From sequence record KP869111: DNA of 64,000 nucleotides; one strand, written 5' to 3'. The stretch is from Escherichia coli O157 typing phage 13. This document shows, one piece after another, positions 1-64,000 of the stretch. The stretch's first letter is position 1; every line of letters starts with the position of its first letter. The notes below the pieces were generated by a model, which was not told the origin of the DNA, did not search any database, and saw nothing but the letters and a program-made list of their open reading frames with translations. The translations under genes were made by a program, and so were the position numbers.

Positions 1-2
1 CA

Positions 3-578
3 ATGTTGGAATCTCATGATGGAAAAGATTCTGGCTTAAAACCAGGGCTTTATATAGAAGGTATTTTTCTTCAGGCAGAGGTTGTTAACCGAAATAAACG
101 TTTATATCCTAAACGTGTTTTGGAAAAAGCCGTAAGCGACTATATTAAAGAACAAGTCGCAACCAAACAAGCCCTTGGAGAATTAAATCATCCACCTCGT
201 GCAAATGTTGACCCTATGCAAGCCGCTATCATTATTGAAGATATGTGGTGGAAAGGAAACGATGTATATGGACGTGCTAGAATTATTGAAGGCGACCATG
301 GTCCCGGCGATAAATTAGCTGCTAATATACGAGCTGGTTGGATTCCAGGTGTTTCCTCTCGTGGTCTTGGTTCTTTAACCGACACCAATAAAGGGTACCG
401 TATCGTGAACGAAGGATTTAAATTAACCGTCGGTGTAGATGCCGTATGGGGTCCTTCTGCTCCAGATGCTTGGGTTACTCCTAAACAAATATCAGAATCA
501 GAAAATTCGGTGGAAATCACCAAAAACAGTGCTGATGAAGCATTTAAAGCTCTCGCAGAGAGTTTAAAAGCATTATAA
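3..578 (+). CDS. 21: prohead core protease gp21 (5-prime partial, starts outside window)
   Basis: ORF open from window edge; translation matches T4 gp21 C-terminal region; followed by genes 22 and 23 in T4 order. Confidence 0.9.
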   Translation: MLESHDGKDSGLKPGLYIEGIFLQAEVVNRNKRLYPKRVLEKAVSDYIKEQVATKQALGELNHPPRANVDPMQAAIIIEDMWWKGNDVYGRARIIEGDHGPGDKLAANIRAGWIPGVSSRGLGSLTDTNKGYRIVNEGFKLTVGVDAVWGPSAPDAWVTPKQISESENSVEITKNSADEAFKALAESLKAL

Positions 579-581
579 ATA
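574..581 (+). promoter_or_regulatory. T4-type late promoter (TATAAATA) for gene 22
   Basis: exact TATAAATA about 30 nt upstream of gene 22 start codon. Confidence 0.55.
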
Positions 582-611
582 ATAATGTAATCTAAACCAC
601 AGGACACTAAA

Positions 612-1424
612 ATGATCAAAGAACAACTTTTGAAAGAAGCTCAGAACATCGAGACTTCAGTTGCTCTTAATAGTGTTTTCGAATCAGTAGAACTGTCTCC
701 GGACGTTAAAGCTAATTTCAGCACTGTATTCGAAGCCACCGTTAAGCAGGAAGCAGTCAAACTGGCTGAATCTCATATCAAAGCCATCGCCGAAAAGGCC
801 GAAGAAGAAGTTGAAAAGGCTAAAGAAGATGCTGAAGAGAAAGCTGATAAAAAATTGGCTGAACAAGCTTCTAAATTCCTAGACCATCTTGCAAAAGAAT
901 GGCTCGCAGAAAACCAAATCGCAGTTGATAAAGGCATTAAAGCTGATTTGTTCGAATCCATGCTTGGTGGTCTGAAAGAACTGTTTGTTGAACATAACGT
1001 TGTTGTTCCAGAAGAATCTGTAGATGTTGTAGCAGAAATGGAAGAAGAGCTGGCCGAACATAAAGAAGAAACCGCTCGTTTGTTCGAAGAAGTTACCAAA
1101 CGTGATGCATATATCAATTACGTTCAGCGTGAAACCGCTATTAATGAAAGCGTGAAAGACCTGACTGAATCTCAGAAAGAAAAAGTTATTGGCCTGGTTG
1201 AAGGTATGGATTATTCTGACGCATTTGGTACTAAGTTAACTGCTATTGTAGAAATGGTTAAAGGTTCTACTAAAGAAGAAGCCGCTATTACCGAAAGTAT
1301 AAATACAGTTGACAATGACGCTGCCGGTCTTAATTTTGTTGCCGAAGCAGTTGACACTACCACAACTCAGGTAGAACAGAATTCTAATGTAAGTTTATAT
1401 GCGAAAGTCGCATCTCGTTTCTAA
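612..1424 (+). CDS. 22: prohead core scaffold protein gp22
   Basis: 270 aa acidic Glu/Lys-rich coiled-coil protein; position between 21 and 23; matches T4 gp22 in length and sequence. Confidence 0.9.
   Translation: MIKEQLLKEAQNIETSVALNSVFESVELSPDVKANFSTVFEATVKQEAVKLAESHIKAIAEKAEEEVEKAKEDAEEKADKKLAEQASKFLDHLAKEWLAENQIAVDKGIKADLFESMLGGLKELFVEHNVVVPEESVDVVAEMEEELAEHKEETARLFEEVTKRDAYINYVQRETAINESVKDLTESQKEKVIGLVEGMDYSDAFGTKLTAIVEMVKGSTKEEAAITESINTVDNDAAGLNFVAEAVDTTTTQVEQNSNVSLYAKVASRF
1298..1305 (+). promoter_or_regulatory. possible late promoter (TATAAATA) inside gene 22, upstream of gene 23
   Basis: exact TATAAATA motif; distance to gene 23 start about 137 nt so assignment uncertain. Confidence 0.3.
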
Positions 1425-1441
1425 TTTAAAGGTTAACACAA

Positions 1442-3004
1442 ATGACTACTATCAAAACTAAAGCTCAGCTCGTAGACAAATGGAAAGAACTGCTGGAAGG
1501 TGAAGGCCTGCCGGAAATCGCTAATAGCAAGCAGGCTATTATCGCTAAAATCTTCGAAAACCAGGAAAAAGATTTCGAAGTATCCCCTGAATATAAAGAC
1601 GAGAAAATCGCTCAGGCATTTGGTTCTTTCTTGACCGAAGCTGAAATTGGTGGTGACCATGGTTATAATGCTCAGAACATCGCAGCAGGTCAAACCTCTG
1701 GTGCAGTAACCCAAATTGGGCCAGCAGTTATGGGTATGGTTCGTCGTGCTATTCCTAATCTGATCGCTTTTGATATTTGTGGTGTTCAGCCTATGAACAG
1801 CCCTACCGGTCAGGTATTTGCTCTCCGTGCAGTATATGGTAAAGACCCTATCGCTGCTGACGCTAAAGAAGCTTTCCATCCGATGTATGCTCCAGATGCG
1901 ATGTTCTCTGGTCAGGGTGCTGCTAAGAAATTCCCAGCTCTGGCTGCTAGCACACAAACCACAGTAGGTGATATCTATACTCACTTCTTCCAGGAAACTG
2001 GTACTGTATATCTGCAAGCTTCTGTTCAAGTAACAATCGATGCGACCGATGCTGCTAAATTAGATGCCGAAGTTAAGAAACAAATGGAAGCTGGTGCACT
2101 GGTAGAAATCGCTGAAGGTATGGCTACTTCTATCGCTGAACTCCAGGAAGGTTTCAACGGTTCTACCGATAACCCATGGAATGAAATGGGCTTCCGTATC
2201 GATAAACAAGTTATTGAAGCTAAATCTCGCCAGCTGAAAGCTGCTTACTCTATCGAATTAGCACAAGACCTCCGTGCAGTACACGGTATGGATGCTGATG
2301 CTGAACTGAGCGGTATTCTGGCTACAGAAATTATGCTAGAAATCAACCGTGAAGTTGTTGATTGGATTAACTACTCAGCACAGGTTGGTAAATCTGGTAT
2401 GACCCTGACTCCGGGTTCTAAAGCTGGTGTATTTGACTTCCAGGACCCGATTGATATCCGTGGTGCTCGTTGGGCCGGTGAAAGCTTTAAATCTCTGTTG
2501 TTCCAGATTGATAAAGAAGCAGTTGAAATTGCTCGTCAAACCGGTCGTGGTGAAGGTAACTTCATTATCGCTTCCCGTAACGTAGTTAACGTACTGGCTT
2601 CAGTTGATACTGGTATTTCTTACGCTGCACAGGGTCTGGCTTCCGGTTTTAATACCGACACTACTAAGTCTGTATTTGCCGGTGTACTTGGTGGTAAATA
2701 CCGCGTATACATCGACCAGTATGCTAAACAGGATTATTTCACCGTTGGTTACAAAGGCGCTAACGAAATGGATGCAGGTATTTACTATGCTCCTTACGTT
2801 GCACTTACCCCACTGCGTGGTTCTGATCCTAAGAACTTCCAGCCGGTAATGGGCTTTAAAACTCGTTACGGTATCGGTGTTAACCCGTTTGCTGAAAGTT
2901 CCCTGCAGGCTCCAGGTGCTCGCATCCAGTCCGGTATGCCATCTATCCTGAACAGCCTTGGTAAGAACGCTTACTTCCGCCGTGTATATGTAAAAGGCAT
3001 CTAA
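1442..3004 (+). CDS. 23: major capsid protein gp23
   Basis: 520 aa; near-identical to T4 gp23 over its length (T4 is 521 aa). Confidence 0.97.
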   Translation: MTTIKTKAQLVDKWKELLEGEGLPEIANSKQAIIAKIFENQEKDFEVSPEYKDEKIAQAFGSFLTEAEIGGDHGYNAQNIAAGQTSGAVTQIGPAVMGMVRRAIPNLIAFDICGVQPMNSPTGQVFALRAVYGKDPIAADAKEAFHPMYAPDAMFSGQGAAKKFPALAASTQTTVGDIYTHFFQETGTVYLQASVQVTIDATDAAKLDAEVKKQMEAGALVEIAEGMATSIAELQEGFNGSTDNPWNEMGFRIDKQVIEAKSRQLKAAYSIELAQDLRAVHGMDADAELSGILATEIMLEINREVVDWINYSAQVGKSGMTLTPGSKAGVFDFQDPIDIRGARWAGESFKSLLFQIDKEAVEIARQTGRGEGNFIIASRNVVNVLASVDTGISYAAQGLASGFNTDTTKSVFAGVLGGKYRVYIDQYAKQDYFTVGYKGANEMDAGIYYAPYVALTPLRGSDPKNFQPVMGFKTRYGIGVNPFAESSLQAPGARIQSGMPSILNSLGKNAYFRRVYVKGI

Positions 3005-3028
3005 TCTTAATTGATTAAATCTTATTTT

Positions 3029-3046
3029 GGGAGACTTCGGTCTCCC
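3029..3046. terminator. GGGAGACTTCGGTCTCCC hairpin (UUCG tetraloop) plus T-run after gene 23
   Basis: perfect 7-bp stem with TTCG loop followed by ATTTTTGGTTTT. Confidence 0.7.
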
Positions 3047-3056
3047 ATTTTTGGTT

Positions 3057-3326
3057 TTATTTCTGTGCAATTTTGATGTAAGTTTTCAAAATATTTTGCC
3101 AATTAGGCATACCTTCTTGGACATATGCCGGAGAACCATCTTTGTTTTTGAATGATGCAAGTTTATCAGTGGCCCAATAACCTTTAGCTCGAGCTTCAGA
3201 ATCAACTTTCATCCATACTTTGTTGAAGGCATTACCATTAACTTTTGCACCATATTTTTCTACTAACTTAACTGCTTCAGCTTCCAGAACTTTTAAAGTA
3301 TCTCGTAAGAAACGTGCTTTAGTCAT
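3057..3326 (-). CDS. hypothetical early protein, antisense to capsid genes (position of segD in T4)
   Basis: 89 aa ORF with Shine-Dalgarno GAGGAG and upstream early-type promoter; no nuclease motifs. Confidence 0.5.
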   Translation of the reverse strand: MTKARFLRDTLKVLEAEAVKLVEKYGAKVNGNAFNKVWMKVDSEARAKGYWATDKLASFKNKDGSPAYVQEGMPNWQNILKTYIKIAQK

Positions 3327-3352
3327 TTTGTTTACTCCTCTGTAGTTGATAA

Positions 3353-3386
3353 GTCTATAGTATCACATACCAAATACGTTGTAAAC
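3353..3386 (-). promoter_or_regulatory. early-type promoter (GTTTAC -35 box, TACTAT-like -10)
   Basis: GTTTAC on minus strand, 17-nt spacer, A/T-rich -10; same architecture recurs at more than 15 sites. Confidence 0.55.
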
Positions 3387-3392
3387 AATCTT

Positions 3393-3400
3393 TATAAATA
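3393..3400 (+). promoter_or_regulatory. late promoter (TATAAATA) for gene 24
   Basis: exact TATAAATA 28 nt upstream of gene 24 ATG. Confidence 0.55.
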
Positions 3401-3427
3401 ATCTATATCACATAAGGAAAAAATGCA

Positions 3428-4711
3428 ATGAGTAAAATCCAAAAATTATTGCGTGAATCTACAACGTCTACTAGCAACTCAATTGGTCGCCCAAATCTCG
3501 TTGCTTTGACTCGCGCTACGACTAAATTAATATATTCTGACATTGTAGCAACACAAAGAACTAATCAACCTGTTGCTGCTTTTTATGGTATCAAATATCT
3601 TAACCCAGATAACGAATTCACATTTAAAACCGGTGCTACTTATGCTGGCGAAGTTGGATATGTAGACCGAGAAAAAATTACTGAACTCACAGAAGAATCA
3701 AAAGTCACACTAAATAAAGGTGATTTTTTCAAATATAATAATATCGTCTATAAAGTGTTAGAAGATACACCATTTGCAGATATTCAAGAAAGTGATCTAG
3801 AATTAGCTCTTCAGATTGCAGTCGTTCATTTAAAGGTACGGTTATTTTCAGATGCAGCGGTAACAAGCAAATTTGAAAGCTCTGATAGCGAAATTTCTGA
3901 TGCAAGATTCCAGATTAATAAATGGCAAACTTCAGTCAAATCTCGCAAACTTAAAACTGGTCTCACGGTTGAATTAGCGCAAGATTTGGAAGCGAATGGA
4001 TTTGATGCCCCTAACTTCTTAGAGGATTTGCTTGCTACTGAAATGGCTGATGAAATTAATAAAGATATTCTTCAGTCTTTAATTACTGTATCGAAACGTT
4101 ATAAAGTTACTGGAATTACTGACACCGGATTTATTGACTTGAGCTATGCATCCGCTCCAGAAGCAGGTCGTTCATTATATCGAATGGTGTGTGAAATGGT
4201 ATCACACATTCAAAAAGAGACAACTTATACTGCAACGTTTTGTGTAGCCTCAGCTCGTGCAGCTGCTATTCTTGCTGCTTCCGGTTGGTTAAAACATAAG
4301 CCAGAAGATGACAAGTATCTTTCACAAAATGCTTATGGATTCTTGGCAAATGGATTACCTCTTTACTGCGATACCAACAGTCCGTTAGATTATGTTATTG
4401 TTGGTGTTGTAGAAAATATCGGCGAAAAAGAAATTGTAGGGTCCATCTTTTATGCTCCATACACTGAAGGAGTAGATTTAGATGACCCGGAACATGTTGG
4501 TGCATTTAAAGTTGTAGTTGATCCAGAAAGCTTGCAACCGTCTATCGGATTATTGGTTAGATATGCTTTATCAGCAAATCCTTACACAGTAGCAAAAGAC
4601 GAAAAAGAAGCGAGAATAATTGATGGTGGGGACATGGATAAAATGGCAGGACGTTCAGACTTGTCTGTTTTACTCGGTGTTAAATTGCCTAAAATTATTA
4701 TAGATGAATAA
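3428..4711 (+). CDS. 24: capsid vertex protein gp24
   Basis: 427 aa, same length as T4 gp24; gp23 paralogue downstream of 23. Confidence 0.95.
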   Translation: MSKIQKLLRESTTSTSNSIGRPNLVALTRATTKLIYSDIVATQRTNQPVAAFYGIKYLNPDNEFTFKTGATYAGEVGYVDREKITELTEESKVTLNKGDFFKYNNIVYKVLEDTPFADIQESDLELALQIAVVHLKVRLFSDAAVTSKFESSDSEISDARFQINKWQTSVKSRKLKTGLTVELAQDLEANGFDAPNFLEDLLATEMADEINKDILQSLITVSKRYKVTGITDTGFIDLSYASAPEAGRSLYRMVCEMVSHIQKETTYTATFCVASARAAAILAASGWLKHKPEDDKYLSQNAYGFLANGLPLYCDTNSPLDYVIVGVVENIGEKEIVGSIFYAPYTEGVDLDDPEHVGAFKVVVDPESLQPSIGLLVRYALSANPYTVAKDEKEARIIDGGDMDKMAGRSDLSVLLGVKLPKIIIDE

Positions 4712-4722
4712 ACAAAAAAAAA

Positions 4723-4738
4723 GGGACCTTACGGTCCC
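4723..4738. terminator. bidirectional hairpin GGGACCTTACGGTCCC between gene 24 and rnlB
   Basis: stem-loop flanked by A-run and T-run between convergent genes. Confidence 0.65.
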
Positions 4739-4745
4739 TTTTTCG

Positions 4746-5744
4746 TTATGATACTAATTCAATCCATGCAGGACGCAGAACATCTTGCACCATTCGGACT
4801 AATTCTTTCTTAACAAGATTCGGATTATCGGATGATGTTAATACAATACCTTCACGAGAAGTTTCTTCCAGAATATCTTGAACAGTCAATCCCATCACTT
4901 TGCCAAAATCTTTTGGCGTTACAGTCCCAATCTTAGAAATCACATTATTAACACGGTTTAATGTAACATAACAAGCTAGGACATCAAGCAAGTTTTTGTC
5001 AATTTCGGTTAATGGAACCTGAGTTTTAATAGGCTTATCAGACTTTTTCTTTTCACTGAATTTAGAGTTCTTACACTTAATAGCTACACGAGTACCGTTT
5101 GGCAGCCATTTAGGGAAACAAGGCTTCAGAACATAACCTTCTGCTGTATTATCACCAATAACATTAGCATCAAATACGCAATTATTTGCTTCGACAAGGT
5201 CTTCTGACGCAGTAGCATTATAAGCGGCTAAGACGGAATCAAGGTCGTTTGGAATCATGATAAGAGCATCAAATGTGCCACGACCAAGCATTGGTGCCAT
5301 TTTAAAACCGAATTCATTACAGAAATCTTGCATTTCGTAATCAGTCAAATACGTATTATCACCACTTTCTGTATTGATAATGATATCGAACACATAAAAA
5401 TCTTTTTCACCGTAGTCAACACCTTTCTGGATTCCACCACCAGCGAATTCACCGAATACTTGATATGATACGGCTCGAGCTGTGTACATGAATTCCTGAA
5501 CGGCTTTAATAGCTTTATCATACTTCTTGAGTACGATTTCATAACCATAAAAATCTTCTGCTGGAAGAATAGGGCCTGTGCGCTTGGCGCATGTGACGTT
5601 GTCACGTTCAATAATTAAACTAAAGTTGGTCCCATGGATTTTCTCACGTGCTACCCAAACACCAGTAGTCAAACCATTAGTGTAGAGTTTTTCAATAAAC
5701 TTAGAGTTGTAGTGGTTTTCAAGACTGCTGTATTTCTTAAACAT
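4746..5744 (-). CDS. rnlB: RNA ligase 2 (Rnl2)
   Basis: 332 aa; KIHGTN nucleotidyltransferase lysine motif near N-terminus; T4 position after gene 24. Confidence 0.9.
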
Positions 5745-5835
5745 AAATCACCATTATAAATAATAATATCAAAATAATTAGCAGAGACTCTGTCTCCGAC
5801 CCGATGTTTAATTTGAATGGATAGAACCTAGATTC

Positions 5836-5861
5836 ATTATACCATCAAAAAATGTAAAGCA
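5836..5861 (-). promoter_or_regulatory. candidate MotA-dependent middle promoter upstream of rnlB
   Basis: minus strand reads TGCTTTA, 13-nt spacer, TATAAT. Confidence 0.45.
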
Positions 5862-5863
5862 TA

Positions 5864-6115
5864 TTAGAACTTGATTTCTATCCAATGCCCATCACGTTGG
5901 TCATGATTAATTTTGTACTGAAAGCCGTTATCACGAAGCCATTGACCGACTTGCTCGGTGATAGTTAAATCATTCTTTGATGGATAGTACGTGAATTGTG
6001 TCTGGCCTTTGTCAGCGGCTTTCTCTGCCATCACAGAGAAGTTAGTAATAAAATCACTCAACAAATTGGCTTTAGTGGCCAGAGCCCTTTCTCTTAATTC
6101 CTGTGCAAAACTCAT
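5864..6115 (-). CDS. hypothetical protein (24.2-like position)
   Basis: 83 aa ORF between rnlB and hoc, codirectional. Confidence 0.5.
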   Translation of the reverse strand: MSFAQELRERALATKANLLSDFITNFSVMAEKAADKGQTQFTYYPSKNDLTITEQVGQWLRDNGFQYKINHDQRDGHWIEIKF

Positions 6116-6312
6116 TTCTTCACCTTTTTGTTAATCAAACGTTTACGGTATACAACTTTTTCTTTTGCTTTAAACTTTGACCGAGCTGTCTCGGCTTTAG
6201 TCCATAGTAATCCAACTTCTTTAGGTTGTAAACCGATTTTTTGAGCAATTTCTACGAATGAAAATCCCGCCTCATGTAATGTATAAACTTCAACTTCAGC
6301 TCTCATAATCAA
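6112..6312 (-). CDS. small hypothetical protein with helix-turn-helix-like segment (24.3-like position)
   Basis: 66 aa basic ORF; overlaps downstream gene by 4 nt. Confidence 0.45.
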   Translation of the reverse strand: MIMRAEVEVYTLHEAGFSFVEIAQKIGLQPKEVGLLWTKAETARSKFKAKEKVVYRKRLINKKVKK

Positions 6313-6387
6313 TCCAGTATTATTTGGTTTGTGCCATTATATACATCAATCTCAAGATGTGTTTTGTATGCTTTAAAAACGAAGAAA

Positions 6388-6401
6388 GGGGCCGAAGCCC
6401 C
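6388..6401 (-). terminator. GGGGCCGAAGCCCC hairpin after hoc
   Basis: GC stem with CGAA on plus strand (UUCG on minus transcript). Confidence 0.55.
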
Positions 6402-6407
6402 TTACGA

Positions 6408-7823
6408 TTATGGATATGTATAGATGATACCAGTTTCTAAAGCAGTTTTATGGATGATGTATCCATTACGTGATTCTTGAACATCAACTTCTGGATAGTC
6501 TTTCATCATCTTCTGAAGAGTGTAACGATGCAGGTAGTATTTACTATCTGGATCGTCAATTTTCCAATCTTTACCTTCTTCAGTCATTTTTTGTATTTCA
6601 TCCATAACCCACCAACCGCACCAGATGTAAGCTGAAGTACGATGTGGAAGAGGATGAACATAAGGTAATTCACCTTCTGGTTCAATTGGAGTCCGTTCAG
6701 CAATAACAACTTCAGCGGTTGAACTAATTGTCTTTGAAGTATAATTATCTTTAGTTAATACTGCTTCAACTTTAATTGTATGAGTACCCGCTGAGGAGGT
6801 ATCAATACTGTAAGTATTGGTAGAATTACTTTCTGCTACGTTGTCTTTCTTCCAAGAATATACAATATTAGTATCACCTGGAGCACCAGTAACAGATGCT
6901 GTTAAAGTTGCAGTTCCACCAACAGTAGTATTAACTGATGGCGGAGATAAAGAAATGGTGGCACTATTAAATGTCGCATTATTAGTTACTACTGTTGCTT
7001 CTGCTGAAATTTCTTTTGTAACATAATCTGTTGCAGAAACAGATACGGTGCATTTAAGAGTTTTACTTCCGACCTCGGTTGGAGTGAATTTATACGTAGC
7101 AGAAGTTGCATCCGGAATATTACTGTCATCCATTGACCACTGGAATGATGTAGTAGCACCTGGAGGTGCACTAGAGACATTTGCAGTTAAAGTAATAGGA
7201 ACACCAAAGACCGTAGTCGGAGACTCAGGCGTAATTTTTAGTGTTGAAGAATTAGCCTTTTTATTTACAGTCAAAGAAACCGCTGATGATTCTACTGTTT
7301 TATCAACGTAATCAGTTGCAGTCACTGTGACAGAACAAGTTATAGACTTAGTTCCTTCGGATGTTGGTATATATTCAAAGGTTGATTGCTTTTGACCATC
7401 AACAGCGACCCCGTCAACTTTCCATGTATAAGCAATAGCAGCACCACTAGGTTGATTGCTTACATTAGCAGTGAATGTTGTTGCTGTTCCAATTTCTACT
7501 GCCGCCGGAGAAGCCGGAGTAACAGCGACGGTAGAATTATTTTCTTTCTTATTAACAGTGATAGTTGTTGACGCTTCAGCTATTTCCGGATCTCCTGCGG
7601 AAAGTGTATTAGTTGCAACCACTTTAATTTTTTTTGTTCCTGCTGGAGAAGCAAGAGTATAATCCATTGTAGCAGCCGTAGAATCCTGTGCTATATCATC
7701 TACAGTCCAGACGTATGTAATAGTACCATCCGGAGTTTCACCTGCAGGTGTAGCAGTGAATGTTTGTGAACCTCCAATAACCCCTGTAGGAGTTATTGGA
7801 GATAACGTGACAGTGAATGTCAT
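6408..7823 (-). CDS. hoc: highly immunogenic outer capsid protein Hoc with four Ig-like repeats
   Basis: 471 aa; four tandem Thr/Ser-rich Ig-like modules of about 95 aa plus C-terminal capsid-binding region; T4 position. Confidence 0.8.
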   Translation of the reverse strand: MTFTVTLSPITPTGVIGGSQTFTATPAGETPDGTITYVWTVDDIAQDSTAATMDYTLASPAGTKKIKVVATNTLSAGDPEIAEASTTITVNKKENNSTVAVTPASPAAVEIGTATTFTANVSNQPSGAAIAYTWKVDGVAVDGQKQSTFEYIPTSEGTKSITCSVTVTATDYVDKTVESSAVSLTVNKKANSSTLKITPESPTTVFGVPITLTANVSSAPPGATTSFQWSMDDSNIPDATSATYKFTPTEVGSKTLKCTVSVSATDYVTKEISAEATVVTNNATFNSATISLSPPSVNTTVGGTATLTASVTGAPGDTNIVYSWKKDNVAESNSTNTYSIDTSSAGTHTIKVEAVLTKDNYTSKTISSTAEVVIAERTPIEPEGELPYVHPLPHRTSAYIWCGWWVMDEIQKMTEEGKDWKIDDPDSKYYLHRYTLQKMMKDYPEVDVQESRNGYIIHKTALETGIIYTYP

Positions 7824-7832
7824 AAGTTATCC

Positions 7833-8501
7833 TTATTTTAATGTTATGAAAGAAGAATTACGAGTTTCACGAATTAGAACTGATCCGTCGCGATTAATAT
7901 AATAAATTAAGCTAAATAATGTTTGGTGAGCAGAAGCATGTACAAAACTAGTTGGGCGAGATTTCCAATCTGGGGTTTCGGCTATCCATTGATAAATCCA
8001 CCAAGGAACAGTAACATACCCTGGGCCTTTGCCTAATTTAATGAGTGTAGGACTAAAATTTTCAGGCAGAACAAATTTTACTTCTTTATTTACCTCTGAC
8101 TCAGGCTCTTTTTCAGATTCAACAACCTGAGTAATTGCTTCTTCGAATTTATCATGGTCGAATTCTTTTTCTTGTTCGACAACTTCTAATACTTCAACTT
8201 GTTCTGTTGGAGAATCAAACAACAGAATAGCTTCTTCTTTAACTTCTTCGTTGGTGAAATTAACACCATCCACATCATCTGCGGCAGTAATTAAATCAGT
8301 GATAGATAATCCATCAGTTTCAGGTAATGGTTCATCAGCCAGTGCGTTAAGAGCTTCTTCGATATCAATAACAATATTATCGAATGATTTTGTTTTCTTA
8401 ACACTAATGCCAAATTGTTTCGCATATTCGAACAGTTTAGCTTTGGCTTCCTTTTTATCAGAAAGAGCACGTAACTCTTCAATATAGTCTTTATCGATCA
8501 T
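7833..8501 (-). CDS. inh: Inh (inhibitor of prohead protease)-like protein
   Basis: 222 aa acidic protein between hoc and uvsW, as in T4 (226 aa). Confidence 0.65.
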   Translation of the reverse strand: MIDKDYIEELRALSDKKEAKAKLFEYAKQFGISVKKTKSFDNIVIDIEEALNALADEPLPETDGLSITDLITAADDVDGVNFTNEEVKEEAILLFDSPTEQVEVLEVVEQEKEFDHDKFEEAITQVVESEKEPESEVNKEVKFVLPENFSPTLIKLGKGPGYVTVPWWIYQWIAETPDWKSRPTSFVHASAHQTLFSLIYYINRDGSVLIRETRNSSFITLK

Positions 8502-8513
8502 GGTATTTCCTCA

Positions 8514-8521
8514 TTATAAAT
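8514..8521 (+). promoter_or_regulatory. late promoter (TATAAATA) for uvsW
   Basis: exact TATAAATA 30 nt upstream of uvsW ATG. Confidence 0.5.
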
Positions 8522-8551
8522 ATAACTATATTTATTACATGGTAATTTGAC

Positions 8552-10066
8552 ATGACTGACATTAAAGTACATTTTTATGATTTTAGTCACGTGCGCATTG
8601 AATGCGACGAAAGTACGTTTTATGAACTTCGTGACTTTTTTAGCTTTGAAGCTGACGGGTATAAATTTAACCCAAAATATCGCTATGGGCAATGGGATGG
8701 TAGAATTCGACTTTTAGATTACAATCGTTTGTTACCATATGGACTTGTAGGACAAATAAAAAAGTTCTGTAACAATATGAGTTATTCTGTATGGATTGAC
8801 CCTAAAATCTTTGAGACTGAAGACCTTACCAGGGAAGATTTTGACGCATGGCTTTCTAAACAAGAAATTTATTCGGGCAACACCAAAATCGAACCACATT
8901 GGTATCAAAAAGATGCAGTATATGAAGGACTAGTTAATCGTCGTCGAATTTTAAACCTTCCGACATCAGCAGGTAAATCACTAATCCAAGCACTTTTAGC
9001 TCGGTATTATTTAGAGAACTATGAAGGTAAAATTCTCATTATCGTCCCTACAACAGCATTGACAACCCAAATGGCTAATGATTTTGTTGATTATCGCTTG
9101 TTTAGTCATTCGATGATTAAGAAAATTGGCGGTGGTGCTGATAAAGCGGACAAATCTAAAAACGACGCTCCAATTATTGTTGGCACATGGCAAACGGTAG
9201 TTAAGCAGCCTAAAGAATGGTTCTCTCAGTTCGGTATGATGATGAACGATGAATGCCACTTAGCAACAGGCAAAAGTATTTCTTCAATCATCGCAGGATT
9301 AAATAATTGCATGTTTAAATTCGGTTTATCCGGCTCATTAAGAGACGGAAAAGCCAATGTAATGCAGTACGTAGGTATGTTCGGCGAAATCTTCCGTCCT
9401 GTTAGCACGTCTAAATTAATGGAAGACGGACAGGTAACTGAGCTTAAGATTAATAGTATTTTCCTTCGTTATCCGGACGAATTCACCGTTAAATTAAAAG
9501 GTAAAACATACCAAGAAGAAGTTAAAATTATTACCGGACTAAAACGTCGTACAAAGTGGATTGCTCAACTTTCGGTCAAATTGGCTAAGAAAGACGAGAA
9601 CGCCTTTGTAATGTTTAAACACGTTACACACGGTAAAGAAATATTTGAAGCTATTAAAGAGCTTGGATACGAAAAAGTTTATTACGTATCAGGTGAAGTT
9701 GATACTGAAACACGTAACGCGCTTAAAGTCATGGCAGAAAATGGTAAAGGCATTATTATTGTCGCATCATATGGAGTATTCTCTACTGGTATTTCAGTCA
9801 AGAATCTTCATCATGTTATTTTTGCTCATGGTGTTAAATCAAAAATTATCGTACTTCAAACCGTAGGTCGTGTGCTTCGCAAGCATGGTTCTAAAGCTGT
9901 TGCTACAGTTTGGGATCTCATCGACGATGCAGGTGTAAAACCTAAATCATTAAATACTAAAAAGAAGTATACTCATCTTAATTACTTGTTAAAACACGGT
10001 ATTGATCGTATCCAACGTTACGCTGATGAGAAATTTAACTATGTAATGAAAACAATTAATTTATAA
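8552..10066 (+). CDS. uvsW: UvsW SF2 DNA/RNA helicase
   Basis: 504 aa; Walker A PTSAGKS, DECH box, helicase C motifs; matches T4 UvsW. Confidence 0.95.
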   Translation: MTDIKVHFYDFSHVRIECDESTFYELRDFFSFEADGYKFNPKYRYGQWDGRIRLLDYNRLLPYGLVGQIKKFCNNMSYSVWIDPKIFETEDLTREDFDAWLSKQEIYSGNTKIEPHWYQKDAVYEGLVNRRRILNLPTSAGKSLIQALLARYYLENYEGKILIIVPTTALTTQMANDFVDYRLFSHSMIKKIGGGADKADKSKNDAPIIVGTWQTVVKQPKEWFSQFGMMMNDECHLATGKSISSIIAGLNNCMFKFGLSGSLRDGKANVMQYVGMFGEIFRPVSTSKLMEDGQVTELKINSIFLRYPDEFTVKLKGKTYQEEVKIITGLKRRTKWIAQLSVKLAKKDENAFVMFKHVTHGKEIFEAIKELGYEKVYYVSGEVDTETRNALKVMAENGKGIIIVASYGVFSTGISVKNLHHVIFAHGVKSKIIVLQTVGRVLRKHGSKAVATVWDLIDDAGVKPKSLNTKKKYTHLNYLLKHGIDRIQRYADEKFNYVMKTINL

Positions 10067-10078
10067 GGGCTTCGGCCC
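10067..10078 (+). terminator. GGGCTTCGGCCC hairpin after uvsW
   Basis: UUCG tetraloop hairpin directly after stop codon. Confidence 0.5.
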
Positions 10079-10091
10079 TTAGGAGATAAAA

Positions 10092-10322
10092 ATGGTACTT
10101 GAATTTAAACAATTTTTATACGAAGCATCTATTGACGAATTCATGGGTAAAATTGCTAGTTGTCATACCCTAGAAGGGCTTGAAGAATTGGAAGCTTATT
10201 ATAAGAAACGTATAAAAGAAACGGAATTAAAAGATACAGATGATATTTCTGTCAGGGATGCCTTAGCAGGTAAGCGTGCCGAACTTGAAGGCGATGATGA
10301 GGATGTGGAAGAAGACTTCTAA
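10092..10322 (+). CDS. uvsW.1: UvsW.1 acidic small protein
   Basis: 76 aa acidic ORF directly after uvsW, as in T4. Confidence 0.7.
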   Translation: MVLEFKQFLYEASIDEFMGKIASCHTLEGLEELEAYYKKRIKETELKDTDDISVRDALAGKRAELEGDDEDVEEDF

Positions 10323-10333
10323 TTAAAAAAAAA

Positions 10334-10356
10334 GGCCCGACCTTTTTGGAAGGGCC
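10334..10356. terminator. bidirectional hairpin GGCCC...GGGCC flanked by A-run and T-run
   Basis: between convergent uvsW.1 and minus-strand small gene. Confidence 0.55.
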
Positions 10357-10382
10357 AAAAACCATAGGCAAAAAAGGTAACA

Positions 10383-10550
10383 CTATAGTAAAAGTTGGGT
10401 TTCGTTCAATTGCTCTTCTGAACTTTCTGAAACCGGCAATTGTTGGACATAATTATAACAAGGACCAGGATGTGCTGGACCTTTGTCTGTTTCAACAACC
10501 AATGCAGAATCGATTGGAGTTTTACAGACAACACAAATCTTATCTGACAT
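10383..10550 (-). CDS. small Cys-containing protein (uvsY.-2-like position)
   Basis: 55-codon ORF with AGGAGG Shine-Dalgarno; below ORF-track size cutoff; preferred over overlapping plus-strand 68-aa ORF. Confidence 0.4.
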   Translation of the reverse strand: MSDKICVVCKTPIDSALVVETDKGPAHPGPCYNYVQQLPVSESSEEQLNETQLLL

Positions 10551-10579
10551 GATTGCCTCCTAAGTTGAAATTACATATC

Positions 10580-10587
10580 TATTTATA
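10580..10587 (-). promoter_or_regulatory. late promoter (TATAAATA on minus strand)
   Basis: exact reverse-complement TATAAATA about 30 nt upstream of the small minus-strand gene. Confidence 0.4.
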
Positions 10588-10807
10588 CAACTCTCATATG
10601 CATATCAATGCCCATATCTTTAGAATAAAAATATTCATCAAGATATCCGGCAAATTTTCCTTTAATATAAAGGACGTCTTCACCACACGGGTGGTCTGCC
10701 AGGATACGAATATCCTGACGACGTAGACGATACTTTTCCATTAAGAATTTAATTTCAGTTTCAAATTCTTCGTCATTATTAAAGGCATCTTCAATTGAAT
10801 AACGCAT
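10583..10807 (-). CDS. hypothetical protein (uvsY.-1-like position)
   Basis: 74 aa ORF immediately downstream of uvsY. Confidence 0.55.
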   Translation of the reverse strand: MRYSIEDAFNNDEEFETEIKFLMEKYRLRRQDIRILADHPCGEDVLYIKGKFAGYLDEYFYSKDMGIDMHMRVV

Positions 10808-11223
10808 TATTGCCCCGCTTCAAATTCTCGCATATCCTGGATATGTTTAAGTGCAAAACTACGAGACTTAACCGCGTCAAGTGCACCACTACAGAACTCA
10901 AGTAAAATTCCCCAGTATTGTAAAGTAGTCTCTATTTTAAGCACATCTTTATCTGCAGCCAGGACAGTTTTCATTTCAGATTTCTCATATCGGTCCATAC
11001 TGAATTCATCACCGTCACCTCGTCCCGAGTAGTAGTCTAATCTTGCTTTTAGAGCAGTTTTCTTCTGAGTCTCTATACGCAACATTTCTTTACGAATAAA
11101 TGAGTGCTTACGTAGCCATTTGCTGTATAACTTAACATTATTCGCCGTCTCATATTGCAACTTTGTCGTATCAATAGCTAAGTCTGCGTCTAACTCTTCC
11201 TGTAAATCTTCCAGCTTCATAAT
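10807..11223 (-). CDS. uvsY: UvsY recombination mediator
   Basis: matches T4 UvsY from internal Met (MKLEDLQEEL...); start set by homology and upstream middle promoter rather than the longest ORF. Confidence 0.9.
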   Translation of the reverse strand: MMKLEDLQEELDADLAIDTTKLQYETANNVKLYSKWLRKHSFIRKEMLRIETQKKTALKARLDYYSGRGDGDEFSMDRYEKSEMKTVLAADKDVLKIETTLQYWGILLEFCSGALDAVKSRSFALKHIQDMREFEAGQ

Positions 11224-11275
11224 ATTCTCTCTTTTAACTAATAATCTCCCGGCTGTATCGGAAGGACCTAAAACC

Positions 11276-11300
11276 ATTATACATAGGTTGCCTTGAAGCA
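11276..11300 (-). promoter_or_regulatory. MotA-dependent middle promoter for uvsY
   Basis: minus strand reads TGCTTCA, 12-nt spacer, TATAAT. Confidence 0.6.
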
Positions 11301-11699
11301 TTACACTCTATTGCTTGACGCTAACTGAAGTTTAATTTGTTCAATATCGTCAGGGTTGTCTACGACCGAAAATCTAATCTCTACTATAACCGTATAGTCA
11401 TCATATACTGGCGTTACACTTACAGAAAGTTTGTCGATGCGTGGCTCATAGTTACGAACAGCTGCCTGGATATTACGCTCAATCGTATCGGCTGTAAGTG
11501 GTGTCATGTTCTCGAAAAGTTCATCGACCAAATCACATCCAAATTCAGGGTCGAAGGGGCGTGAGCCTTTTCTAGTTGTCACTATGCCAAGAAGACTATT
11601 TTTAATAGAACGAAGTCCTACAGAACGAGCAACGTCCTTGTTCCAATCCATACGCATTTCTGGGTCGATATCTGAATAAAGTTTATTGATATTAGACAT
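11301..11699 (-). CDS. 25: baseplate wedge protein gp25
   Basis: 132 aa, same length as T4 gp25; high similarity. Confidence 0.9.
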   Translation of the reverse strand: MSNINKLYSDIDPEMRMDWNKDVARSVGLRSIKNSLLGIVTTRKGSRPFDPEFGCDLVDELFENMTPLTADTIERNIQAAVRNYEPRIDKLSVSVTPVYDDYTVIVEIRFSVVDNPDDIEQIKLQLASSNRV

Positions 11700-12325
11700 T
11701 ATAGTAACTCAAAGAATTCTTTGAGGCCTCGTATTGTGTGAACGTGTGACGCCCCACATTTGGGACATTTAATAGGGGTTGCTAGATAAATTGATGGTGA
11801 TACTAAAAGATTTTTAATATTGATCATGTCATCTTCCGTTATAAGGCCATAAAGGTCGTTTATTTCTGCTTCAGTTAAATCTTCAACAGGGATGGACTCT
11901 CCATTGACAAAAACGGCCTCAATACATGAAGCAATCATTAATGCGATATTTTTATCGTCAAATAATTTAGGTTGACGGAACTTAATTTTAATACCGCTGA
12001 ACGAATACCAGGGATCGGCCTGTTCATCTAATTGAGTGTGCAATAAATTCATATAGACTTGAAATGAATGCCCACAGGAACAATTCCAGGTGTGTTCTTG
12101 ATTCACTTCACCTAATGAATGTGCCCACAGATTTACCAACAATAACTCGGCTTCTTGTTTAGTCAAGTTTTTAGCATTAGAGCAATTAGTGATAATATTG
12201 TTCACTGCTGATTCAATAGTACCGGTAGCCCGCGCACCTATGAGTCCTAAATATTCTTTTAAAGTAAAGGCTCTACAATTCACTTCTTTATCGCCTAAAC
12301 GTACGGTAAACGTATATTTGTACAT
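11699..12325 (-). CDS. 26: baseplate hub subunit gp26
   Basis: 208 aa as T4 gp26; synteny 25-26-51. Confidence 0.85.
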   Translation of the reverse strand: MYKYTFTVRLGDKEVNCRAFTLKEYLGLIGARATGTIESAVNNIITNCSNAKNLTKQEAELLLVNLWAHSLGEVNQEHTWNCSCGHSFQVYMNLLHTQLDEQADPWYSFSGIKIKFRQPKLFDDKNIALMIASCIEAVFVNGESIPVEDLTEAEINDLYGLITEDDMINIKNLLVSPSIYLATPIKCPKCGASHVHTIRGLKEFFELL

Positions 12326-12343
12326 GTTAACTCCTTTATTGTG

Positions 12344-12355
12344 TATTTATAAATA
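12344..12355. promoter_or_regulatory. overlapping divergent late promoters (TATTTATAAATA) for genes 26 and 51
   Basis: TATAAATA readable on both strands within 12 nt between divergent genes. Confidence 0.5.
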
Positions 12356-12372
12356 ATAGAAAAGGAGTAATT

Positions 12373-13125
12373 ATGGCTAATATAATTCGTTGTAAATTAC
12401 CGGATGGTGTTCATCGTTTTAAGCCGTTCACTGTGGCGGATTATAGAGACTTTTTACTAGTTAGAAATGATATCGAACATCGTTCGCCGCAAGAACAAAA
12501 AGAAATAATTGCCGATCTGATTGATGATTATTTTGGCGAGTACCCTAAAACATGGCAACCATTTATATTCCTGCAAGTTTTTGCAGGCTCTATAGGCAAA
12601 ACAAAAGTTCCCGTTATTTTCACTTGCCCTAAATGCTCTAAAGAAAAAACTGCACCATTTGAGATATATCAAAAAGAACTAGTCGAACCTGAACTTGATG
12701 TTGCTGGTATAAAAATACGTTTTTCTTTCCCTGAAAAGTTTTATGACAATAAAGCATTAATGATAAGTGAAAACATAAAAGAAATATATTATAATGATGA
12801 ATGGTACCCATGGAATGATTTGACTGAAGAGAACCAAATCCAAGTAATAGAAGCAATAGACATTGACTCGCTCGAGAAGGTTATTGCTTCTATGAATCCT
12901 ATTAATTTGACCCTTAGATTAGGTTGTTGTGAACGTCATGTTAAAACATACACTGATATCTTAGAGGTTTTTAAATTGTTAGTTAACCCTGATGAGATTT
13001 TTACATTCTATCAGATAAACCATTCACTAGTAAAGAGTCAATACACATTGGATTCTATTATGCAAATGATTCCTGTTGAACGTGGTATTGCTTTAACATT
13101 AGTAGAAAAGGACCATAAAAAATGA
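12373..13125 (+). CDS. 51: baseplate hub assembly protein gp51
   Basis: 250 aa; T4 position between 26 and 27. Confidence 0.85.
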
Positions 13126-14294
13126 CAGTATTCCAACGTCCAGGATATCCTAACTTAAGCGTTAAATTATACCAAGATTATTCTGCTTGGCAAGAAAATA
13201 GATACGTTGAACTCGCAGCAACAATAACAACTTTAACCATGCGAGATTCACTATATGGAAGAAATGAAGGGATTCTTCAATTTTATGACACTAAAAACAT
13301 CCACACTAAAATGGATGGTAGACAGATAGTTCAAATCTCTGTTTCAAATTCAAACACACCTCTCCAAGTTAGAACTCGAATTTACGGATGTAGACATTAT
13401 TCTGTGTCTGTGGACTCAAAAGGCGACAATATTATTGCAATTGAGCTTGGAACAATACATTCTATAGAGAACCTTAAATTTGGGCGTCCATTCTTCCCAG
13501 ACGCAGGCGAATCTATACGTGAAATGTTAGGTGTCATATACAAAGACCGTACGTTAATTACTCCGCCAATAAACACTATTAATGCTTATGTTCCTGATAT
13601 TCCTTGGACAAGCACATTTGATGATTATTTGGCATATGTCAGAGAATTAGGACTTGCTACAGCGAGTGATAAGTTCGTATTCGTATGGCAAGATATTTTA
13701 GGCGTAAACATGATTGACTACGATACTCTTATTGGTCAAGAAGGCATTAAGATGATTGTAGGCGAGCCAAATACTGTAGGTCAGTATATTCAAGAGCTTG
13801 AGTATCCATTAGTATGGGATTTCACCTGGATGACTAAAGCCAACCAATTTACAAGAGACCCTATTAAAAACGCCACAATATTCGCTCATTCATTTTTAGA
13901 TACATCTATTCCGGTTATTGTTACAGGCGATGGTGATAATGCTATTGTTGTGTCAAGATCCGGCGGATATTCCGAAATGACCTATCGTAATGGATTTGAA
14001 GAAGCAAGTCGTCTTCAGACAATGGCTCAATATGATGGATATGCTAAATGCACTACTACAGGCAATTTTAACATAACGCCTGCTACTAAAATTATATTTG
14101 TTGACCAAAAGAACCAATTCAAATCCGAATTTTACGTAGATGAAGTTATTCATGAGTTATCAAATAACAACTCACAAACTCATCTGTACATGTTTACCAA
14201 CTCAATGGTGTTAGAACCTGTTAACCCAGTTAAGGTTAAAAATGAACTTAAATCTGATTCTACCTCTAAAGAAAATAATTCTACCACAGTCTAA
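13122..14294 (+). CDS. 27: baseplate hub subunit gp27
   Basis: 390 aa (T4 391); synteny. Confidence 0.9.
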
Positions 14295-14775
14295 TAAAAA
14301 GGTAATGATTCCCAAATTAGGGCTCAAACATTATAATCTTTTAAAGGACGTTAAAGGCCCTGATGAAAACATGAAAATCTTAGCTGATTCTATTTGTAAA
14401 AATATGAGTCCCGCAGATTTTGATTTTGCATGTCTACACATATTGGAATTTAATAACAAACTTAAGTCTGAAGTTGAAAAAGACGGATTCACATATAAGC
14501 TAGATGACGTCTATGTATGCCAACGAACAGAATTCCAATTCCAAGGCAATACTTTTTATTTTAGACCTCCAGGCAAATTTGAACAATTCGCTACAATCAG
14601 TGAAATGCTATCAAATTGCTTAATAAAAGTTAATGACGAAGAGAAAGAAATTTCTTTCCTTGAGATGCCTGCTTTTGTAATCAAATGGGCAGAAGACCTT
14701 TCGACAACTATTGCTATTCCAGGCCCTAATGGTCCTATTAAGGGTATAGCAGAAATTATTGGATTGCTTGAATGA
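14242..14775 (+). CDS. 28: baseplate hub distal subunit gp28
   Basis: 177 aa as in T4; overlaps end of gene 27. Confidence 0.8.
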
Positions 14776-16544
14776 AACCTGAAGAAATGAAATCCATGCG
14801 TAGAAATAAGGTCATTGCCGATAATAAACCACAAAAAGTAGCTGCAACAGCAGCTACCGATTCATTAGAAGCATTGAATAACATTTCATCAAAACTAGAC
14901 GATGTCCAAGCTGCGTCTGAACTCACATCACAAAGTGTAGAAGATAAAGGCAATGGAATTATTGAATCAATTGGAGACTTAAAGAATTCGACAGATAATA
15001 CTGCTGAAGGCACAGAGCTTATCGCAGAAGTTATTGAAAAACAAACTGAAGTCACTAAAAGTATAAACGAAGTTTCTAATGCAATAAACTCTAAGTTAGA
15101 CCGATTAGCTACATTATTAGAGCAAAAATTACAAACATCTACCGCTATTCAAAATACAGGAGGCACCTCTCTTGAAGTAATTGAGAACGCAATACCTGTT
15201 AAAGTGGTTGAGAACGAAACTTCTGATGAGTTGTTTAAAGCATTACCTACACCTGAAAAGATTGATAATAAGCCAGACGAAGATTTCTTCCCAGCGCCGG
15301 TTCAAGAAAGTGCTAATTCTACTTCCGATTCTAAAGGCGGAATTAGCTTTAAATTGAGCGATAAAATTGCAATGCTCACCAAAACAGTTCAAGCCGGGTT
15401 TAATAAATCAATATCCATTTCAGACAGAATTGCTGGAATGCTTTTCAAATACACTATAACGGCTGCTATTGAAGCAGCAAAAATGGCTGCACTTATTCTT
15501 GGTATTGTTATTGGTATTGATTTATTGATAGTCCATTTCAAATATTGGACAGACAAGTTCACTTCTGCCTGGGATTTATTTGATGAAAACTTTACTAAAT
15601 TCTCCGATGAAGCTAAAGAGTGGGGTAAATTCTTAAGTGATATATTCACTTCTATTGACTCGATAAAACAATTGTGGGAAGCTGGAGACTGGGGTGGTTT
15701 AACCGTTGCTATTGTCAAAGGTGTAGGAACAGCATTAATGAACTTAGGTGAACTAATTCAATTAGGAATGGCTAAACTCTCCGCGTCTATATTGCGTGCT
15801 ATAGGTTTTGGTGATACCGCTGACGAAATAGAAGGACGTGCTTTAGAAGGATTCCAAGAAACTACTGGGAACAAATTAAAGAAAGAAGACCAAGAGAAAG
15901 TCGCTAAATATCAAATGAAGCGTGACGATGGGGAATTAGGAACCGTTTCTAAAGGTCTTGATATGTTACAACGCGGCAAAACATTCGTTACTAACTGGGT
16001 TCGTGGTAATGACAATAAAGAAGAGTTTAGTACAAGTGATGAGCGCGCTGCGGAATCAGCAAAATTAAAAGAGTTACCTGAAGAGGAACGTAAAGAGGCG
16101 TACATAAAAGCGAATGAAACTCGTGCTGCACTGGTTAGATTTGAGGATTATATCGATAAAATCGATATGACTAATCCAGAAAATGCTAAAAACGTCGAGA
16201 AGTCTTATGCTGATTTAAGTAAACTTATTAAAGACCCTGAACTTAATAAAACTCCTGTTGTTAAAAAGGAAATAGATGCTAGATTTGAAAAGCTAAATAA
16301 TAAAATGGCTGAAGCCAAAAAGGCTCAGACAACAGTTAAGCCTGAATCTTCGACTAAATCTCCGGAAGCAAAACAAGTTCAGTCAATAGAGAAAGGACGT
16401 GCTTCTGAATCTAAACAACAGCAACCGGTAGCGGCGATTAGTAACACAAATAATGTCGTCAAAAAGAATACCGTAGTCCAGAATATGACCCCTGTAACAA
16501 GTACAACGGCTCCTGGAATTTTCCATGCCACCGGTGTTAATTAA
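14772..16544 (+). CDS. 29: baseplate hub / tail length determination protein gp29
   Basis: 590 aa as in T4 gp29. Confidence 0.9.
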   Translation: MKPEEMKSMRRNKVIADNKPQKVAATAATDSLEALNNISSKLDDVQAASELTSQSVEDKGNGIIESIGDLKNSTDNTAEGTELIAEVIEKQTEVTKSINEVSNAINSKLDRLATLLEQKLQTSTAIQNTGGTSLEVIENAIPVKVVENETSDELFKALPTPEKIDNKPDEDFFPAPVQESANSTSDSKGGISFKLSDKIAMLTKTVQAGFNKSISISDRIAGMLFKYTITAAIEAAKMAALILGIVIGIDLLIVHFKYWTDKFTSAWDLFDENFTKFSDEAKEWGKFLSDIFTSIDSIKQLWEAGDWGGLTVAIVKGVGTALMNLGELIQLGMAKLSASILRAIGFGDTADEIEGRALEGFQETTGNKLKKEDQEKVAKYQMKRDDGELGTVSKGLDMLQRGKTFVTNWVRGNDNKEEFSTSDERAAESAKLKELPEEERKEAYIKANETRAALVRFEDYIDKIDMTNPENAKNVEKSYADLSKLIKDPELNKTPVVKKEIDARFEKLNNKMAEAKKAQTTVKPESSTKSPEAKQVQSIEKGRASESKQQQPVAAISNTNNVVKKNTVVQNMTPVTSTTAPGIFHATGVN

Positions 16545-16552
16545 GGATTATT

Positions 16553-17662
16553 ATGATTAGTGTAAAAGAAATAGTAGTAGATGCAAAGGATTTAAATAAA
16601 GCAATCCCAGTCTCAGAAAGTGCTGGGCAAAGCACTAAAACCGAAACAACTACTAAAACTTATGTTGCTCAATTTCCTACAGGAAGAGCAGCCGGAAATG
16701 ACTCCACAGGAGACTTCCAGGTAACAGACCTTTATAAGAATGGATTATTATTTACCGCGTACAATATGTCTGCACGCGATTCAGGATCCCTCAGGAATTT
16801 ACGTCCGGCATACGCCGGGACTTCATCTAATGGTATCATATCAGATTTAACTGATAATGTGAAAGATGCAGTGACTAAATTCTCAAACGGATTGCTTCCT
16901 GCCGGAGCTAATAAATCTACTATAAATAAAACTCCTGTTGCTAATATACTTTTGCCACGTTCCAAATCTGACGTTGATACAACTTCACATCGTTTTAATG
17001 ATATCGGTGATAGCCTTATTACTAAAGGTGGAGGTACTGCTACGGGTGTTTTAAGTAACATTGCTTCTACTGCAGTTTTTGGTGCATTAGATTCTATTAC
17101 TCAAGGGCTTATGGCTGATAATAACGAACAGATTTATACGACTTCTCGTAGTATGTATGGCGGTGCTGAGAACCGTACTAAAGTCTTTACATGGGATTTA
17201 ACTCCGCGTTCAACTGAAGACCTTATGGCTATTATAAACATTTACCAGTATTTTAACTATTTCTCATATGGTGAGACCGGTAAATCACAGTACGCCCAAG
17301 AGATTAAAAGTTATTTAGACGAATGGTACCGTTCAACGTTTATTGAGCCTATGACGCCAGATGATGCAGTAAAAAATAAGACATTGTTTGAAAAGATTAC
17401 TGCGTCATTAACAAACGTATTAGTTGTAAGCAACCCTACAATTTGGATGGTTAAAAACTTTGGTTATACATCTAAATTTGATGGATTAACTGACGTATTT
17501 GGTCCATGCCAAATTCAAAGTGTACGTTTTGATAAAACTCCAAATGGACAATTTAATGGTCTCGCTGTTGCTCCTAACTTACCGTCAACATTTACGTTAG
17601 AGATAACAATGCGAGAAATTATTACATTAAACCGTTCTTCACTTTATGCGGGGACTTTCTAA
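16553..17662 (+). CDS. 48: baseplate tail-tube junction protein gp48
   Basis: 369 aa; synteny 29-48-54. Confidence 0.85.
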   Translation: MISVKEIVVDAKDLNKAIPVSESAGQSTKTETTTKTYVAQFPTGRAAGNDSTGDFQVTDLYKNGLLFTAYNMSARDSGSLRNLRPAYAGTSSNGIISDLTDNVKDAVTKFSNGLLPAGANKSTINKTPVANILLPRSKSDVDTTSHRFNDIGDSLITKGGGTATGVLSNIASTAVFGALDSITQGLMADNNEQIYTTSRSMYGGAENRTKVFTWDLTPRSTEDLMAIINIYQYFNYFSYGETGKSQYAQEIKSYLDEWYRSTFIEPMTPDDAVKNKTLFEKITASLTNVLVVSNPTIWMVKNFGYTSKFDGLTDVFGPCQIQSVRFDKTPNGQFNGLAVAPNLPSTFTLEITMREIITLNRSSLYAGTF

Positions 17663-18624
17663 TGTACTCTTTAGAAGAATTTAATAACCAAGCTATAAAT
17701 GCAGATTTCCAACGAAACAATATGTTTAGTTGTGTATTTGCTACTACACCATCGACTAAATCATCTTCACTAATTTCGTCAATTGGTAGTTTTGCTTATA
17801 ATAACTTAGGGTTGGATTCTGATTGGTTAGGATTAACTCGAGGTGATATCAATCAGGGTGTAACAACCCTGATTACAGCAGGAACACAGAAATTAATTCG
17901 AAAATCAGGTATAAGTAAATATCTGATTGGAGCAATGAGTCAACGTACGGTACAAAGCTTGTTAGGTGAGTTCACAGTCGGAGCTTATCTGATAGACTTC
18001 TTCAATATGGCATATAATAATACAGGTTTAATGATTTATTCTGTAAAAATGCCTGAGAACCGATTATCGTATGAAACAGATTTCAACTATAACTCCCCGA
18101 ACATCCGAATTACCGGTCGTGAAATGGACCCGTTAGTAATAAGCTTTAGAATGGATTCCGAAGCATCTAACTTTAGAGCAATGCAAGACTGGGTAAACTC
18201 GGTCCAAGACCCTGTAACAGGTCTTCGTGCTTTACCACAAGACGTCGAAGCGGATATTCAGGTTAATTTACATGCACGAAATGGTTTACCACATACCGCT
18301 GTCATGTTCACTGGATGTATTCCTGTTAGCGTCTCTTCTCCTGAGTTAACGTATGATGGTGATAACCAAATAACAGTTTTTGACGTAACATTTGCTTATC
18401 GCGTTATGCAATCAGGTGCTGTAAATAGACAGGCTGCTTTAGAATGGCTGGAATCAGGACTTATTAGTAGTGTTTCAGGAATGTTTGGGAATAATCAAAA
18501 TGATTCTGGGCTAGGAAGTGCAGTATCAAGACTTTCTAGATTAGGTGGGACTGCTGGAGGTGTGTCTAATATAAACACATTGACAGGTGTGGTGAATTCT
18601 GCATCAAGAGTTTTAGGTCTATAA
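17662..18624 (+). CDS. 54: baseplate tail-tube initiator gp54
   Basis: 320 aa as in T4 gp54. Confidence 0.85.
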   Translation: MYSLEEFNNQAINADFQRNNMFSCVFATTPSTKSSSLISSIGSFAYNNLGLDSDWLGLTRGDINQGVTTLITAGTQKLIRKSGISKYLIGAMSQRTVQSLLGEFTVGAYLIDFFNMAYNNTGLMIYSVKMPENRLSYETDFNYNSPNIRITGREMDPLVISFRMDSEASNFRAMQDWVNSVQDPVTGLRALPQDVEADIQVNLHARNGLPHTAVMFTGCIPVSVSSPELTYDGDNQITVFDVTFAYRVMQSGAVNRQAALEWLESGLISSVSGMFGNNQNDSGLGSAVSRLSRLGGTAGGVSNINTLTGVVNSASRVLGL

Positions 18625-18634
18625 GAAAAAAAAA

Positions 18635-18651
18635 GGGAGACGTTGTCTCCC
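18635..18651. terminator. hairpin GGGAGACGTTGTCTCCC flanked by A-run and T-run
   Basis: between convergent gene 54 and minus-strand gene. Confidence 0.65.
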
Positions 18652-18660
18652 TTTAGGGGT

Positions 18661-18954
18661 TTATTTACGGAATGAAAGAAATGCTGGTGCTCGGAATGGA
18701 GTATCATCTTTAGAGTATTTAACTAATACGACCATTGGTACCTCTGTTTCTAAATGACCTGTCAGTACACCGATAAAAATTTGATCAGTGTGTTCAGGGT
18801 CACGAAAGTTTTTAAGAGGTTCCATAGCAATATGGAATGCACCTGGGAATACTCGATTCAATTCGTCAATCACAGCTTCGTTAAAAACATCATCCGCTGG
18901 GATAGCATCTTCAACTACTAGTTCTTGACCATTAAAGCGAAGCATAGATTTCAT
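18661..18954 (-). CDS. hypothetical early protein (alt.-1-like position)
   Basis: ORF with GAGGAG Shine-Dalgarno; start chosen at internal ATG downstream of early promoter. Confidence 0.5.
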   Translation of the reverse strand: MKSMLRFNGQELVVEDAIPADDVFNEAVIDELNRVFPGAFHIAMEPLKNFRDPEHTDQIFIGVLTGHLETEVPMVVLVKYSKDDTPFRAPAFLSFRK

Positions 18955-18975
18955 AACGTTCTCCTCATGTTGTTG

Positions 18976-19013
18976 ATAGGATGATAGTATCACACATCCA
19001 TGTGCTTGTAAAC
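18976..19013 (-). promoter_or_regulatory. early-type promoter (GTTTAC box)
   Basis: GTTTAC, 17-nt spacer, ATACTAT; overlaps 3-prime end of alt. Confidence 0.5.
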
Positions 19014-21100
19014 TATCCTTGAACAAATTTAAACGGAACCGATTCCAAATCCATTAAAGATGCTAACAGTTTCAATCCTTTAGGAGCACTAGTTTTTTCT
19101 ACAAATGAGGAGAACGATACCGGCTCATCCGATTCGATTTCACCCGTCATAGCAACCACCTCGCCTGTTTCCATGAGAACATCACCATCGTAAATTACAG
19201 CTTCGTCCAACTGGTCTGAGGACATAACTTCAGCTTGAATAAATTTAAGGTTGGATTCTAAACCTGCACCAGTGTCAGATGACGCATCTGTAATTTTATT
19301 TATCTGCAAGAGAATGCCTCTAGGCAAAATAATTTCTTGCTCATTAGGGTGATTACTCAACTGTCCTGGATAAATCACGTTAACTTTATGGGCGCCGTCA
19401 ATAGCCCATCCAACGTTAACACGGATTTGTTCTGGTGCATGCATAGCTGTTCTTACTTGACTAGGAGAAATAGTAACACCTTCGTCATTATTGTCAATGT
19501 TAAGCTCTTTGCGAACTTCTTCAGGAGCAAGTCCAAGGGCAACGTTCTCTTTAAACCCGCCAAAAATAATAGGAGCTAATGAAGTAGAAACATAGTTTCT
19601 GAAGTAGAATACCTTATTTTTAACCATTGCTTCGTAAATAGGCATTCTGATAGACTGGGCTCTATACAACGTTAGTCCTTCAGGTAAACGGTCTCCATTT
19701 AAAAACGCCGAATCAAGACCATCAATAGCGCGTTTAACTTCATCTTCATCTGCAACATCATAAAAATCCGGTTTATAACGGCCTAACAACATATTATTGA
19801 TATCGGTATACGCAGAAGAGGCATATTCACGAATAGCTCGTTTTTCAGCAACAGAGTATTGTTTAGGGTCCCGATTCATTGTTATATTAAAGGTGCCTCT
19901 AGCCGATTCTCGTGCATAAGTATACATCACATTAGACAAGAACGCTGATTTACGTTGTTTCCAAGTTTTTTCAGATACTTCAGCTAAAACGTCGTCAGCC
20001 AGTTGGAAATTATCTCGTCTAAAATCTTCAAACCATTCGTCTTTAATAGAGTCTGCAATTTCGTTTGCAGCTTCAACAAAAGCAGCTAATGCTTTAACAG
20101 ATGTTGTTTTTTCAGTTTTAATTTTCTTAGCAAACTTTTCTAAAGTTGGCTTAATAACACTACCATAAGAAACTTCATCAGCAAATCTAAAGGATTCATC
20201 AATACGATTATAAATCTTATTTTCGATATCAGCAACTAGAGTGCCTTTTGCTGTAGACGATGCCTGGGCTAGTACGATTTCATATGCTTCAGGAAGTAAT
20301 TCAGCTGTAGCTGGGCCACTAACTTCTTTAGCAGAATTTTCGTATTTCTGGAATAACTCGCCTTCTTGGCGGTCAGCTTCTAAAGATTGACTTGCTGCAA
20401 TAGCGCGACGAGAAATTTTAGTACGAGCAATAACAGGCTTATCTTTACGTTTTTCTTCTACAGCAGCAATAGAACCAGCGATAGCCGTTTCTTTGGTGAC
20501 TTTTTCGCCAGTCTTTTTACTCACATAAACTTCACCAACATCAGAATCTACTTTCGTGTACAACTCTGTGTTAATGTTAGGGATGCCTTTAATATCTTCA
20601 ATGTTGGCATTTTTACGAACCATCATCACATAGGTGTGTTTACCTGTGAATTGATACATTGCAGACAATACTTTAAAACGACCACCAGTTTTAGTAGAAA
20701 CTAAACGAGCAAGAAGAGTTTGAAGTTGTTGTCCACGTCCTTTCAATTTCTTGGTAGGGAATCGGAACAAAACTGCATCCATACGAAGAGCTTTAACCTG
20801 TTCATACACTGTATTGAAAATGGTGTTGATTGCATCAATAGGAGCAGGACCAAGACCATTTTTTAATTCAGCGAGATTACCCTTTTCAGAAAGACTCATA
20901 ATAACGACATGAGCGTATTTGTCACCAAGTTTAACTTGTTTTACAGCATCGCCTTCGGAAAGGTAAGAGAATAAACGAACTACGATGTTTGTATCGATAT
21001 CACCAATTTTCCAGACTTGTGGAACTTTAGCTTTAGGGTTCAAATTGACGACAGGAAGACTGCCTTCAGATTCAAACACTTCATTTAATTGTTCAGACAT
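19013..21100 (-). CDS. alt: Alt ADP-ribosyltransferase (packaged in head)
   Basis: 695 aa (T4 682); T4 position between 54 and 30. Confidence 0.85.
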   Translation of the reverse strand: MSEQLNEVFESEGSLPVVNLNPKAKVPQVWKIGDIDTNIVVRLFSYLSEGDAVKQVKLGDKYAHVVIMSLSEKGNLAELKNGLGPAPIDAINTIFNTVYEQVKALRMDAVLFRFPTKKLKGRGQQLQTLLARLVSTKTGGRFKVLSAMYQFTGKHTYVMMVRKNANIEDIKGIPNINTELYTKVDSDVGEVYVSKKTGEKVTKETAIAGSIAAVEEKRKDKPVIARTKISRRAIAASQSLEADRQEGELFQKYENSAKEVSGPATAELLPEAYEIVLAQASSTAKGTLVADIENKIYNRIDESFRFADEVSYGSVIKPTLEKFAKKIKTEKTTSVKALAAFVEAANEIADSIKDEWFEDFRRDNFQLADDVLAEVSEKTWKQRKSAFLSNVMYTYARESARGTFNITMNRDPKQYSVAEKRAIREYASSAYTDINNMLLGRYKPDFYDVADEDEVKRAIDGLDSAFLNGDRLPEGLTLYRAQSIRMPIYEAMVKNKVFYFRNYVSTSLAPIIFGGFKENVALGLAPEEVRKELNIDNNDEGVTISPSQVRTAMHAPEQIRVNVGWAIDGAHKVNVIYPGQLSNHPNEQEIILPRGILLQINKITDASSDTGAGLESNLKFIQAEVMSSDQLDEAVIYDGDVLMETGEVVAMTGEIESDEPVSFSSFVEKTSAPKGLKLLASLMDLESVPFKFVQG

Positions 21101-21140
21101 AGTGTTTTCCTTTTAGTAATAATTTATATTTATGCCAAAA

Positions 21141-21156
21141 AGAGCCCGAAGGCTCT
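21141..21156 (-). terminator. hairpin AGAGCCCGAAGGCTCT
   Basis: CGAA on plus strand gives UUCG loop on minus transcript; upstream of alt. Confidence 0.5.
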
Positions 21157-21344
21157 TAATCCACAATCAGGAACAAAGTACGATAAACTTCAAAATTAGG
21201 GCCTTTTTCGTACTTATCAAAATTGTCCATAAAAATATTATAGGAATCGTTATTAGGAAAATCTAATACAATTTGGGAACAAGAGGTGGAAACGTCACCA
21301 CCATCTTTATTAGCGACAACTACTGTTTCTAAATAAGCTTTCAT
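21156..21344 (-). CDS. hypothetical small protein
   Basis: 62 aa ORF whose ATG overlaps the ligase stop (TAATG). Confidence 0.4.
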   Translation of the reverse strand: MKAYLETVVVANKDGGDVSTSCSQIVLDFPNNDSYNIFMDNFDKYEKGPNFEVYRTLFLIVD

Positions 21345-22837
21345 TATAAACCTGTCTGGGACCACGGTCCAAATACGTCTTCAAATGAATCCGCTTCTGT
21401 TTTATCAAAACGGAACCCTTTAATAATTGGAAGGAAAATACCTACAGTACCTTCACGGCCTTTAGAATGAACCCAACCATTACATTCGCAATCAGCAATA
21501 CGTCCAATCAATTTACCTTCACGAGCTTCAGCCATTAATCGTTCACGGTCTAAATCATGACGCTCATCTAAAGGAATAAGAACCTTTACACCATCAACTG
21601 TTTTATGAGTTGTATCTTTAAACCCTGAACCACAATCGGTTGTAATACGACGACAACGTGATACGAGTTCGACACCACCTAATTTGTTAGGGTCTTTAGA
21701 GTGTTCGTAGTATCCTACAACTTCTAAAGCGATATCAATAACTTCTTTAAATTTAATTAGGTTCTTAGAGCGTTTGTTTTCCCAATATGAATCACGGTTT
21801 TTAAGGATAATACCTTCAAGACCTTGGTCAACATATTTTTTATAAACCACTTTAGCTTCGTCAAGATTACGAACTAACTGATTTTCAATTGGCTCAATTC
21901 GCTTAAAGCCTTCAGCCATATTTTCAAGAGCAGCAAAACGAACATCGTATTTCTGACCTTTAATTTTGCCATCAGAATAGACTTCATCTAAAGGAACATA
22001 GTCCCAGGCTTGAAGAACCATACCTTCCGCTTCTTTAGGAGAAATAGTCCCTTGAAGAGATTTATTTGCTAAACCGTTTGAAGTGCTACGGTCTGCAACT
22101 TGTACTTCTTCAGATTCTTCATTATCGCCAAATAAGAACGACAGGTCATTTCCTGAGCTCACAGCCTTTTTAATATCAAATGAATGATAAACCAATTCAC
22201 CGTCGATTAAAACCCCATTAGGGTGTCTTTCACGGGCTTCTTTAGTCATTTCCATTAGTTCATCTGCTAATAGGGTAAGACCATGGTATTCATTACCAGC
22301 ACGAGAAAAGAATTGAACACCGTCATCACGAACTTCAGCGAAACAACGAGCACCATCTGCCTTTAATTGAGCAAATGCAGGCCATTTAATATTTTTAGTA
22401 ATCAATTTCTCGTCATATGCAGATGCTAACATCTGCGGTTGCAATTGAATAAGTCCAGGCCATACCTTATTCGCGATAGACACTGAAGCACCTACTTCAA
22501 GGTCTCGCATCATTACACGGCGTAGTACTTCAACATCATCAGGTTTACCGTCGGCGATATAACCCATGAGCTCTTTAATTGCTGCATTACCAGTGAGTTT
22601 ACGAGTGGCCAATGTGAACTCAATAAAATCCAACATGTCATCTAATTCAAGAAGGCCATACGCTTGAGACCTTTCACCTGGTCCTGGCCATTTCTTAATA
22701 TAATACTGAATGCCACGTGCATACGTTAAACGATATACACGTTCAAGTAATTTGTTGTCCTTATTTTTCTTAAGGATTTCCTGTTTTGTTTTAGTAGAAC
22801 CGATCGCAGCTATTTGGTTTAAAATATCTAAAATCAT
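21344..22837 (-). CDS. 30: ATP-dependent DNA ligase gp30
   Basis: 497 aa; KADGARC adenylation motif; T4 position. Confidence 0.95.
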   Translation of the reverse strand: MILDILNQIAAIGSTKTKQEILKKNKDNKLLERVYRLTYARGIQYYIKKWPGPGERSQAYGLLELDDMLDFIEFTLATRKLTGNAAIKELMGYIADGKPDDVEVLRRVMMRDLEVGASVSIANKVWPGLIQLQPQMLASAYDEKLITKNIKWPAFAQLKADGARCFAEVRDDGVQFFSRAGNEYHGLTLLADELMEMTKEARERHPNGVLIDGELVYHSFDIKKAVSSGNDLSFLFGDNEESEEVQVADRSTSNGLANKSLQGTISPKEAEGMVLQAWDYVPLDEVYSDGKIKGQKYDVRFAALENMAEGFKRIEPIENQLVRNLDEAKVVYKKYVDQGLEGIILKNRDSYWENKRSKNLIKFKEVIDIALEVVGYYEHSKDPNKLGGVELVSRCRRITTDCGSGFKDTTHKTVDGVKVLIPLDERHDLDRERLMAEAREGKLIGRIADCECNGWVHSKGREGTVGIFLPIIKGFRFDKTEADSFEDVFGPWSQTGL

Positions 22838-23103
22838 TTGATATCCTCGATTTTGGTTACGGTTCTATTATAAGCCACTTCATCTAGAAGCGATTTCAGC
22901 GTTTTCTGATAAGTGGTAATCCATTTACCGAGTCCTTCAACATAATATTCTGAAATGTAGATGAACCCTTGTTCAACACACTCTTTAAATATTTCTGCGT
23001 CTTTTACTGAACGAAACACCGGCCAGTCTCGAAAGAACATGTTAACATGACCGTAGTCACGTGTGGTGTTTTTGCCATCTGTAATATCATGAACTACAAA
23101 CAT
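22834..23103 (-). CDS. hypothetical protein (30.1-like position)
   Basis: 89 aa ORF overlapping ligase start by 4 nt. Confidence 0.5.
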   Translation of the reverse strand: MFVVHDITDGKNTTRDYGHVNMFFRDWPVFRSVKDAEIFKECVEQGFIYISEYYVEGLGKWITTYQKTLKSLLDEVAYNRTVTKIEDIK

Positions 23104-23112
23104 AATTAGCCC

Positions 23113-23928
23113 TTAACAATTTATAGACCAAGTCCATTTAGACGAATCTAAAGGAAAGTTTTGAATCGTCCACCATGGCTGCATATCGGTTGGTCCTGGA
23201 GTTCGCCAAGTATACGGATTCGACGGAGTGCCAATTTGATTAGGCCATGCACCTGGACTTGTTGCACCAGATTCTTTAAGCAAATCTGCCAATCGTTTTA
23301 AAAGGTCTTCACGATCTGAATCTGAATTATGCTCTGGCGGAACTAAACGAGATTCAATATCATCCCATGTGTGTACACGTTGTGCAGTGCGAGGAATATC
23401 ATCACGTTCACCACGAGCCAACCAATAAATCGGTACATTAAGAATTTCTGCCGCATGGTCACAGTGATGAGCTAAATCGTCAACGTAACAAATCACGTTA
23501 TACTTTGTTTTGGCTAGTTCGAATAATTGTTCTTTTGAAGAATCATGACCACACATCATTACTTCAGAGAAAGCGCCTGGGAACAAAGCATTCAAATTAA
23601 ATTGTCTATTCAATCGAGCATCAATTGAATCGCCTAGTGCCGTCACGGCTACAAAATTATAGTCTTCTTTTAGTTTATTGATAACTCGAAGAGCATCTGA
23701 ATAAGGCGCTAAGTAACGAATAAAATCAGAGCTATTATATTTTTCTATTAATTGTTTACCAAGGTTATCGTCGGTATTGAACAGTTTACCAGGAGAAATA
23801 AATTTTTCGTCCTGAATCATTTTTAAAATATGTTCTAATGGAAGATTATATTTTTGGGCAAAATAAGGAAGTCCAGATTGCCAACTTAAACATACACCAT
23901 CAATATCAGTCAAAATAGTAGGCTTCAT
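23113..23928 (-). CDS. HAD-superfamily hydrolase-like protein with Trp/Pro-rich C-terminal tail (30.2-like position)
   Basis: N-terminal LTDIDGV motif typical of HAD phosphatases; 271 aa. Confidence 0.55.
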   Translation of the reverse strand: MKPTILTDIDGVCLSWQSGLPYFAQKYNLPLEHILKMIQDEKFISPGKLFNTDDNLGKQLIEKYNSSDFIRYLAPYSDALRVINKLKEDYNFVAVTALGDSIDARLNRQFNLNALFPGAFSEVMMCGHDSSKEQLFELAKTKYNVICYVDDLAHHCDHAAEILNVPIYWLARGERDDIPRTAQRVHTWDDIESRLVPPEHNSDSDREDLLKRLADLLKESGATSPGAWPNQIGTPSNPYTWRTPGPTDMQPWWTIQNFPLDSSKWTWSINC

Positions 23929-24392
23929 AAAGAGTCTCTTAATAGGTTTAACACATCAATAAATTCAGCTTCAGTTAGTATTGTATCATCTTTTGTTAGG
24001 TGGCTAGCCATGCTGTGCTTCAAAATTTTTCCTTTAGAGGCTTGTAAGGCATCACGAAACCCCTTATTTTGGATCGCGGCTTCAAAATATGCATTTGTGT
24101 ATAATTCTTTCCACGCTTCGGAGTATCTTGAAAATGGAACTCCTAACCAGAAGAGAGTCCCACGGTCCTGAGCTCTTGCATAAGACCTTCCAGCTTGCTG
24201 TGCAGCCAATCCAGACAACCCAAATATACGTCTTTGTTGTTCAACATTTTTCACCTTACATCCTTGGAGAAATCCTTCAAGACCTCCGAATTGAATACCA
24301 TCCATAACAAAAGGCCATTGAGCAAAGTTACTTAATGCACATGACGGCCACTTGAAATTACTTCTTATTTCTAATTCAGACATCTTTAACAC
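23925..24392 (-). CDS. NADAR/YbiA-like (DUF1768) protein (30.3-like position)
   Basis: SNFAQWPFVMDG...GLEGF segment resembles the YbiA family signature; 155 aa. Confidence 0.7.
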   Translation of the reverse strand: MLKMSELEIRSNFKWPSCALSNFAQWPFVMDGIQFGGLEGFLQGCKVKNVEQQRRIFGLSGLAAQQAGRSYARAQDRGTLFWLGVPFSRYSEAWKELYTNAYFEAAIQNKGFRDALQASKGKILKHSMASHLTKDDTILTEAEFIDVLNLLRDSL

Positions 24393-24591
24393 TTATAATT
24401 TCAACATCAGCCCAATGGTCGTATCCGGGTATACGGTCTTCGATAGATAAATTTCCGTCATTTTTAGGTAGTTTAATCGATGTGATATACGGTTCTAAAT
24501 GGTCTTCTGTATGCGGAGAAACGTCTGTCACACGATAAGTAACTTCAACCATTTCCGTACCAAACAATTTCTGGATTAGTTTATTCAACAT
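24376..24591 (-). CDS. hypothetical protein
   Basis: 71 aa ORF; ATG overlaps the upstream gene stop. Confidence 0.45.
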   Translation of the reverse strand: MLNKLIQKLFGTEMVEVTYRVTDVSPHTEDHLEPYITSIKLPKNDGNLSIEDRIPGYDHWADVEIISVKDV

Positions 24592-24750
24592 GTTTCAACC
24601 CTTTAATAGGAGATAACTCTTTACCCATACGTATGTCAGAAGTCCCATCAACCCATTGAACAGCATACGCTTCATTGATAATTCCAGCGGCGGTTTTAAA
24701 TTCATGGAGAACTTTAAAAATCATCCCAGGGATTCCAACACCTTTTAATT
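24581..24750 (-). CDS. 3-prime fragment of a gene whose 5-prime part lies in the N-run
   Basis: open frame from the N-run to TAA at 24581-24583; GTTTAC promoter box just upstream of the N-run. Confidence 0.3.
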
Positions 24751-24884
24751 NNNNNNNNNNNNNNNNNNNNNNNNNNNNNNNNNNNNNNNNNNNNNNNNNN
24801 NNNNNNNNNNNNNNNNNNNNNNNNNNNNNNNNNNNNNNNNNNNNNNNNNNNNNNNNNNNNNNNNNNNNCGTCCTTGGATGTAAA

Positions 24885-25499
24885 CTACTTAACGAAATTA
24901 ATTTCTACCGGATGAACGACAGGTTGAGCAGTGATATATTGAGTAATTGCTTTCATGACTAGAGCTTCAGAACCAGGATTTTTCTCAACGAATTCACGTG
25001 CTTGGTTATGAGCTTCAAGTTCACTTAGTAAACCACTTCGTTGGCATCCACGGTCTTGAGTACCCTGTTCAGATAAAAAGACGACGATGTATTTTTCATC
25101 GTCATACGGTTTAGACGGTTGAGCAAATGTTCCTTTACTTCCGAAAGGAGAGTTATGACGCCACATATCGCCGTGAGGAGTTTCAACCTTCGTATATTCG
25201 TGCGGGCCATTTTTCTTAATTTCTTGATGTGGAACTTCATAGATCTTAGGGTTAGGACATTCAATAAAATGCTCATCTAAATCAGTCGAGAATATTAAAG
25301 TAAAACAATTACTGAATTTACCGACACCTGCCTGATAAATTTTACCTTCAGAAGTTCTAATTTCACAAACTGAGCCGGCATCAGTAACTTCTAAAACTTC
25401 AAAAGGCTCGATAAGGTCATATGAGAACATGTTTTTAAGGCGTGGAGTAATATCCCCATTTTTAAAATTCATTTTATAAAAAGTATTAACTTTAAACAT
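24885..25499 (-). CDS. hypothetical protein, 204 aa
   Basis: long ORF in the 30.x cluster; no motif recognised. Confidence 0.55.
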   Translation of the reverse strand: MFKVNTFYKMNFKNGDITPRLKNMFSYDLIEPFEVLEVTDAGSVCEIRTSEGKIYQAGVGKFSNCFTLIFSTDLDEHFIECPNPKIYEVPHQEIKKNGPHEYTKVETPHGDMWRHNSPFGSKGTFAQPSKPYDDEKYIVVFLSEQGTQDRGCQRSGLLSELEAHNQAREFVEKNPGSEALVMKAITQYITAQPVVHPVEINFVK

Positions 25500-25510
25500 A
25501 ATTTCCTCAG

Positions 25511-25528
25511 TGGGAGCCGAAGCTCCCA
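25511..25528 (-). terminator. hairpin TGGGAGCCGAAGCTCCCA
   Basis: 8-bp stem with UUCG loop on minus transcript. Confidence 0.55.
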
Positions 25529-25534
25529 GTTAAA

Positions 25535-25900
25535 TTAGATATCAAATTCATTAAGAACTACATCAAAGATTGCTTCAAGATGTTCAGGTTTAGCTCGATG
25601 ACTCAGGATATGACGAATCCAAGTTTTAACCAGAAGTTCACGATTATCACCATTCCAGCAAGGATGAGTACCTAAATCGCGCTGACGGAAATCATCATCT
25701 AATGCAATTTTAAAATTTGAACCTTCCATCGTGATTGAAACCGTGATGCCATTTTCAAATCGCATATAAACGTAATTAGGAGTCATGCACTGTTCGATTT
25801 CACAAACTGTACCGTTTTCGTGTTTCCATAAGCAAATAACTTCAGAAGAACCAGCGATACCGTTAGAAACATATTTACGTTCGAAGTTGATGTAGTTCAT
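25535..25900 (-). CDS. hypothetical protein, 121 aa
   Basis: ORF downstream of early promoter. Confidence 0.5.
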   Translation of the reverse strand: MNYINFERKYVSNGIAGSSEVICLWKHENGTVCEIEQCMTPNYVYMRFENGITVSITMEGSNFKIALDDDFRQRDLGTHPCWNGDNRELLVKTWIRHILSHRAKPEHLEAIFDVVLNEFDI

Positions 25901-25937
25901 TTTATTCTCCGGATGTTTAAGTTGTTTGTTGGTACAG

Positions 25938-25970
25938 GTCTATAATAACATAACCTGTACCAAAGTAAAC
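25938..25970 (-). promoter_or_regulatory. early-type promoter (GTTTAC box) with inverted repeat around the -10
   Basis: GTTTAC on minus strand; GGTACAGGT...ACCTGTACC palindrome flanks the TATAAT-like element. Confidence 0.5.
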
Positions 25971-25974
25971 TGTT

Positions 25975-26343
25975 TTATGCAACTTTAATCCAATTGTCTA
26001 AATTTAAAACACCTTTGGCTTTCATTTTTTCGATCAGGTTATCTGCTGTAATGCGTCCATTTTGATACCATGTAACATCTTCAGAGTAACCAGTTTCTTC
26101 GTCAACATATGTTTCTGAACGAATTTTACCGGTAATAATAGTTTTTAATTCGTATGTGTCACCTGTGAAAAAGTTTGCTAACACAATTTTCCAAGAGAAA
26201 TCATTTGAAGGACCTTCAGGGGTCATACAACTTACGAACTCAAATTGCTCTTTGTATAACATCCACTGGAATTCTTTAATTTCGATAGCTTTATAACCGT
26301 CGTGGTCTTTACATTTGATGTATGAGTTCAGATTGATTTTCAT
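25975..26343 (-). CDS. hypothetical protein, 122 aa
   Basis: ORF downstream of early promoter. Confidence 0.5.
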   Translation of the reverse strand: MKINLNSYIKCKDHDGYKAIEIKEFQWMLYKEQFEFVSCMTPEGPSNDFSWKIVLANFFTGDTYELKTIITGKIRSETYVDEETGYSEDVTWYQNGRITADNLIEKMKAKGVLNLDNWIKVA

Positions 26344-26380
26344 TTTATTCTCCGGTTGTTTTATTGATTAGGTGGTACAA

Positions 26381-26413
26381 GTCTATAGTAACACATCCTA
26401 CAGGAGAGTAAAC
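26381..26413 (-). promoter_or_regulatory. early-type promoter (GTTTAC box)
   Basis: GTTTAC, spacer, TACTATAG-type -10. Confidence 0.5.
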
Positions 26414-26449
26414 ATCTTTTTAATCTTTTTCTGCCCTAAACGCACAAAA

Positions 26450-26467
26450 GGGAGACCGAAGTCTCCC
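26450..26467 (-). terminator. hairpin GGGAGACCGAAGTCTCCC (identical 18-mer at four sites)
   Basis: perfect 7-bp stem, UUCG loop on minus transcript. Confidence 0.65.
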
Positions 26468-26472
26468 TAAAA

Positions 26473-26652
26473 TTATGCAACAACCTTTCCAAAACGAGAA
26501 GCATCATCTCGAAGAACTGCACGTGCTCTGCGCATGATCTTCTCAACTGTTTGATTAATACGAGAGTTCGACCCACGCTTGTATCCAGCGCGTTTAGAGG
26601 TACCATCAACTTTCTTTTCAACTGCTTTCTTTGCTTTAGCTTGTTTTGCCAT
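26473..26652 (-). CDS. small basic protein, 59 aa (MAKQAKAKKAVEKK...)
   Basis: ORF just below 60-aa cutoff with terminator hairpin directly downstream; preferred over the 61-aa ORF in another frame. Confidence 0.45.
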   Translation of the reverse strand: MAKQAKAKKAVEKKVDGTSKRAGYKRGSNSRINQTVEKIMRRARAVLRDDASRFGKVVA

Positions 26653-26920
26653 TATAAATTCTCTTTAAATGAAAATGCAGGACTTATTGACATTGCCTGC
26701 GCAAGCCCTCAAGGGGAACATAGGTTTTGGATATTTAACGACAGGATAACCATAAACCCGTCATCATACCAACCACGACTTAGACAGATAACCTTTTTCT
26801 GACGCGTGATAGTACAAAATACATTCAAGAGGTACACCGTAAAATTGTCGGGGCGGTACTTCTAAAACATACCGATTCGCAAATCGATAATCAGACAATT
26901 CGACGGCTCCTCGATTTAAC

Positions 26921-27169
26921 TTACTTCAGGGTAATAATAAAATGACGTACTGCTTTACGAGCTGCTGAAGCCAGAGGCTTAGCATATTTCAGTTCATCTT
27001 TTGCTTCCAGTTCAGCAGCCAGAGTAGCCTGAGCAGGATTCAGATGTTTGAAATATCGCAGGATTTCCAGTGCTTCGGCTTCAACATCAATTGAAGCGCC
27101 GTAGTTTTCGTGACCGTTATTCCATGCGTTGCGTTGCAGTTCAAGAGCGTGTTGTAATTGTTTAATCAT
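26921..27169 (-). CDS. rIII: rIII lysis-inhibition accessory protein
   Basis: 82 aa as in T4 rIII; located immediately upstream of gene 31. Confidence 0.75.
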   Translation of the reverse strand: MIKQLQHALELQRNAWNNGHENYGASIDVEAEALEILRYFKHLNPAQATLAAELEAKDELKYAKPLASAARKAVRHFIITLK

Positions 27170-27293
27170 TTTAAATTCTCAATTCGAGATAATATTTAGT
27201 AGCCACGTTCGTCTGAATTTCACCTTCTTTCGACAGGTCTCTCAGTTGTAGGCTACCGCTTAGAAGAGTGTTCTCTTCATATAGTTATTTATA

Positions 27294-27626
27294 TCACTTA
27301 TAAAGACACGGAATAGCTTTATAGTGGCATGTTACGAATTTCTGTTTAATTTCTTTAGGTTGTTTAAGTCCCAAAGCCACAAATGGATGTGGAACATTTC
27401 GAATTTGTCCAACTGGTAGTGGAGTCAAATCACCGACTTCAACAAAACCTTCAGGAACATCAGGACCTACAGAATGAACTACACATAGTTCAGGAACTTC
27501 ACCTTGAACACGTTTACCGATCACAAGTCCTGATTCGGTAACTTCTTCATCACCTGCTTGAGCGGGTTCAGAAACCAGAATGACATATTCACCAACAGCA
27601 CGAATTGGGAGTTGTACTTCAGACAT
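27294..27626 (-). CDS. 31: co-chaperonin gp31 (GroES analogue)
   Basis: 110 aa; matches T4 gp31. Confidence 0.9.
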
Positions 27627-27683
27627 CTTATTTCCTTGTTGTTTGACGATAGATTAATAATACCATACTATTCGTAAAGCATA

Positions 27684-27980
27684 TTACATAAGAAGCAAAC
27701 GTTCTACCGGAGTACCATCAACCGAAATTACTTTATCAAGGCGGAAAGAACGCCACTGGCCTAACTTGGTATCGAATGCTCGAACTGATTCACGAGGTTC
27801 AGAACGAACTTCTGTTGCCGGATTGTTATTTTCATATTTGACTTCAAGTTCATCACGCGAAGCAAACATAGTGCGTACCTCGCCGTTAGCCTTTTCAAAT
27901 ACAACACAATGAACGCCTACAGACAGAATAGTTTTAATACGTTCACGAAGAACCATAGTTTCTTGTTCAGTTAAAATCAT
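27684..27980 (-). CDS. hypothetical protein (31.1-like position)
   Basis: ORF between 31 and cd; start set at first ATG. Confidence 0.45.
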   Translation of the reverse strand: MILTEQETMVLRERIKTILSVGVHCVVFEKANGEVRTMFASRDELEVKYENNNPATEVRSEPRESVRAFDTKLGQWRSFRLDKVISVDGTPVERLLLM

Positions 27981-27981
27981 A

Positions 27982-28563
27982 TTATTCACCACAAAAGTTT
28001 CGGATTTGTTCCCAATTCAGAGAACGAAGATTATTACGAGAGTACTGAATTACTTCAATACCGGCTTGTTTTAGAATGTCTGCCCAATTTTCAGGAGATC
28101 TGTCATATAATTCTGCGTATACAACCTTTTTAATACCTGACTGTGTAATAGCTTTAGTGCAATCAGGACATGGAGAAAGTGTCGTATACAACGTAGCACC
28201 TTCAATAGAATTACCTTTACGAGCTGCAAACAAAATTGCATTCAGTTCCGCATGGATTTCGTTATTAGCGGACCATGCACTATGAGCAGCCCGATGTTCT
28301 TTAGCCAAAACAAAATTATCCACCCGTCCAAATGCTGTAGTGCCTTCTTTATGCCCAGCAACGATGACCGGGCTTGGTTTATTCTTCAACCAACCGTTTT
28401 CGGATGCATGTTCACAACAGTTAACACCACCGGCCGGGCTACCGTTATACCCAGTAGAGATAATGCGTCCATCTTTTTCAATGACGGCACCAACTTTCCA
28501 TGAACAACATTTTGATTCTTGAGAAATCAAATAAGCAATTTGAAGATATGTGCTAGCTTTCAT
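27982..28563 (-). CDS. cd: dCMP deaminase
   Basis: 193 aa; HAELNAI and PCPDC zinc-binding deaminase motifs. Confidence 0.95.
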   Translation of the reverse strand: MKASTYLQIAYLISQESKCCSWKVGAVIEKDGRIISTGYNGSPAGGVNCCEHASENGWLKNKPSPVIVAGHKEGTTAFGRVDNFVLAKEHRAAHSAWSANNEIHAELNAILFAARKGNSIEGATLYTTLSPCPDCTKAITQSGIKKVVYAELYDRSPENWADILKQAGIEVIQYSRNNLRSLNWEQIRNFCGE

Positions 28564-29555
28564 TATTGAACCTTATTAATATAAGTTAACAGCTCTTTAG
28601 TTTGTTCCCAACTGATGCACGCATCGGTAACGGAAACGCCATAGGACATATTATCAGAAATTTTTTGATTTCCTTCATGTAGGAATGATTCTATCATAAT
28701 TCCTTTGACCAAATCATTAGCTGCTAAATTTTTACCAATACCAATTTGATTGCTATAATGCCCATCAGCGTTTGCATGGCTACAGTCAACCATTACATAA
28801 TGATTCAGACCTACTGCCCTTGCTTTGTTAGAAGCTTCTTGAATATCAGAAGAATGATAGTTCGGGCCGTTGGTCCCGCCACGCAATACGATATGCGTAT
28901 TCTGATTACCTTCAGCTTCAACAATGCCTACAGTACCATCGACGTCCATACCCATATACCGATGAGGCCAGGCGGCACTATACATCGCGTCTGTAGCTAC
29001 TTTAATAGAACCATTGGTTGCGTTCTTGAAGCCTACGCACATCGGTAGACCTGAAGCAATTTCACGATGTGTCTGACTTTCAGTCGTACGGGCGCCAATA
29101 GCAACCCATGAGAAAATACCAGAAAGATACTTAATCGTGAATGGGTCTAATACTTCAGTTGCTAATGGAAGTCCCATACGTAGAAGTTTACGACACAATG
29201 TTCGTGCAACTATAAGACCGTGGTTCATATCAAAACTTCCGTCAAGATATGGATCATTTACAAGACCTTTCCAACCTACGGTAGTTCGAGGCTTTTCAAA
29301 ATAAACGCGCATCACTAACAGAACATTAGGAAGACGAGTTTGAAGTTCAGCCAGACGTTTGCCGTATTCAACAGCAGCAATAGGGTCATGAATTGAACAA
29401 GGACCTACAACAATAAGTTTGCGTGGGTCTTCACCGTTCATAATCGAATTAACTTGTTCGCGATGAGAAGCCACTTGTGATGCGTAAGCTTCCGACAAAG
29501 GAATAATCTCAGCCAGTTCTTTTGGAGAAATAAGTTTTCCGACGACAGGTAACAT
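28563..29555 (-). CDS. 3-deoxy-D-arabino-heptulosonate-7-phosphate (DAHP) synthase, class I-alpha (AroG/AroF/AroH-like)
   Basis: 330 aa; GPCSIHDP, KPRTTVGWKGL, GARTTESQ, DCSHANA, ESFLHEGNQ and TDACI motifs in AroG-like order. Confidence 0.9.
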   Translation of the reverse strand: MLPVVGKLISPKELAEIIPLSEAYASQVASHREQVNSIMNGEDPRKLIVVGPCSIHDPIAAVEYGKRLAELQTRLPNVLLVMRVYFEKPRTTVGWKGLVNDPYLDGSFDMNHGLIVARTLCRKLLRMGLPLATEVLDPFTIKYLSGIFSWVAIGARTTESQTHREIASGLPMCVGFKNATNGSIKVATDAMYSAAWPHRYMGMDVDGTVGIVEAEGNQNTHIVLRGGTNGPNYHSSDIQEASNKARAVGLNHYVMVDCSHANADGHYSNQIGIGKNLAANDLVKGIMIESFLHEGNQKISDNMSYGVSVTDACISWEQTKELLTYINKVQ

Positions 29556-29675
29556 AACAATCCTTAGGAGATATAAACAGATTCTGATTCAACAATACCT
29601 TTAACCGGATTAGACAGGCTAAGTTGGTAGTGCTCAGATTTATGACCATTCTCGATAGTAATGAGATAGCTCTCA

Positions 29676-29912
29676 TTATAGTGTTCCATATACTCGAGTT
29701 GCTTCAACAAGACCATCACTGCCTAATTTAAGATTAGTAATTTGGTCACCATCTTTAGGATTAACGATTATGAGAAAAGAACGTGGAGATTCTTGAATAA
29801 CTCGTAATGTTGCATCTTGGAAACGTTCAGACACTTTATTGATGAGTGCTTGAGCAAATTCTTTTACTTTAATCTGAAATTCGTGTACTGTAATTGGGTT
29901 TTCACTTAGCAT
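29676..29912 (-). CDS. hypothetical protein, 78 aa
   Basis: ORF downstream of early promoter. Confidence 0.45.
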   Translation of the reverse strand: MLSENPITVHEFQIKVKEFAQALINKVSERFQDATLRVIQESPRSFLIIVNPKDGDQITNLKLGSDGLVEATRVYGTL

Positions 29913-29937
29913 TTCTATTTCCTCATTTGTTGGTAGA

Positions 29938-29970
29938 GTTATAGTATCACAACTCCACCATGTTGTAAAC
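29938..29970 (-). promoter_or_regulatory. early-type promoter (GTTTAC box)
   Basis: GTTTAC, spacer, ATACTATA -10, followed by a GAGGAA Shine-Dalgarno. Confidence 0.5.
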
Positions 29971-29972
29971 CA

Positions 29973-30248
29973 TTAAATTGCTTTGCATTCAATTTTTTGT
30001 GTACCGAAATTGATATCACACTGGATAACTAAATCGCCGTCAAGATCAAATACCACTATGACGTGTGCAGACCCAGGGAGAAGAGTAATAGCAATAGAAT
30101 CTACTTGGTCTGGGAGCAAAGCATTGAGTACATGAGTTAGTTGAGCATGAACTCTGAGTTCGGCTGCATTATCAAGCACTTCAAACATATTATTAGCAAT
30201 AATCTGACTGAAGACTACCTTTACAATTTCAGAATAAGTTGGGAACAT
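29973..30248 (-). CDS. hypothetical protein, 91 aa
   Basis: ORF in the cd-pseT interval. Confidence 0.45.
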   Translation of the reverse strand: MFPTYSEIVKVVFSQIIANNMFEVLDNAAELRVHAQLTHVLNALLPDQVDSIAITLLPGSAHVIVVFDLDGDLVIQCDINFGTQKIECKAI

Positions 30249-30255
30249 AATTACC

Positions 30256-30480
30256 TCAGTGTACAGTATTTACTTTAACTCGAACAACAAATCGCTCGGT
30301 CGGTTCACCTACAGGAACAAACTCTACATGATATTCACCTTTGTAACGAGTATTCAGATCATTACGAATTCCTGCGAGTTTGTTGATTAATGTAGGACTC
30401 ATATTAAGTCCCACTAGTTTACGAAGCATTTTGTATGCTTCATCTTCGATTTCATGATGTTTATCGTACATAGTTTTCAT
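30256..30480 (-). CDS. hypothetical protein, 74 aa
   Basis: ORF in the cd-pseT interval. Confidence 0.45.
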   Translation of the reverse strand: MKTMYDKHHEIEDEAYKMLRKLVGLNMSPTLINKLAGIRNDLNTRYKGEYHVEFVPVGEPTERFVVRVKVNTVH

Positions 30481-30651
30481 TTAACCATTCAATTGCCTGG
30501 TCGACGTTATCAAATATACCGCCGTCCAAACGTTCTTCATGCTCATAGTCCAGCACATCAATACCGAACTGTCCATTTACTAAAGGCCAGGCTACAAACA
30601 AATATTCTTTATGCTGTTCGATGGCCTCAATCACTTCATATAATCGTTTCA

Positions 30652-30652
<1 letters not shown>
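30461..30652 (-). CDS. hypothetical protein, 63 aa
   Basis: ORF immediately downstream of pseT. Confidence 0.4.
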
Positions 30653-31716
<1,064 letters not shown>

Positions 31717-31739
<23 letters not shown>

Positions 31740-32040
31740 TATTTATTCCTAAGAAAGTTTCAAGAATACGAATGTTATGCTCGCGCCGGTCTTTATTAAT
31801 TTCAGCAACGTTTTTATTAATTGACGTACTTCTAACGTTTGAAGAAATAAATTTAATCATATGACTTTTGAGTTGTTGCAAATCCAACCCTTTTTCTTTA
31901 GCAGCTTTACGAAGAGCTTTACCTGCTTCATCTAGGGCCTTTGCCGCATCTTTGTCATAATTGACAAGTGACGACGTTCCACGACAGATATCAATATACT
32001 CATCAGACCGTTTGATGTAATTCTCTAGTAATGTTTTCAT
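31717..32040 (-). CDS. hypothetical protein, 107 aa
   Basis: ORF in the pseT-alc interval. Confidence 0.45.
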
Positions 32041-32097
32041 TTAGATTTCCTCAATTATCCATAGGAGCATTATACTCTGCTCCCGAGAGTTTGTAAA

Positions 32098-32322
32098 CTA
32101 TTTTACTAAAGATTCAATATACTCATGAAGAGCTTTAGTCGCTACTGCCCACTTATTCTGATATTCATTTTTCAGATTAGCACGAGACTGAACTAACAAG
32201 CGGTCATTAGTCGGAGGCAAAGATTCTAATCGTTGAATCTGGCGCCCATAAATCATAGCCGCCATTTCAGATTCATAGATAAGCCCTTTAATGTATTCAT
32301 GCTGTTCTTTAGTCATTGGCAT
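32098..32322 (-). CDS. hypothetical protein, 74 aa
   Basis: ORF in the pseT-alc interval. Confidence 0.45.
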   Translation of the reverse strand: MPMTKEQHEYIKGLIYESEMAAMIYGRQIQRLESLPPTNDRLLVQSRANLKNEYQNKWAVATKALHEYIESLVK

Positions 32323-32603
32323 TTTTCCTCTTTTAAACCACTACGATAATAACATAACATAGTCTTCTGGTCATGTATATATCTTTTTACGTCGTTTAAC
32401 CAGATACGAAATTCTTGAGAGTCTTCAAATGGCATTCCAACCCATGGATTACCATCAATAACCTTTACTTGCCATTTCTGGTTATATTCAACAATAGATT
32501 CAGGCCATGGCGGATGTAAAGTTTCTTTAGGGCTTAAGGGCACATCCTGGGCACATCCAGCCAAAATGCCAATAGATAATACAACTGCGATTAATTTAAT
32601 CAT
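32313..32603 (-). CDS. outer-membrane spanin lipoprotein (Rz1-like; pseT.2 position)
   Basis: 96 aa with signal peptide and lipobox LAGC; paired with upstream membrane coiled-coil protein. Confidence 0.6.
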   Translation of the reverse strand: MIKLIAVVLSIGILAGCAQDVPLSPKETLHPPWPESIVEYNQKWQVKVIDGNPWVGMPFEDSQEFRIWLNDVKRYIHDQKTMLCYYRSGLKEEKCQ

Positions 32604-32956
32604 TCTGAGAGCTTCCTGAGGTCTTCTGCAAAGGAATCGAAGGACCTGTTGATTTGTTTTTCGACCAATCCTGGTTTACTTGCCACCACGTTCTTCTTCT
32701 TCGAATCCTTACGGAGCTTTTCATTTTCGGCCTTAAGTTGGTCAACTAAAACACGGTTCTTATAAGTCATTTCTTCGATTGACTGATATTGAACCTTGAA
32801 GTCGTCTAATACTTTAGCATTGTTTTTAGCGGTCTCTTTGACAGAAGCTAATTCAGTATTCAACGAATCAACTTTGTTGTTTAAGACAACTATTGTTACC
32901 GTAGAAACTAGAGCAAAAGCTGCTACTATAGCGTAAATCGGATTTACTTTAAGCAT
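32600..32956 (-). CDS. inner-membrane spanin (Rz-like; pseT.3 position)
   Basis: 118 aa; N-terminal transmembrane helix then charged coiled-coil; overlaps lipoprotein gene by 4 nt. Confidence 0.6.
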   Translation of the reverse strand: MLKVNPIYAIVAAFALVSTVTIVVLNNKVDSLNTELASVKETAKNNAKVLDDFKVQYQSIEEMTYKNRVLVDQLKAENEKLRKDSKKKNVVASKPGLVEKQINRSFDSFAEDLRKLSE

Positions 32957-33444
32957 GTTTTAATAATCCCAATGATTTCATCTCGGGATAATCCATTGAT
33001 AAGAACGGTTTTCAAACCATCGCACTGGATTTTGTATGATTCAAACAATACACACAACTCTTCTGCTGTATGATATGGACTTGAGATTCCGAGACGGTTG
33101 AATTTGTCGGTAAGAGGGTCGCAAATAATGTAGAATTTTATACCTGCGATATGTACGTTTGGTTGACTAATATTAATGAACACATTAGCGTCATATTTAG
33201 TCAAATTGTTTTGAAGAAATTCTACCATGGCATTAACTGCTTCCGGCATTGCTTCACGTTTCTCTTCGGTGTAACGTGTTGAATATTCCTTTTGCTTTAA
33301 CTTCTTTTTAGCATTTTTCGCTAGAGTAGTACGAAGGTCCGTAAGATAACCAACTGCACGGCCTTTCTTAAAGACCCGGATTCCATCTGTAGAATCACCA
33401 AATGCTGCCACAACCATATCGTTAGTAATCAATTGCATATTCAT
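32944..33444 (-). CDS. alc: Alc-like protein (host transcription inhibitor) by position
   Basis: 166 aa ORF between spanins and rnlA, as in T4 (167 aa); early promoter upstream. Confidence 0.6.
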   Translation of the reverse strand: MNMQLITNDMVVAAFGDSTDGIRVFKKGRAVGYLTDLRTTLAKNAKKKLKQKEYSTRYTEEKREAMPEAVNAMVEFLQNNLTKYDANVFINISQPNVHIAGIKFYIICDPLTDKFNRLGISSPYHTAEELCVLFESYKIQCDGLKTVLINGLSRDEIIGIIKTCLK

Positions 33445-33469
33445 AATTTTCTCCTCGTGTTATTGATAA

Positions 33470-33504
33470 AAGCCATAGTAACACCATCCTTGGTGTTTGT
33501 AAAC
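33470..33504 (-). promoter_or_regulatory. early-type promoter (GTTTAC box)
   Basis: GTTTAC, spacer, TACTAT -10 upstream of alc. Confidence 0.5.
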
Positions 33505-33506
33505 CA

Positions 33507-34640
<1,134 letters not shown>

Positions 34641-34655
34641 TCAGTTAGTTTTTTT

Positions 34656-34687
34656 AAATTGTACCACAATCCTTGTGGTATGTAAAC
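34656..34687 (-). promoter_or_regulatory. early-type promoter (GTTTAC box, TACAAT -10)
   Basis: GTTTAC, 18-nt spacer, TACAAT upstream of rnlA. Confidence 0.5.
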
Positions 34688-35097
34688 TACTTTTTCTTAT
34701 GTTGGATATTCCAAGGCGGGTTGAACTTTTTGATAAAAAGCGGTTCTTCAAGGTCCATTGTTGCGATGGTCATTGAACCAAGTTCGTTGGTGACTGAAAG
34801 GTCAAAACATTGGCGGGCCCAGAATTCAACCTTTTTGCCTTGCATTAAGGCATCCAAAATCATAAGTGATTTTCTTGAATCTGAAGTCTGGTCTTTTCGA
34901 TTTATGGCTGTTCGATAGTAGTTAATGCGTTTCTTTAAATTCTTGGTTTTACCAATATACACAAGTTCGTCATCTATAGCAATAGCGTATATGACATTTT
35001 TCTTATTAGGGACATCAACTGTTTTAATTGTTGCATCTTCTAATAGCTCCAATTCTGTATATTTAATAAAGGAATATTCGGCGGCAATATCTTTCAT
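34687..35097 (-). CDS. denA: endonuclease II (GIY-YIG)
   Basis: 136 aa; VIYAIA...YIGKT GIY-YIG motif; T4 position. Confidence 0.85.
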   Translation of the reverse strand: MKDIAAEYSFIKYTELELLEDATIKTVDVPNKKNVIYAIAIDDELVYIGKTKNLKKRINYYRTAINRKDQTSDSRKSLMILDALMQGKKVEFWARQCFDLSVTNELGSMTIATMDLEEPLFIKKFNPPWNIQHKKK

Positions 35098-35105
35098 AAT
35101 AAAGT

Positions 35106-35119
35106 GGGACCGAAGTCCC
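35106..35119 (-). terminator. hairpin GGGACCGAAGTCCC
   Basis: UUCG loop on minus transcript between nrdB and denA. Confidence 0.5.
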
Positions 35120-35123
35120 GTCC

Positions 35124-36299
35124 TTAGAAATATTTTTTGTATGAATTGATTACATTTTGGTCTACATCATTATCAATTTGTGCGACAAGATAAGAACTGA
35201 TTTCAACTTCCTGAGGAGCTGCTTGAACTAAATCGGAGTTCAGATATTCACGAATCCAAGGATACGGATGCTTGGTCGGAGCATCAGTGATTGGGCATGG
35301 CAAACCACACTGTTTCATACGAGACACAGTCAAGTAATCAACAAAAGCACACATACTCTGTGTATTGATACCTGGGCATGTACCTTCTTTAAAGAGGTGT
35401 GCAGCCCATTCCTTCTCTTGACTATTTACTTCCATAAAAATGTCAACTGCTTCTTGTTCACATTCTTTAGCAATTCGAACCCACTCATCGCCATCAGTAC
35501 CAGATTGAAGTTGACGGATAATGTACTGAGTACCCTTGAGGTGGAGTTGTTCGTCACGAGCAATGAACTTCATAATCTTTGCATTACCTTCCATAATTTC
35601 CATATTTTTATGGAAGTTGAAAGTACATGCAAATGATACGTAAAAACGAATAGCTTCTAAGGCATTGATAACATGCAAACAGAGATAAAGAGACTTCATT
35701 AAATCACGCTTGGCGTTAAACATTATTTCTTCGTACATCTCAATATCATTCTGCTGGCATGAGCCTATTGAACACTCATAAACTTCCTTAGCATTTTCCC
35801 AACGACGAGTCTTGTCTAGAACATCATCGTAATATTTACCTATTGATTCGGCTCGTTTCATGATTGCTTCGTCTAATACAATCTCATCAAATACTTTGGA
35901 TGGATCAGTATAAAGATTTCGCATAATATGAGTATATGAACGAGAGTGAATAGTTTCACTGAATGTCCATGTTGCAACCCACGTATCTAATGAAGGGTCG
36001 GAAATCAGTGCCATAAGTACCGCAGATGGGGCCCTGCCTTGGATAGAATCTAATAATGATTGATACTTAAGATTGTTTGTAAAAATGTCCTGTTGGAACT
36101 GAGGAAGCTTATTGAACTGTGCAGAGTCCAACATCAAGTTTACCTCTTCGGGGCGCCAGAAAAATGACAAGGATTTTTCTATAAGTTCTTCAAAAACTTT
36201 ATGTCGTTGAATATCGTAACGTGCAAGACCAAGACCGGAACCAAAGAACATCGGTTCGTTCAAAACATCGACTTGTTGTGTATTAAAAACTGTACTCAT
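35124..36299 (-). CDS. nrdB: ribonucleotide reductase small subunit, uninterrupted
   Basis: 391 aa continuous ORF with di-iron ligand pattern; no intron. Confidence 0.95.
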   Translation of the reverse strand: MSTVFNTQQVDVLNEPMFFGSGLGLARYDIQRHKVFEELIEKSLSFFWRPEEVNLMLDSAQFNKLPQFQQDIFTNNLKYQSLLDSIQGRAPSAVLMALISDPSLDTWVATWTFSETIHSRSYTHIMRNLYTDPSKVFDEIVLDEAIMKRAESIGKYYDDVLDKTRRWENAKEVYECSIGSCQQNDIEMYEEIMFNAKRDLMKSLYLCLHVINALEAIRFYVSFACTFNFHKNMEIMEGNAKIMKFIARDEQLHLKGTQYIIRQLQSGTDGDEWVRIAKECEQEAVDIFMEVNSQEKEWAAHLFKEGTCPGINTQSMCAFVDYLTVSRMKQCGLPCPITDAPTKHPYPWIREYLNSDLVQAAPQEVEISSYLVAQIDNDVDQNVINSYKKYF

Positions 36300-36353
36300 T
36301 ATATTTTCTCACTTAGTTATAACTCATCCATGAGTAAATTATAATCAAAAGTC

Positions 36354-38609
36354 TTAAAGCTTACAAGCAGAGCAATCTTCAGCTTTAGGTGTTTCTAATT
36401 CGTAGTCATCTGTACCTGACCCATCACGAGTGTTATGATAGTAGAGGTTTTTTCCGCCAAAGTACCAGAAGTAAAGCAGATCGTCAAGCATTACCGACAT
36501 TGGCACTTTACCTTTCTCAAATACTGCAGGGTCATAGTAAGTATTAGCAGAAGCAGATTGGCACACCCATTTCAACATGATAGCAACTTGGGTCAAATAA
36601 GGTTTATTACCTTTCTTAGCAAGTTTCCACGCATAGTCGTAAAGACTCATGTTATGTTCGATATTAGGAACAACCTGTCGGAAGTTGCCTTCTTTAGATT
36701 CTTTAATACTTACTGGACCGCGTGGTGGCTCAATCCCGTTTGTAGAGTTTGATACTTGACTGCTTGACTCACAAGGCATGAGTGCAGACAACGTTGAGTT
36801 ACGAATTCCATGTTCTTTGAGTTCAGCTCGAAGTTCTTCCCAGTCACAGACGTAGTTCGGGGCTGCGATTTGGTCAATCTTTTTATTGTACCAGTCGATA
36901 GGTAATTCGCCTCTAGACCATTTAGTGTCTGAATAATACTCGCAACATCCTTTTTCTTTGGCGAGTTTGATTGATGCTTTGATAAGGCCATATTGCAATC
37001 TCTCAAACAATTCATGAGTCAAATCGTTAGCGTCTTCATATGAAGCGAAGTTAGAAGCTAACCATGCGGCATAGTTCGTAACACCGACACCGAGGTTTCG
37101 ACGCTTTTTAGCTTTTAAAGCTTCTGGAACCGGATAATCTTGATAGTCTAACAGGTTATCAAGTGCACGTACTTGTACTTCAGCAAGTTCATTAATTTTA
37201 TCTTGGTCTTGCCAATCAAATTTATCTAATACAAAAGCAGATAATGTGCATAAACCAATTTCAGCATCAGGACCATTCACATCATTAGTTGGAATAGCGA
37301 TTTCACAACATAAGTTACTCTGACGAATTGGAGCTTTTTCACGAATAAATGGAGTGTAGTTGTTCGTGTTATCAACGAATTGTGGATAAATTCGAGCAGT
37401 ACCAGAGCGTTCAGTCATGAACAATTCAAAGAGTTCTAGTGCTTTGATTCTTTTCTTTCTGATTGACGGGTCTTTTTCAGCTTTCTCATAAAGCTCACGG
37501 AATTTATCTTGATCTTCAAAGAACGAGTAGTATAGTTCGCCTGACATTTCGTGAGGGCTAAATAAAGTAATATAATCATTTTTACCAAGGCGTTCCATCA
37601 TAAGGTCATTAATCTGAATTCCGTAGTCCATATGTCGAATACGGTTTTCATCCACGCCTTTGTTATTTTTCAGAACTAATAGGTTCTCTACTTCTAAGTG
37701 CCACATCGGATAATACGCTGTAGCAGCACCACCACGAATACCACCTTGAGAACAAGATTTTACTGCAGTTTGGAAATGTTTCCAGAATGGAATAACACCT
37801 GTATGTCGAACTTCACCCATACCAATCTTAGAACCTTCTGCACGAAGCATACCAACGTTGATACCAATACCAGCTCGTTTAGAAATATATTCAATAATTG
37901 ATGCTGAAGTTTTGTTAATAGATTTTAACGAATCACCGGCTTCAATAACTACACAACTAGAGAACTGGCGAGTTGGAGTACGAGCACCTGCCATAATTGG
38001 AGTAGGCAATGAAACTTGATGAGTAGAAACGGCGTCATAAAAACGAATAATATGTTTCAAACGGTCATGAGTTTCGTCTTGATGTAAGGCCATGCCAATA
38101 GCCATGATAGCAAACTGTGGAGTTTCATAAATCTTCCCAGTTGTTTTATCTTTAACTAGATATTTTTCTTTAAGCTGCATAGCACCAGCATAAGTCAGGT
38201 CAAAGTCTCGTTCATGTTTAATCTGTGAATCGAGATAAATGATTTCTTCTGCTGAATATTGAGACAACAGCTCAGGGTCATATTTGCCTTCATTAACACA
38301 GTAAGAAATATGGTCGATAAAAGCAGGCGGTTCAAACTGCCCATATACATCTTTACGAAGTGCAAACATTAGCCCTTTGGCGGCGACATACTGATAATCA
38401 GGTTCTTCGACAGAAATCGAGTTAGCTGCAACTTTAATACAAATCTTCTGAATATCTTTGGTGCTCATCCCATCGACAAGATGGGTCTTAATTTCTTCGT
38501 ACAATTCATATGGGTCAATTTGTGTTCCTTCACACTGCCAAGTTAAGACTTGAATAATTTTCTGTGCATCAAAATTTTGGGATACCCCACTGCTCTTAAT
38601 TACTTGCAT
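36354..38609 (-). CDS. nrdA: ribonucleotide reductase large subunit
   Basis: 751 aa; class I RNR motifs including the NLCxE active site and a C-terminal Cys pair. Confidence 0.95.
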   Translation of the reverse strand: MQVIKSSGVSQNFDAQKIIQVLTWQCEGTQIDPYELYEEIKTHLVDGMSTKDIQKICIKVAANSISVEEPDYQYVAAKGLMFALRKDVYGQFEPPAFIDHISYCVNEGKYDPELLSQYSAEEIIYLDSQIKHERDFDLTYAGAMQLKEKYLVKDKTTGKIYETPQFAIMAIGMALHQDETHDRLKHIIRFYDAVSTHQVSLPTPIMAGARTPTRQFSSCVVIEAGDSLKSINKTSASIIEYISKRAGIGINVGMLRAEGSKIGMGEVRHTGVIPFWKHFQTAVKSCSQGGIRGGAATAYYPMWHLEVENLLVLKNNKGVDENRIRHMDYGIQINDLMMERLGKNDYITLFSPHEMSGELYYSFFEDQDKFRELYEKAEKDPSIRKKRIKALELFELFMTERSGTARIYPQFVDNTNNYTPFIREKAPIRQSNLCCEIAIPTNDVNGPDAEIGLCTLSAFVLDKFDWQDQDKINELAEVQVRALDNLLDYQDYPVPEALKAKKRRNLGVGVTNYAAWLASNFASYEDANDLTHELFERLQYGLIKASIKLAKEKGCCEYYSDTKWSRGELPIDWYNKKIDQIAAPNYVCDWEELRAELKEHGIRNSTLSALMPCESSSQVSNSTNGIEPPRGPVSIKESKEGNFRQVVPNIEHNMSLYDYAWKLAKKGNKPYLTQVAIMLKWVCQSASANTYYDPAVFEKGKVPMSVMLDDLLYFWYFGGKNLYYHNTRDGSGTDDYELETPKAEDCSACKL

Positions 38610-38696
38610 ATATTCCTCAGTATAGGTTGATAGACATTACTCCAAACGGGATAGTATTTATCCCGTTAATTTATTATACACTTTTAAACTGAAGCG

Positions 38697-38951
38697 TTAA
38701 TTATCCTCAGCAATAATTTCTTTGTATTCTTTAGGAGTCAAGACCGTAATATCGAAATAAACCAATGGTTCTTTTTCCATACCGTAACCACCACAAAATT
38801 CACGATATTCATAAATTCGTTCATGTGAATAACAAATGAATCGTTCACCTTTAACTGTGATTTCACTATTTGGTGAAGGGATATCCAGTTCACTTGGATT
38901 TTTCATTTCAAAAATTGTGGTGCCATATGAATTAATAAAACGTAAAATCAT
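38697..38951 (-). CDS. hypothetical protein (nrdA.1-like position)
   Basis: 84 aa ORF between td and nrdA. Confidence 0.45.
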   Translation of the reverse strand: MILRFINSYGTTIFEMKNPSELDIPSPNSEITVKGERFICYSHERIYEYREFCGGYGMEKEPLVYFDITVLTPKEYKEIIAEDN

Positions 38952-40635
<1,684 letters not shown>

Positions 40636-40644
40636 TGTATTTCC

Positions 40645-40887
40645 TCAAACAGACTTTTTCACAATTTTCCAATCAGCTTTAAATTGGTCGACATCCGAGT
40701 GATAAATCCAGAATCCGGATGATATACCATCTTCGTAGAGTGGACATCCATCACATTCTTCATTCCATCCCATTTCACGTAAAGCTTCTTCAGCTTGTTC
40801 AAGGAGTTCAGCATCTTTACCAACGACGTTGAAGTACCATTTACCTCTAACTTCTGAATCTTTGATGCTCTGGCGTTGCAATCTCAT
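40645..40887 (-). CDS. hypothetical protein (frd.2-like position)
   Basis: 80 aa ORF downstream of early promoter cassette. Confidence 0.45.
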   Translation of the reverse strand: MRLQRQSIKDSEVRGKWYFNVVGKDAELLEQAEEALREMGWNEECDGCPLYEDGISSGFWIYHSDVDQFKADWKIVKKSV

Positions 40888-40912
40888 TTTATTCTCCTCT
40901 TCACTTTTATTT

Positions 40913-40951
40913 GATAGGACTACTATAACATAGCCCTATCTTGTTATAAAC
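40913..40951 (-). promoter_or_regulatory. early promoter cassette with near-palindromic 28-mer (PeSL-like)
   Basis: GTTTAT -35, TATAGT -10; 28-mer at 40913-40940 is the exact reverse complement of 45597-45624. Confidence 0.55.
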
Positions 40952-41343
40952 TACTTTTTAAAAGTTTTTTGCAAAAGTTTGATGATTTCGTCGACGTTGG
41001 TTTCATCTACGATACAATGGATTTTTGTTACACCTAAAGTTATACCTTCGTTAGTAGGTTGAGGCTTTACTAAATCTACCTCAGTAAAGTATTTGAACTC
41101 GTCAGGATAAATCTCAAAATAAGTTTCAATTTCACCACCGGCAGAACATACAGTACCATCTTCCATAGTTACACTTACTACGTTTGACATATCGCTATCA
41201 TAATCAGGTTCCATTCCGTTTACAACAAAACTAGGCCCGTGGAGTTCAATCAATTTTAACATCTTAGCGTTATTGTGTGGTGCTTCTTGAACAAAGTCAT
41301 CTTTAAATAAAGGGTTAATGATATAAGATTTTCCGATTTCCAT
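40951..41343 (-). CDS. hypothetical protein (frd.3-like position)
   Basis: 130 aa ORF. Confidence 0.5.
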   Translation of the reverse strand: MEIGKSYIINPLFKDDFVQEAPHNNAKMLKLIELHGPSFVVNGMEPDYDSDMSNVVSVTMEDGTVCSAGGEIETYFEIYPDEFKYFTEVDLVKPQPTNEGITLGVTKIHCIVDETNVDEIIKLLQKTFKK

Positions 41344-41367
41344 TTTGATTTCCTCATGTTGTTGATA

Positions 41368-41401
41368 AGTCTATACTAACACATCCAGGGAAGAAGTAAA
41401 C
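41368..41401 (-). promoter_or_regulatory. early-type promoter (GTTTAC box)
   Basis: GTTTAC, 17-nt spacer, TAGTAT -10, GAGGAA Shine-Dalgarno. Confidence 0.5.
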
Positions 41402-41433
41402 AACTTTTTTTGGCAATTTACAGATACTCAAAA

Positions 41434-41451
41434 GGGAGACCGAAGTCTCCC
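41434..41451 (-). terminator. hairpin GGGAGACCGAAGTCTCCC after gene 32
   Basis: identical 18-mer to 26450 and 62212. Confidence 0.65.
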
Positions 41452-41457
41452 AATTTA

Positions 41458-42357
41458 TTATAGACCAGCTAACAGGTCATCGAGGTCGCCATCGTCAGAA
41501 GACGAGGAACTCATGAAGTCATCTTCAGTTTTTGCAGAACTAAAGGCTTCCATGTCTTTATCAAAATCGTCAAGGTCAGAAGCAACTTTATCTGCAACAG
41601 AAGCTGCGGCAGCTGCTGCACCGCCCAGAGCGGCAGTACCAAGAACTTGATTAAATTTAGTATTCAATTCTTCAAACGATTTGAACTTATCTTTAGAAGT
41701 CATTTCAGAAAGGTCAACCATTTGTTCGAACAATTCTTTCTGGAAAGATTCATCATCAATGTTTGGAATCGCAGATTGATTCAGGAATTTAGATTCGTCG
41801 TAGTTACTGAAACCAGAAACCTGTTTAACTTTCAGCACAAAGTTAGCACCTTCCCATGGGCAAGTTACATCAACAGGAGTTTCACCCATTTCAGTATCAA
41901 CTGCAATCATTGCATTGATTTTGTCCCAAATCTTTTTACCAAAACGGTATTTGAATACTTTACCTTCATTATCTGGAGCTTGAGGGTCTTTAACAACCAG
42001 AATATTAGCCCAATAAGAAGTTTTACGTTTCAGTTGAGAATATTCAGTTTTGTTGGTATTGTACAGGTCATTTTTACTAATGTACTGACATACAGGACAA
42101 GAGTCATAATCGCCGTGTGTAGATGAACAGGTTTCAATATACCATTTGCCATTTTTCTTGAACCCGTGGTTAACAAGAATTGCAAATGGAAGTGCGTCAT
42201 CTGTTTTTGCCGGCAGGAAACGAATTACCGCTTGACCATTACCGGATGCGTCGAGTTTCAGCTTCCATTCACCTTTATCTTCTGAAGAGAAACCTTTGTT
42301 ACCATTCAGTTTAGCCATCTGAGCAGCGAGGTCAGCAGTAGATTTACGTTTAAACAT
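41458..42357 (-). CDS. 32: single-stranded DNA-binding protein gp32
   Basis: 299 aa; matches T4 gp32 including acidic C-terminal tail. Confidence 0.95.
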
Positions 42358-42426
42358 TATATTTACCTTTATTTAGATTATTTAATTTATTTACAGTTGG
42401 TTGCTACGACACTTATACCTCGTAGC
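42358..42426 (-). promoter_or_regulatory. gene 32 translational operator (A/U-rich leader plus upstream hairpin)
   Basis: repeated UAAAU units before the AUG and a GCUACGA/UCGUAGC stem upstream, as expected for gp32 autoregulation. Confidence 0.4.
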
Positions 42427-42436
42427 TGGTATGTTT

Positions 42437-42444
42437 TATTTATA
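42437..42444 (-). promoter_or_regulatory. late promoter (TATAAATA on minus strand) upstream of gene 32
   Basis: exact reverse-complement TATAAATA. Confidence 0.4.
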
Positions 42445-42473
42445 CGGTAATTCTAACATAGATAAAATAAAGC

Positions 42474-43127
42474 TTAATACTTACATGATTTGATTGTTTC
42501 TATGAACAATTTCTTAGCAGCATTTCCATCGATTTGAAGTATTTTTCGATATGCCTTTAATTTAGTAGAATAATTTTGCCAGACTAAGTTATCGGTGAGT
42601 TCGTCGTGCTTATCTATAATATTCAAAAATGAGTCCAACAATAAGAAAGTCTCAAATGAAATTATATTGCTTTGTAGCAATTTGAATATGTAGCTCGTCT
42701 GAACGTTGTTATTATAATCAAATATCTCTTGAAGCGCACTAACTTCAACTTTCTTACTGAAATAGTAGATGTTACGTACGTCTTCAGCAAACGTCTCTTT
42801 AGCTTGTTTGAGACGTCCAATATATTCCCTATAGAAAACTAATGCATCAGCGTCTGATATCTCACCAATCCATGCGTCTTGGTTAGCAACTAAGTTGCTT
42901 ATGAATATCAAGGTGAGTTCCTTCAATTTATATTTCTCTGCTAGTTTTTCAAAGAAATATTTATCTCGGCGTTTTTGATACGCATTATCCGAAACACGCA
43001 TGCACCAGTTATATTTGATTACGTCATACCGACCATTAAAATGTTGTTTGCACATCAAGTATAGTTTGTATACCGATTTTCCGTTAATATAACGTTCTCC
43101 ATCAGGAGGCATGCGTATTTTAATCAT
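42474..43127 (-). CDS. 59: helicase loader gp59
   Basis: 217 aa as in T4 gp59. Confidence 0.9.
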   Translation of the reverse strand: MIKIRMPPDGERYINGKSVYKLYLMCKQHFNGRYDVIKYNWCMRVSDNAYQKRRDKYFFEKLAEKYKLKELTLIFISNLVANQDAWIGEISDADALVFYREYIGRLKQAKETFAEDVRNIYYFSKKVEVSALQEIFDYNNNVQTSYIFKLLQSNIISFETFLLLDSFLNIIDKHDELTDNLVWQNYSTKLKAYRKILQIDGNAAKKLFIETIKSCKY

Positions 43128-43462
43128 AATAAGAAATCTAACGTATTAGTTTTTTCACCACGAGCAACTGATGGGCGAAGCATGTTTTCGTCAATTGCTT
43201 CGCTTGTAATTTTTTCAACAATTCCTGTAGGAATAAATTTAGCAAATTGTGTTTCTGGAATAGAATTTTCTTCCAAGAAAGCAGTTGTTGCTTCTAAATA
43301 AGACATACCAAATTGTTCAACCATGGATTCGATAATGAATCCGTTTTCTTGTCGGTCAAGCAATTTAGCGATATCATCTTTATCGTGTTTTACTGCTAAT
43401 TCTTGTTCAGATAAACCGGCCTCATCAACCGGTTTAATATCACTTAGTGAAAACTGTGTCAT
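43124..43462 (-). CDS. 33: late transcription co-activator gp33
   Basis: 112 aa as in T4 gp33; synteny 59-33-dsbA. Confidence 0.85.
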   Translation of the reverse strand: MTQFSLSDIKPVDEAGLSEQELAVKHDKDDIAKLLDRQENGFIIESMVEQFGMSYLEATTAFLEENSIPETQFAKFIPTGIVEKITSEAIDENMLRPSVARGEKTNTLDFLL

Positions 43463-43709
43463 AAAGCTCGACTACCTCTTCGTTTTCAGCTTCAAATTGG
43501 TCACGAGCGTCTTTATGATAAAGAGCTAACAAACGATTAAACATTTTTCCATCGACGCCAAGTTCTTCTTTAGCACGAGTACGAATGTCTTTAATCAGTT
43601 CATTATAACCAGAAATTTTAAGTTTGTTATCGGAAGCTTCCTTGACTAGTTTAGCCAGTTCTTCACCATGCACATCTTGATTAAATTCAACTGCTTCTTT
43701 CTTAGCCAT
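43440..43709 (-). CDS. dsbA: double-stranded DNA-binding protein DsbA
   Basis: start set at internal MAKKE giving 89 aa as in T4. Confidence 0.75.
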   Translation of the reverse strand: MAKKEAVEFNQDVHGEELAKLVKEASDNKLKISGYNELIKDIRTRAKEELGVDGKMFNRLLALYHKDARDQFEAENEEVVELYDTVFTK

Positions 43710-43716
43710 GTTTACC

Positions 43717-44634
43717 TCAGAATTCATTAATTACACTTGTTAATTTAGAAAGACCAGATTTTACAAAATATGAATAAATCTTGCCTTTAGGTTGTTGTTT
43801 ATATGAGTTATAATACTCTATAATGGTTGAAGCAATATTATCAGGGATATAATCAAAATCAATGAGAACCAAATTTTCTTGATACCGTTTATATTCTTCT
43901 GCACTTAATAATACTTCAGCTTGAGAACGGTCATTGGCAATTGCTTCAATAATCGATGTTTTCATGCTCGGAGTTCGTTCACCATCAACTCTGGTAAACC
44001 AGAAGTCGCCACGAACTCGAACAGATGCAACACCATCCTTACGGTCACCTTTAAGAATTTTAGTCATGCAATCAATTTCAGCAGAACCGTTCTTAATTTT
44101 AACCCATTTTTTCTGTGGTGGCGACCACTGTTTAACATTAGGATATTTGTGTAATTGTGTAAAGTCACCATCTGATGCAACAATACATACCTTATGACCG
44201 GCTAATGACAAATATTTAGTTAATACACCGATATGGTCATCCGCTTCATACTTGTCAATATCCATTACAACGTATGGCATGTATTTCTTAATCTCATCAA
44301 CAACTTGATGGAGTGCAGTAAAATATCCTTCCCAATCCCACTTTGAAGCTTCACGATCGGTTTTACGATTTTTCTTGTAATAGTAAGCAAAATCACGTCG
44401 CCAATAACCTGAAGTAGCATTATCCATACACAATACAAATTTTGTATAGCCTTGCTTACGGAACATCACCACGTTTTTACGAATTGAATTCAAGATTACA
44501 TGTCGAACCATTGGAACAGTAATTTTATCGCCATCTTCAAAGTTGTTTAATGCGGCTGCCAATGCAATGTTACTAAAGTCAGCAAGTGCAATACCTTCTT
44601 TGTAATCTTCATCCAACATCATTTCTAAATCCAT
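43717..44634 (-). CDS. rnh: RNase H (5-prime to 3-prime exonuclease / flap endonuclease)
   Basis: 305 aa as in T4 RNase H. Confidence 0.9.
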   Translation of the reverse strand: MDLEMMLDEDYKEGIALADFSNIALAAALNNFEDGDKITVPMVRHVILNSIRKNVVMFRKQGYTKFVLCMDNATSGYWRRDFAYYYKKNRKTDREASKWDWEGYFTALHQVVDEIKKYMPYVVMDIDKYEADDHIGVLTKYLSLAGHKVCIVASDGDFTQLHKYPNVKQWSPPQKKWVKIKNGSAEIDCMTKILKGDRKDGVASVRVRGDFWFTRVDGERTPSMKTSIIEAIANDRSQAEVLLSAEEYKRYQENLVLIDFDYIPDNIASTIIEYYNSYKQQPKGKIYSYFVKSGLSKLTSVINEF

Positions 44635-44660
44635 ATGAACCTCTTGTTCAGTTAGTCAAC

Positions 44661-44696
44661 TTGTCTATAGTAACACACTCATTTGAAAGCGTAAAC
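44661..44696 (-). promoter_or_regulatory. early-type promoter (GTTTAC box) for rnh
   Basis: GTTTAC, 17-nt spacer, TTACTAT. Confidence 0.5.
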
Positions 44697-44699
44697 TGG

Positions 44700-44707
44700 T
44701 ATAAATA
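44700..44707 (+). promoter_or_regulatory. late promoter (TATAAATA) for gene 34
   Basis: exact TATAAATA 30 nt upstream of gene 34 ATG, divergent from the rnh promoter. Confidence 0.55.
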
Positions 44708-44737
44708 AGTATTATTGAAACAATAAAGGAAAAACGA

Positions 44738-45383
44738 ATGGCCGACATCAAACGTAAGTTCAGAGCCGAAGACGGTCTGGACGCCGGTGGCGACAAGATT
44801 GTTAACGTAGCATTAGCCGACCGTACAGTAGGTACTGATGGCGTAAACGTTGACTTCCTGGTACAAGAAAACACCGTTCAAGTATATGATTCTACGCGTG
44901 GATATAACAAAGGATTTGTTGTTCTTTATGACAACCGTTTATATCAAGCAATAAATGATATCGTGTCTCCTTCCGGGGCATTTAACCTTTTACAATGGCG
45001 TGCAGTTCGTACCGATGCACAATGGATAACTGTCGCTTCTGGGACTTATCAACTTTCTTCAGGTGAATCTATTTCGGTTAACACTGGTGCCGGCAATGAT
45101 ATGGTTTTCACGTTGCCAAATACGCCGGTTGATGGTGATACTGTTGTTTTGGCTGATATTGGTGGAAGAACCGGGACAGTTAAAGTACAGATTAACGCGT
45201 CTGTGCAGAGTATTTTAAACTTTAGAGGTGAACAAGTTCGTACAGTTTTAATGACGCGCCCACGTTCACAACTATTGTTTGTGTTTAGTAATCGTTTGTG
45301 GCAGATGTATATTACCGATTATGGTAAAGAATCAATCACTGTTACACCTGCGACACCATATCAAGCACAAGCAAATGATTTTA
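44738..45383 (+). CDS. 34: long tail fibre proximal subunit gp34, N-terminal fragment truncated by an N-run
   Basis: first about 215 codons match the T4 gp34 N-terminus; sequence after the N-run is unrelated. Confidence 0.85.
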
Positions 45384-45483
45384 NNNNNNNNNNNNNNNNN
45401 NNNNNNNNNNNNNNNNNNNNNNNNNNNNNNNNNNNNNNNNNNNNNNNNNNNNNNNNNNNNNNNNNNNNNNNNNNNNNNNNNNN

Positions 45484-45582
45484 GCTACTATTGTTATCTC
45501 TCCGGCTGAAGAGACCGCACTGTTTAAAGCTAAGCATATTTCTGTAGCTCAGCTTAAAATTATTGCAAAAACTCTTCTGTAA
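45484..45582 (+). CDS. C-terminal fragment of an unidentified protein (5-prime part in N-run)
   Basis: open frame from the N-run to TAA, ...AKHISVAQLKIIAKTLL; not gp34. Confidence 0.25.
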   Translation, partial: ATIVISPAEETALFKAKHISVAQLKIIAKTLL

Positions 45583-45585
45583 GTA

Positions 45586-45616
45586 GTTTACATCTTGATA
45601 GGGCTATGTTATAGTA
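45586..45616 (+). promoter_or_regulatory. early promoter cassette with near-palindromic 28-mer (PeSL-like)
   Basis: GTTTACA, 18-nt spacer, TATAGT; inverted repeat GATAGGGCTAT / ATAGTAGTCCTATC. Confidence 0.55.
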
Positions 45617-45643
45617 GTCCTATCAAAACAAATAGAGTCCACA

Positions 45644-45883
45644 ATGATTTATTACGAAAGTATCGGAACCAAAGTGGTTGGTAAAACCATTACTCGTGAA
45701 AAGTTTGCAAAGATATTCGATATGCGTTATAAAAAATCTGAACACAAAGGCATCCGATTCGAAGATGCGCACTGTACAATTTGCCCTTATAATGAAGACA
45801 TAAACGGTACAATCGTTCCATTGGTAGAGGCTTCACATGATGACCTCTGGGATGAATATAATATCGCATGTCGTGAAATTTAA
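45644..45883 (+). CDS. hypothetical early protein, 79 aa
   Basis: ORF downstream of PeSL-like promoter. Confidence 0.5.
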   Translation: MIYYESIGTKVVGKTITREKFAKIFDMRYKKSEHKGIRFEDAHCTICPYNEDINGTIVPLVEASHDDLWDEYNIACREI

Positions 45884-45911
45884 GTTAATGAATTAATCCG
45901 AGGAAAATATT

Positions 45912-46903
45912 ATGATGTTAGTTATTGGTTCTCGTGCACTTCACTATCACGGTCTTATTGATTCTAGCGCTATTAAAAATAGTGATTGGGACTTTATTGC
46001 GGACCAAGGTTCTTGGAATGCATTCAAAAATCAAATGATGGGTGTATATGTTCACCAAGATAACCCTGATGTCCAAGTTTTCAAATGCTTCCATAATGGA
46101 CGCGAAACTCATTTTGAAGCATATATTGTTCCGGCAATCACTAATGTCCGTGAATTAGTCGGTGAACTCACTCCTGAAGATTTCACGTCTTCTTATGACC
46201 TTTTAAAATACGCCAAGAAAAATTTGACTAAAGACCGTTTGAACGGGTTTTACTGGGCAACTCCTGAGATATGTCTTGCAATTAAGATGTCTCATCGTTT
46301 CAAGAAAAATAATCCATTCTTTTTAAAGACTATGAACCATATTCAGTATCTTCGTGGTAAAGGTGTTACACTTAACGATGAACTTACTGAAATTATGCTG
46401 AAACGNNNNNNNNNNNNNNNNNNNNNNNNNNNNNNNNNNNNNNNNNNNNNNNNNNNNNNNNNNNNNNNNNNNNNNNNNNNNNNNNNNNNNNNNNNNNNNN
46501 NNNNNNNNNNNNNNNNNNNNNNNNNNNNNNNNNNNNNNNNNNNNNNNNNNNNNNNNNNNNNNNNNNNNNNNNNNNNNNNNNNNNNNNNNNNNNNNNNNNN
46601 NNNNNNNNNNNNNNNNNGAAGTTTGAATCACTTCCGGAAATGGTCAAATTGGCCGGTGTATATGAAGAAACATGTGTACTAGCGTTAGAACGTTCTCAGA
46701 TTCCTAATGGCTTTGAAATCCATCCTCGTGATAGTTTTATGATGGCATTAGAAAAGGTCTGTACTTCAATCACATCAGGCTGGTTCCGTGAGTATGCCTG
46801 GGAGAACTATGGCAAAGTAGTAAGTATGTATCAAAGCTTAGGACACGACGATTACGTCAAGCGTTTCAAACAAAATTTTCATATGGTAAAACCTTTCAAA
46901 TAA
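45912..46903 (+). CDS. hypothetical protein with possible nucleotidyltransferase-fold N-terminus (interrupted by N-run)
   Basis: N-terminal IGSRALHYHG...SDWDF resembles the GS...DxD pol-beta-type NTase motif; frame resumes after the 212-nt N-run. Confidence 0.45.
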
Positions 46904-46915
46904 TTTCACCAAACT

Positions 46916-46948
46916 GTTTACAAGGTCTGTAGTTGTTGATACTATAGA
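46916..46948 (+). promoter_or_regulatory. early-type promoter (GTTTAC box)
   Basis: GTTTACA, spacer, TACTATAG. Confidence 0.5.
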
Positions 46949-46961
46949 CCTATCAAAACAA

Positions 46962-47183
46962 ATGAGTGAATGGAGATACAAAATGACTACTTTGAATAAA
47001 CGTTTCGGTAAAGCTAAACCTGGCTGTGCAGCAGAACGTCGTTACATTTTCGCTCAGTTAGAAGATGTAGAGTATCAGATTAATCAAGTTCACATTACTG
47101 GCATCGAGCCTATGTGTGGCCTTGAAGCTCTTCGTGAAGTTCGTGACGGGTATCGTCGTGATATCGAAGAAATGTCAAAATAA
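46962..47183 (+). CDS. hypothetical early protein, 73 aa
   Basis: ORF downstream of early promoter. Confidence 0.45.
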   Translation: MSEWRYKMTTLNKRFGKAKPGCAAERRYIFAQLEDVEYQINQVHITGIEPMCGLEALREVRDGYRRDIEEMSK

Positions 47184-47184
47184 G

Positions 47185-47214
47185 TGTACAAACTGATAGG
47201 ACTATGTTATAGTA
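47185..47214 (+). promoter_or_regulatory. early promoter cassette (PeSL-like variant)
   Basis: GTGTAC -35 variant, TATAGT -10, inverted repeat GATAGGACTAT / ATAGTAGTCCTAT. Confidence 0.5.
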
Positions 47215-47241
47215 GTCCTATTAAAACATGAGGAGAATATT

Positions 47242-47341
47242 ATGAAATTAGGCGAAACCAACCGAATTGGTCTTTTAACAATATTTGTATCACTTTTTTA
47301 CGCAGCTCTTTCTGTTGCAGTATTACAAAAGGCTTACAGTA
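47242..47341 (+). CDS. N-terminal fragment of a putative membrane protein (runs into N-run)
   Basis: hydrophobic N-terminus MKLGETNRIGLLTIFVSLFYAALSV. Confidence 0.3.
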
Positions 47342-47441
47342 NNNNNNNNNNNNNNNNNNNNNNNNNNNNNNNNNNNNNNNNNNNNNNNNNNNNNNNNNNN
47401 NNNNNNNNNNNNNNNNNNNNNNNNNNNNNNNNNNNNNNNNN

Positions 47442-48971
47442 GAACGTGGTAATATCATGGCTGTTTATGGCGGTATTGTATATCCAATCGGAAGTGTTAT
47501 TAAAGAACAAACATGGATGATGACGCGATGCACTACAGCTTATATTAAATTCCCTATGGGTGAACTAGATGTAGCCCCGTCTCGTGAAGCATTGTCATTT
47601 GATAAACGTACAGTAGCAAATATCCATAAACGCGTTGCAGAAATCGATGCTAAATTGTTTGCTGAAGATTCTAAGAAATGGATTGATTGTAAATACCCAC
47701 GTCATGTGTTCCGTGAAATTGATTCTCTTGGCTATACCGCTCGTAAATACATGGAAAAGGCCGGGTCTAATATTGAATCACTGAAATACTCTAAAGAACA
47801 ACTAACTTATTCTGAGTTGTACAAACGTTTTAAAATGGGGCCTGAGTGGTGTAATCTTGGCGTCGTATACGATATCGTTGAATCCCCTCGTCTTCGTCGT
47901 ATTCGTGAAAGTGGTAGCTCATCATCAACCATTTCAATTAACAGCCTGATTGGCATTAACATTAAAAACGTTGAAATTGTTATTGACGACGTTAAGGGAC
48001 GCGTTCCATTAATGCGAGCTCTTAATTCAATTGAAATGTCTAAAGACGAGGTTAAATTAACTGGTAAAGTTCCACGTGGTTTTGGTAAAAGCGTACTATT
48101 CGTTGACCCTACAGACGAAGATGCAATGAAACTTCTGGAACGCCTTAAAGTTATCTTTGATGGCGACAACATTAACATGTACAAGACTTCAGAGCTTTTA
48201 CAAATCGTTAAGCCATGGATTGAAGTCAGGAAACGAACTAATGAGCCTCGTCCTAAATCCCCAAGTGCTCATCGGTTCTTTAAGAATGAAAATGATGTTT
48301 GGGTATCAGAAGATCTCTTTATTCCGGCAAGTGAAGCAGATGAAATCCAAGGTTATGCTATAGTTCGTAATCGTTCTAATGCTGAATGTCTTGACGCAGA
48401 TAAAGGTTGGTTGAATTATGATTCTAATTTCTTGACTCGTATTGCCGATTTGTCAGGTATTAAAGAGTTCACTGTAGTTCGCCCACAGATTGCTAAGAAA
48501 GTTCGTAAACTTGGTGAAGTAGAATGCTTGTTCGAAAAATCAATTAATGACTATATTACGCTAATTGATAAAGTGGATTATGATGAGTATGTATCACCAA
48601 GTCGTAGAGCACAGCCTTATTTGAATCATATTACTCGTAATGAAGAGCTTAACTTCCTTAGTAAGTATTTTAGCTCTAAGAACAAAGAAATCAGTAAAGA
48701 TTTTGCAAAACTTTCAACAGTAAATAATCGTTGGGGATGGAATCGATTCGCAGGTGCTGATAACAGAGACCTGAACAGGAAGTTAGAATTGTGTGCTAAA
48801 ATTTTCGATAAGCTTAAAGATAATGCTTACGATTATGATGATAAAATGGTTATTGAATTTGAAACCAATTATCATATTGTGTCAGAATACATGGGACGAC
48901 GTGGTACTCTTTCCAAAGAACAGGTCACTCAAATCGTTAAATTCATGAAGGCTGTGGAAGCAGCCAAATAA
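47442..48971 (+). CDS. rIIA: rIIA membrane-associated protein, C-terminal about 70 percent (5-prime part missing in N-run)
   Basis: frame open from the N-run; ...YGGIVYPIGSV...FPMGELDVAPSREALS matches the T4 rIIA mid-region; followed by rIIB. Confidence 0.85.
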   Translation, partial: ERGNIMAVYGGIVYPIGSVIKEQTWMMTRCTTAYIKFPMGELDVAPSREALSFDKRTVANIHKRVAEIDAKLFAEDSKKWIDCKYPRHVFREIDSLGYTARKYMEKAGSNIESLKYSKEQLTYSELYKRFKMGPEWCNLGVVYDIVESPRLRRIRESGSSSSTISINSLIGINIKNVEIVIDDVKGRVPLMRALNSIEMSKDEVKLTGKVPRGFGKSVLFVDPTDEDAMKLLERLKVIFDGDNINMYKTSELLQIVKPWIEVRKRTNEPRPKSPSAHRFFKNENDVWVSEDLFIPASEADEIQGYAIVRNRSNAECLDADKGWLNYDSNFLTRIADLSGIKEFTVVRPQIAKKVRKLGEVECLFEKSINDYITLIDKVDYDEYVSPSRRAQPYLNHITRNEELNFLSKYFSSKNKEISKDFAKLSTVNNRWGWNRFAGADNRDLNRKLELCAKIFDKLKDNAYDYDDKMVIEFETNYHIVSEYMGRRGTLSKEQVTQIVKFMKAVEAAK

Positions 48972-48980
48972 GGAAACATT

Positions 48981-49928
48981 ATGTACAATATCAAATGCTT
49001 GTCCCAAGAAGAACAGTTAGAAGCTTACGGCCTGGTTGAATCAGGCAAATGGACTCGTAAAGAAATTGCCGATTACTTCGACATTTCAACAGATACTCTT
49101 CGTAAGATTGTTAAGAATTTTAAAGCAGAAGGCGTTGTCCCTGAAGCAAACGATGCCTCTTATGTAATCGAAGAAGTTCCAGAAAATGATGAACCTATTA
49201 TCGGCGGACATCGTCCTGAAATCGTATGGAACGCGTCATCTAAATTTATTTCAATTATTGAAGGACGCGTAGCATACAATGCGACCCCATCAAGTCATGC
49301 AAATTTTGAAGAAATTAAAGCTAATCTGGTCGCAGGAAACCTTAGTAAAGCTGTCGAACTTATTAACATCAAGAAAGCTATTACTAAGTTTGTTGATGGT
49401 AATGTTACTATTGAAGGTGGTAGTTTATTTTATCAAGGTATAGAGATTCGTTCAGGGCTGGTTAACCGTATTATTGATTCCATGGAAAAAGGTGAAGACT
49501 TTAAATTCTATCTGCCATTCCTTGAAAACCTGTTAGAAAACCCAAGCGAAAAAGCTGTACAACGTTTATTCGACTTCTTGGTTGCAAACGATATTGAAAT
49601 CACTGAAGATGGGTATTTCTATGCATGGAAAGTAGTTCGTAAGGACTATTTAGACTGCTATAGTGGTACATTTGATAACTCCCCAGGTAAAGTTGTTTCA
49701 ATGCCTCGTACTCGAGTTAACGACGATGATACTCAAACCTGTTCTCGCGGTCTCCACGTTTGTGCTAAATCTTATATTCGCCACTTTGGTTCAAGCTCAG
49801 ATAAAGTTGTGAAGGTTAAAGTTCATCCACGTGATGTTGTATCCATCCCAGTTGACTATGGTGATGCTAAGATGCGTACTTGTCGTTATGAAGTAATTTC
49901 AGACGTTACTGAATTATTTGCAGAATAA
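48981..49928 (+). CDS. rIIB: rIIB protein
   Basis: 315 aa; MYNIKCL... matches T4 rIIB (312 aa). Confidence 0.9.
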   Translation: MYNIKCLSQEEQLEAYGLVESGKWTRKEIADYFDISTDTLRKIVKNFKAEGVVPEANDASYVIEEVPENDEPIIGGHRPEIVWNASSKFISIIEGRVAYNATPSSHANFEEIKANLVAGNLSKAVELINIKKAITKFVDGNVTIEGGSLFYQGIEIRSGLVNRIIDSMEKGEDFKFYLPFLENLLENPSEKAVQRLFDFLVANDIEITEDGYFYAWKVVRKDYLDCYSGTFDNSPGKVVSMPRTRVNDDDTQTCSRGLHVCAKSYIRHFGSSSDKVVKVKVHPRDVVSIPVDYGDAKMRTCRYEVISDVTELFAE

Positions 49929-49933
49929 TAATT

Positions 49934-49949
49934 GGGGACTTCGGTCCCC
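49934..49949 (+). terminator. hairpin GGGGACTTCGGTCCCC plus T-run after rIIB
   Basis: UUCG tetraloop hairpin followed by TTTTTTTT. Confidence 0.7.
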
Positions 49950-49971
49950 TTTTTTTTCTTTAGGGGTAATT

Positions 49972-50259
49972 ATGATTCATCCATTTGACGTATCAGAATC
50001 CAAAATTGCTAATCTTCGTGGTCATCATAAGTGTAAATCAGTTTATTGTGCTAAATTGGTAAAACATCCTGGCGATGCACACTATGGCTGGTTAGAATGT
50101 GACGAAGTTGTTATTGAAATCCCACCGGTAGATGCAGAATATCTTGAAGAAGGTGACCGCATTTATTTTGGCGAACTACACATTAGAGGTATCTATGGTA
50201 AAGACGAACTTGGGACTGTTGAGGCTGAAGAGTCTTCCGACATTTATCCTGTCGAATGA
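49972..50259 (+). CDS. hypothetical protein, 96 aa
   Basis: ORF after rIIB; start set at first ATG after the terminator. Confidence 0.45.
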   Translation: MIHPFDVSESKIANLRGHHKCKSVYCAKLVKHPGDAHYGWLECDEVVIEIPPVDAEYLEEGDRIYFGELHIRGIYGKDELGTVEAEESSDIYPVE

Positions 50260-50275
50260 GTTTTTGACTAGCGAA

Positions 50276-50752
50276 ATGAAGGTTAAGATCGCTGATACTG
50301 CTCGGTACTCGTTGAAACAAGATCCAGGTCAAATAAAAGAAGACGTTGTTCGACGTTGTAAGGTTGCAGTCTTTGCAGAGTATGTAGTAGCAAATTGGCT
50401 AGACGGATATGTTAATAAAGGTAATGAAGACGTAGAAGACCCGTACACGTATGCATGGGACGTTTTAGCTCATCCTAAGTACTGTGGTCTACGCGTAGAA
50501 GTAAAGACCCATCAGATGGATTCGAAATGGATTTCGGTTACCACAGGATACGGTGGTGATTATCCAGGTGGCAACGGAATCAACATAGGGCCCTTCTTGA
50601 ACCATCGAGTCGCAGATTGCATTATTATATTAGATGTCAAAGAAACCTCACCTGACGTCTTCTCTTATTCTATAAAGTTCGTGGGAGACCATGAAGACCT
50701 AAAGAAAATCGTCCGCAAGAGCAACTACAACGGGTGGTATCTTCATCTTTAA
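50276..50752 (+). CDS. hypothetical protein, 158 aa (position where T4 has denB; identity not confirmed)
   Basis: start set at internal ATG just after the previous stop; synteny only. Confidence 0.4.
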   Translation: MKVKIADTARYSLKQDPGQIKEDVVRRCKVAVFAEYVVANWLDGYVNKGNEDVEDPYTYAWDVLAHPKYCGLRVEVKTHQMDSKWISVTTGYGGDYPGGNGINIGPFLNHRVADCIIILDVKETSPDVFSYSIKFVGDHEDLKKIVRKSNYNGWYLHL

Positions 50753-50764
50753 TTTCATAAAAGT

Positions 50765-50795
50765 GTTTACAACTAAGTAGGACTATGATATAGTA
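50765..50795 (+). promoter_or_regulatory. early promoter cassette (PeSL-like)
   Basis: GTTTAC, spacer, TATAGT with flanking inverted repeat GTAGGACTAT / ATAGTAGTCCTAT. Confidence 0.5.
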
Positions 50796-50820
50796 GTCCT
50801 ATCTAAAAGAGGATAACATC

Positions 50821-51084
50821 ATGAAATTTAAATTTTTCTACGCAAAACATAAAGTAACAGGCGAATTTGTTTCAATGTACAACACTGCAGATGACGAAGG
50901 GATGATTTATACCCATTTGGGTCTATCTCATTGGGACTCAGACGTGCCTTATATGTCATCTGAAGCCGAAATAACTCGTTTAGTTAATGGACATATGAAC
51001 GACCATTTTAGTGTTATCCTTTCTAAAGACCTTAAAGAGGTTATCAACAAAGGATATATGGAACTCGCGGAAGTTGAGATATGA
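50821..51084 (+). CDS. hypothetical early protein, 87 aa
   Basis: ORF downstream of promoter cassette. Confidence 0.45.
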   Translation: MKFKFFYAKHKVTGEFVSMYNTADDEGMIYTHLGLSHWDSDVPYMSSEAEITRLVNGHMNDHFSVILSKDLKEVINKGYMELAEVEI

Positions 51085-51276
51085 GCTCTAAAATGTGGAT
51101 CGGAATATGGTTGCTTAGTATCCCAATGATTTGTATAATATTTTCAATTGTGTTGAGGTACTTATGAAAAATGCACTTCTTATTGTACTAAGATCAATTT
51201 GTGATACGGGTTTTTACATTGCATGTTCGTTCACTGGAACATGGTTGGCTTTAACATATTTTAATGTAATTTAATT

Positions 51277-51307
51277 GTTTACAACAAGGTAGGATTATGG
51301 TATAGTA
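51277..51307 (+). promoter_or_regulatory. early promoter cassette (PeSL-like)
   Basis: GTTTAC, spacer, TATAGT with inverted repeat GTAGGATTAT / ATAGTAGTCCTAC. Confidence 0.5.
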
Positions 51308-51334
51308 GTCCTACTGAAACATGAGGAACACAAA

Positions 51335-51535
51335 ATGGCTAAGCTTTTTAAAGATGTTGAAATTGGTGAAAAATTTGTTCTGAATAATGGTCAGCAGCTT
51401 ATTCGTGTAGCTTCTATCGCCGGACAAACTCATAACTGTATCGCCCCAACGTGTTGGACTCGATTTTTTATTGAAGATGACACTGAATGTTTAACTGTTG
51501 AAGAGCTTTTTGAACGTTCTGATATGACCGAATAA
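51335..51535 (+). CDS. hypothetical early protein, 66 aa
   Basis: ORF downstream of promoter cassette. Confidence 0.4.
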   Translation: MAKLFKDVEIGEKFVLNNGQQLIRVASIAGQTHNCIAPTCWTRFFIEDDTECLTVEELFERSDMTE

Positions 51536-51537
51536 AA

Positions 51538-51569
51538 TTGTACAAACTCTTGAGAGCAGAGTATAATGC
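51538..51569 (+). promoter_or_regulatory. early-type promoter (TTGTAC -35, TATAAT -10) with flanking inverted repeat
   Basis: TGAGAGCA...TGCTCTCA palindrome around the TATAAT. Confidence 0.45.
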
Positions 51570-51611
51570 TCTCATGGATTACAAAAACATTAATCAATTG
51601 AGGAAATTAGC

Positions 51612-52058
51612 ATGTCCAAATATTTAACTCGTAAAGACCTTCTGGCAGTTGGCGGTGAAGTTGTTGCAGTAGTTCGTAATGGCGAATACGGTTCTGAAGT
51701 TTCTAAAGAGTTTCGTTCTCGTGAAGGTTTTTACTTCTTTGTTAAAGGTTCATCTGATTGGCGACAAGTAGCAGCACGATTCTTTGTAGGACGTCAACGT
51801 TCTAAACAAGGGTTGGATGCAATTCTTTCTCACATTCGTCAAGGCCGTTCGCAACTAGCCCGTACCATGGGCACTAATAATATTGAATATGATGTAATCT
51901 TTGTTGCAGCTAAGAACATGAAACCACTGACCACCGGTTATGGTAAAGGTCAATTGGCTCTGGCATTCACTCGCAACCATACATCAGAATATCAAACACT
52001 CACTGAAATGAACCGTCTTCTGGCTGATAATTTCAAATTCATTCTGCAGAGTTACTAA
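51612..52058 (+). CDS. ndd: nucleoid disruption protein Ndd
   Basis: 148 aa; ...[30 protein letters not shown]...[13 protein letters not shown] matches T4 Ndd. Confidence 0.8.
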
Positions 52059-52111
52059 TTTATACAGGCCCTATTAAGTTAGGCCTTTAATTTATTTTTG
52101 AGGTAATTAAA

Positions 52112-52258
52112 ATGGTAGCATGGATTATTGCATTGCTGTGTTGGTCGTTTTTATTCGTTAACACTTTAGTTACAGGCGAAACAACAGTATTTCAACAGGC
52201 CGTATCACAAGGTACCTTAGCGGTCTTAGCTCTTATTAACGTGTTAAAAGGCGAGTAA
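52112..52258 (+). CDS. small hydrophobic membrane peptide, 48 aa
   Basis: ORF below size cutoff with a single transmembrane-like segment; T4 has small ORFs ac, stp and 52.1 here. Confidence 0.3.
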   Translation: MVAWIIALLCWSFLFVNTLVTGETTVFQQAVSQGTLAVLALINVLKGE

Positions 52259-52398
52259 TGATTAAGAAAATCTTAGCAGGAGCCTTCGGGCTCTTGTTGT
52301 TGCTTACGGTTCTGTACTACGGTGTGATGTTTGGACTAATCCAAGTAGTGCTTTTCATTTCAGATGTTATAATGGATATTCGTTCATTAATATGGTGA
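52258..52398 (+). CDS. small hydrophobic membrane peptide, 46 aa
   Basis: ORF overlapping the previous stop (TAATG); hydrophobic core. Confidence 0.3.
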   Translation: MIKKILAGAFGLLLLLTVLYYGVMFGLIQVVLFISDVIMDIRSLIW

Positions 52399-52402
52399 AA
52401 AT

Positions 52403-53811
52403 ATGCAATTGAATTCTCGTAATCTAAAAAGTATTATTGATAACGAAGCCTTAGCATATGCGATGTACACCGTTGAAAACCGTGCAATCCCAAACATGAT
52501 TGATGGATTTAAGCCGGTTCAACGTTTTGTGGTCCATCGTGCGTTAGATTTGGCTCGTGGTAATAAAGAAAAATTTCATAAACTTGCGTCAATTGCAGGC
52601 GGTGTTGCAGATTTAGGTTATCACCATGGTGAATCTTCTGCACAAGATGCAGGTGCATTGATGGCTAACACATGGAACAACAACTATCCACTGTTAGATG
52701 GCCAAGGCAACTTTGGTTCTAGAACAGTCCANNNNNNNNNNNNNNNNNNNNNNNNNNNNNNNNNNNNNNNNNNNNNNNNNNNNNNNNNNNNNNNNNNNNN
52801 NNNNNNNNNNNNNNNAAAGCTGCAGCATCTCGTTATATTTTTGCTCGTGTAAGTAAAAATTTCTATAACGTATATAAAGATACTGAATATGCTCCAGCTC
52901 ATGAAGATAAAGAACACGTTCCACCAAAATTCTATCTTCCTATTATTCCGACAGTTCTTTTGAATGGTGTATCTGGTATTGCAACCGGTTACGCAACAAA
53001 TATTCTGCCTCATAGTTTTAAATCGGTAAAAAAGGCTGTATTACAAGCTCTTCAAGGTAAAAATGTCACTAAGCCAAAAGTTGAATTCCCGGAATTCCAT
53101 GGTGAAGTACATGAAGTTGATGGGCGTTATGAGATTCACGGAACATATAAGTTCACATCTCGCACTCAAATGCAGATAACTGAAATCCCATATAAATTCG
53201 ACCGTGAAACGTATGTGAGTAAGGTTCTTGACCCGTTGGAAGACAAAGGTCTAATCTCATGGGAAGATGATTGTGGTGAACACGGCTTTGGGTTTAAGGT
53301 GAAGTTCCGTAAAGAGTACTCGCTTCCTGATGATGAAGAGCTACGTCATGAAAAAATCATGAAAGATTTTAGTCTCATCGAACGTCGTTCACAAAACATC
53401 ACAGTGATTAATGAAAAGGGTAAATTAGCAGTCTACGATAACGTAGTGGACTTAATCAAAGATTTTGTTGAAGTCCGTAAGACTTACGTTCAGAAACGTA
53501 TTGACAACAAAATCCTTGAATCTGAAAAAGCATTTAAACTGGCTTTTGCTAAGGCACACTTCATCAAAAAAGTTATCAACGGTGAAATCGTGATTCAGGG
53601 CAAGACTCGTAAAGCTTTGACTGAAGAGCTAGCACAAATCGAAATGTATAAAGAACATGTCGATAAACTGGTAGGTCTTAACATCTTCCATATCACTTCC
53701 GATGAAGCACGTAAACTAGCAGAAGAAGCTAAAGCTAAGAAAGAAGAAAATGAGTATTGGAAGTCTACTGATGTTGTGACAGAGTACACTAAAGACTTGG
53801 AGGCACTTTGA
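52403..53811 (+). CDS. 52: DNA topoisomerase II medium subunit gp52 (interrupted by N-run)
   Basis: IPNMIDGFKPVQRFV GyrA-type motif; both flanks of the N-run match T4 gp52; frame differs across the N-run. Confidence 0.9.
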
Positions 53812-53887
53812 GTGCTATAGCCTTAGGATTTCTCGGTGCAATAGCTGTACTAGTGATTTGGCTGTATTGGTTGGACAAACATGATTA

Positions 53888-53903
53888 GGGAGCTTCGGCT
53901 CCC
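53888..53903 (+). terminator. hairpin GGGAGCTTCGGCTCCC plus T-run
   Basis: UUCG tetraloop hairpin downstream of gene 52. Confidence 0.6.
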
Positions 53904-53918
53904 TTTTGTGCATTTTTC

Positions 53919-53950
53919 TCACAAAACAGTTTACATGCGCTTCAATCATG
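53919..53950 (+). promoter_or_regulatory. early-type promoter (GTTTAC box) for motA
   Basis: GTTTACA, spacer, TATTATAG. Confidence 0.5.
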
Positions 53951-53996
53951 ATATTATAGACCTATCAAAACAAAACAACCAAATTGGAGAAATAAA

Positions 53997-54629
53997 ATGT
54001 CTAAAGTTACTTACATCATCAAAGCTTCTGAAAACGCTCTGAATGAAAAAACTGCTGCAATAATGGTTTATATCATTAAGAACAACTTCACCACTGCTGC
54101 CAATGTCCGTGAAGCTCTGGAAGCAGAATACAATGCATCAGTTGTTAACTCTAACATTGGTGTATTGATTAAGAAAGGTTTAGTCGAAAAATCTGGTGAT
54201 GGACTTGTGGCAACCGGCGAAGCAATGGATATTATCCAAAAAGCTGCAGACCTATTTGCTCAAGAAAATGCTCCAGAACTTCTTCAGAAACGTAACACCA
54301 GAAAAGCACGTGGAGTTACTCCTGAAATGCATGAATTAGCAAACTTTGTTTTTGAAAATATTAAAGATAAAGTTGAAGTTAAAGAAATTGGTGAAAACCG
54401 TAGTAACTTAGAAGTTCGATTTGCAAAACGAGTTCTAGGCATTCGCCAAATTGAAATTCGACGAGATGGCGCTCTTAGAATCTTTGCATACAACATGTCA
54501 GAAACTGAATCAAAGCTGTTTACTTCTCTTGAAAATGATGTTAAGATTAAGATCGGTGGTAAATATACTTACATTGACTTCCCTAATGTGTCCAAAGAAA
54601 TCATTACCCTTGTAACTAACGTACTGTGA
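53997..54629 (+). CDS. motA: middle-transcription activator MotA
   Basis: 210 aa; MSKVTYIIKAS...NSNIGVLIKKGLVEKSGDGL matches T4 MotA. Confidence 0.9.
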   Translation: MSKVTYIIKASENALNEKTAAIMVYIIKNNFTTAANVREALEAEYNASVVNSNIGVLIKKGLVEKSGDGLVATGEAMDIIQKAADLFAQENAPELLQKRNTRKARGVTPEMHELANFVFENIKDKVEVKEIGENRSNLEVRFAKRVLGIRQIEIRRDGALRIFAYNMSETESKLFTSLENDVKIKIGGKYTYIDFPNVSKEIITLVTNVL

Positions 54630-54639
54630 GGAATACGTA

Positions 54640-54969
54640 ATGAATAAGCTGAATATTATTAACGAACTTCGTAAATGTGCAGAACCTACTCAGGAAGGAT
54701 GGGATATTTGGTACCACGGTGCTTATTTAGGGACAATTGTAAAGATTAAAGCAGGCCAATATACGGTTATTCGTGAAAATAATGACGCGCCATTTGGTCT
54801 TCGTAAAAACTACATGGCAGCGATCAGTTCGTTTGTTGATGCAGCTTACGAAATCTATAAAGAAGATTATAAAGAGTATCAGCAGTCACAACCGGTTATT
54901 CGTTCGATTGGTGTAAATAAACAAGCACAAAAATCTATTTGGCAACGTATTAAGGAATGGTTTAAATGA
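54640..54969 (+). CDS. hypothetical early protein, 109 aa
   Basis: ORF in the motA-asiA interval. Confidence 0.45.
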
Positions 54970-55427
54970 AATCATTTAAAGAACGTTTAGAGCTATTAGA
55001 TTTGGCCTTGTCTCGTGAGACTCCTGAAAGTCTAGCAGAAAAATTCCAGTCCTACGGTTATAATTATTCTGCTGATGATATAATGAATGAAGTTCCTGAA
55101 ATCTGTTGGCAAACGTGCTATTGGAACAATGACCAAAAAGTTCAACGTGTTATAGTATGTGCAGCTAATAGGTTTAAATTGAAGAGCGGTGGAACTCTGG
55201 TTATTCCTGGAGTTCGTCATTACTCTAAAGATATGGCTGAAGTACTTGATATAGTTGGTCCTCAATTAGTCTCGCAACAAGTTTGTGGCGATGACCAAGG
55301 CTTTATCGACCAATACTCTAATTACTGGACTCGTGAAGAAGCAATGATTATTGCAACATATGCTGGACAGGTACGTATTGAACGTGGCGGAAGTGAGAAA
55401 GAACTTTATTCAGAGGACCTTTATTAA
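54966..55427 (+). CDS. hypothetical early protein, 153 aa
   Basis: ORF overlapping neighbours by 4 nt and 1 nt. Confidence 0.5.
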
Positions 55428-55708
55428 TGAATATTAAACAACTCCAGAAAGATGCTATTGAATCACGTATCCAAGATATCAAACGTCTTAATCATATGAT
55501 GGAAGAAAACTATGGTATGTATGCTAATCAGCCTGGTTGGGATGCTTTAGACCATCCTTATTTGGTTAATTTATGTAAAGGTGATACGTTAGCAATTATT
55601 CGTGATGGGTTAAAACCTTTCTTGCGTGACATGTATATTAAAATGAACGAAGAAATTATTAGCTCGTTGCAATATCAATTAAGGAAATTAGATGATGAGA
55701 ATAATTGA
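55427..55708 (+). CDS. hypothetical early protein, 93 aa
   Basis: ORF in the motA-asiA interval. Confidence 0.45.
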   Translation: MNIKQLQKDAIESRIQDIKRLNHMMEENYGMYANQPGWDALDHPYLVNLCKGDTLAIIRDGLKPFLRDMYIKMNEEIISSLQYQLRKLDDENN

Positions 55709-55910
55709 TTCTAAAGCGGATTATTTTAATTCTGTTAATGATAAGAATAAAGCTTTAATTCGCCACTTTATTACTGAGATGGGATATACCGACTCTAAAG
55801 ATTTGAAAGAGCACATTATCGAATGTTCTGTGGCTAAAAAGTTTTCTTTCACAGACAAATGTTTAAACGAGGTTATAAATCATTATGAACAATCTTGTAG
55901 CAAAACATGA
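55692..55910 (+). CDS. hypothetical early protein, 72 aa
   Basis: ORF in the motA-asiA interval. Confidence 0.4.
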   Translation: MMRIIDSKADYFNSVNDKNKALIRHFITEMGYTDSKDLKEHIIECSVAKKFSFTDKCLNEVINHYEQSCSKT

Positions 55911-55993
55911 TTTCAATAAGGCTTCTGTCCATAAGGACAAGAAGAAATCAGAACTTCAATCTAAACGCAAACAAAAACATAAGGGTAAAGACT

Positions 55994-56293
55994 ATGCTTA
56001 CTAAAATCAAAGAAAATCCTGCCACTGAACTTGTTATTCGATGTGAAGAACTTGCAGAGCTTTATCAGGTTAACCGAGAAGTGTGTCGTAGTGTTATCGT
56101 AGATATGGCAGACGAAGTATGTTCTCGTATTCCTTTTAGTGTCGATTTCAATCACATGAAGCCTGGTGAAATCACTATCGTCTTTGGTTCTGACTATACT
56201 GAAGAACGGGCTCTTAATGTCCTAGAATATGAAATGTCATTCTTCGACATACAGGACTACATTGATAGTTATAAGGAACAATATGAGTCATAA
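55994..56293 (+). CDS. hypothetical acidic early protein, 99 aa (Arn-like by position only)
   Basis: start set at internal ATG with upstream AAGGG Shine-Dalgarno; acidic composition. Confidence 0.4.
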   Translation: MLTKIKENPATELVIRCEELAELYQVNREVCRSVIVDMADEVCSRIPFSVDFNHMKPGEITIVFGSDYTEERALNVLEYEMSFFDIQDYIDSYKEQYES

Positions 56294-56444
56294 TCTTCAG
56301 AACGTAGTAGAGGCCGAACGTGAGCGTGAGGCTTTAGTCTATAATGAACTATTAGTTCCATTCTTGGCCTTACACTCGTATGAACAGGAAGACTACATTG
56401 ATTACGTTAAAAGCGTAGAAAAAGCCGTTTACAATCAACACTGA
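56283..56444 (+). CDS. hypothetical small protein, 53 aa
   Basis: ATG overlaps the previous stop; below size cutoff. Confidence 0.3.
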   Translation: MSHNLQNVVEAEREREALVYNELLVPFLALHSYEQEDYIDYVKSVEKAVYNQH

Positions 56445-56490
56445 TAATGGTACTATATCCATATCAACTAAGTGGAATGAATAAAACGTT

Positions 56491-56763
56491 ATGAATAAAG
56501 ACATTGAAATCGTACGTGAAATTATTACTATTGCTTCTATTTTGATTAAATTCTCTAGGGAAGATATTGTTGAAGACCGAGCAAGTTTCATCGGATTCTT
56601 GAATGAGATTGGAATTAAAAAAGATGGTCGGCAGCTAAATCAGAATTCGTTCAGAAAACTAATTACAAATTTAACTGCCGAAGAAAAGAAAACACTGATT
56701 AGTGAATTCAATGAAGGTTTTGAAAATATTTATCGTCATTTAGCGATGTATTCTAACAACTAA
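56491..56763 (+). CDS. asiA: anti-sigma-70 factor AsiA
   Basis: 90 aa; MNKDIEIVREIITIASILIKFSREDIVE... matches T4 AsiA. Confidence 0.9.
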   Translation: MNKDIEIVREIITIASILIKFSREDIVEDRASFIGFLNEIGIKKDGRQLNQNSFRKLITNLTAEEKKTLISEFNEGFENIYRHLAMYSNN

Positions 56764-57423
56764 TTATTTAGCCCTTCCTAGTATTCGGATCGCTTGGTTG
56801 CATATAGCCGCTAAGCGATCTTCCTCAAGTATATTACTCCCCTTATACCAATACATCGTCACAGTTCCAGCATAGATGTTATCCAAATTAAAGTATGGAC
56901 AACTATACATATAAGAAAGTTCGGCAGTCTTAGATTTTGTAGGCAAAAATGCAAATTCTGATTTAGATGAGAAATGACGGCCACTTAAATGAATTATATA
57001 TTCATTGGCCGTTTTATCCACTGGGAATCCGCCAAGGGACTTTTCAGAAATTGTGCTAGGTAGTTTGCCTTCATAAGCTATAAGGTCGACAAAATAATTT
57101 AAGTTTTTAGGTCTGAAAGAATACACAGCACTAAAATCTGCACCAGATGAGATATGAACTATTTGCAGTTGTTCTAGAGCCGCAGATTCAAAACGTAAAG
57201 CTCGTTCTTTTTGGATTATTTCAGTATAAGTATCATACTTAGCTCTTACATAATAATCCAGCAAAATACTTCCTTTGTACCATATTAGTGCCATTAGGAA
57301 CAAAAGAATAATTACCGCTACTCGGGACATTAAAACCTTTCCAGTAGCGTTATCTTTGAAAATACGATCTAGCAACCCAAATAGAATATCACTAGGCGAA
57401 AATGATACTTTTGGTGTTGCCAT
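56764..57423 (-). CDS. t: holin t
   Basis: 219 aa; N-terminal transmembrane segment and large periplasmic domain; matches T4 holin (218 aa). Confidence 0.9.
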   Translation of the reverse strand: MATPKVSFSPSDILFGLLDRIFKDNATGKVLMSRVAVIILLFLMALIWYKGSILLDYYVRAKYDTYTEIIQKERALRFESAALEQLQIVHISSGADFSAVYSFRPKNLNYFVDLIAYEGKLPSTISEKSLGGFPVDKTANEYIIHLSGRHFSSKSEFAFLPTKSKTAELSYMYSCPYFNLDNIYAGTVTMYWYKGSNILEEDRLAAICNQAIRILGRAK

Positions 57424-57432
57424 AATACCTCC

Positions 57433-57984
57433 TTACTTAAAGATATTTATAATCGCTTTGATAATAGATTTGTTTTCAAGGTCAGGGAATTTAGGGAATT
57501 CGCCGCCAAGATGTTCATGTTTTTCTAAAAGGGCAAAGAATTTTTTGAGCTCTTTAAATTTTCGTTTTTCTTCTCTACTAGCAACCTCTGCGTCAATAAG
57601 AGAACTTAAAACACTGAATAATTTATAGAGTTCATGAATTTTCTTATCACGTTGAACTACGCGTTTATATGCTTCATCTTCCTTCCACCCGTCGTCGGTC
57701 CAAATGTCAAATTCACCGGGTTCTTCTGTAGTAACATTTTGAAGAGCACCTGGAGTGTCAATAACAATTTTTTGCTTATCATAAGTCCATACCGTTTTTC
57801 CACGATGGTCTTCAACATATACCCATTCTTGCTCGCGTTCGTCAAATATAACAGCATAGCCTTCTTTAGGGTCTAAAGGTTTTTTTGGTGTCGAATGAGC
57901 CGGAAATCCTACGCCTTTTAATGGTTTATAATTTTCTTCTTTGTAAAATTCTTTAGTGTCAAAATAATAGTGATAGAGTTTCAT
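57433..57984 (-). CDS. 38: gp38, tail fibre assembly chaperone (T4-type)
   Basis: start set at MKLYHYYFDTKEFYKEENYKP giving 183 aa as in T4 gp38. Confidence 0.85.
   Translation of the reverse strand: MKLYHYYFDTKEFYKEENYKPLKGVGFPAHSTPKKPLDPKEGYAVIFDEREQEWVYVEDHRGKTVWTYDKQKIVIDTPGALQNVTTEEPGEFDIWTDDGWKEDEAYKRVVQRDKKIHELYKLFSVLSSLIDAEVASREEKRKFKELKKFFALLEKHEHLGGEFPKFPDLENKSIIKAIINIFK
57444..57451 (-). promoter_or_regulatory. late promoter (TATAAATA on minus strand) for holin t
   Basis: exact reverse-complement TATAAATA 21 nt upstream of the t start codon. Confidence 0.5.
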
Positions 57985-57995
57985 ATTATAAAAAA

Positions 57996-58009
57996 GGGAC
58001 ATAAGTCCC
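57996..58009 (-). terminator. hairpin GGGACATAAGTCCC between genes 37 and 38
   Basis: stem-loop followed by a T-run on the minus transcript; sits between gene 37 stop and gene 38 start. Confidence 0.5.
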
Positions 58010-58015
58010 TTCTCC

Positions 58016-61000
58016 TTATGCTAAACGAACGATATAGTTAAAAGCAACGTTTTTAACTGTGTTTTCTGTATTTCCTGTGGCATTTACAGTTATTGTATGT
58101 CCATGGGAACCAATTGCAACAGTATGAGAATGAGCACCAATACCTACCGAATGGGTATGAGCACCAATACCCACAGTATGAGCATGGTTACCTGTGGTAC
58201 TTGTGGTTCCTGACCAAGAGTGTGTATGGTTACCTTCTGAAGAAGTTTTGGCTATATTCGACCCTGCAGTAGCACCGTTCACGGTTCCAGTGAATTTAGC
58301 GTTGGCGTTTGCACCTACACTATTATATCCGTCATAGAATATGTTATTGGGTATGCCAGCTTGTATCTGAGGACCTGAGCGCGCATGTTGGTGGTTACCT
58401 GCAGCACTTGTAGTTCCACNNNNNNNNNNNNNNNNNNNNNNNNNNNNNNNNNNNNNNNNNNNNNNNNNNNNNNNNNNNNNNNNNNNNNNNNNNNNNNNNN
58501 NNNNNNNNNNNNNNNNNNNNNNNNNNNNNNNNNNNNNNACCGTATGGTTATGGTTACCTGTGGTATTACTGGTTTTAGTACCATAATCAAAGCTTGAAGA
58601 TGTTTTAGTACCATAATCAAAGCTTGATGTGGTTTTAGTACCTAAATCAGTATTAGATGCTGAAGCACTATGGTTATGAGACTTAATACCATCAGCTTCT
58701 GTACTTAATACATCACGCCCAGATGGTTTACCTTTAATCGTCTGACCACGCATATCGGGCAGAGTGCCGGAAGGATACACCGCAGCTAACTTAGGATACA
58801 AGCCAGTATCAAATGTTTGACCTTCCATTATGGCATAACCTTCAGGAGGTGTATCAGTAGGCCAAGGAATCGGAGCACCAATAGGATAACTTGAGACAAT
58901 ATCTGTCTTAAGGTTATTTATTGTGGTATTCAAGTTAGCAAAATTACCAGAACCGCCGGTGATATTACCATCAGTACCAATACGAACATTACCAGCGCCT
59001 AATTTACCAGGAGAGTANNNNNNNNNNNNNNNNNNNNNNNNNNNNNNNNNNNNNNNNNNNNNNNNNNNNNNNNNNNNNNNNNNNNNNNNNNNNNNNNNNN
59101 NNNNATCACCGTTTTTATTAAATTCCCAACCTAAATCCTTTATAATTGCGCCAGTAGAAACGCCGTCACCACCTTCGTGATAGTGAACTCTAAAGTTACC
59201 ACCATTAATTAAAGTACCAATAGAATAGCAACTATTATTTTGAACGTATCTTTGTTTCACAATAGGAACATAAGTGCTTGTATCTGTTCTATCAATATTC
59301 ATATAGAACGGAGCACGAACGTTTTCATTATTCTGAGAAGCAAAAGAACCGGCTCCAGCAGGTCGTGCAGTATCAGTACATTCAGCGTCGATATATGCCG
59401 ATTGTCCTAATTGCATACGGTAATTAGGAGAAATGCGACTATGACTAGTTATAACAACAAGTTTATTATCATTATCAACGGTCACCATATTACCGCCAGC
59501 ACCATCATCACCTAACGTAACAGAATGGCGCATTTGAACCATACCGTTGTTAAGAGAAACACTCAATGGGCGAAGGTTAGAAATACCACCATTTTCACCT
59601 GCATCTTTAAGTGTAGGTATAATATGCAAAGACGCTTCAGAACGACGGAAAATAGCTCCATATTCAGCATTGTAAATACGGAAAGCATCTGCGGTATTGC
59701 CGATTTTAACTTGACCGGTAATAGAACCACCGCCGGATAAAACAAGCCCGTTATCCATAGTAACTTGTCCGGATAATGTACTTAATCCATTAACTCTAAG
59801 ACTTCCATCGGTGATAATGCTCCCTCTTGCATTCAGTTGTCCATTAATTTGTGTTACAACAGGTCCCACAGTTTCTGAACCGGTTGGAGCTACGCGCTGA
59901 GAATAAAAATAATATCCCTGGCCGTCAGCTACTTCAAAAACTGTTTCACGATTACGATCGCCAGATGCGTTAAATGAATTACCCCATGCTTTAACAGTTA
60001 CATAGCTTTTATTCTGACCAGCACGAGTACCGCCTTCCCACAAAATTTGCTTAGTGCCATCAATTGTAGTAGTTGGAGCGAATGTTAGCCCAGCAGTAGA
60101 ATTATTAGCTGCTAAATATATGCCGTTATATATTGAAAGCTGCTTAACAGATGTAATACCGCCATCAGCATAAAACATTACATTATTAGAGCCAGTTACT
60201 AGTTTAAGAATACCCGGGTTAATTTCCATACCTTGTTGGGTATTGATATTCATCTGACCTGTACCACGGAAATAGTGGTTCATTTTACCACCAGCATTGT
60301 ACCCGATATGGGTTTGTCCGTCTCCAGCATTGTTATTATCAGCTTGTGTTTGAACAGACAAGAGAGCAGCATTTGTACCAGGCATAATCCATGTGGTGCC
60401 TTGGTCCTCGGAACGACCAAATATACCTTTACGAGTACTACGGAAACTGTCAGGAGTAATAGAAGCAACAGAATTCCAATTACCTACTAAATCATAAACA
60501 CCCTGCTTAATGTATTTTAAACCAGTGGCAGCATCACCCAAAGCAATATATCTTTCTCCCATTGGAGTAGGAGAGCCGTAGTTATTGGTATTTTCATCAG
60601 TGGTAATTGTGCCAATAGCAAGTGAACGACGTAATACCATTGCGCCATCATTACGAAGACCCATTAATTTAGTAGTAAGTGTATTTCCGGTCCACCAAGA
60701 AATTTCATCATTCTTACCAGTTTGAGCTGAAGCGATTTCATGGTAAATAGTTCCACCTGATTTAGCTCGAACTTTACGAAGATAGTTTATACCATTTTCT
60801 TCACCTGTTCCAGGATAAACATATTGAACTAATGACTGTGAATCATATTGTCCGAATGCTTTTGTGTCTAAAACAATGGTTTTCGTATTAACTTGTGGAG
60901 CAGAAACTATACCATTAGCGGAGTTAATATTGCCTGACGCAGAAATATTACCTGCGCGGACCTCAATACTACCAGAATCTACAATAAAATTACCATTACG

Positions 61001-61498
61001 GTTAAAGACCCAGTGTTTAGAATTGTCTGGAGCTGTAGAATCAATATAATGAACTCTAAATGAGCCTTCGCTTACTAATGTACCTACTGAAAAAGTACCG
61101 TCTTTATAACGTTGCTTAATCAAAGGGTGGTATTCAGAAGTTGAAGTAGTTGAACTCAAATCTGTAAAGATAGGGGCTTTATTTGTGTGTTGGTTAGCCC
61201 AAGCGCCATTTCCAGCAGTTTTTGGCAAGAATTCAATATACTTTCCTGCATAAACAAACTGGTTTCCATTAAGATTATACGTGCCGTTTTGTAAATAATC
61301 ACCATTTTGAGTTACATTACCGTTAATATCCCCGCCCTTAGCAAAGCCTAGGCTAATAATATTACCGAGGTCATCTTTAGTAAAAAGAGTTCGATCTTTT
61401 AAGTTTATCGCTAATTCGCCTTCGGCTAATTGTGCTGCAGTAGGATTAACTCCTGCTACTTTGCTTCTTTTAAATTGTATCTGTTTTAATGTAGCCAT
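58016..61498 (-). CDS. 37: long tail fibre distal subunit gp37 (receptor-binding), contains two N-runs
   Basis: 1160 aa; C-terminal HxH repeat region ending ...[15 protein letters not shown] as in T4 gp37. Confidence 0.9.
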
Positions 61499-61506
61499 AA
61501 GTCCTC

Positions 61507-62172
61507 TTAATAATAGCCGAAATCTTGAACAGAATCTTTAATTACAATCTGGTCGAAACGAGGAACATGATTAGCCTCAGACGCCGGATTCTGTGAGAAA
61601 AAGTTTGGTGCTGTTAAAGTACCAGTCATGGTATCGCCTTTACGCAATACACGGGAATTTGCGTTATCCGTAACAATATTTATTCGTCCATCAACATAAT
61701 CTTTTCTAGTAAGGTCATTCGCTGCTATAGGAGCAGCCGCATCACTTCTTACTTGACCAGCTGCCGACACAACGCCTTTTGTATTAATATCACCATTACG
61801 TGTATTAATTACTACAGTTCTACCCGCTGTTCCTTGTGATGATTTAAAACCAATACCATACCACGAAACAATATCAATATTTGCTGTAACAAAAGTAGCT
61901 GCATCTCCATTACCAGGATAAATACCAGATTGATTTGTATTGTTTATAGCATATGGTATTTGAACACCGCCGTTAAATGTTACCTTTGATGCATAAGTAC
62001 CACCATTTGCTTTAGAAACGAAATCATTATCAGCAGCTTGTGGCTTATTATATTCTGAATAGAGTTTAAACGTTTTATACAGGACGTCATCACCTGCTGG
62101 CATTAAAGGGAAATTACCTTGATGCCATATAACGGCACCGCCAGTTGTACTACCAGCTTTTAAATCGGCCAT
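61507..62172 (-). CDS. 36: long tail fibre distal connector gp36
   Basis: 221 aa as in T4 gp36. Confidence 0.85.
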
Positions 62173-62196
62173 AGTTGTCTCCTTATATGTATACCA

Positions 62197-62204
62197 TATT
62201 TATA
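62197..62204 (-). promoter_or_regulatory. late promoter (TATAAATA on minus strand) for gene 36
   Basis: exact reverse-complement TATAAATA between the terminator hairpin and the gene 36 start. Confidence 0.45.
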
Positions 62205-62211
62205 CAAAAAT

Positions 62212-62229
62212 GGGAGACCGAAGTCTCCC
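62212..62229 (-). terminator. hairpin GGGAGACCGAAGTCTCCC after gene 35
   Basis: identical 18-mer to 26450 and 41434. Confidence 0.6.
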
Positions 62230-62234
62230 TAAAT

Positions 62235-63426
62235 TTATTCTGGTGCTTCTTTAAATTCTTGACCAAATACCTTACCAGTATCAGTTGAAGATTGAGTAGG
62301 TAATGTCATTATGTCTGGAGCACTTAAAGATTCTGAAACATAATTTACACGAATACCATTCGTACCAAACTCAGCAGGTTTTGAAACGCTTCCATTACAT
62401 GATACTTCAGTGAATATAACGTTTCTTAATCCACCTTGCCCGACTGGAGCTGTACGATAACAATAAATCGTGAACCCGTCAGCACCAGCAGGAATTTCTA
62501 CGTAGTCTTCATATATCTTCCATTCACCTGCAGCCCCATCAAAGTTTATATCCTTAAATGAAATAGGTGAAGTAGAAGGAGATTTAAAGAAACGAATAGA
62601 AAGTCGTGTCGTCCCTTGTGCTAACAAATCGGCATCGGCCATTAGTTGGAATTTCATATAAAGGAAATCTCCAGGCTTCAATTTATACCCAGCGAGAGGT
62701 GTAATAACAGATGCTGTAGGCATCCTTTTAATTTCGTTATTAGTACCTCCAATGGCAGATAAAAATGTGTCTGACGATTCATACGTACGTCTAGGGAAGC
62801 CGGTAGCACCAATATCATCGATCGTGTCGTACACAACATCAAGTGGTGTACTATAGTCGGTTGAAGTTTTCTTATTACTATACTTAATATGTTCTAGTGC
62901 TATAGCATTCTTACCAGAAATATAAAATGCAGAATAAGAAATGTCCACTATATTTAAAACTTGTTGAGCTAATGGAATAGCAGAACTCCCAGCTTTAGTA
63001 AACCATGCAAGAACTTCTGGTGGAAAGTTTGTTTTAGCGTTAGTAACAAGAGCAAATATAAAATTTGAAGCATATGTGTCCATGAAAGTAACAAATGCAC
63101 TTGACGTGGCGTCGTTTTCAGTAGAGAAATTATATGTCTTAGATTCAACTACTGCACCTGTTGTAGGATTTATTACACGAACGTTTAATCCAACGGAAAA
63201 AACCTGGGACCCAAGTGGATTATCCTGGAACTTAATATAAGCAGGAGATGTTGATNNNNNNNNNNNNNNNNNNNNNNNNNNNNNNNNNNNNNNNNNNNNN
63301 NNNNNNNNNNNNNNNNNNNNNNGGGCAAGAGCCCGCTATGCTTAATTTAAATCGTACTGAATTGCTTTCCGATAAAAATGGCGTTTGGACGTATCCTTGT
63401 CCAAACTTAGCCATAAATTTTTCCAT
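62235..63426 (-). CDS. 35: long tail fibre hinge connector gp35 (interrupted by N-run)
   Basis: N-terminus MEKFMA... and C-terminal part both match T4 gp35; frame offset across the N-run. Confidence 0.85.
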
Positions 63427-63434
63427 AATACCTC

Positions 63435-64000
63435 TTATTCAATCCACTCGAATTTAACAGATTTATTCACAGGGTCTGGAATAATGCGGACATTACCAAT
63501 CCTTAAGAAATCCCTTATTGTCAAGTTTCCGATTGTTGCATTATCAGAAGGTAAAGCACCAATATCAGATGGCTGAGGAGGGTTACCCCCATCAAATACT
63601 TGAACAAAACTTGACCAAGAATTTTTAGTTTTCTGCCATGTACGAGTCCAACGGGTTGTACGTGCTTCTGGGGTTGTTGGATAAGTAATCCAATCTTGGT
63701 AAAGTGAATCAAGTGTATTACCAAACTGAGTCAATGTACCAGGAGATTTAACTTCTTCGCCACGTTCTAAGTATGGAAGCCCAGTCACTTCATTAGTTTT
63801 TTCAACCATTTTAAAATAACCTGGGAACTGGTTATAAGTGGCTGAATCGTTAATATCAATTGACCAGAATCCTACATTATCAGATGTTGGCGCACGGGTA
63901 TATAAATCGGATGTTTTAGTACCCTGAGAACGAATTCTCGAGTTAACAGTCAAACCGCCAGAATTTATAGTAGCACCATTGGCAATGATTAAGCCTTCAC
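63435..64000 (-). CDS. 34: long tail fibre proximal subunit gp34, C-terminal fragment (gene continues beyond window)
   Basis: final about 170 codons match the T4 gp34 C-terminus (...DPVNKSVKFEWIE). Confidence 0.9.
   Translation of the reverse strand, partial: EGLIIANGATINSGGLTVNSRIRSQGTKTSDLYTRAPTSDNVGFWSIDINDSATYNQFPGYFKMVEKTNEVTGLPYLERGEEVKSPGTLTQFGNTLDSLYQDWITYPTTPEARTTRWTRTWQKTKNSWSSFVQVFDGGNPPQPSDIGALPSDNATIGNLTIRDFLRIGNVRIIPDPVNKSVKFEWIE

Follow-up and report, generated by a model that had tools for sequence, protein, structure and literature searches.

A protein of Escherichia coli O157 typing phage 13 with a predicted pol-beta nucleotidyltransferase domain and a highly conserved helical second domain, from a family with a recurrent small-protein neighbour

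Nucleotidyltransferases of the pol-beta superfamily are recognised by a signature consisting of an hG[GS] turn joining the first strand to the first helix, a Dx[DE] pair on the second strand 9-13 residues later and a third carboxylate on a following strand. Among the described proteins closest to the one presented here, the MenT/AbiEii proteins (DUF1814; MenT1, 8an4; MenT3/TglT, 6j7n; MenT4, 6y56; JHP933, 4ok0) are parts of bacterial toxin-antitoxin and Abi modules. ANT(2'')-Ia (4xje) and LnuA (4wh5) are resistance enzymes of 158-175 residues which act on antibiotics. Within the phages, T4 encodes NrdC.11, a member of the RlaP family (Pfam PF10127). With regard to gene arrangement, the relevant elements are the PeSL cassettes with the T4/PST-type consensus TTTACW N17 TAYWAT (PMC4122927). 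They have been described as mediators of modular shuffling in the hyperplastic regions of T4-type phages (PMC2839356, PMC4122927).

We analysed a window of 64,000 nt from E. coli O157 typing phage 13 (KP869111) and consider here the piece from 45484 to 47341. As stated in the preliminary description, it is bounded by two runs of 100 N (45384-45483 and 47342-47441). The nearest complete genome is KP869101, to which 45585-47341 is 99.8% identical (KP869101 82065-83786). KP869101 is E. coli O157 typing phage 3, an RB69-like Mosigvirus. The left flank of the piece consists of rnh followed by gene 34, which breaks off at the N-run after ~215 codons; this flank corresponds to the minus strand of KP869101 383-5766. 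The right flank resumes in mid-rIIA (KP869101 149951 onward) and continues into rIIB, ending at KP869101 155240. Since these flanks map far apart in typing phage 3, about 80 kb off on the left and 68 kb off on the right, both exact 100-N runs are arbitrary joins of non-adjacent contigs. The piece is a small scaffold set among unrelated contigs of a draft assembly that is gapped and mis-ordered. What had been read as an N-run-bounded island is thus an assembly artefact, with an ipI end joined at its left, and gene context across the exact 100-N runs is not to be interpreted.

A further N-run of 212 nt (46406-46617) lies inside the largest gene of the piece. It is a within-scaffold gap whose size is off by 35 nt, as it stands for 177 nt in KP869101 (59 codons, residues about 166-224). 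Hence the gene encodes one chain of 318 aa and not of about 330 aa as assumed before. Owing to the wrong gap length the reading frame is broken in the window: the two halves of the ORF (45912-46405 and 46618-46903, plus strand, stop codon at 46901-46903) are in different frames, whereas the ORF is continuous in KP869101 and annotated there as a hypothetical protein, ECTP3_00276.

Three early promoter cassettes are found in the piece, all on the plus strand and of the sigma-70/T4-early type by sequence. Cassette 1 (45586-45616, PeSL type) combines TTTACA and TATAGT with a 17-nt spacer and an inverted repeat, cassette 2 (46916-46945) TTTACA and TACTAT, and cassette 3 (47184-47214) TGTACA and TATAGT, again with 17-nt spacers. 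The pattern GTTTACA-N14-TGTTATAGTA occurs 6 times in the 64-kb window, compared to 0.49 expected by chance; apart from the three inside the piece, three cassettes are located elsewhere in the window. Consensus and inverted repeat of PeSL elements are present in all three, with cassette 3 off at one position (TGTACA), and their position beside small accessory ORFs of a hyperplastic region is likewise that of PeSL elements.

The left end of the piece resembles PeSL biology in a further respect. The piece begins with 101 nt from the 3' end of ipI, the gene for internal head protein I, which match KP869101 75027-75143 with 100% identity; the last 32 codons and the stop codon occupy 45484-45582 on the plus strand and are 100% identical to KP869101 75027-75125. 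The switch from ipI context to ORF context falls within an exact 35-bp repeat, GATAGGGCTATGTTATAGTAGTCCTATCAAAACAA (45597-45631), common to two promoter cassettes that typing phage 3 carries at a distance of 6.9 kb from each other. This corresponds to the shuffling mode described for PeSL cassettes. Typing phage 6 has another junction of like kind and lacks the 318-aa gene. The ipI-ORF junction in the window may be a real phage deletion or a short-read mis-join. Judged from the nucleotide sequence, the locus shows the features that define PeSL elements: a predicted strong early promoter, an inverted repeat, copies between accessory ORFs and a junction inside a repeat shared by two copies, as recombination between them would leave.

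While the three early-promoter cassettes of the preliminary description were recovered, the ORFs number four instead of three. Cassette 1 serves two of them, a 79-aa ORF (45644-45883, plus strand; PHROG 3723, hypothetical; no Pfam match) and the 318-aa ORF. A 66-aa ORF (46983-47183, plus strand; PHROG 6200, hypothetical) is found downstream of cassette 2. Downstream of cassette 3 a 101-aa ORF begins (47242-47341, plus strand), of which 33 codons are present before the N-run truncates it at 47341; it belongs to PHROG 9798 and also resembles, weakly, a PHROG of membrane proteins. Neither tRNA nor Rfam matches were obtained in 45484-47341. The ORF at 45912 begins with MMLVIGSRALHYHG...NSDWDF and is the N-interrupted IGSRAL...SDWDF frame noted earlier. 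Its part upstream of the gap encodes the DUF7277 core (G6, S7, D25 x D27, E69) together with the first part of DUF7275 (K125, H128, R129, K139), the part downstream the remaining DUF7275 with GVYEETCVLALERSQIP and KVCTSITSGWFRE. In typing phage 3 the gene sits between the ipI/tRNA genes and nudE/lysozyme/denV. A gene of such size is absent from the corresponding region of T4, and a profile search for the family in T4 positions 1-76,000 revealed no homologue (best E = 0.69). For this scanned part of the genome the earlier statement that T4 has no counterpart holds. The gene would be transcribed from the T4-type early (PeSL) cassette. Its place behind an early cassette within a hyperplastic region would thus make it an early, accessory and shuffled gene.

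The 318-aa protein is a full-length member of a family already catalogued. It matches Pfam DUF7277 at residues 2-101 (E = 1e-27, 97.1 bits, cut-off 27), Pfam DUF7275 at residues 120-305 (E = 2.5e-78, 262.7 bits, cut-off 27) and PHROG 2141 (E = 4.5e-150). All three are entries without assigned function. Both domains are matched in this order in all 48 aligned members. The protein database contains 2,163 relatives, and the DUF7275-domain profile collects 1,508 clusters at 50% identity. With few exceptions these are 290-345 aa long with DUF7275 starting at residue 85-130, and the architecture is therefore constant over the 1,508 clusters. A few phage records label homologues as 'putative nucleotidyltransferase'.

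Homologues were found in 733 phage records, including T4-like, rV5-like and jumbo phages as well as phages of Pseudomonas, Acinetobacter, Aeromonas, Vibrio, Streptomyces and Gordonia. When one genome from each of 185,579 species of bacteria and archaea was scanned, just 5 loci were retrieved, all on contigs of metagenome-assembled genomes (MAGs), four of which are 73-167 kb long. The DUF7277-DUF7275 family is hence in effect phage-only. PADLOC and anti-defence families did not match the 318-aa protein, and the sole hit in NCBIfam was a weak, sub-threshold one to HisJ (17.9 bits, cut-off 90.2).

The preliminary description had taken the beginning of the protein for a pol-beta-fold nucleotidyltransferase and had regarded the long spacing of the motif as a weak point. 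Motif conservation was examined in a set of 145 full-length representatives obtained by clustering at 50% identity, which are otherwise down to about 40% identical. G6 is kept in 138 of 138 aligned sequences, S7 in 135/145, D25 in 142/145 and D27 in 144/145. The candidate for the third catalytic acidic residue, which had still been sought, is E69, with E or D at this position in 142/145. The motif residues are thus conserved in about 95-99% of the representatives, and the 83 homologues derived from the loci show the same G/S/D/D/E pattern. Between S7 and D25 there are 17 residues in the 318-aa protein and 13 in many family members, by which the concern about spacing dissolves; the additional residues form a longer, lineage-specific loop in the Mosigvirus protein.

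The structure of the full protein was predicted using AlphaFold2 (pLDDT 93.3, pTM 0.87). In the model V-I-G6-S7 is located at the junction of β1 (residues 2-5) and α1 (6-12), D25-W-D27 where β2 (26-31) begins, and a subsequent strand (64-73) contains E69. This placement corresponds to the canonical pol-beta layout, in which D25, D27 and E69 would cluster in space. A Foldseek search with the predicted model returned solved pol-beta members, with E = 1.3e-3 for 5uvd and E = 3.8e-3 for MenT1 (both probability 1.00), albeit with modest scores. Structurally nearest are the toxins MenT1, MenT3 and MenT4, which modify tRNA, and the DUF1814 protein JHP933; ANT(2'') and LnuA score about as high as the MenT proteins. 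The near-invariant GS...DxD motif and the confident model, which gives a nucleotidyltransferase-like fold, support the initial reading. We are highly confident that the N-terminal domain has a nucleotidyltransferase fold, and catalytic activity as a nucleotidyltransferase is probable.

An assignment to one of the characterised families was not obtained. A Pfam search at E <= 10 yielded the two DUFs alone and left characterised nucleotidyltransferase families unmatched. A profile search of PDB chain sequences gave nothing but a chance match to PsaB (E = 1.1). Membership in DUF1814/MenT, including the C-terminal motifs III and IV, was rejected at the profile level (Pfam, E <= 10). Membership in RlaP together with T4 NrdC.11 was likewise rejected (hhalign probability 0.13, no PF10127 match), as was CD-NTase (cGAS/DncV-like) identity, for which neither a profile match (PADLOC, Pfam) nor fold support was found. 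Because the fold scores are modest and no profile links the protein to a characterised family, the placement of the N-terminal domain is supported in the pol-beta superfamily at the level of fold and motif, and not in DUF1814/MenT, RlaP or the CD-NTases.

With MenT/AbiEii the 318-aa protein shares the N-terminal pol-beta motifs I and II and the two-lobed build of nucleotidyltransferase core and helical lobe, and most loci of its family also encode a small protein just upstream. The 318-aa protein differs by the missing DUF1814 sequence match and by a helical lobe which is twice as large, unrelated by fold search and equipped with its own invariant H/D/E/K/R set. Moreover, the family is phage-encoded and phage-restricted, and its upstream proteins are different: there are 1-4 paralogues, which end in an invariant W-x-S-S-S-x-x-C. 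Compared to ANT(2'')-Ia and LnuA, it lacks sequence similarity, has a far larger second domain and is found in a phage setting. RlaP/T4 NrdC.11 is likewise a phage-encoded pol-beta protein; it has the GS...DxD start, is comparable in length (328-336 aa) and occurs in the same phage group. It is nevertheless a separate family, and its association with RNA ligase is not general in the family described here.

DUF7275 is the best-conserved part of the 318-aa protein, above the N-terminal domain. It comprises ~200 residues and is all-helical in the predicted model. All eleven checked charged or histidine positions (K125, H128, K139, H194, D195, H198, E240, E241, E248, R249 and R281) are invariant in 145/145 representatives. 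A fold search against solved structures found no counterpart. HEPN was rejected, as were the other helical domains known to accompany nucleotidyltransferases, since none matched DUF7275, and no support was found for an HD-domain reading. The His/Asp/Glu residues among the invariant positions point to a site for a metal or a substrate. The variable Cys243 does not correlate with the presence of the small genes described below.

To characterise the neighbourhood, ORFs were called and clustered in 85 homologous loci, which represent 29 lineages at 70% identity. The sole family common to at least half of the lineages consists of small acidic proteins of 60-110 aa (PHROG 899) with a YG.G.TYYP.G motif and an invariant C-terminus G-x-W-x-S-S-S-x-x-C; Pfam matches were not obtained for them. 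A regular expression for the C-terminus W-x-S-S-S-x-x-C detects at least one copy in 78/85 loci, with 1-4 per locus, and none in about 8% of loci. Of 153 copies in total, 149 share the strand of the DUF7275 gene, and all 149 end <=2.8 kb upstream of it. The nearest copy ends 14-1622 bp upstream, with a median gap of 584 bp. A reverse look-up starting from three small proteins found a DUF7275 gene just downstream in 3/3 cases, and in the MAG loci which include upstream DNA a small protein is independently present in 3/4. Neither the entire 64-kb window nor T4 1-76 kb encodes a W-x-S-S-S-x-x-C protein. In typing phage 3, the segment missing from the window contains three copies (KP869101 81267-81572, 81582-81854 and 81864-82061), which extend directly up to the promoter cassette.

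Other neighbours recur less widely. A metallophosphatase is found in 6/29 lineages and a cluster of proteins with a median of 577 aa in 8 lineages, hence neither is a general partner. SIR2, Macro, Rnl1/Pnkp and tRNA genes recur within lineages only. We consider the prospects of a functional link between the 318-aa protein family and the small acidic proteins to be evenly balanced; the conserved neighbourhood could instead reflect co-transfer of a cassette.

Based on this analysis, the 318-aa protein is likely a phage-restricted pol-beta nucleotidyltransferase-like enzyme with a helical DUF7275 domain, encoded by an early accessory gene and, in most loci of the family, accompanied by a candidate small-protein partner. 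The N-terminal ~105 residues (DUF7277) would represent the pol-beta core, in which D25, D27 and E69 would hold divalent metals while the G6-S7 turn would contact the phosphates of the NTP. Such an enzyme would move a nucleoside monophosphate from the NTP to a substrate hydroxyl in a metal-dependent manner. DUF7275 most likely serves substrate binding and perhaps provides a second catalytic site. The small acidic proteins might be substrate or regulator of the enzyme. That they are nucleotidylated on serine is rather unlikely. Even more doubtful is a phage protein-modification module, in which the enzyme would nucleotidylate a serine in the W-x-S-S-S-x-x-C tail and the His/Asp/Glu site of DUF7275 might process the product further, e.g. 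by elimination and attack of the terminal cysteine as in lanthionine formation. If true, this would mean multi-copy, enzyme-matured effector proteins. We know of no pol-beta nucleotidyltransferase acting in this way in phages.

The structural neighbours also suggest a MenT/AbiEii-like RNA nucleotidyltransferase which adds nucleotides to the 3' ends of tRNA or other RNA. It would disable host tRNAs early, or repair or mark tRNAs damaged by defence systems, with the small proteins as MenA-type antitoxins; both the activity and this role appear unlikely to us. Besides MenT1, MenT3, MenT4 and JHP933 as top neighbours, this reading is favoured by MenA1, which is likewise small (68 aa) and encoded beside its toxin (PMC10435456), by the location of the gene near the tRNA cluster in enterobacterial T4-like phages and by its distance of 4-6 kb from Rnl1 and Pnkp in one jumbo-phage lineage. 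The genomic associations are narrow, however. tRNA genes lie within 8 kb in just 31/85 loci, mostly via T4-like synteny, and a general tRNA linkage was rejected on these grounds; the nearness of Rnl1/Pnkp is limited to the one lineage. PF08843/DUF1814 is unmatched even at E <= 10, and the structural scores do not favour the MenT proteins over ANT(2'') and LnuA.

The latter similarity leads to an O-nucleotidylyltransferase of the ANT(2'')/Lnu type, by which an NMP would be placed onto a metabolite, e.g. a host signalling or toxic molecule, inactivating or making it. We regard this as distinctly improbable. It is true that ANT(2'') and Lnu are small enzymes in which helices follow the nucleotidyltransferase core, and that the NAD/ADP-ribose enzymes SIR2, Macro and NAMPT adjoin the gene in some lineages. 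Yet the 200-residue, extremely conserved DUF7275 far exceeds the helical lobes of ANT/Lnu and does not match them. Moreover, a conserved metabolic partner was not found, with only the small-protein family reaching at least 9/29 lineages, and PADLOC and anti-defence families are without match.

A non-enzymatic protein, i.e. a fold coincidence or dead relic acting by binding, e.g. as scaffold or inhibitor, is very unlikely. In its favour, every sequence-profile comparison with known nucleotidyltransferases is negative and conservation is highest in the non-nucleotidyltransferase domain; against it, a dead site is disfavoured because G-S, D-x-D and E/D, including the acidic triad, are near-invariant among representatives as divergent as about 40% identity.

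Taken together, the preferred reading of the 318-aa protein is that of an early phage enzyme with a pol-beta nucleotidyltransferase core. Although its family is already catalogued, the unmatched second domain and the conserved partner set it apart from known nucleotidyltransferases. Many conserved early genes of large lytic phages lack a known function, and DUF7277-DUF7275 is one of the broader families of this kind with 1,508 clusters and 733 phage records. The near-invariant nucleotidyltransferase site, the invariant DUF7275 residues and the partner family turn it into a testable enzyme-partner hypothesis. The candidate role in host takeover or anti-defence put forward in the preliminary description met with neither support nor contradiction, apart from the early-type promoters and the limitation of the family to phages. 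If RNA, a metabolite or the partner proteins are modified early in infection, this would represent a new chemistry of phage takeover or counter-defence.

The DUF7277-DUF7275 gene, which encodes the predicted nucleotidyltransferase-like protein, lies between two runs of exactly 100 Ns (45384-45483 and 47342-47441; flanks 44738-45383 and 47442-48971). In the window gene 34, encoding the proximal subunit of the long tail fibre, is truncated after ~215 codons, and rIIA begins mid-gene. Three segments of the window map to separate places in KP869101 (typing phage 3), namely 383-5766 (-), 82065-83786 (+) and 149951-155240 (+). Hence the window consists of contigs concatenated in a non-native order, and gene context across the runs of exactly 100 Ns carries no meaning. 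Five further N-runs have odd lengths of 67-119 (24751-24868, 52732-52815, 58420-58538, 59018-59104 and 63256-63322). Judging from the 212-N run that splits the gene itself, these may differ in length from the missing sequence and may disrupt reading frames.

Upstream of the gene, a 35-bp exact repeat common to two early promoter cassettes (45597-45631) connects the 3' end of ipI with a 79-aa ORF. The junction omits ~6.9 kb, where typing phage 3 carries tRNA-Met, tRNA-Arg and ~17 small ORFs. It represents either a deletion mediated by the promoter-early stem-loop (PeSL) cassette or an assembly mis-join. A different junction of this kind is seen in typing phage 6 (KP869104), which is devoid of the DUF7277-DUF7275 gene. 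Additional copies of the cassette at 45586, with one mismatch each, are located at 40921-40951 (-), 50765-50795 (+) and 51277-51307 (+).

The 79-aa ORF itself (45644-45883, PHROG 3723) has no Pfam match. It contains an H-C-x-x-C motif and another Cys close to the C-terminus, and its product is possibly metal-binding. It is kept beside the DUF7277-DUF7275 gene in close relatives only.

In phage groups distant from one another, small acidic proteins of PHROG 899 are encoded directly 5' of the DUF7277-DUF7275 gene, in 1-4 tandem copies and in 78 of the 85 homologous loci. They have no Pfam match; besides the motif YG.G.TYYP.G they share an invariant G-x-W-x-S-S-S-x-x-C at the C-terminus. KP869101 carries three such genes (3203-3508, 3518-3790 and 3800-3997 of locus L001); further examples are found in loci L007 (7076-7318) and L098 (5001-5270). 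The family was found neither in the 64-kb window nor in T4 1-76 kb. In T4, the 62-aa protein Tk.1 (gene tk.1, 10346-10534 of L101) is similar to the family in its N-terminal helix and YG..ETYY part (E = 1.7e-5), yet has no Cys-terminal tail. The C-terminus of T4 gp49.3 reads ...EVSSWWCEK.

The small partner genes are likewise absent from the loci of the distant homologues in Acinetobacter phage Berthold (L012, 3662-4615) and Vibrio phage KVP40 (L013, 3656-4417). Both homologues diverge in the N-terminal domain but keep 30-50% identity in the C-terminal one; in KVP40 the N-terminal domain is shortened to ~60 residues with GS...DLD still present. Some depositors have already labelled distant homologues 'putative nucleotidyltransferase'.

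Other neighbours are lineage-specific. One jumbo-phage lineage encodes RNA ligase 1 and polynucleotide kinase-phosphatase 4-6 kb upstream of the DUF7277-DUF7275 gene (L007 1590-4367 and L094 1-2328), in another lineage the stop codon of the DUF7277-DUF7275 gene falls inside an overlapping Macro-domain gene (L096 6388-6861), and in 150-kb phages SIR2 genes recur 2-3 kb downstream (L010 11015-11830 and L098 8806-9606).
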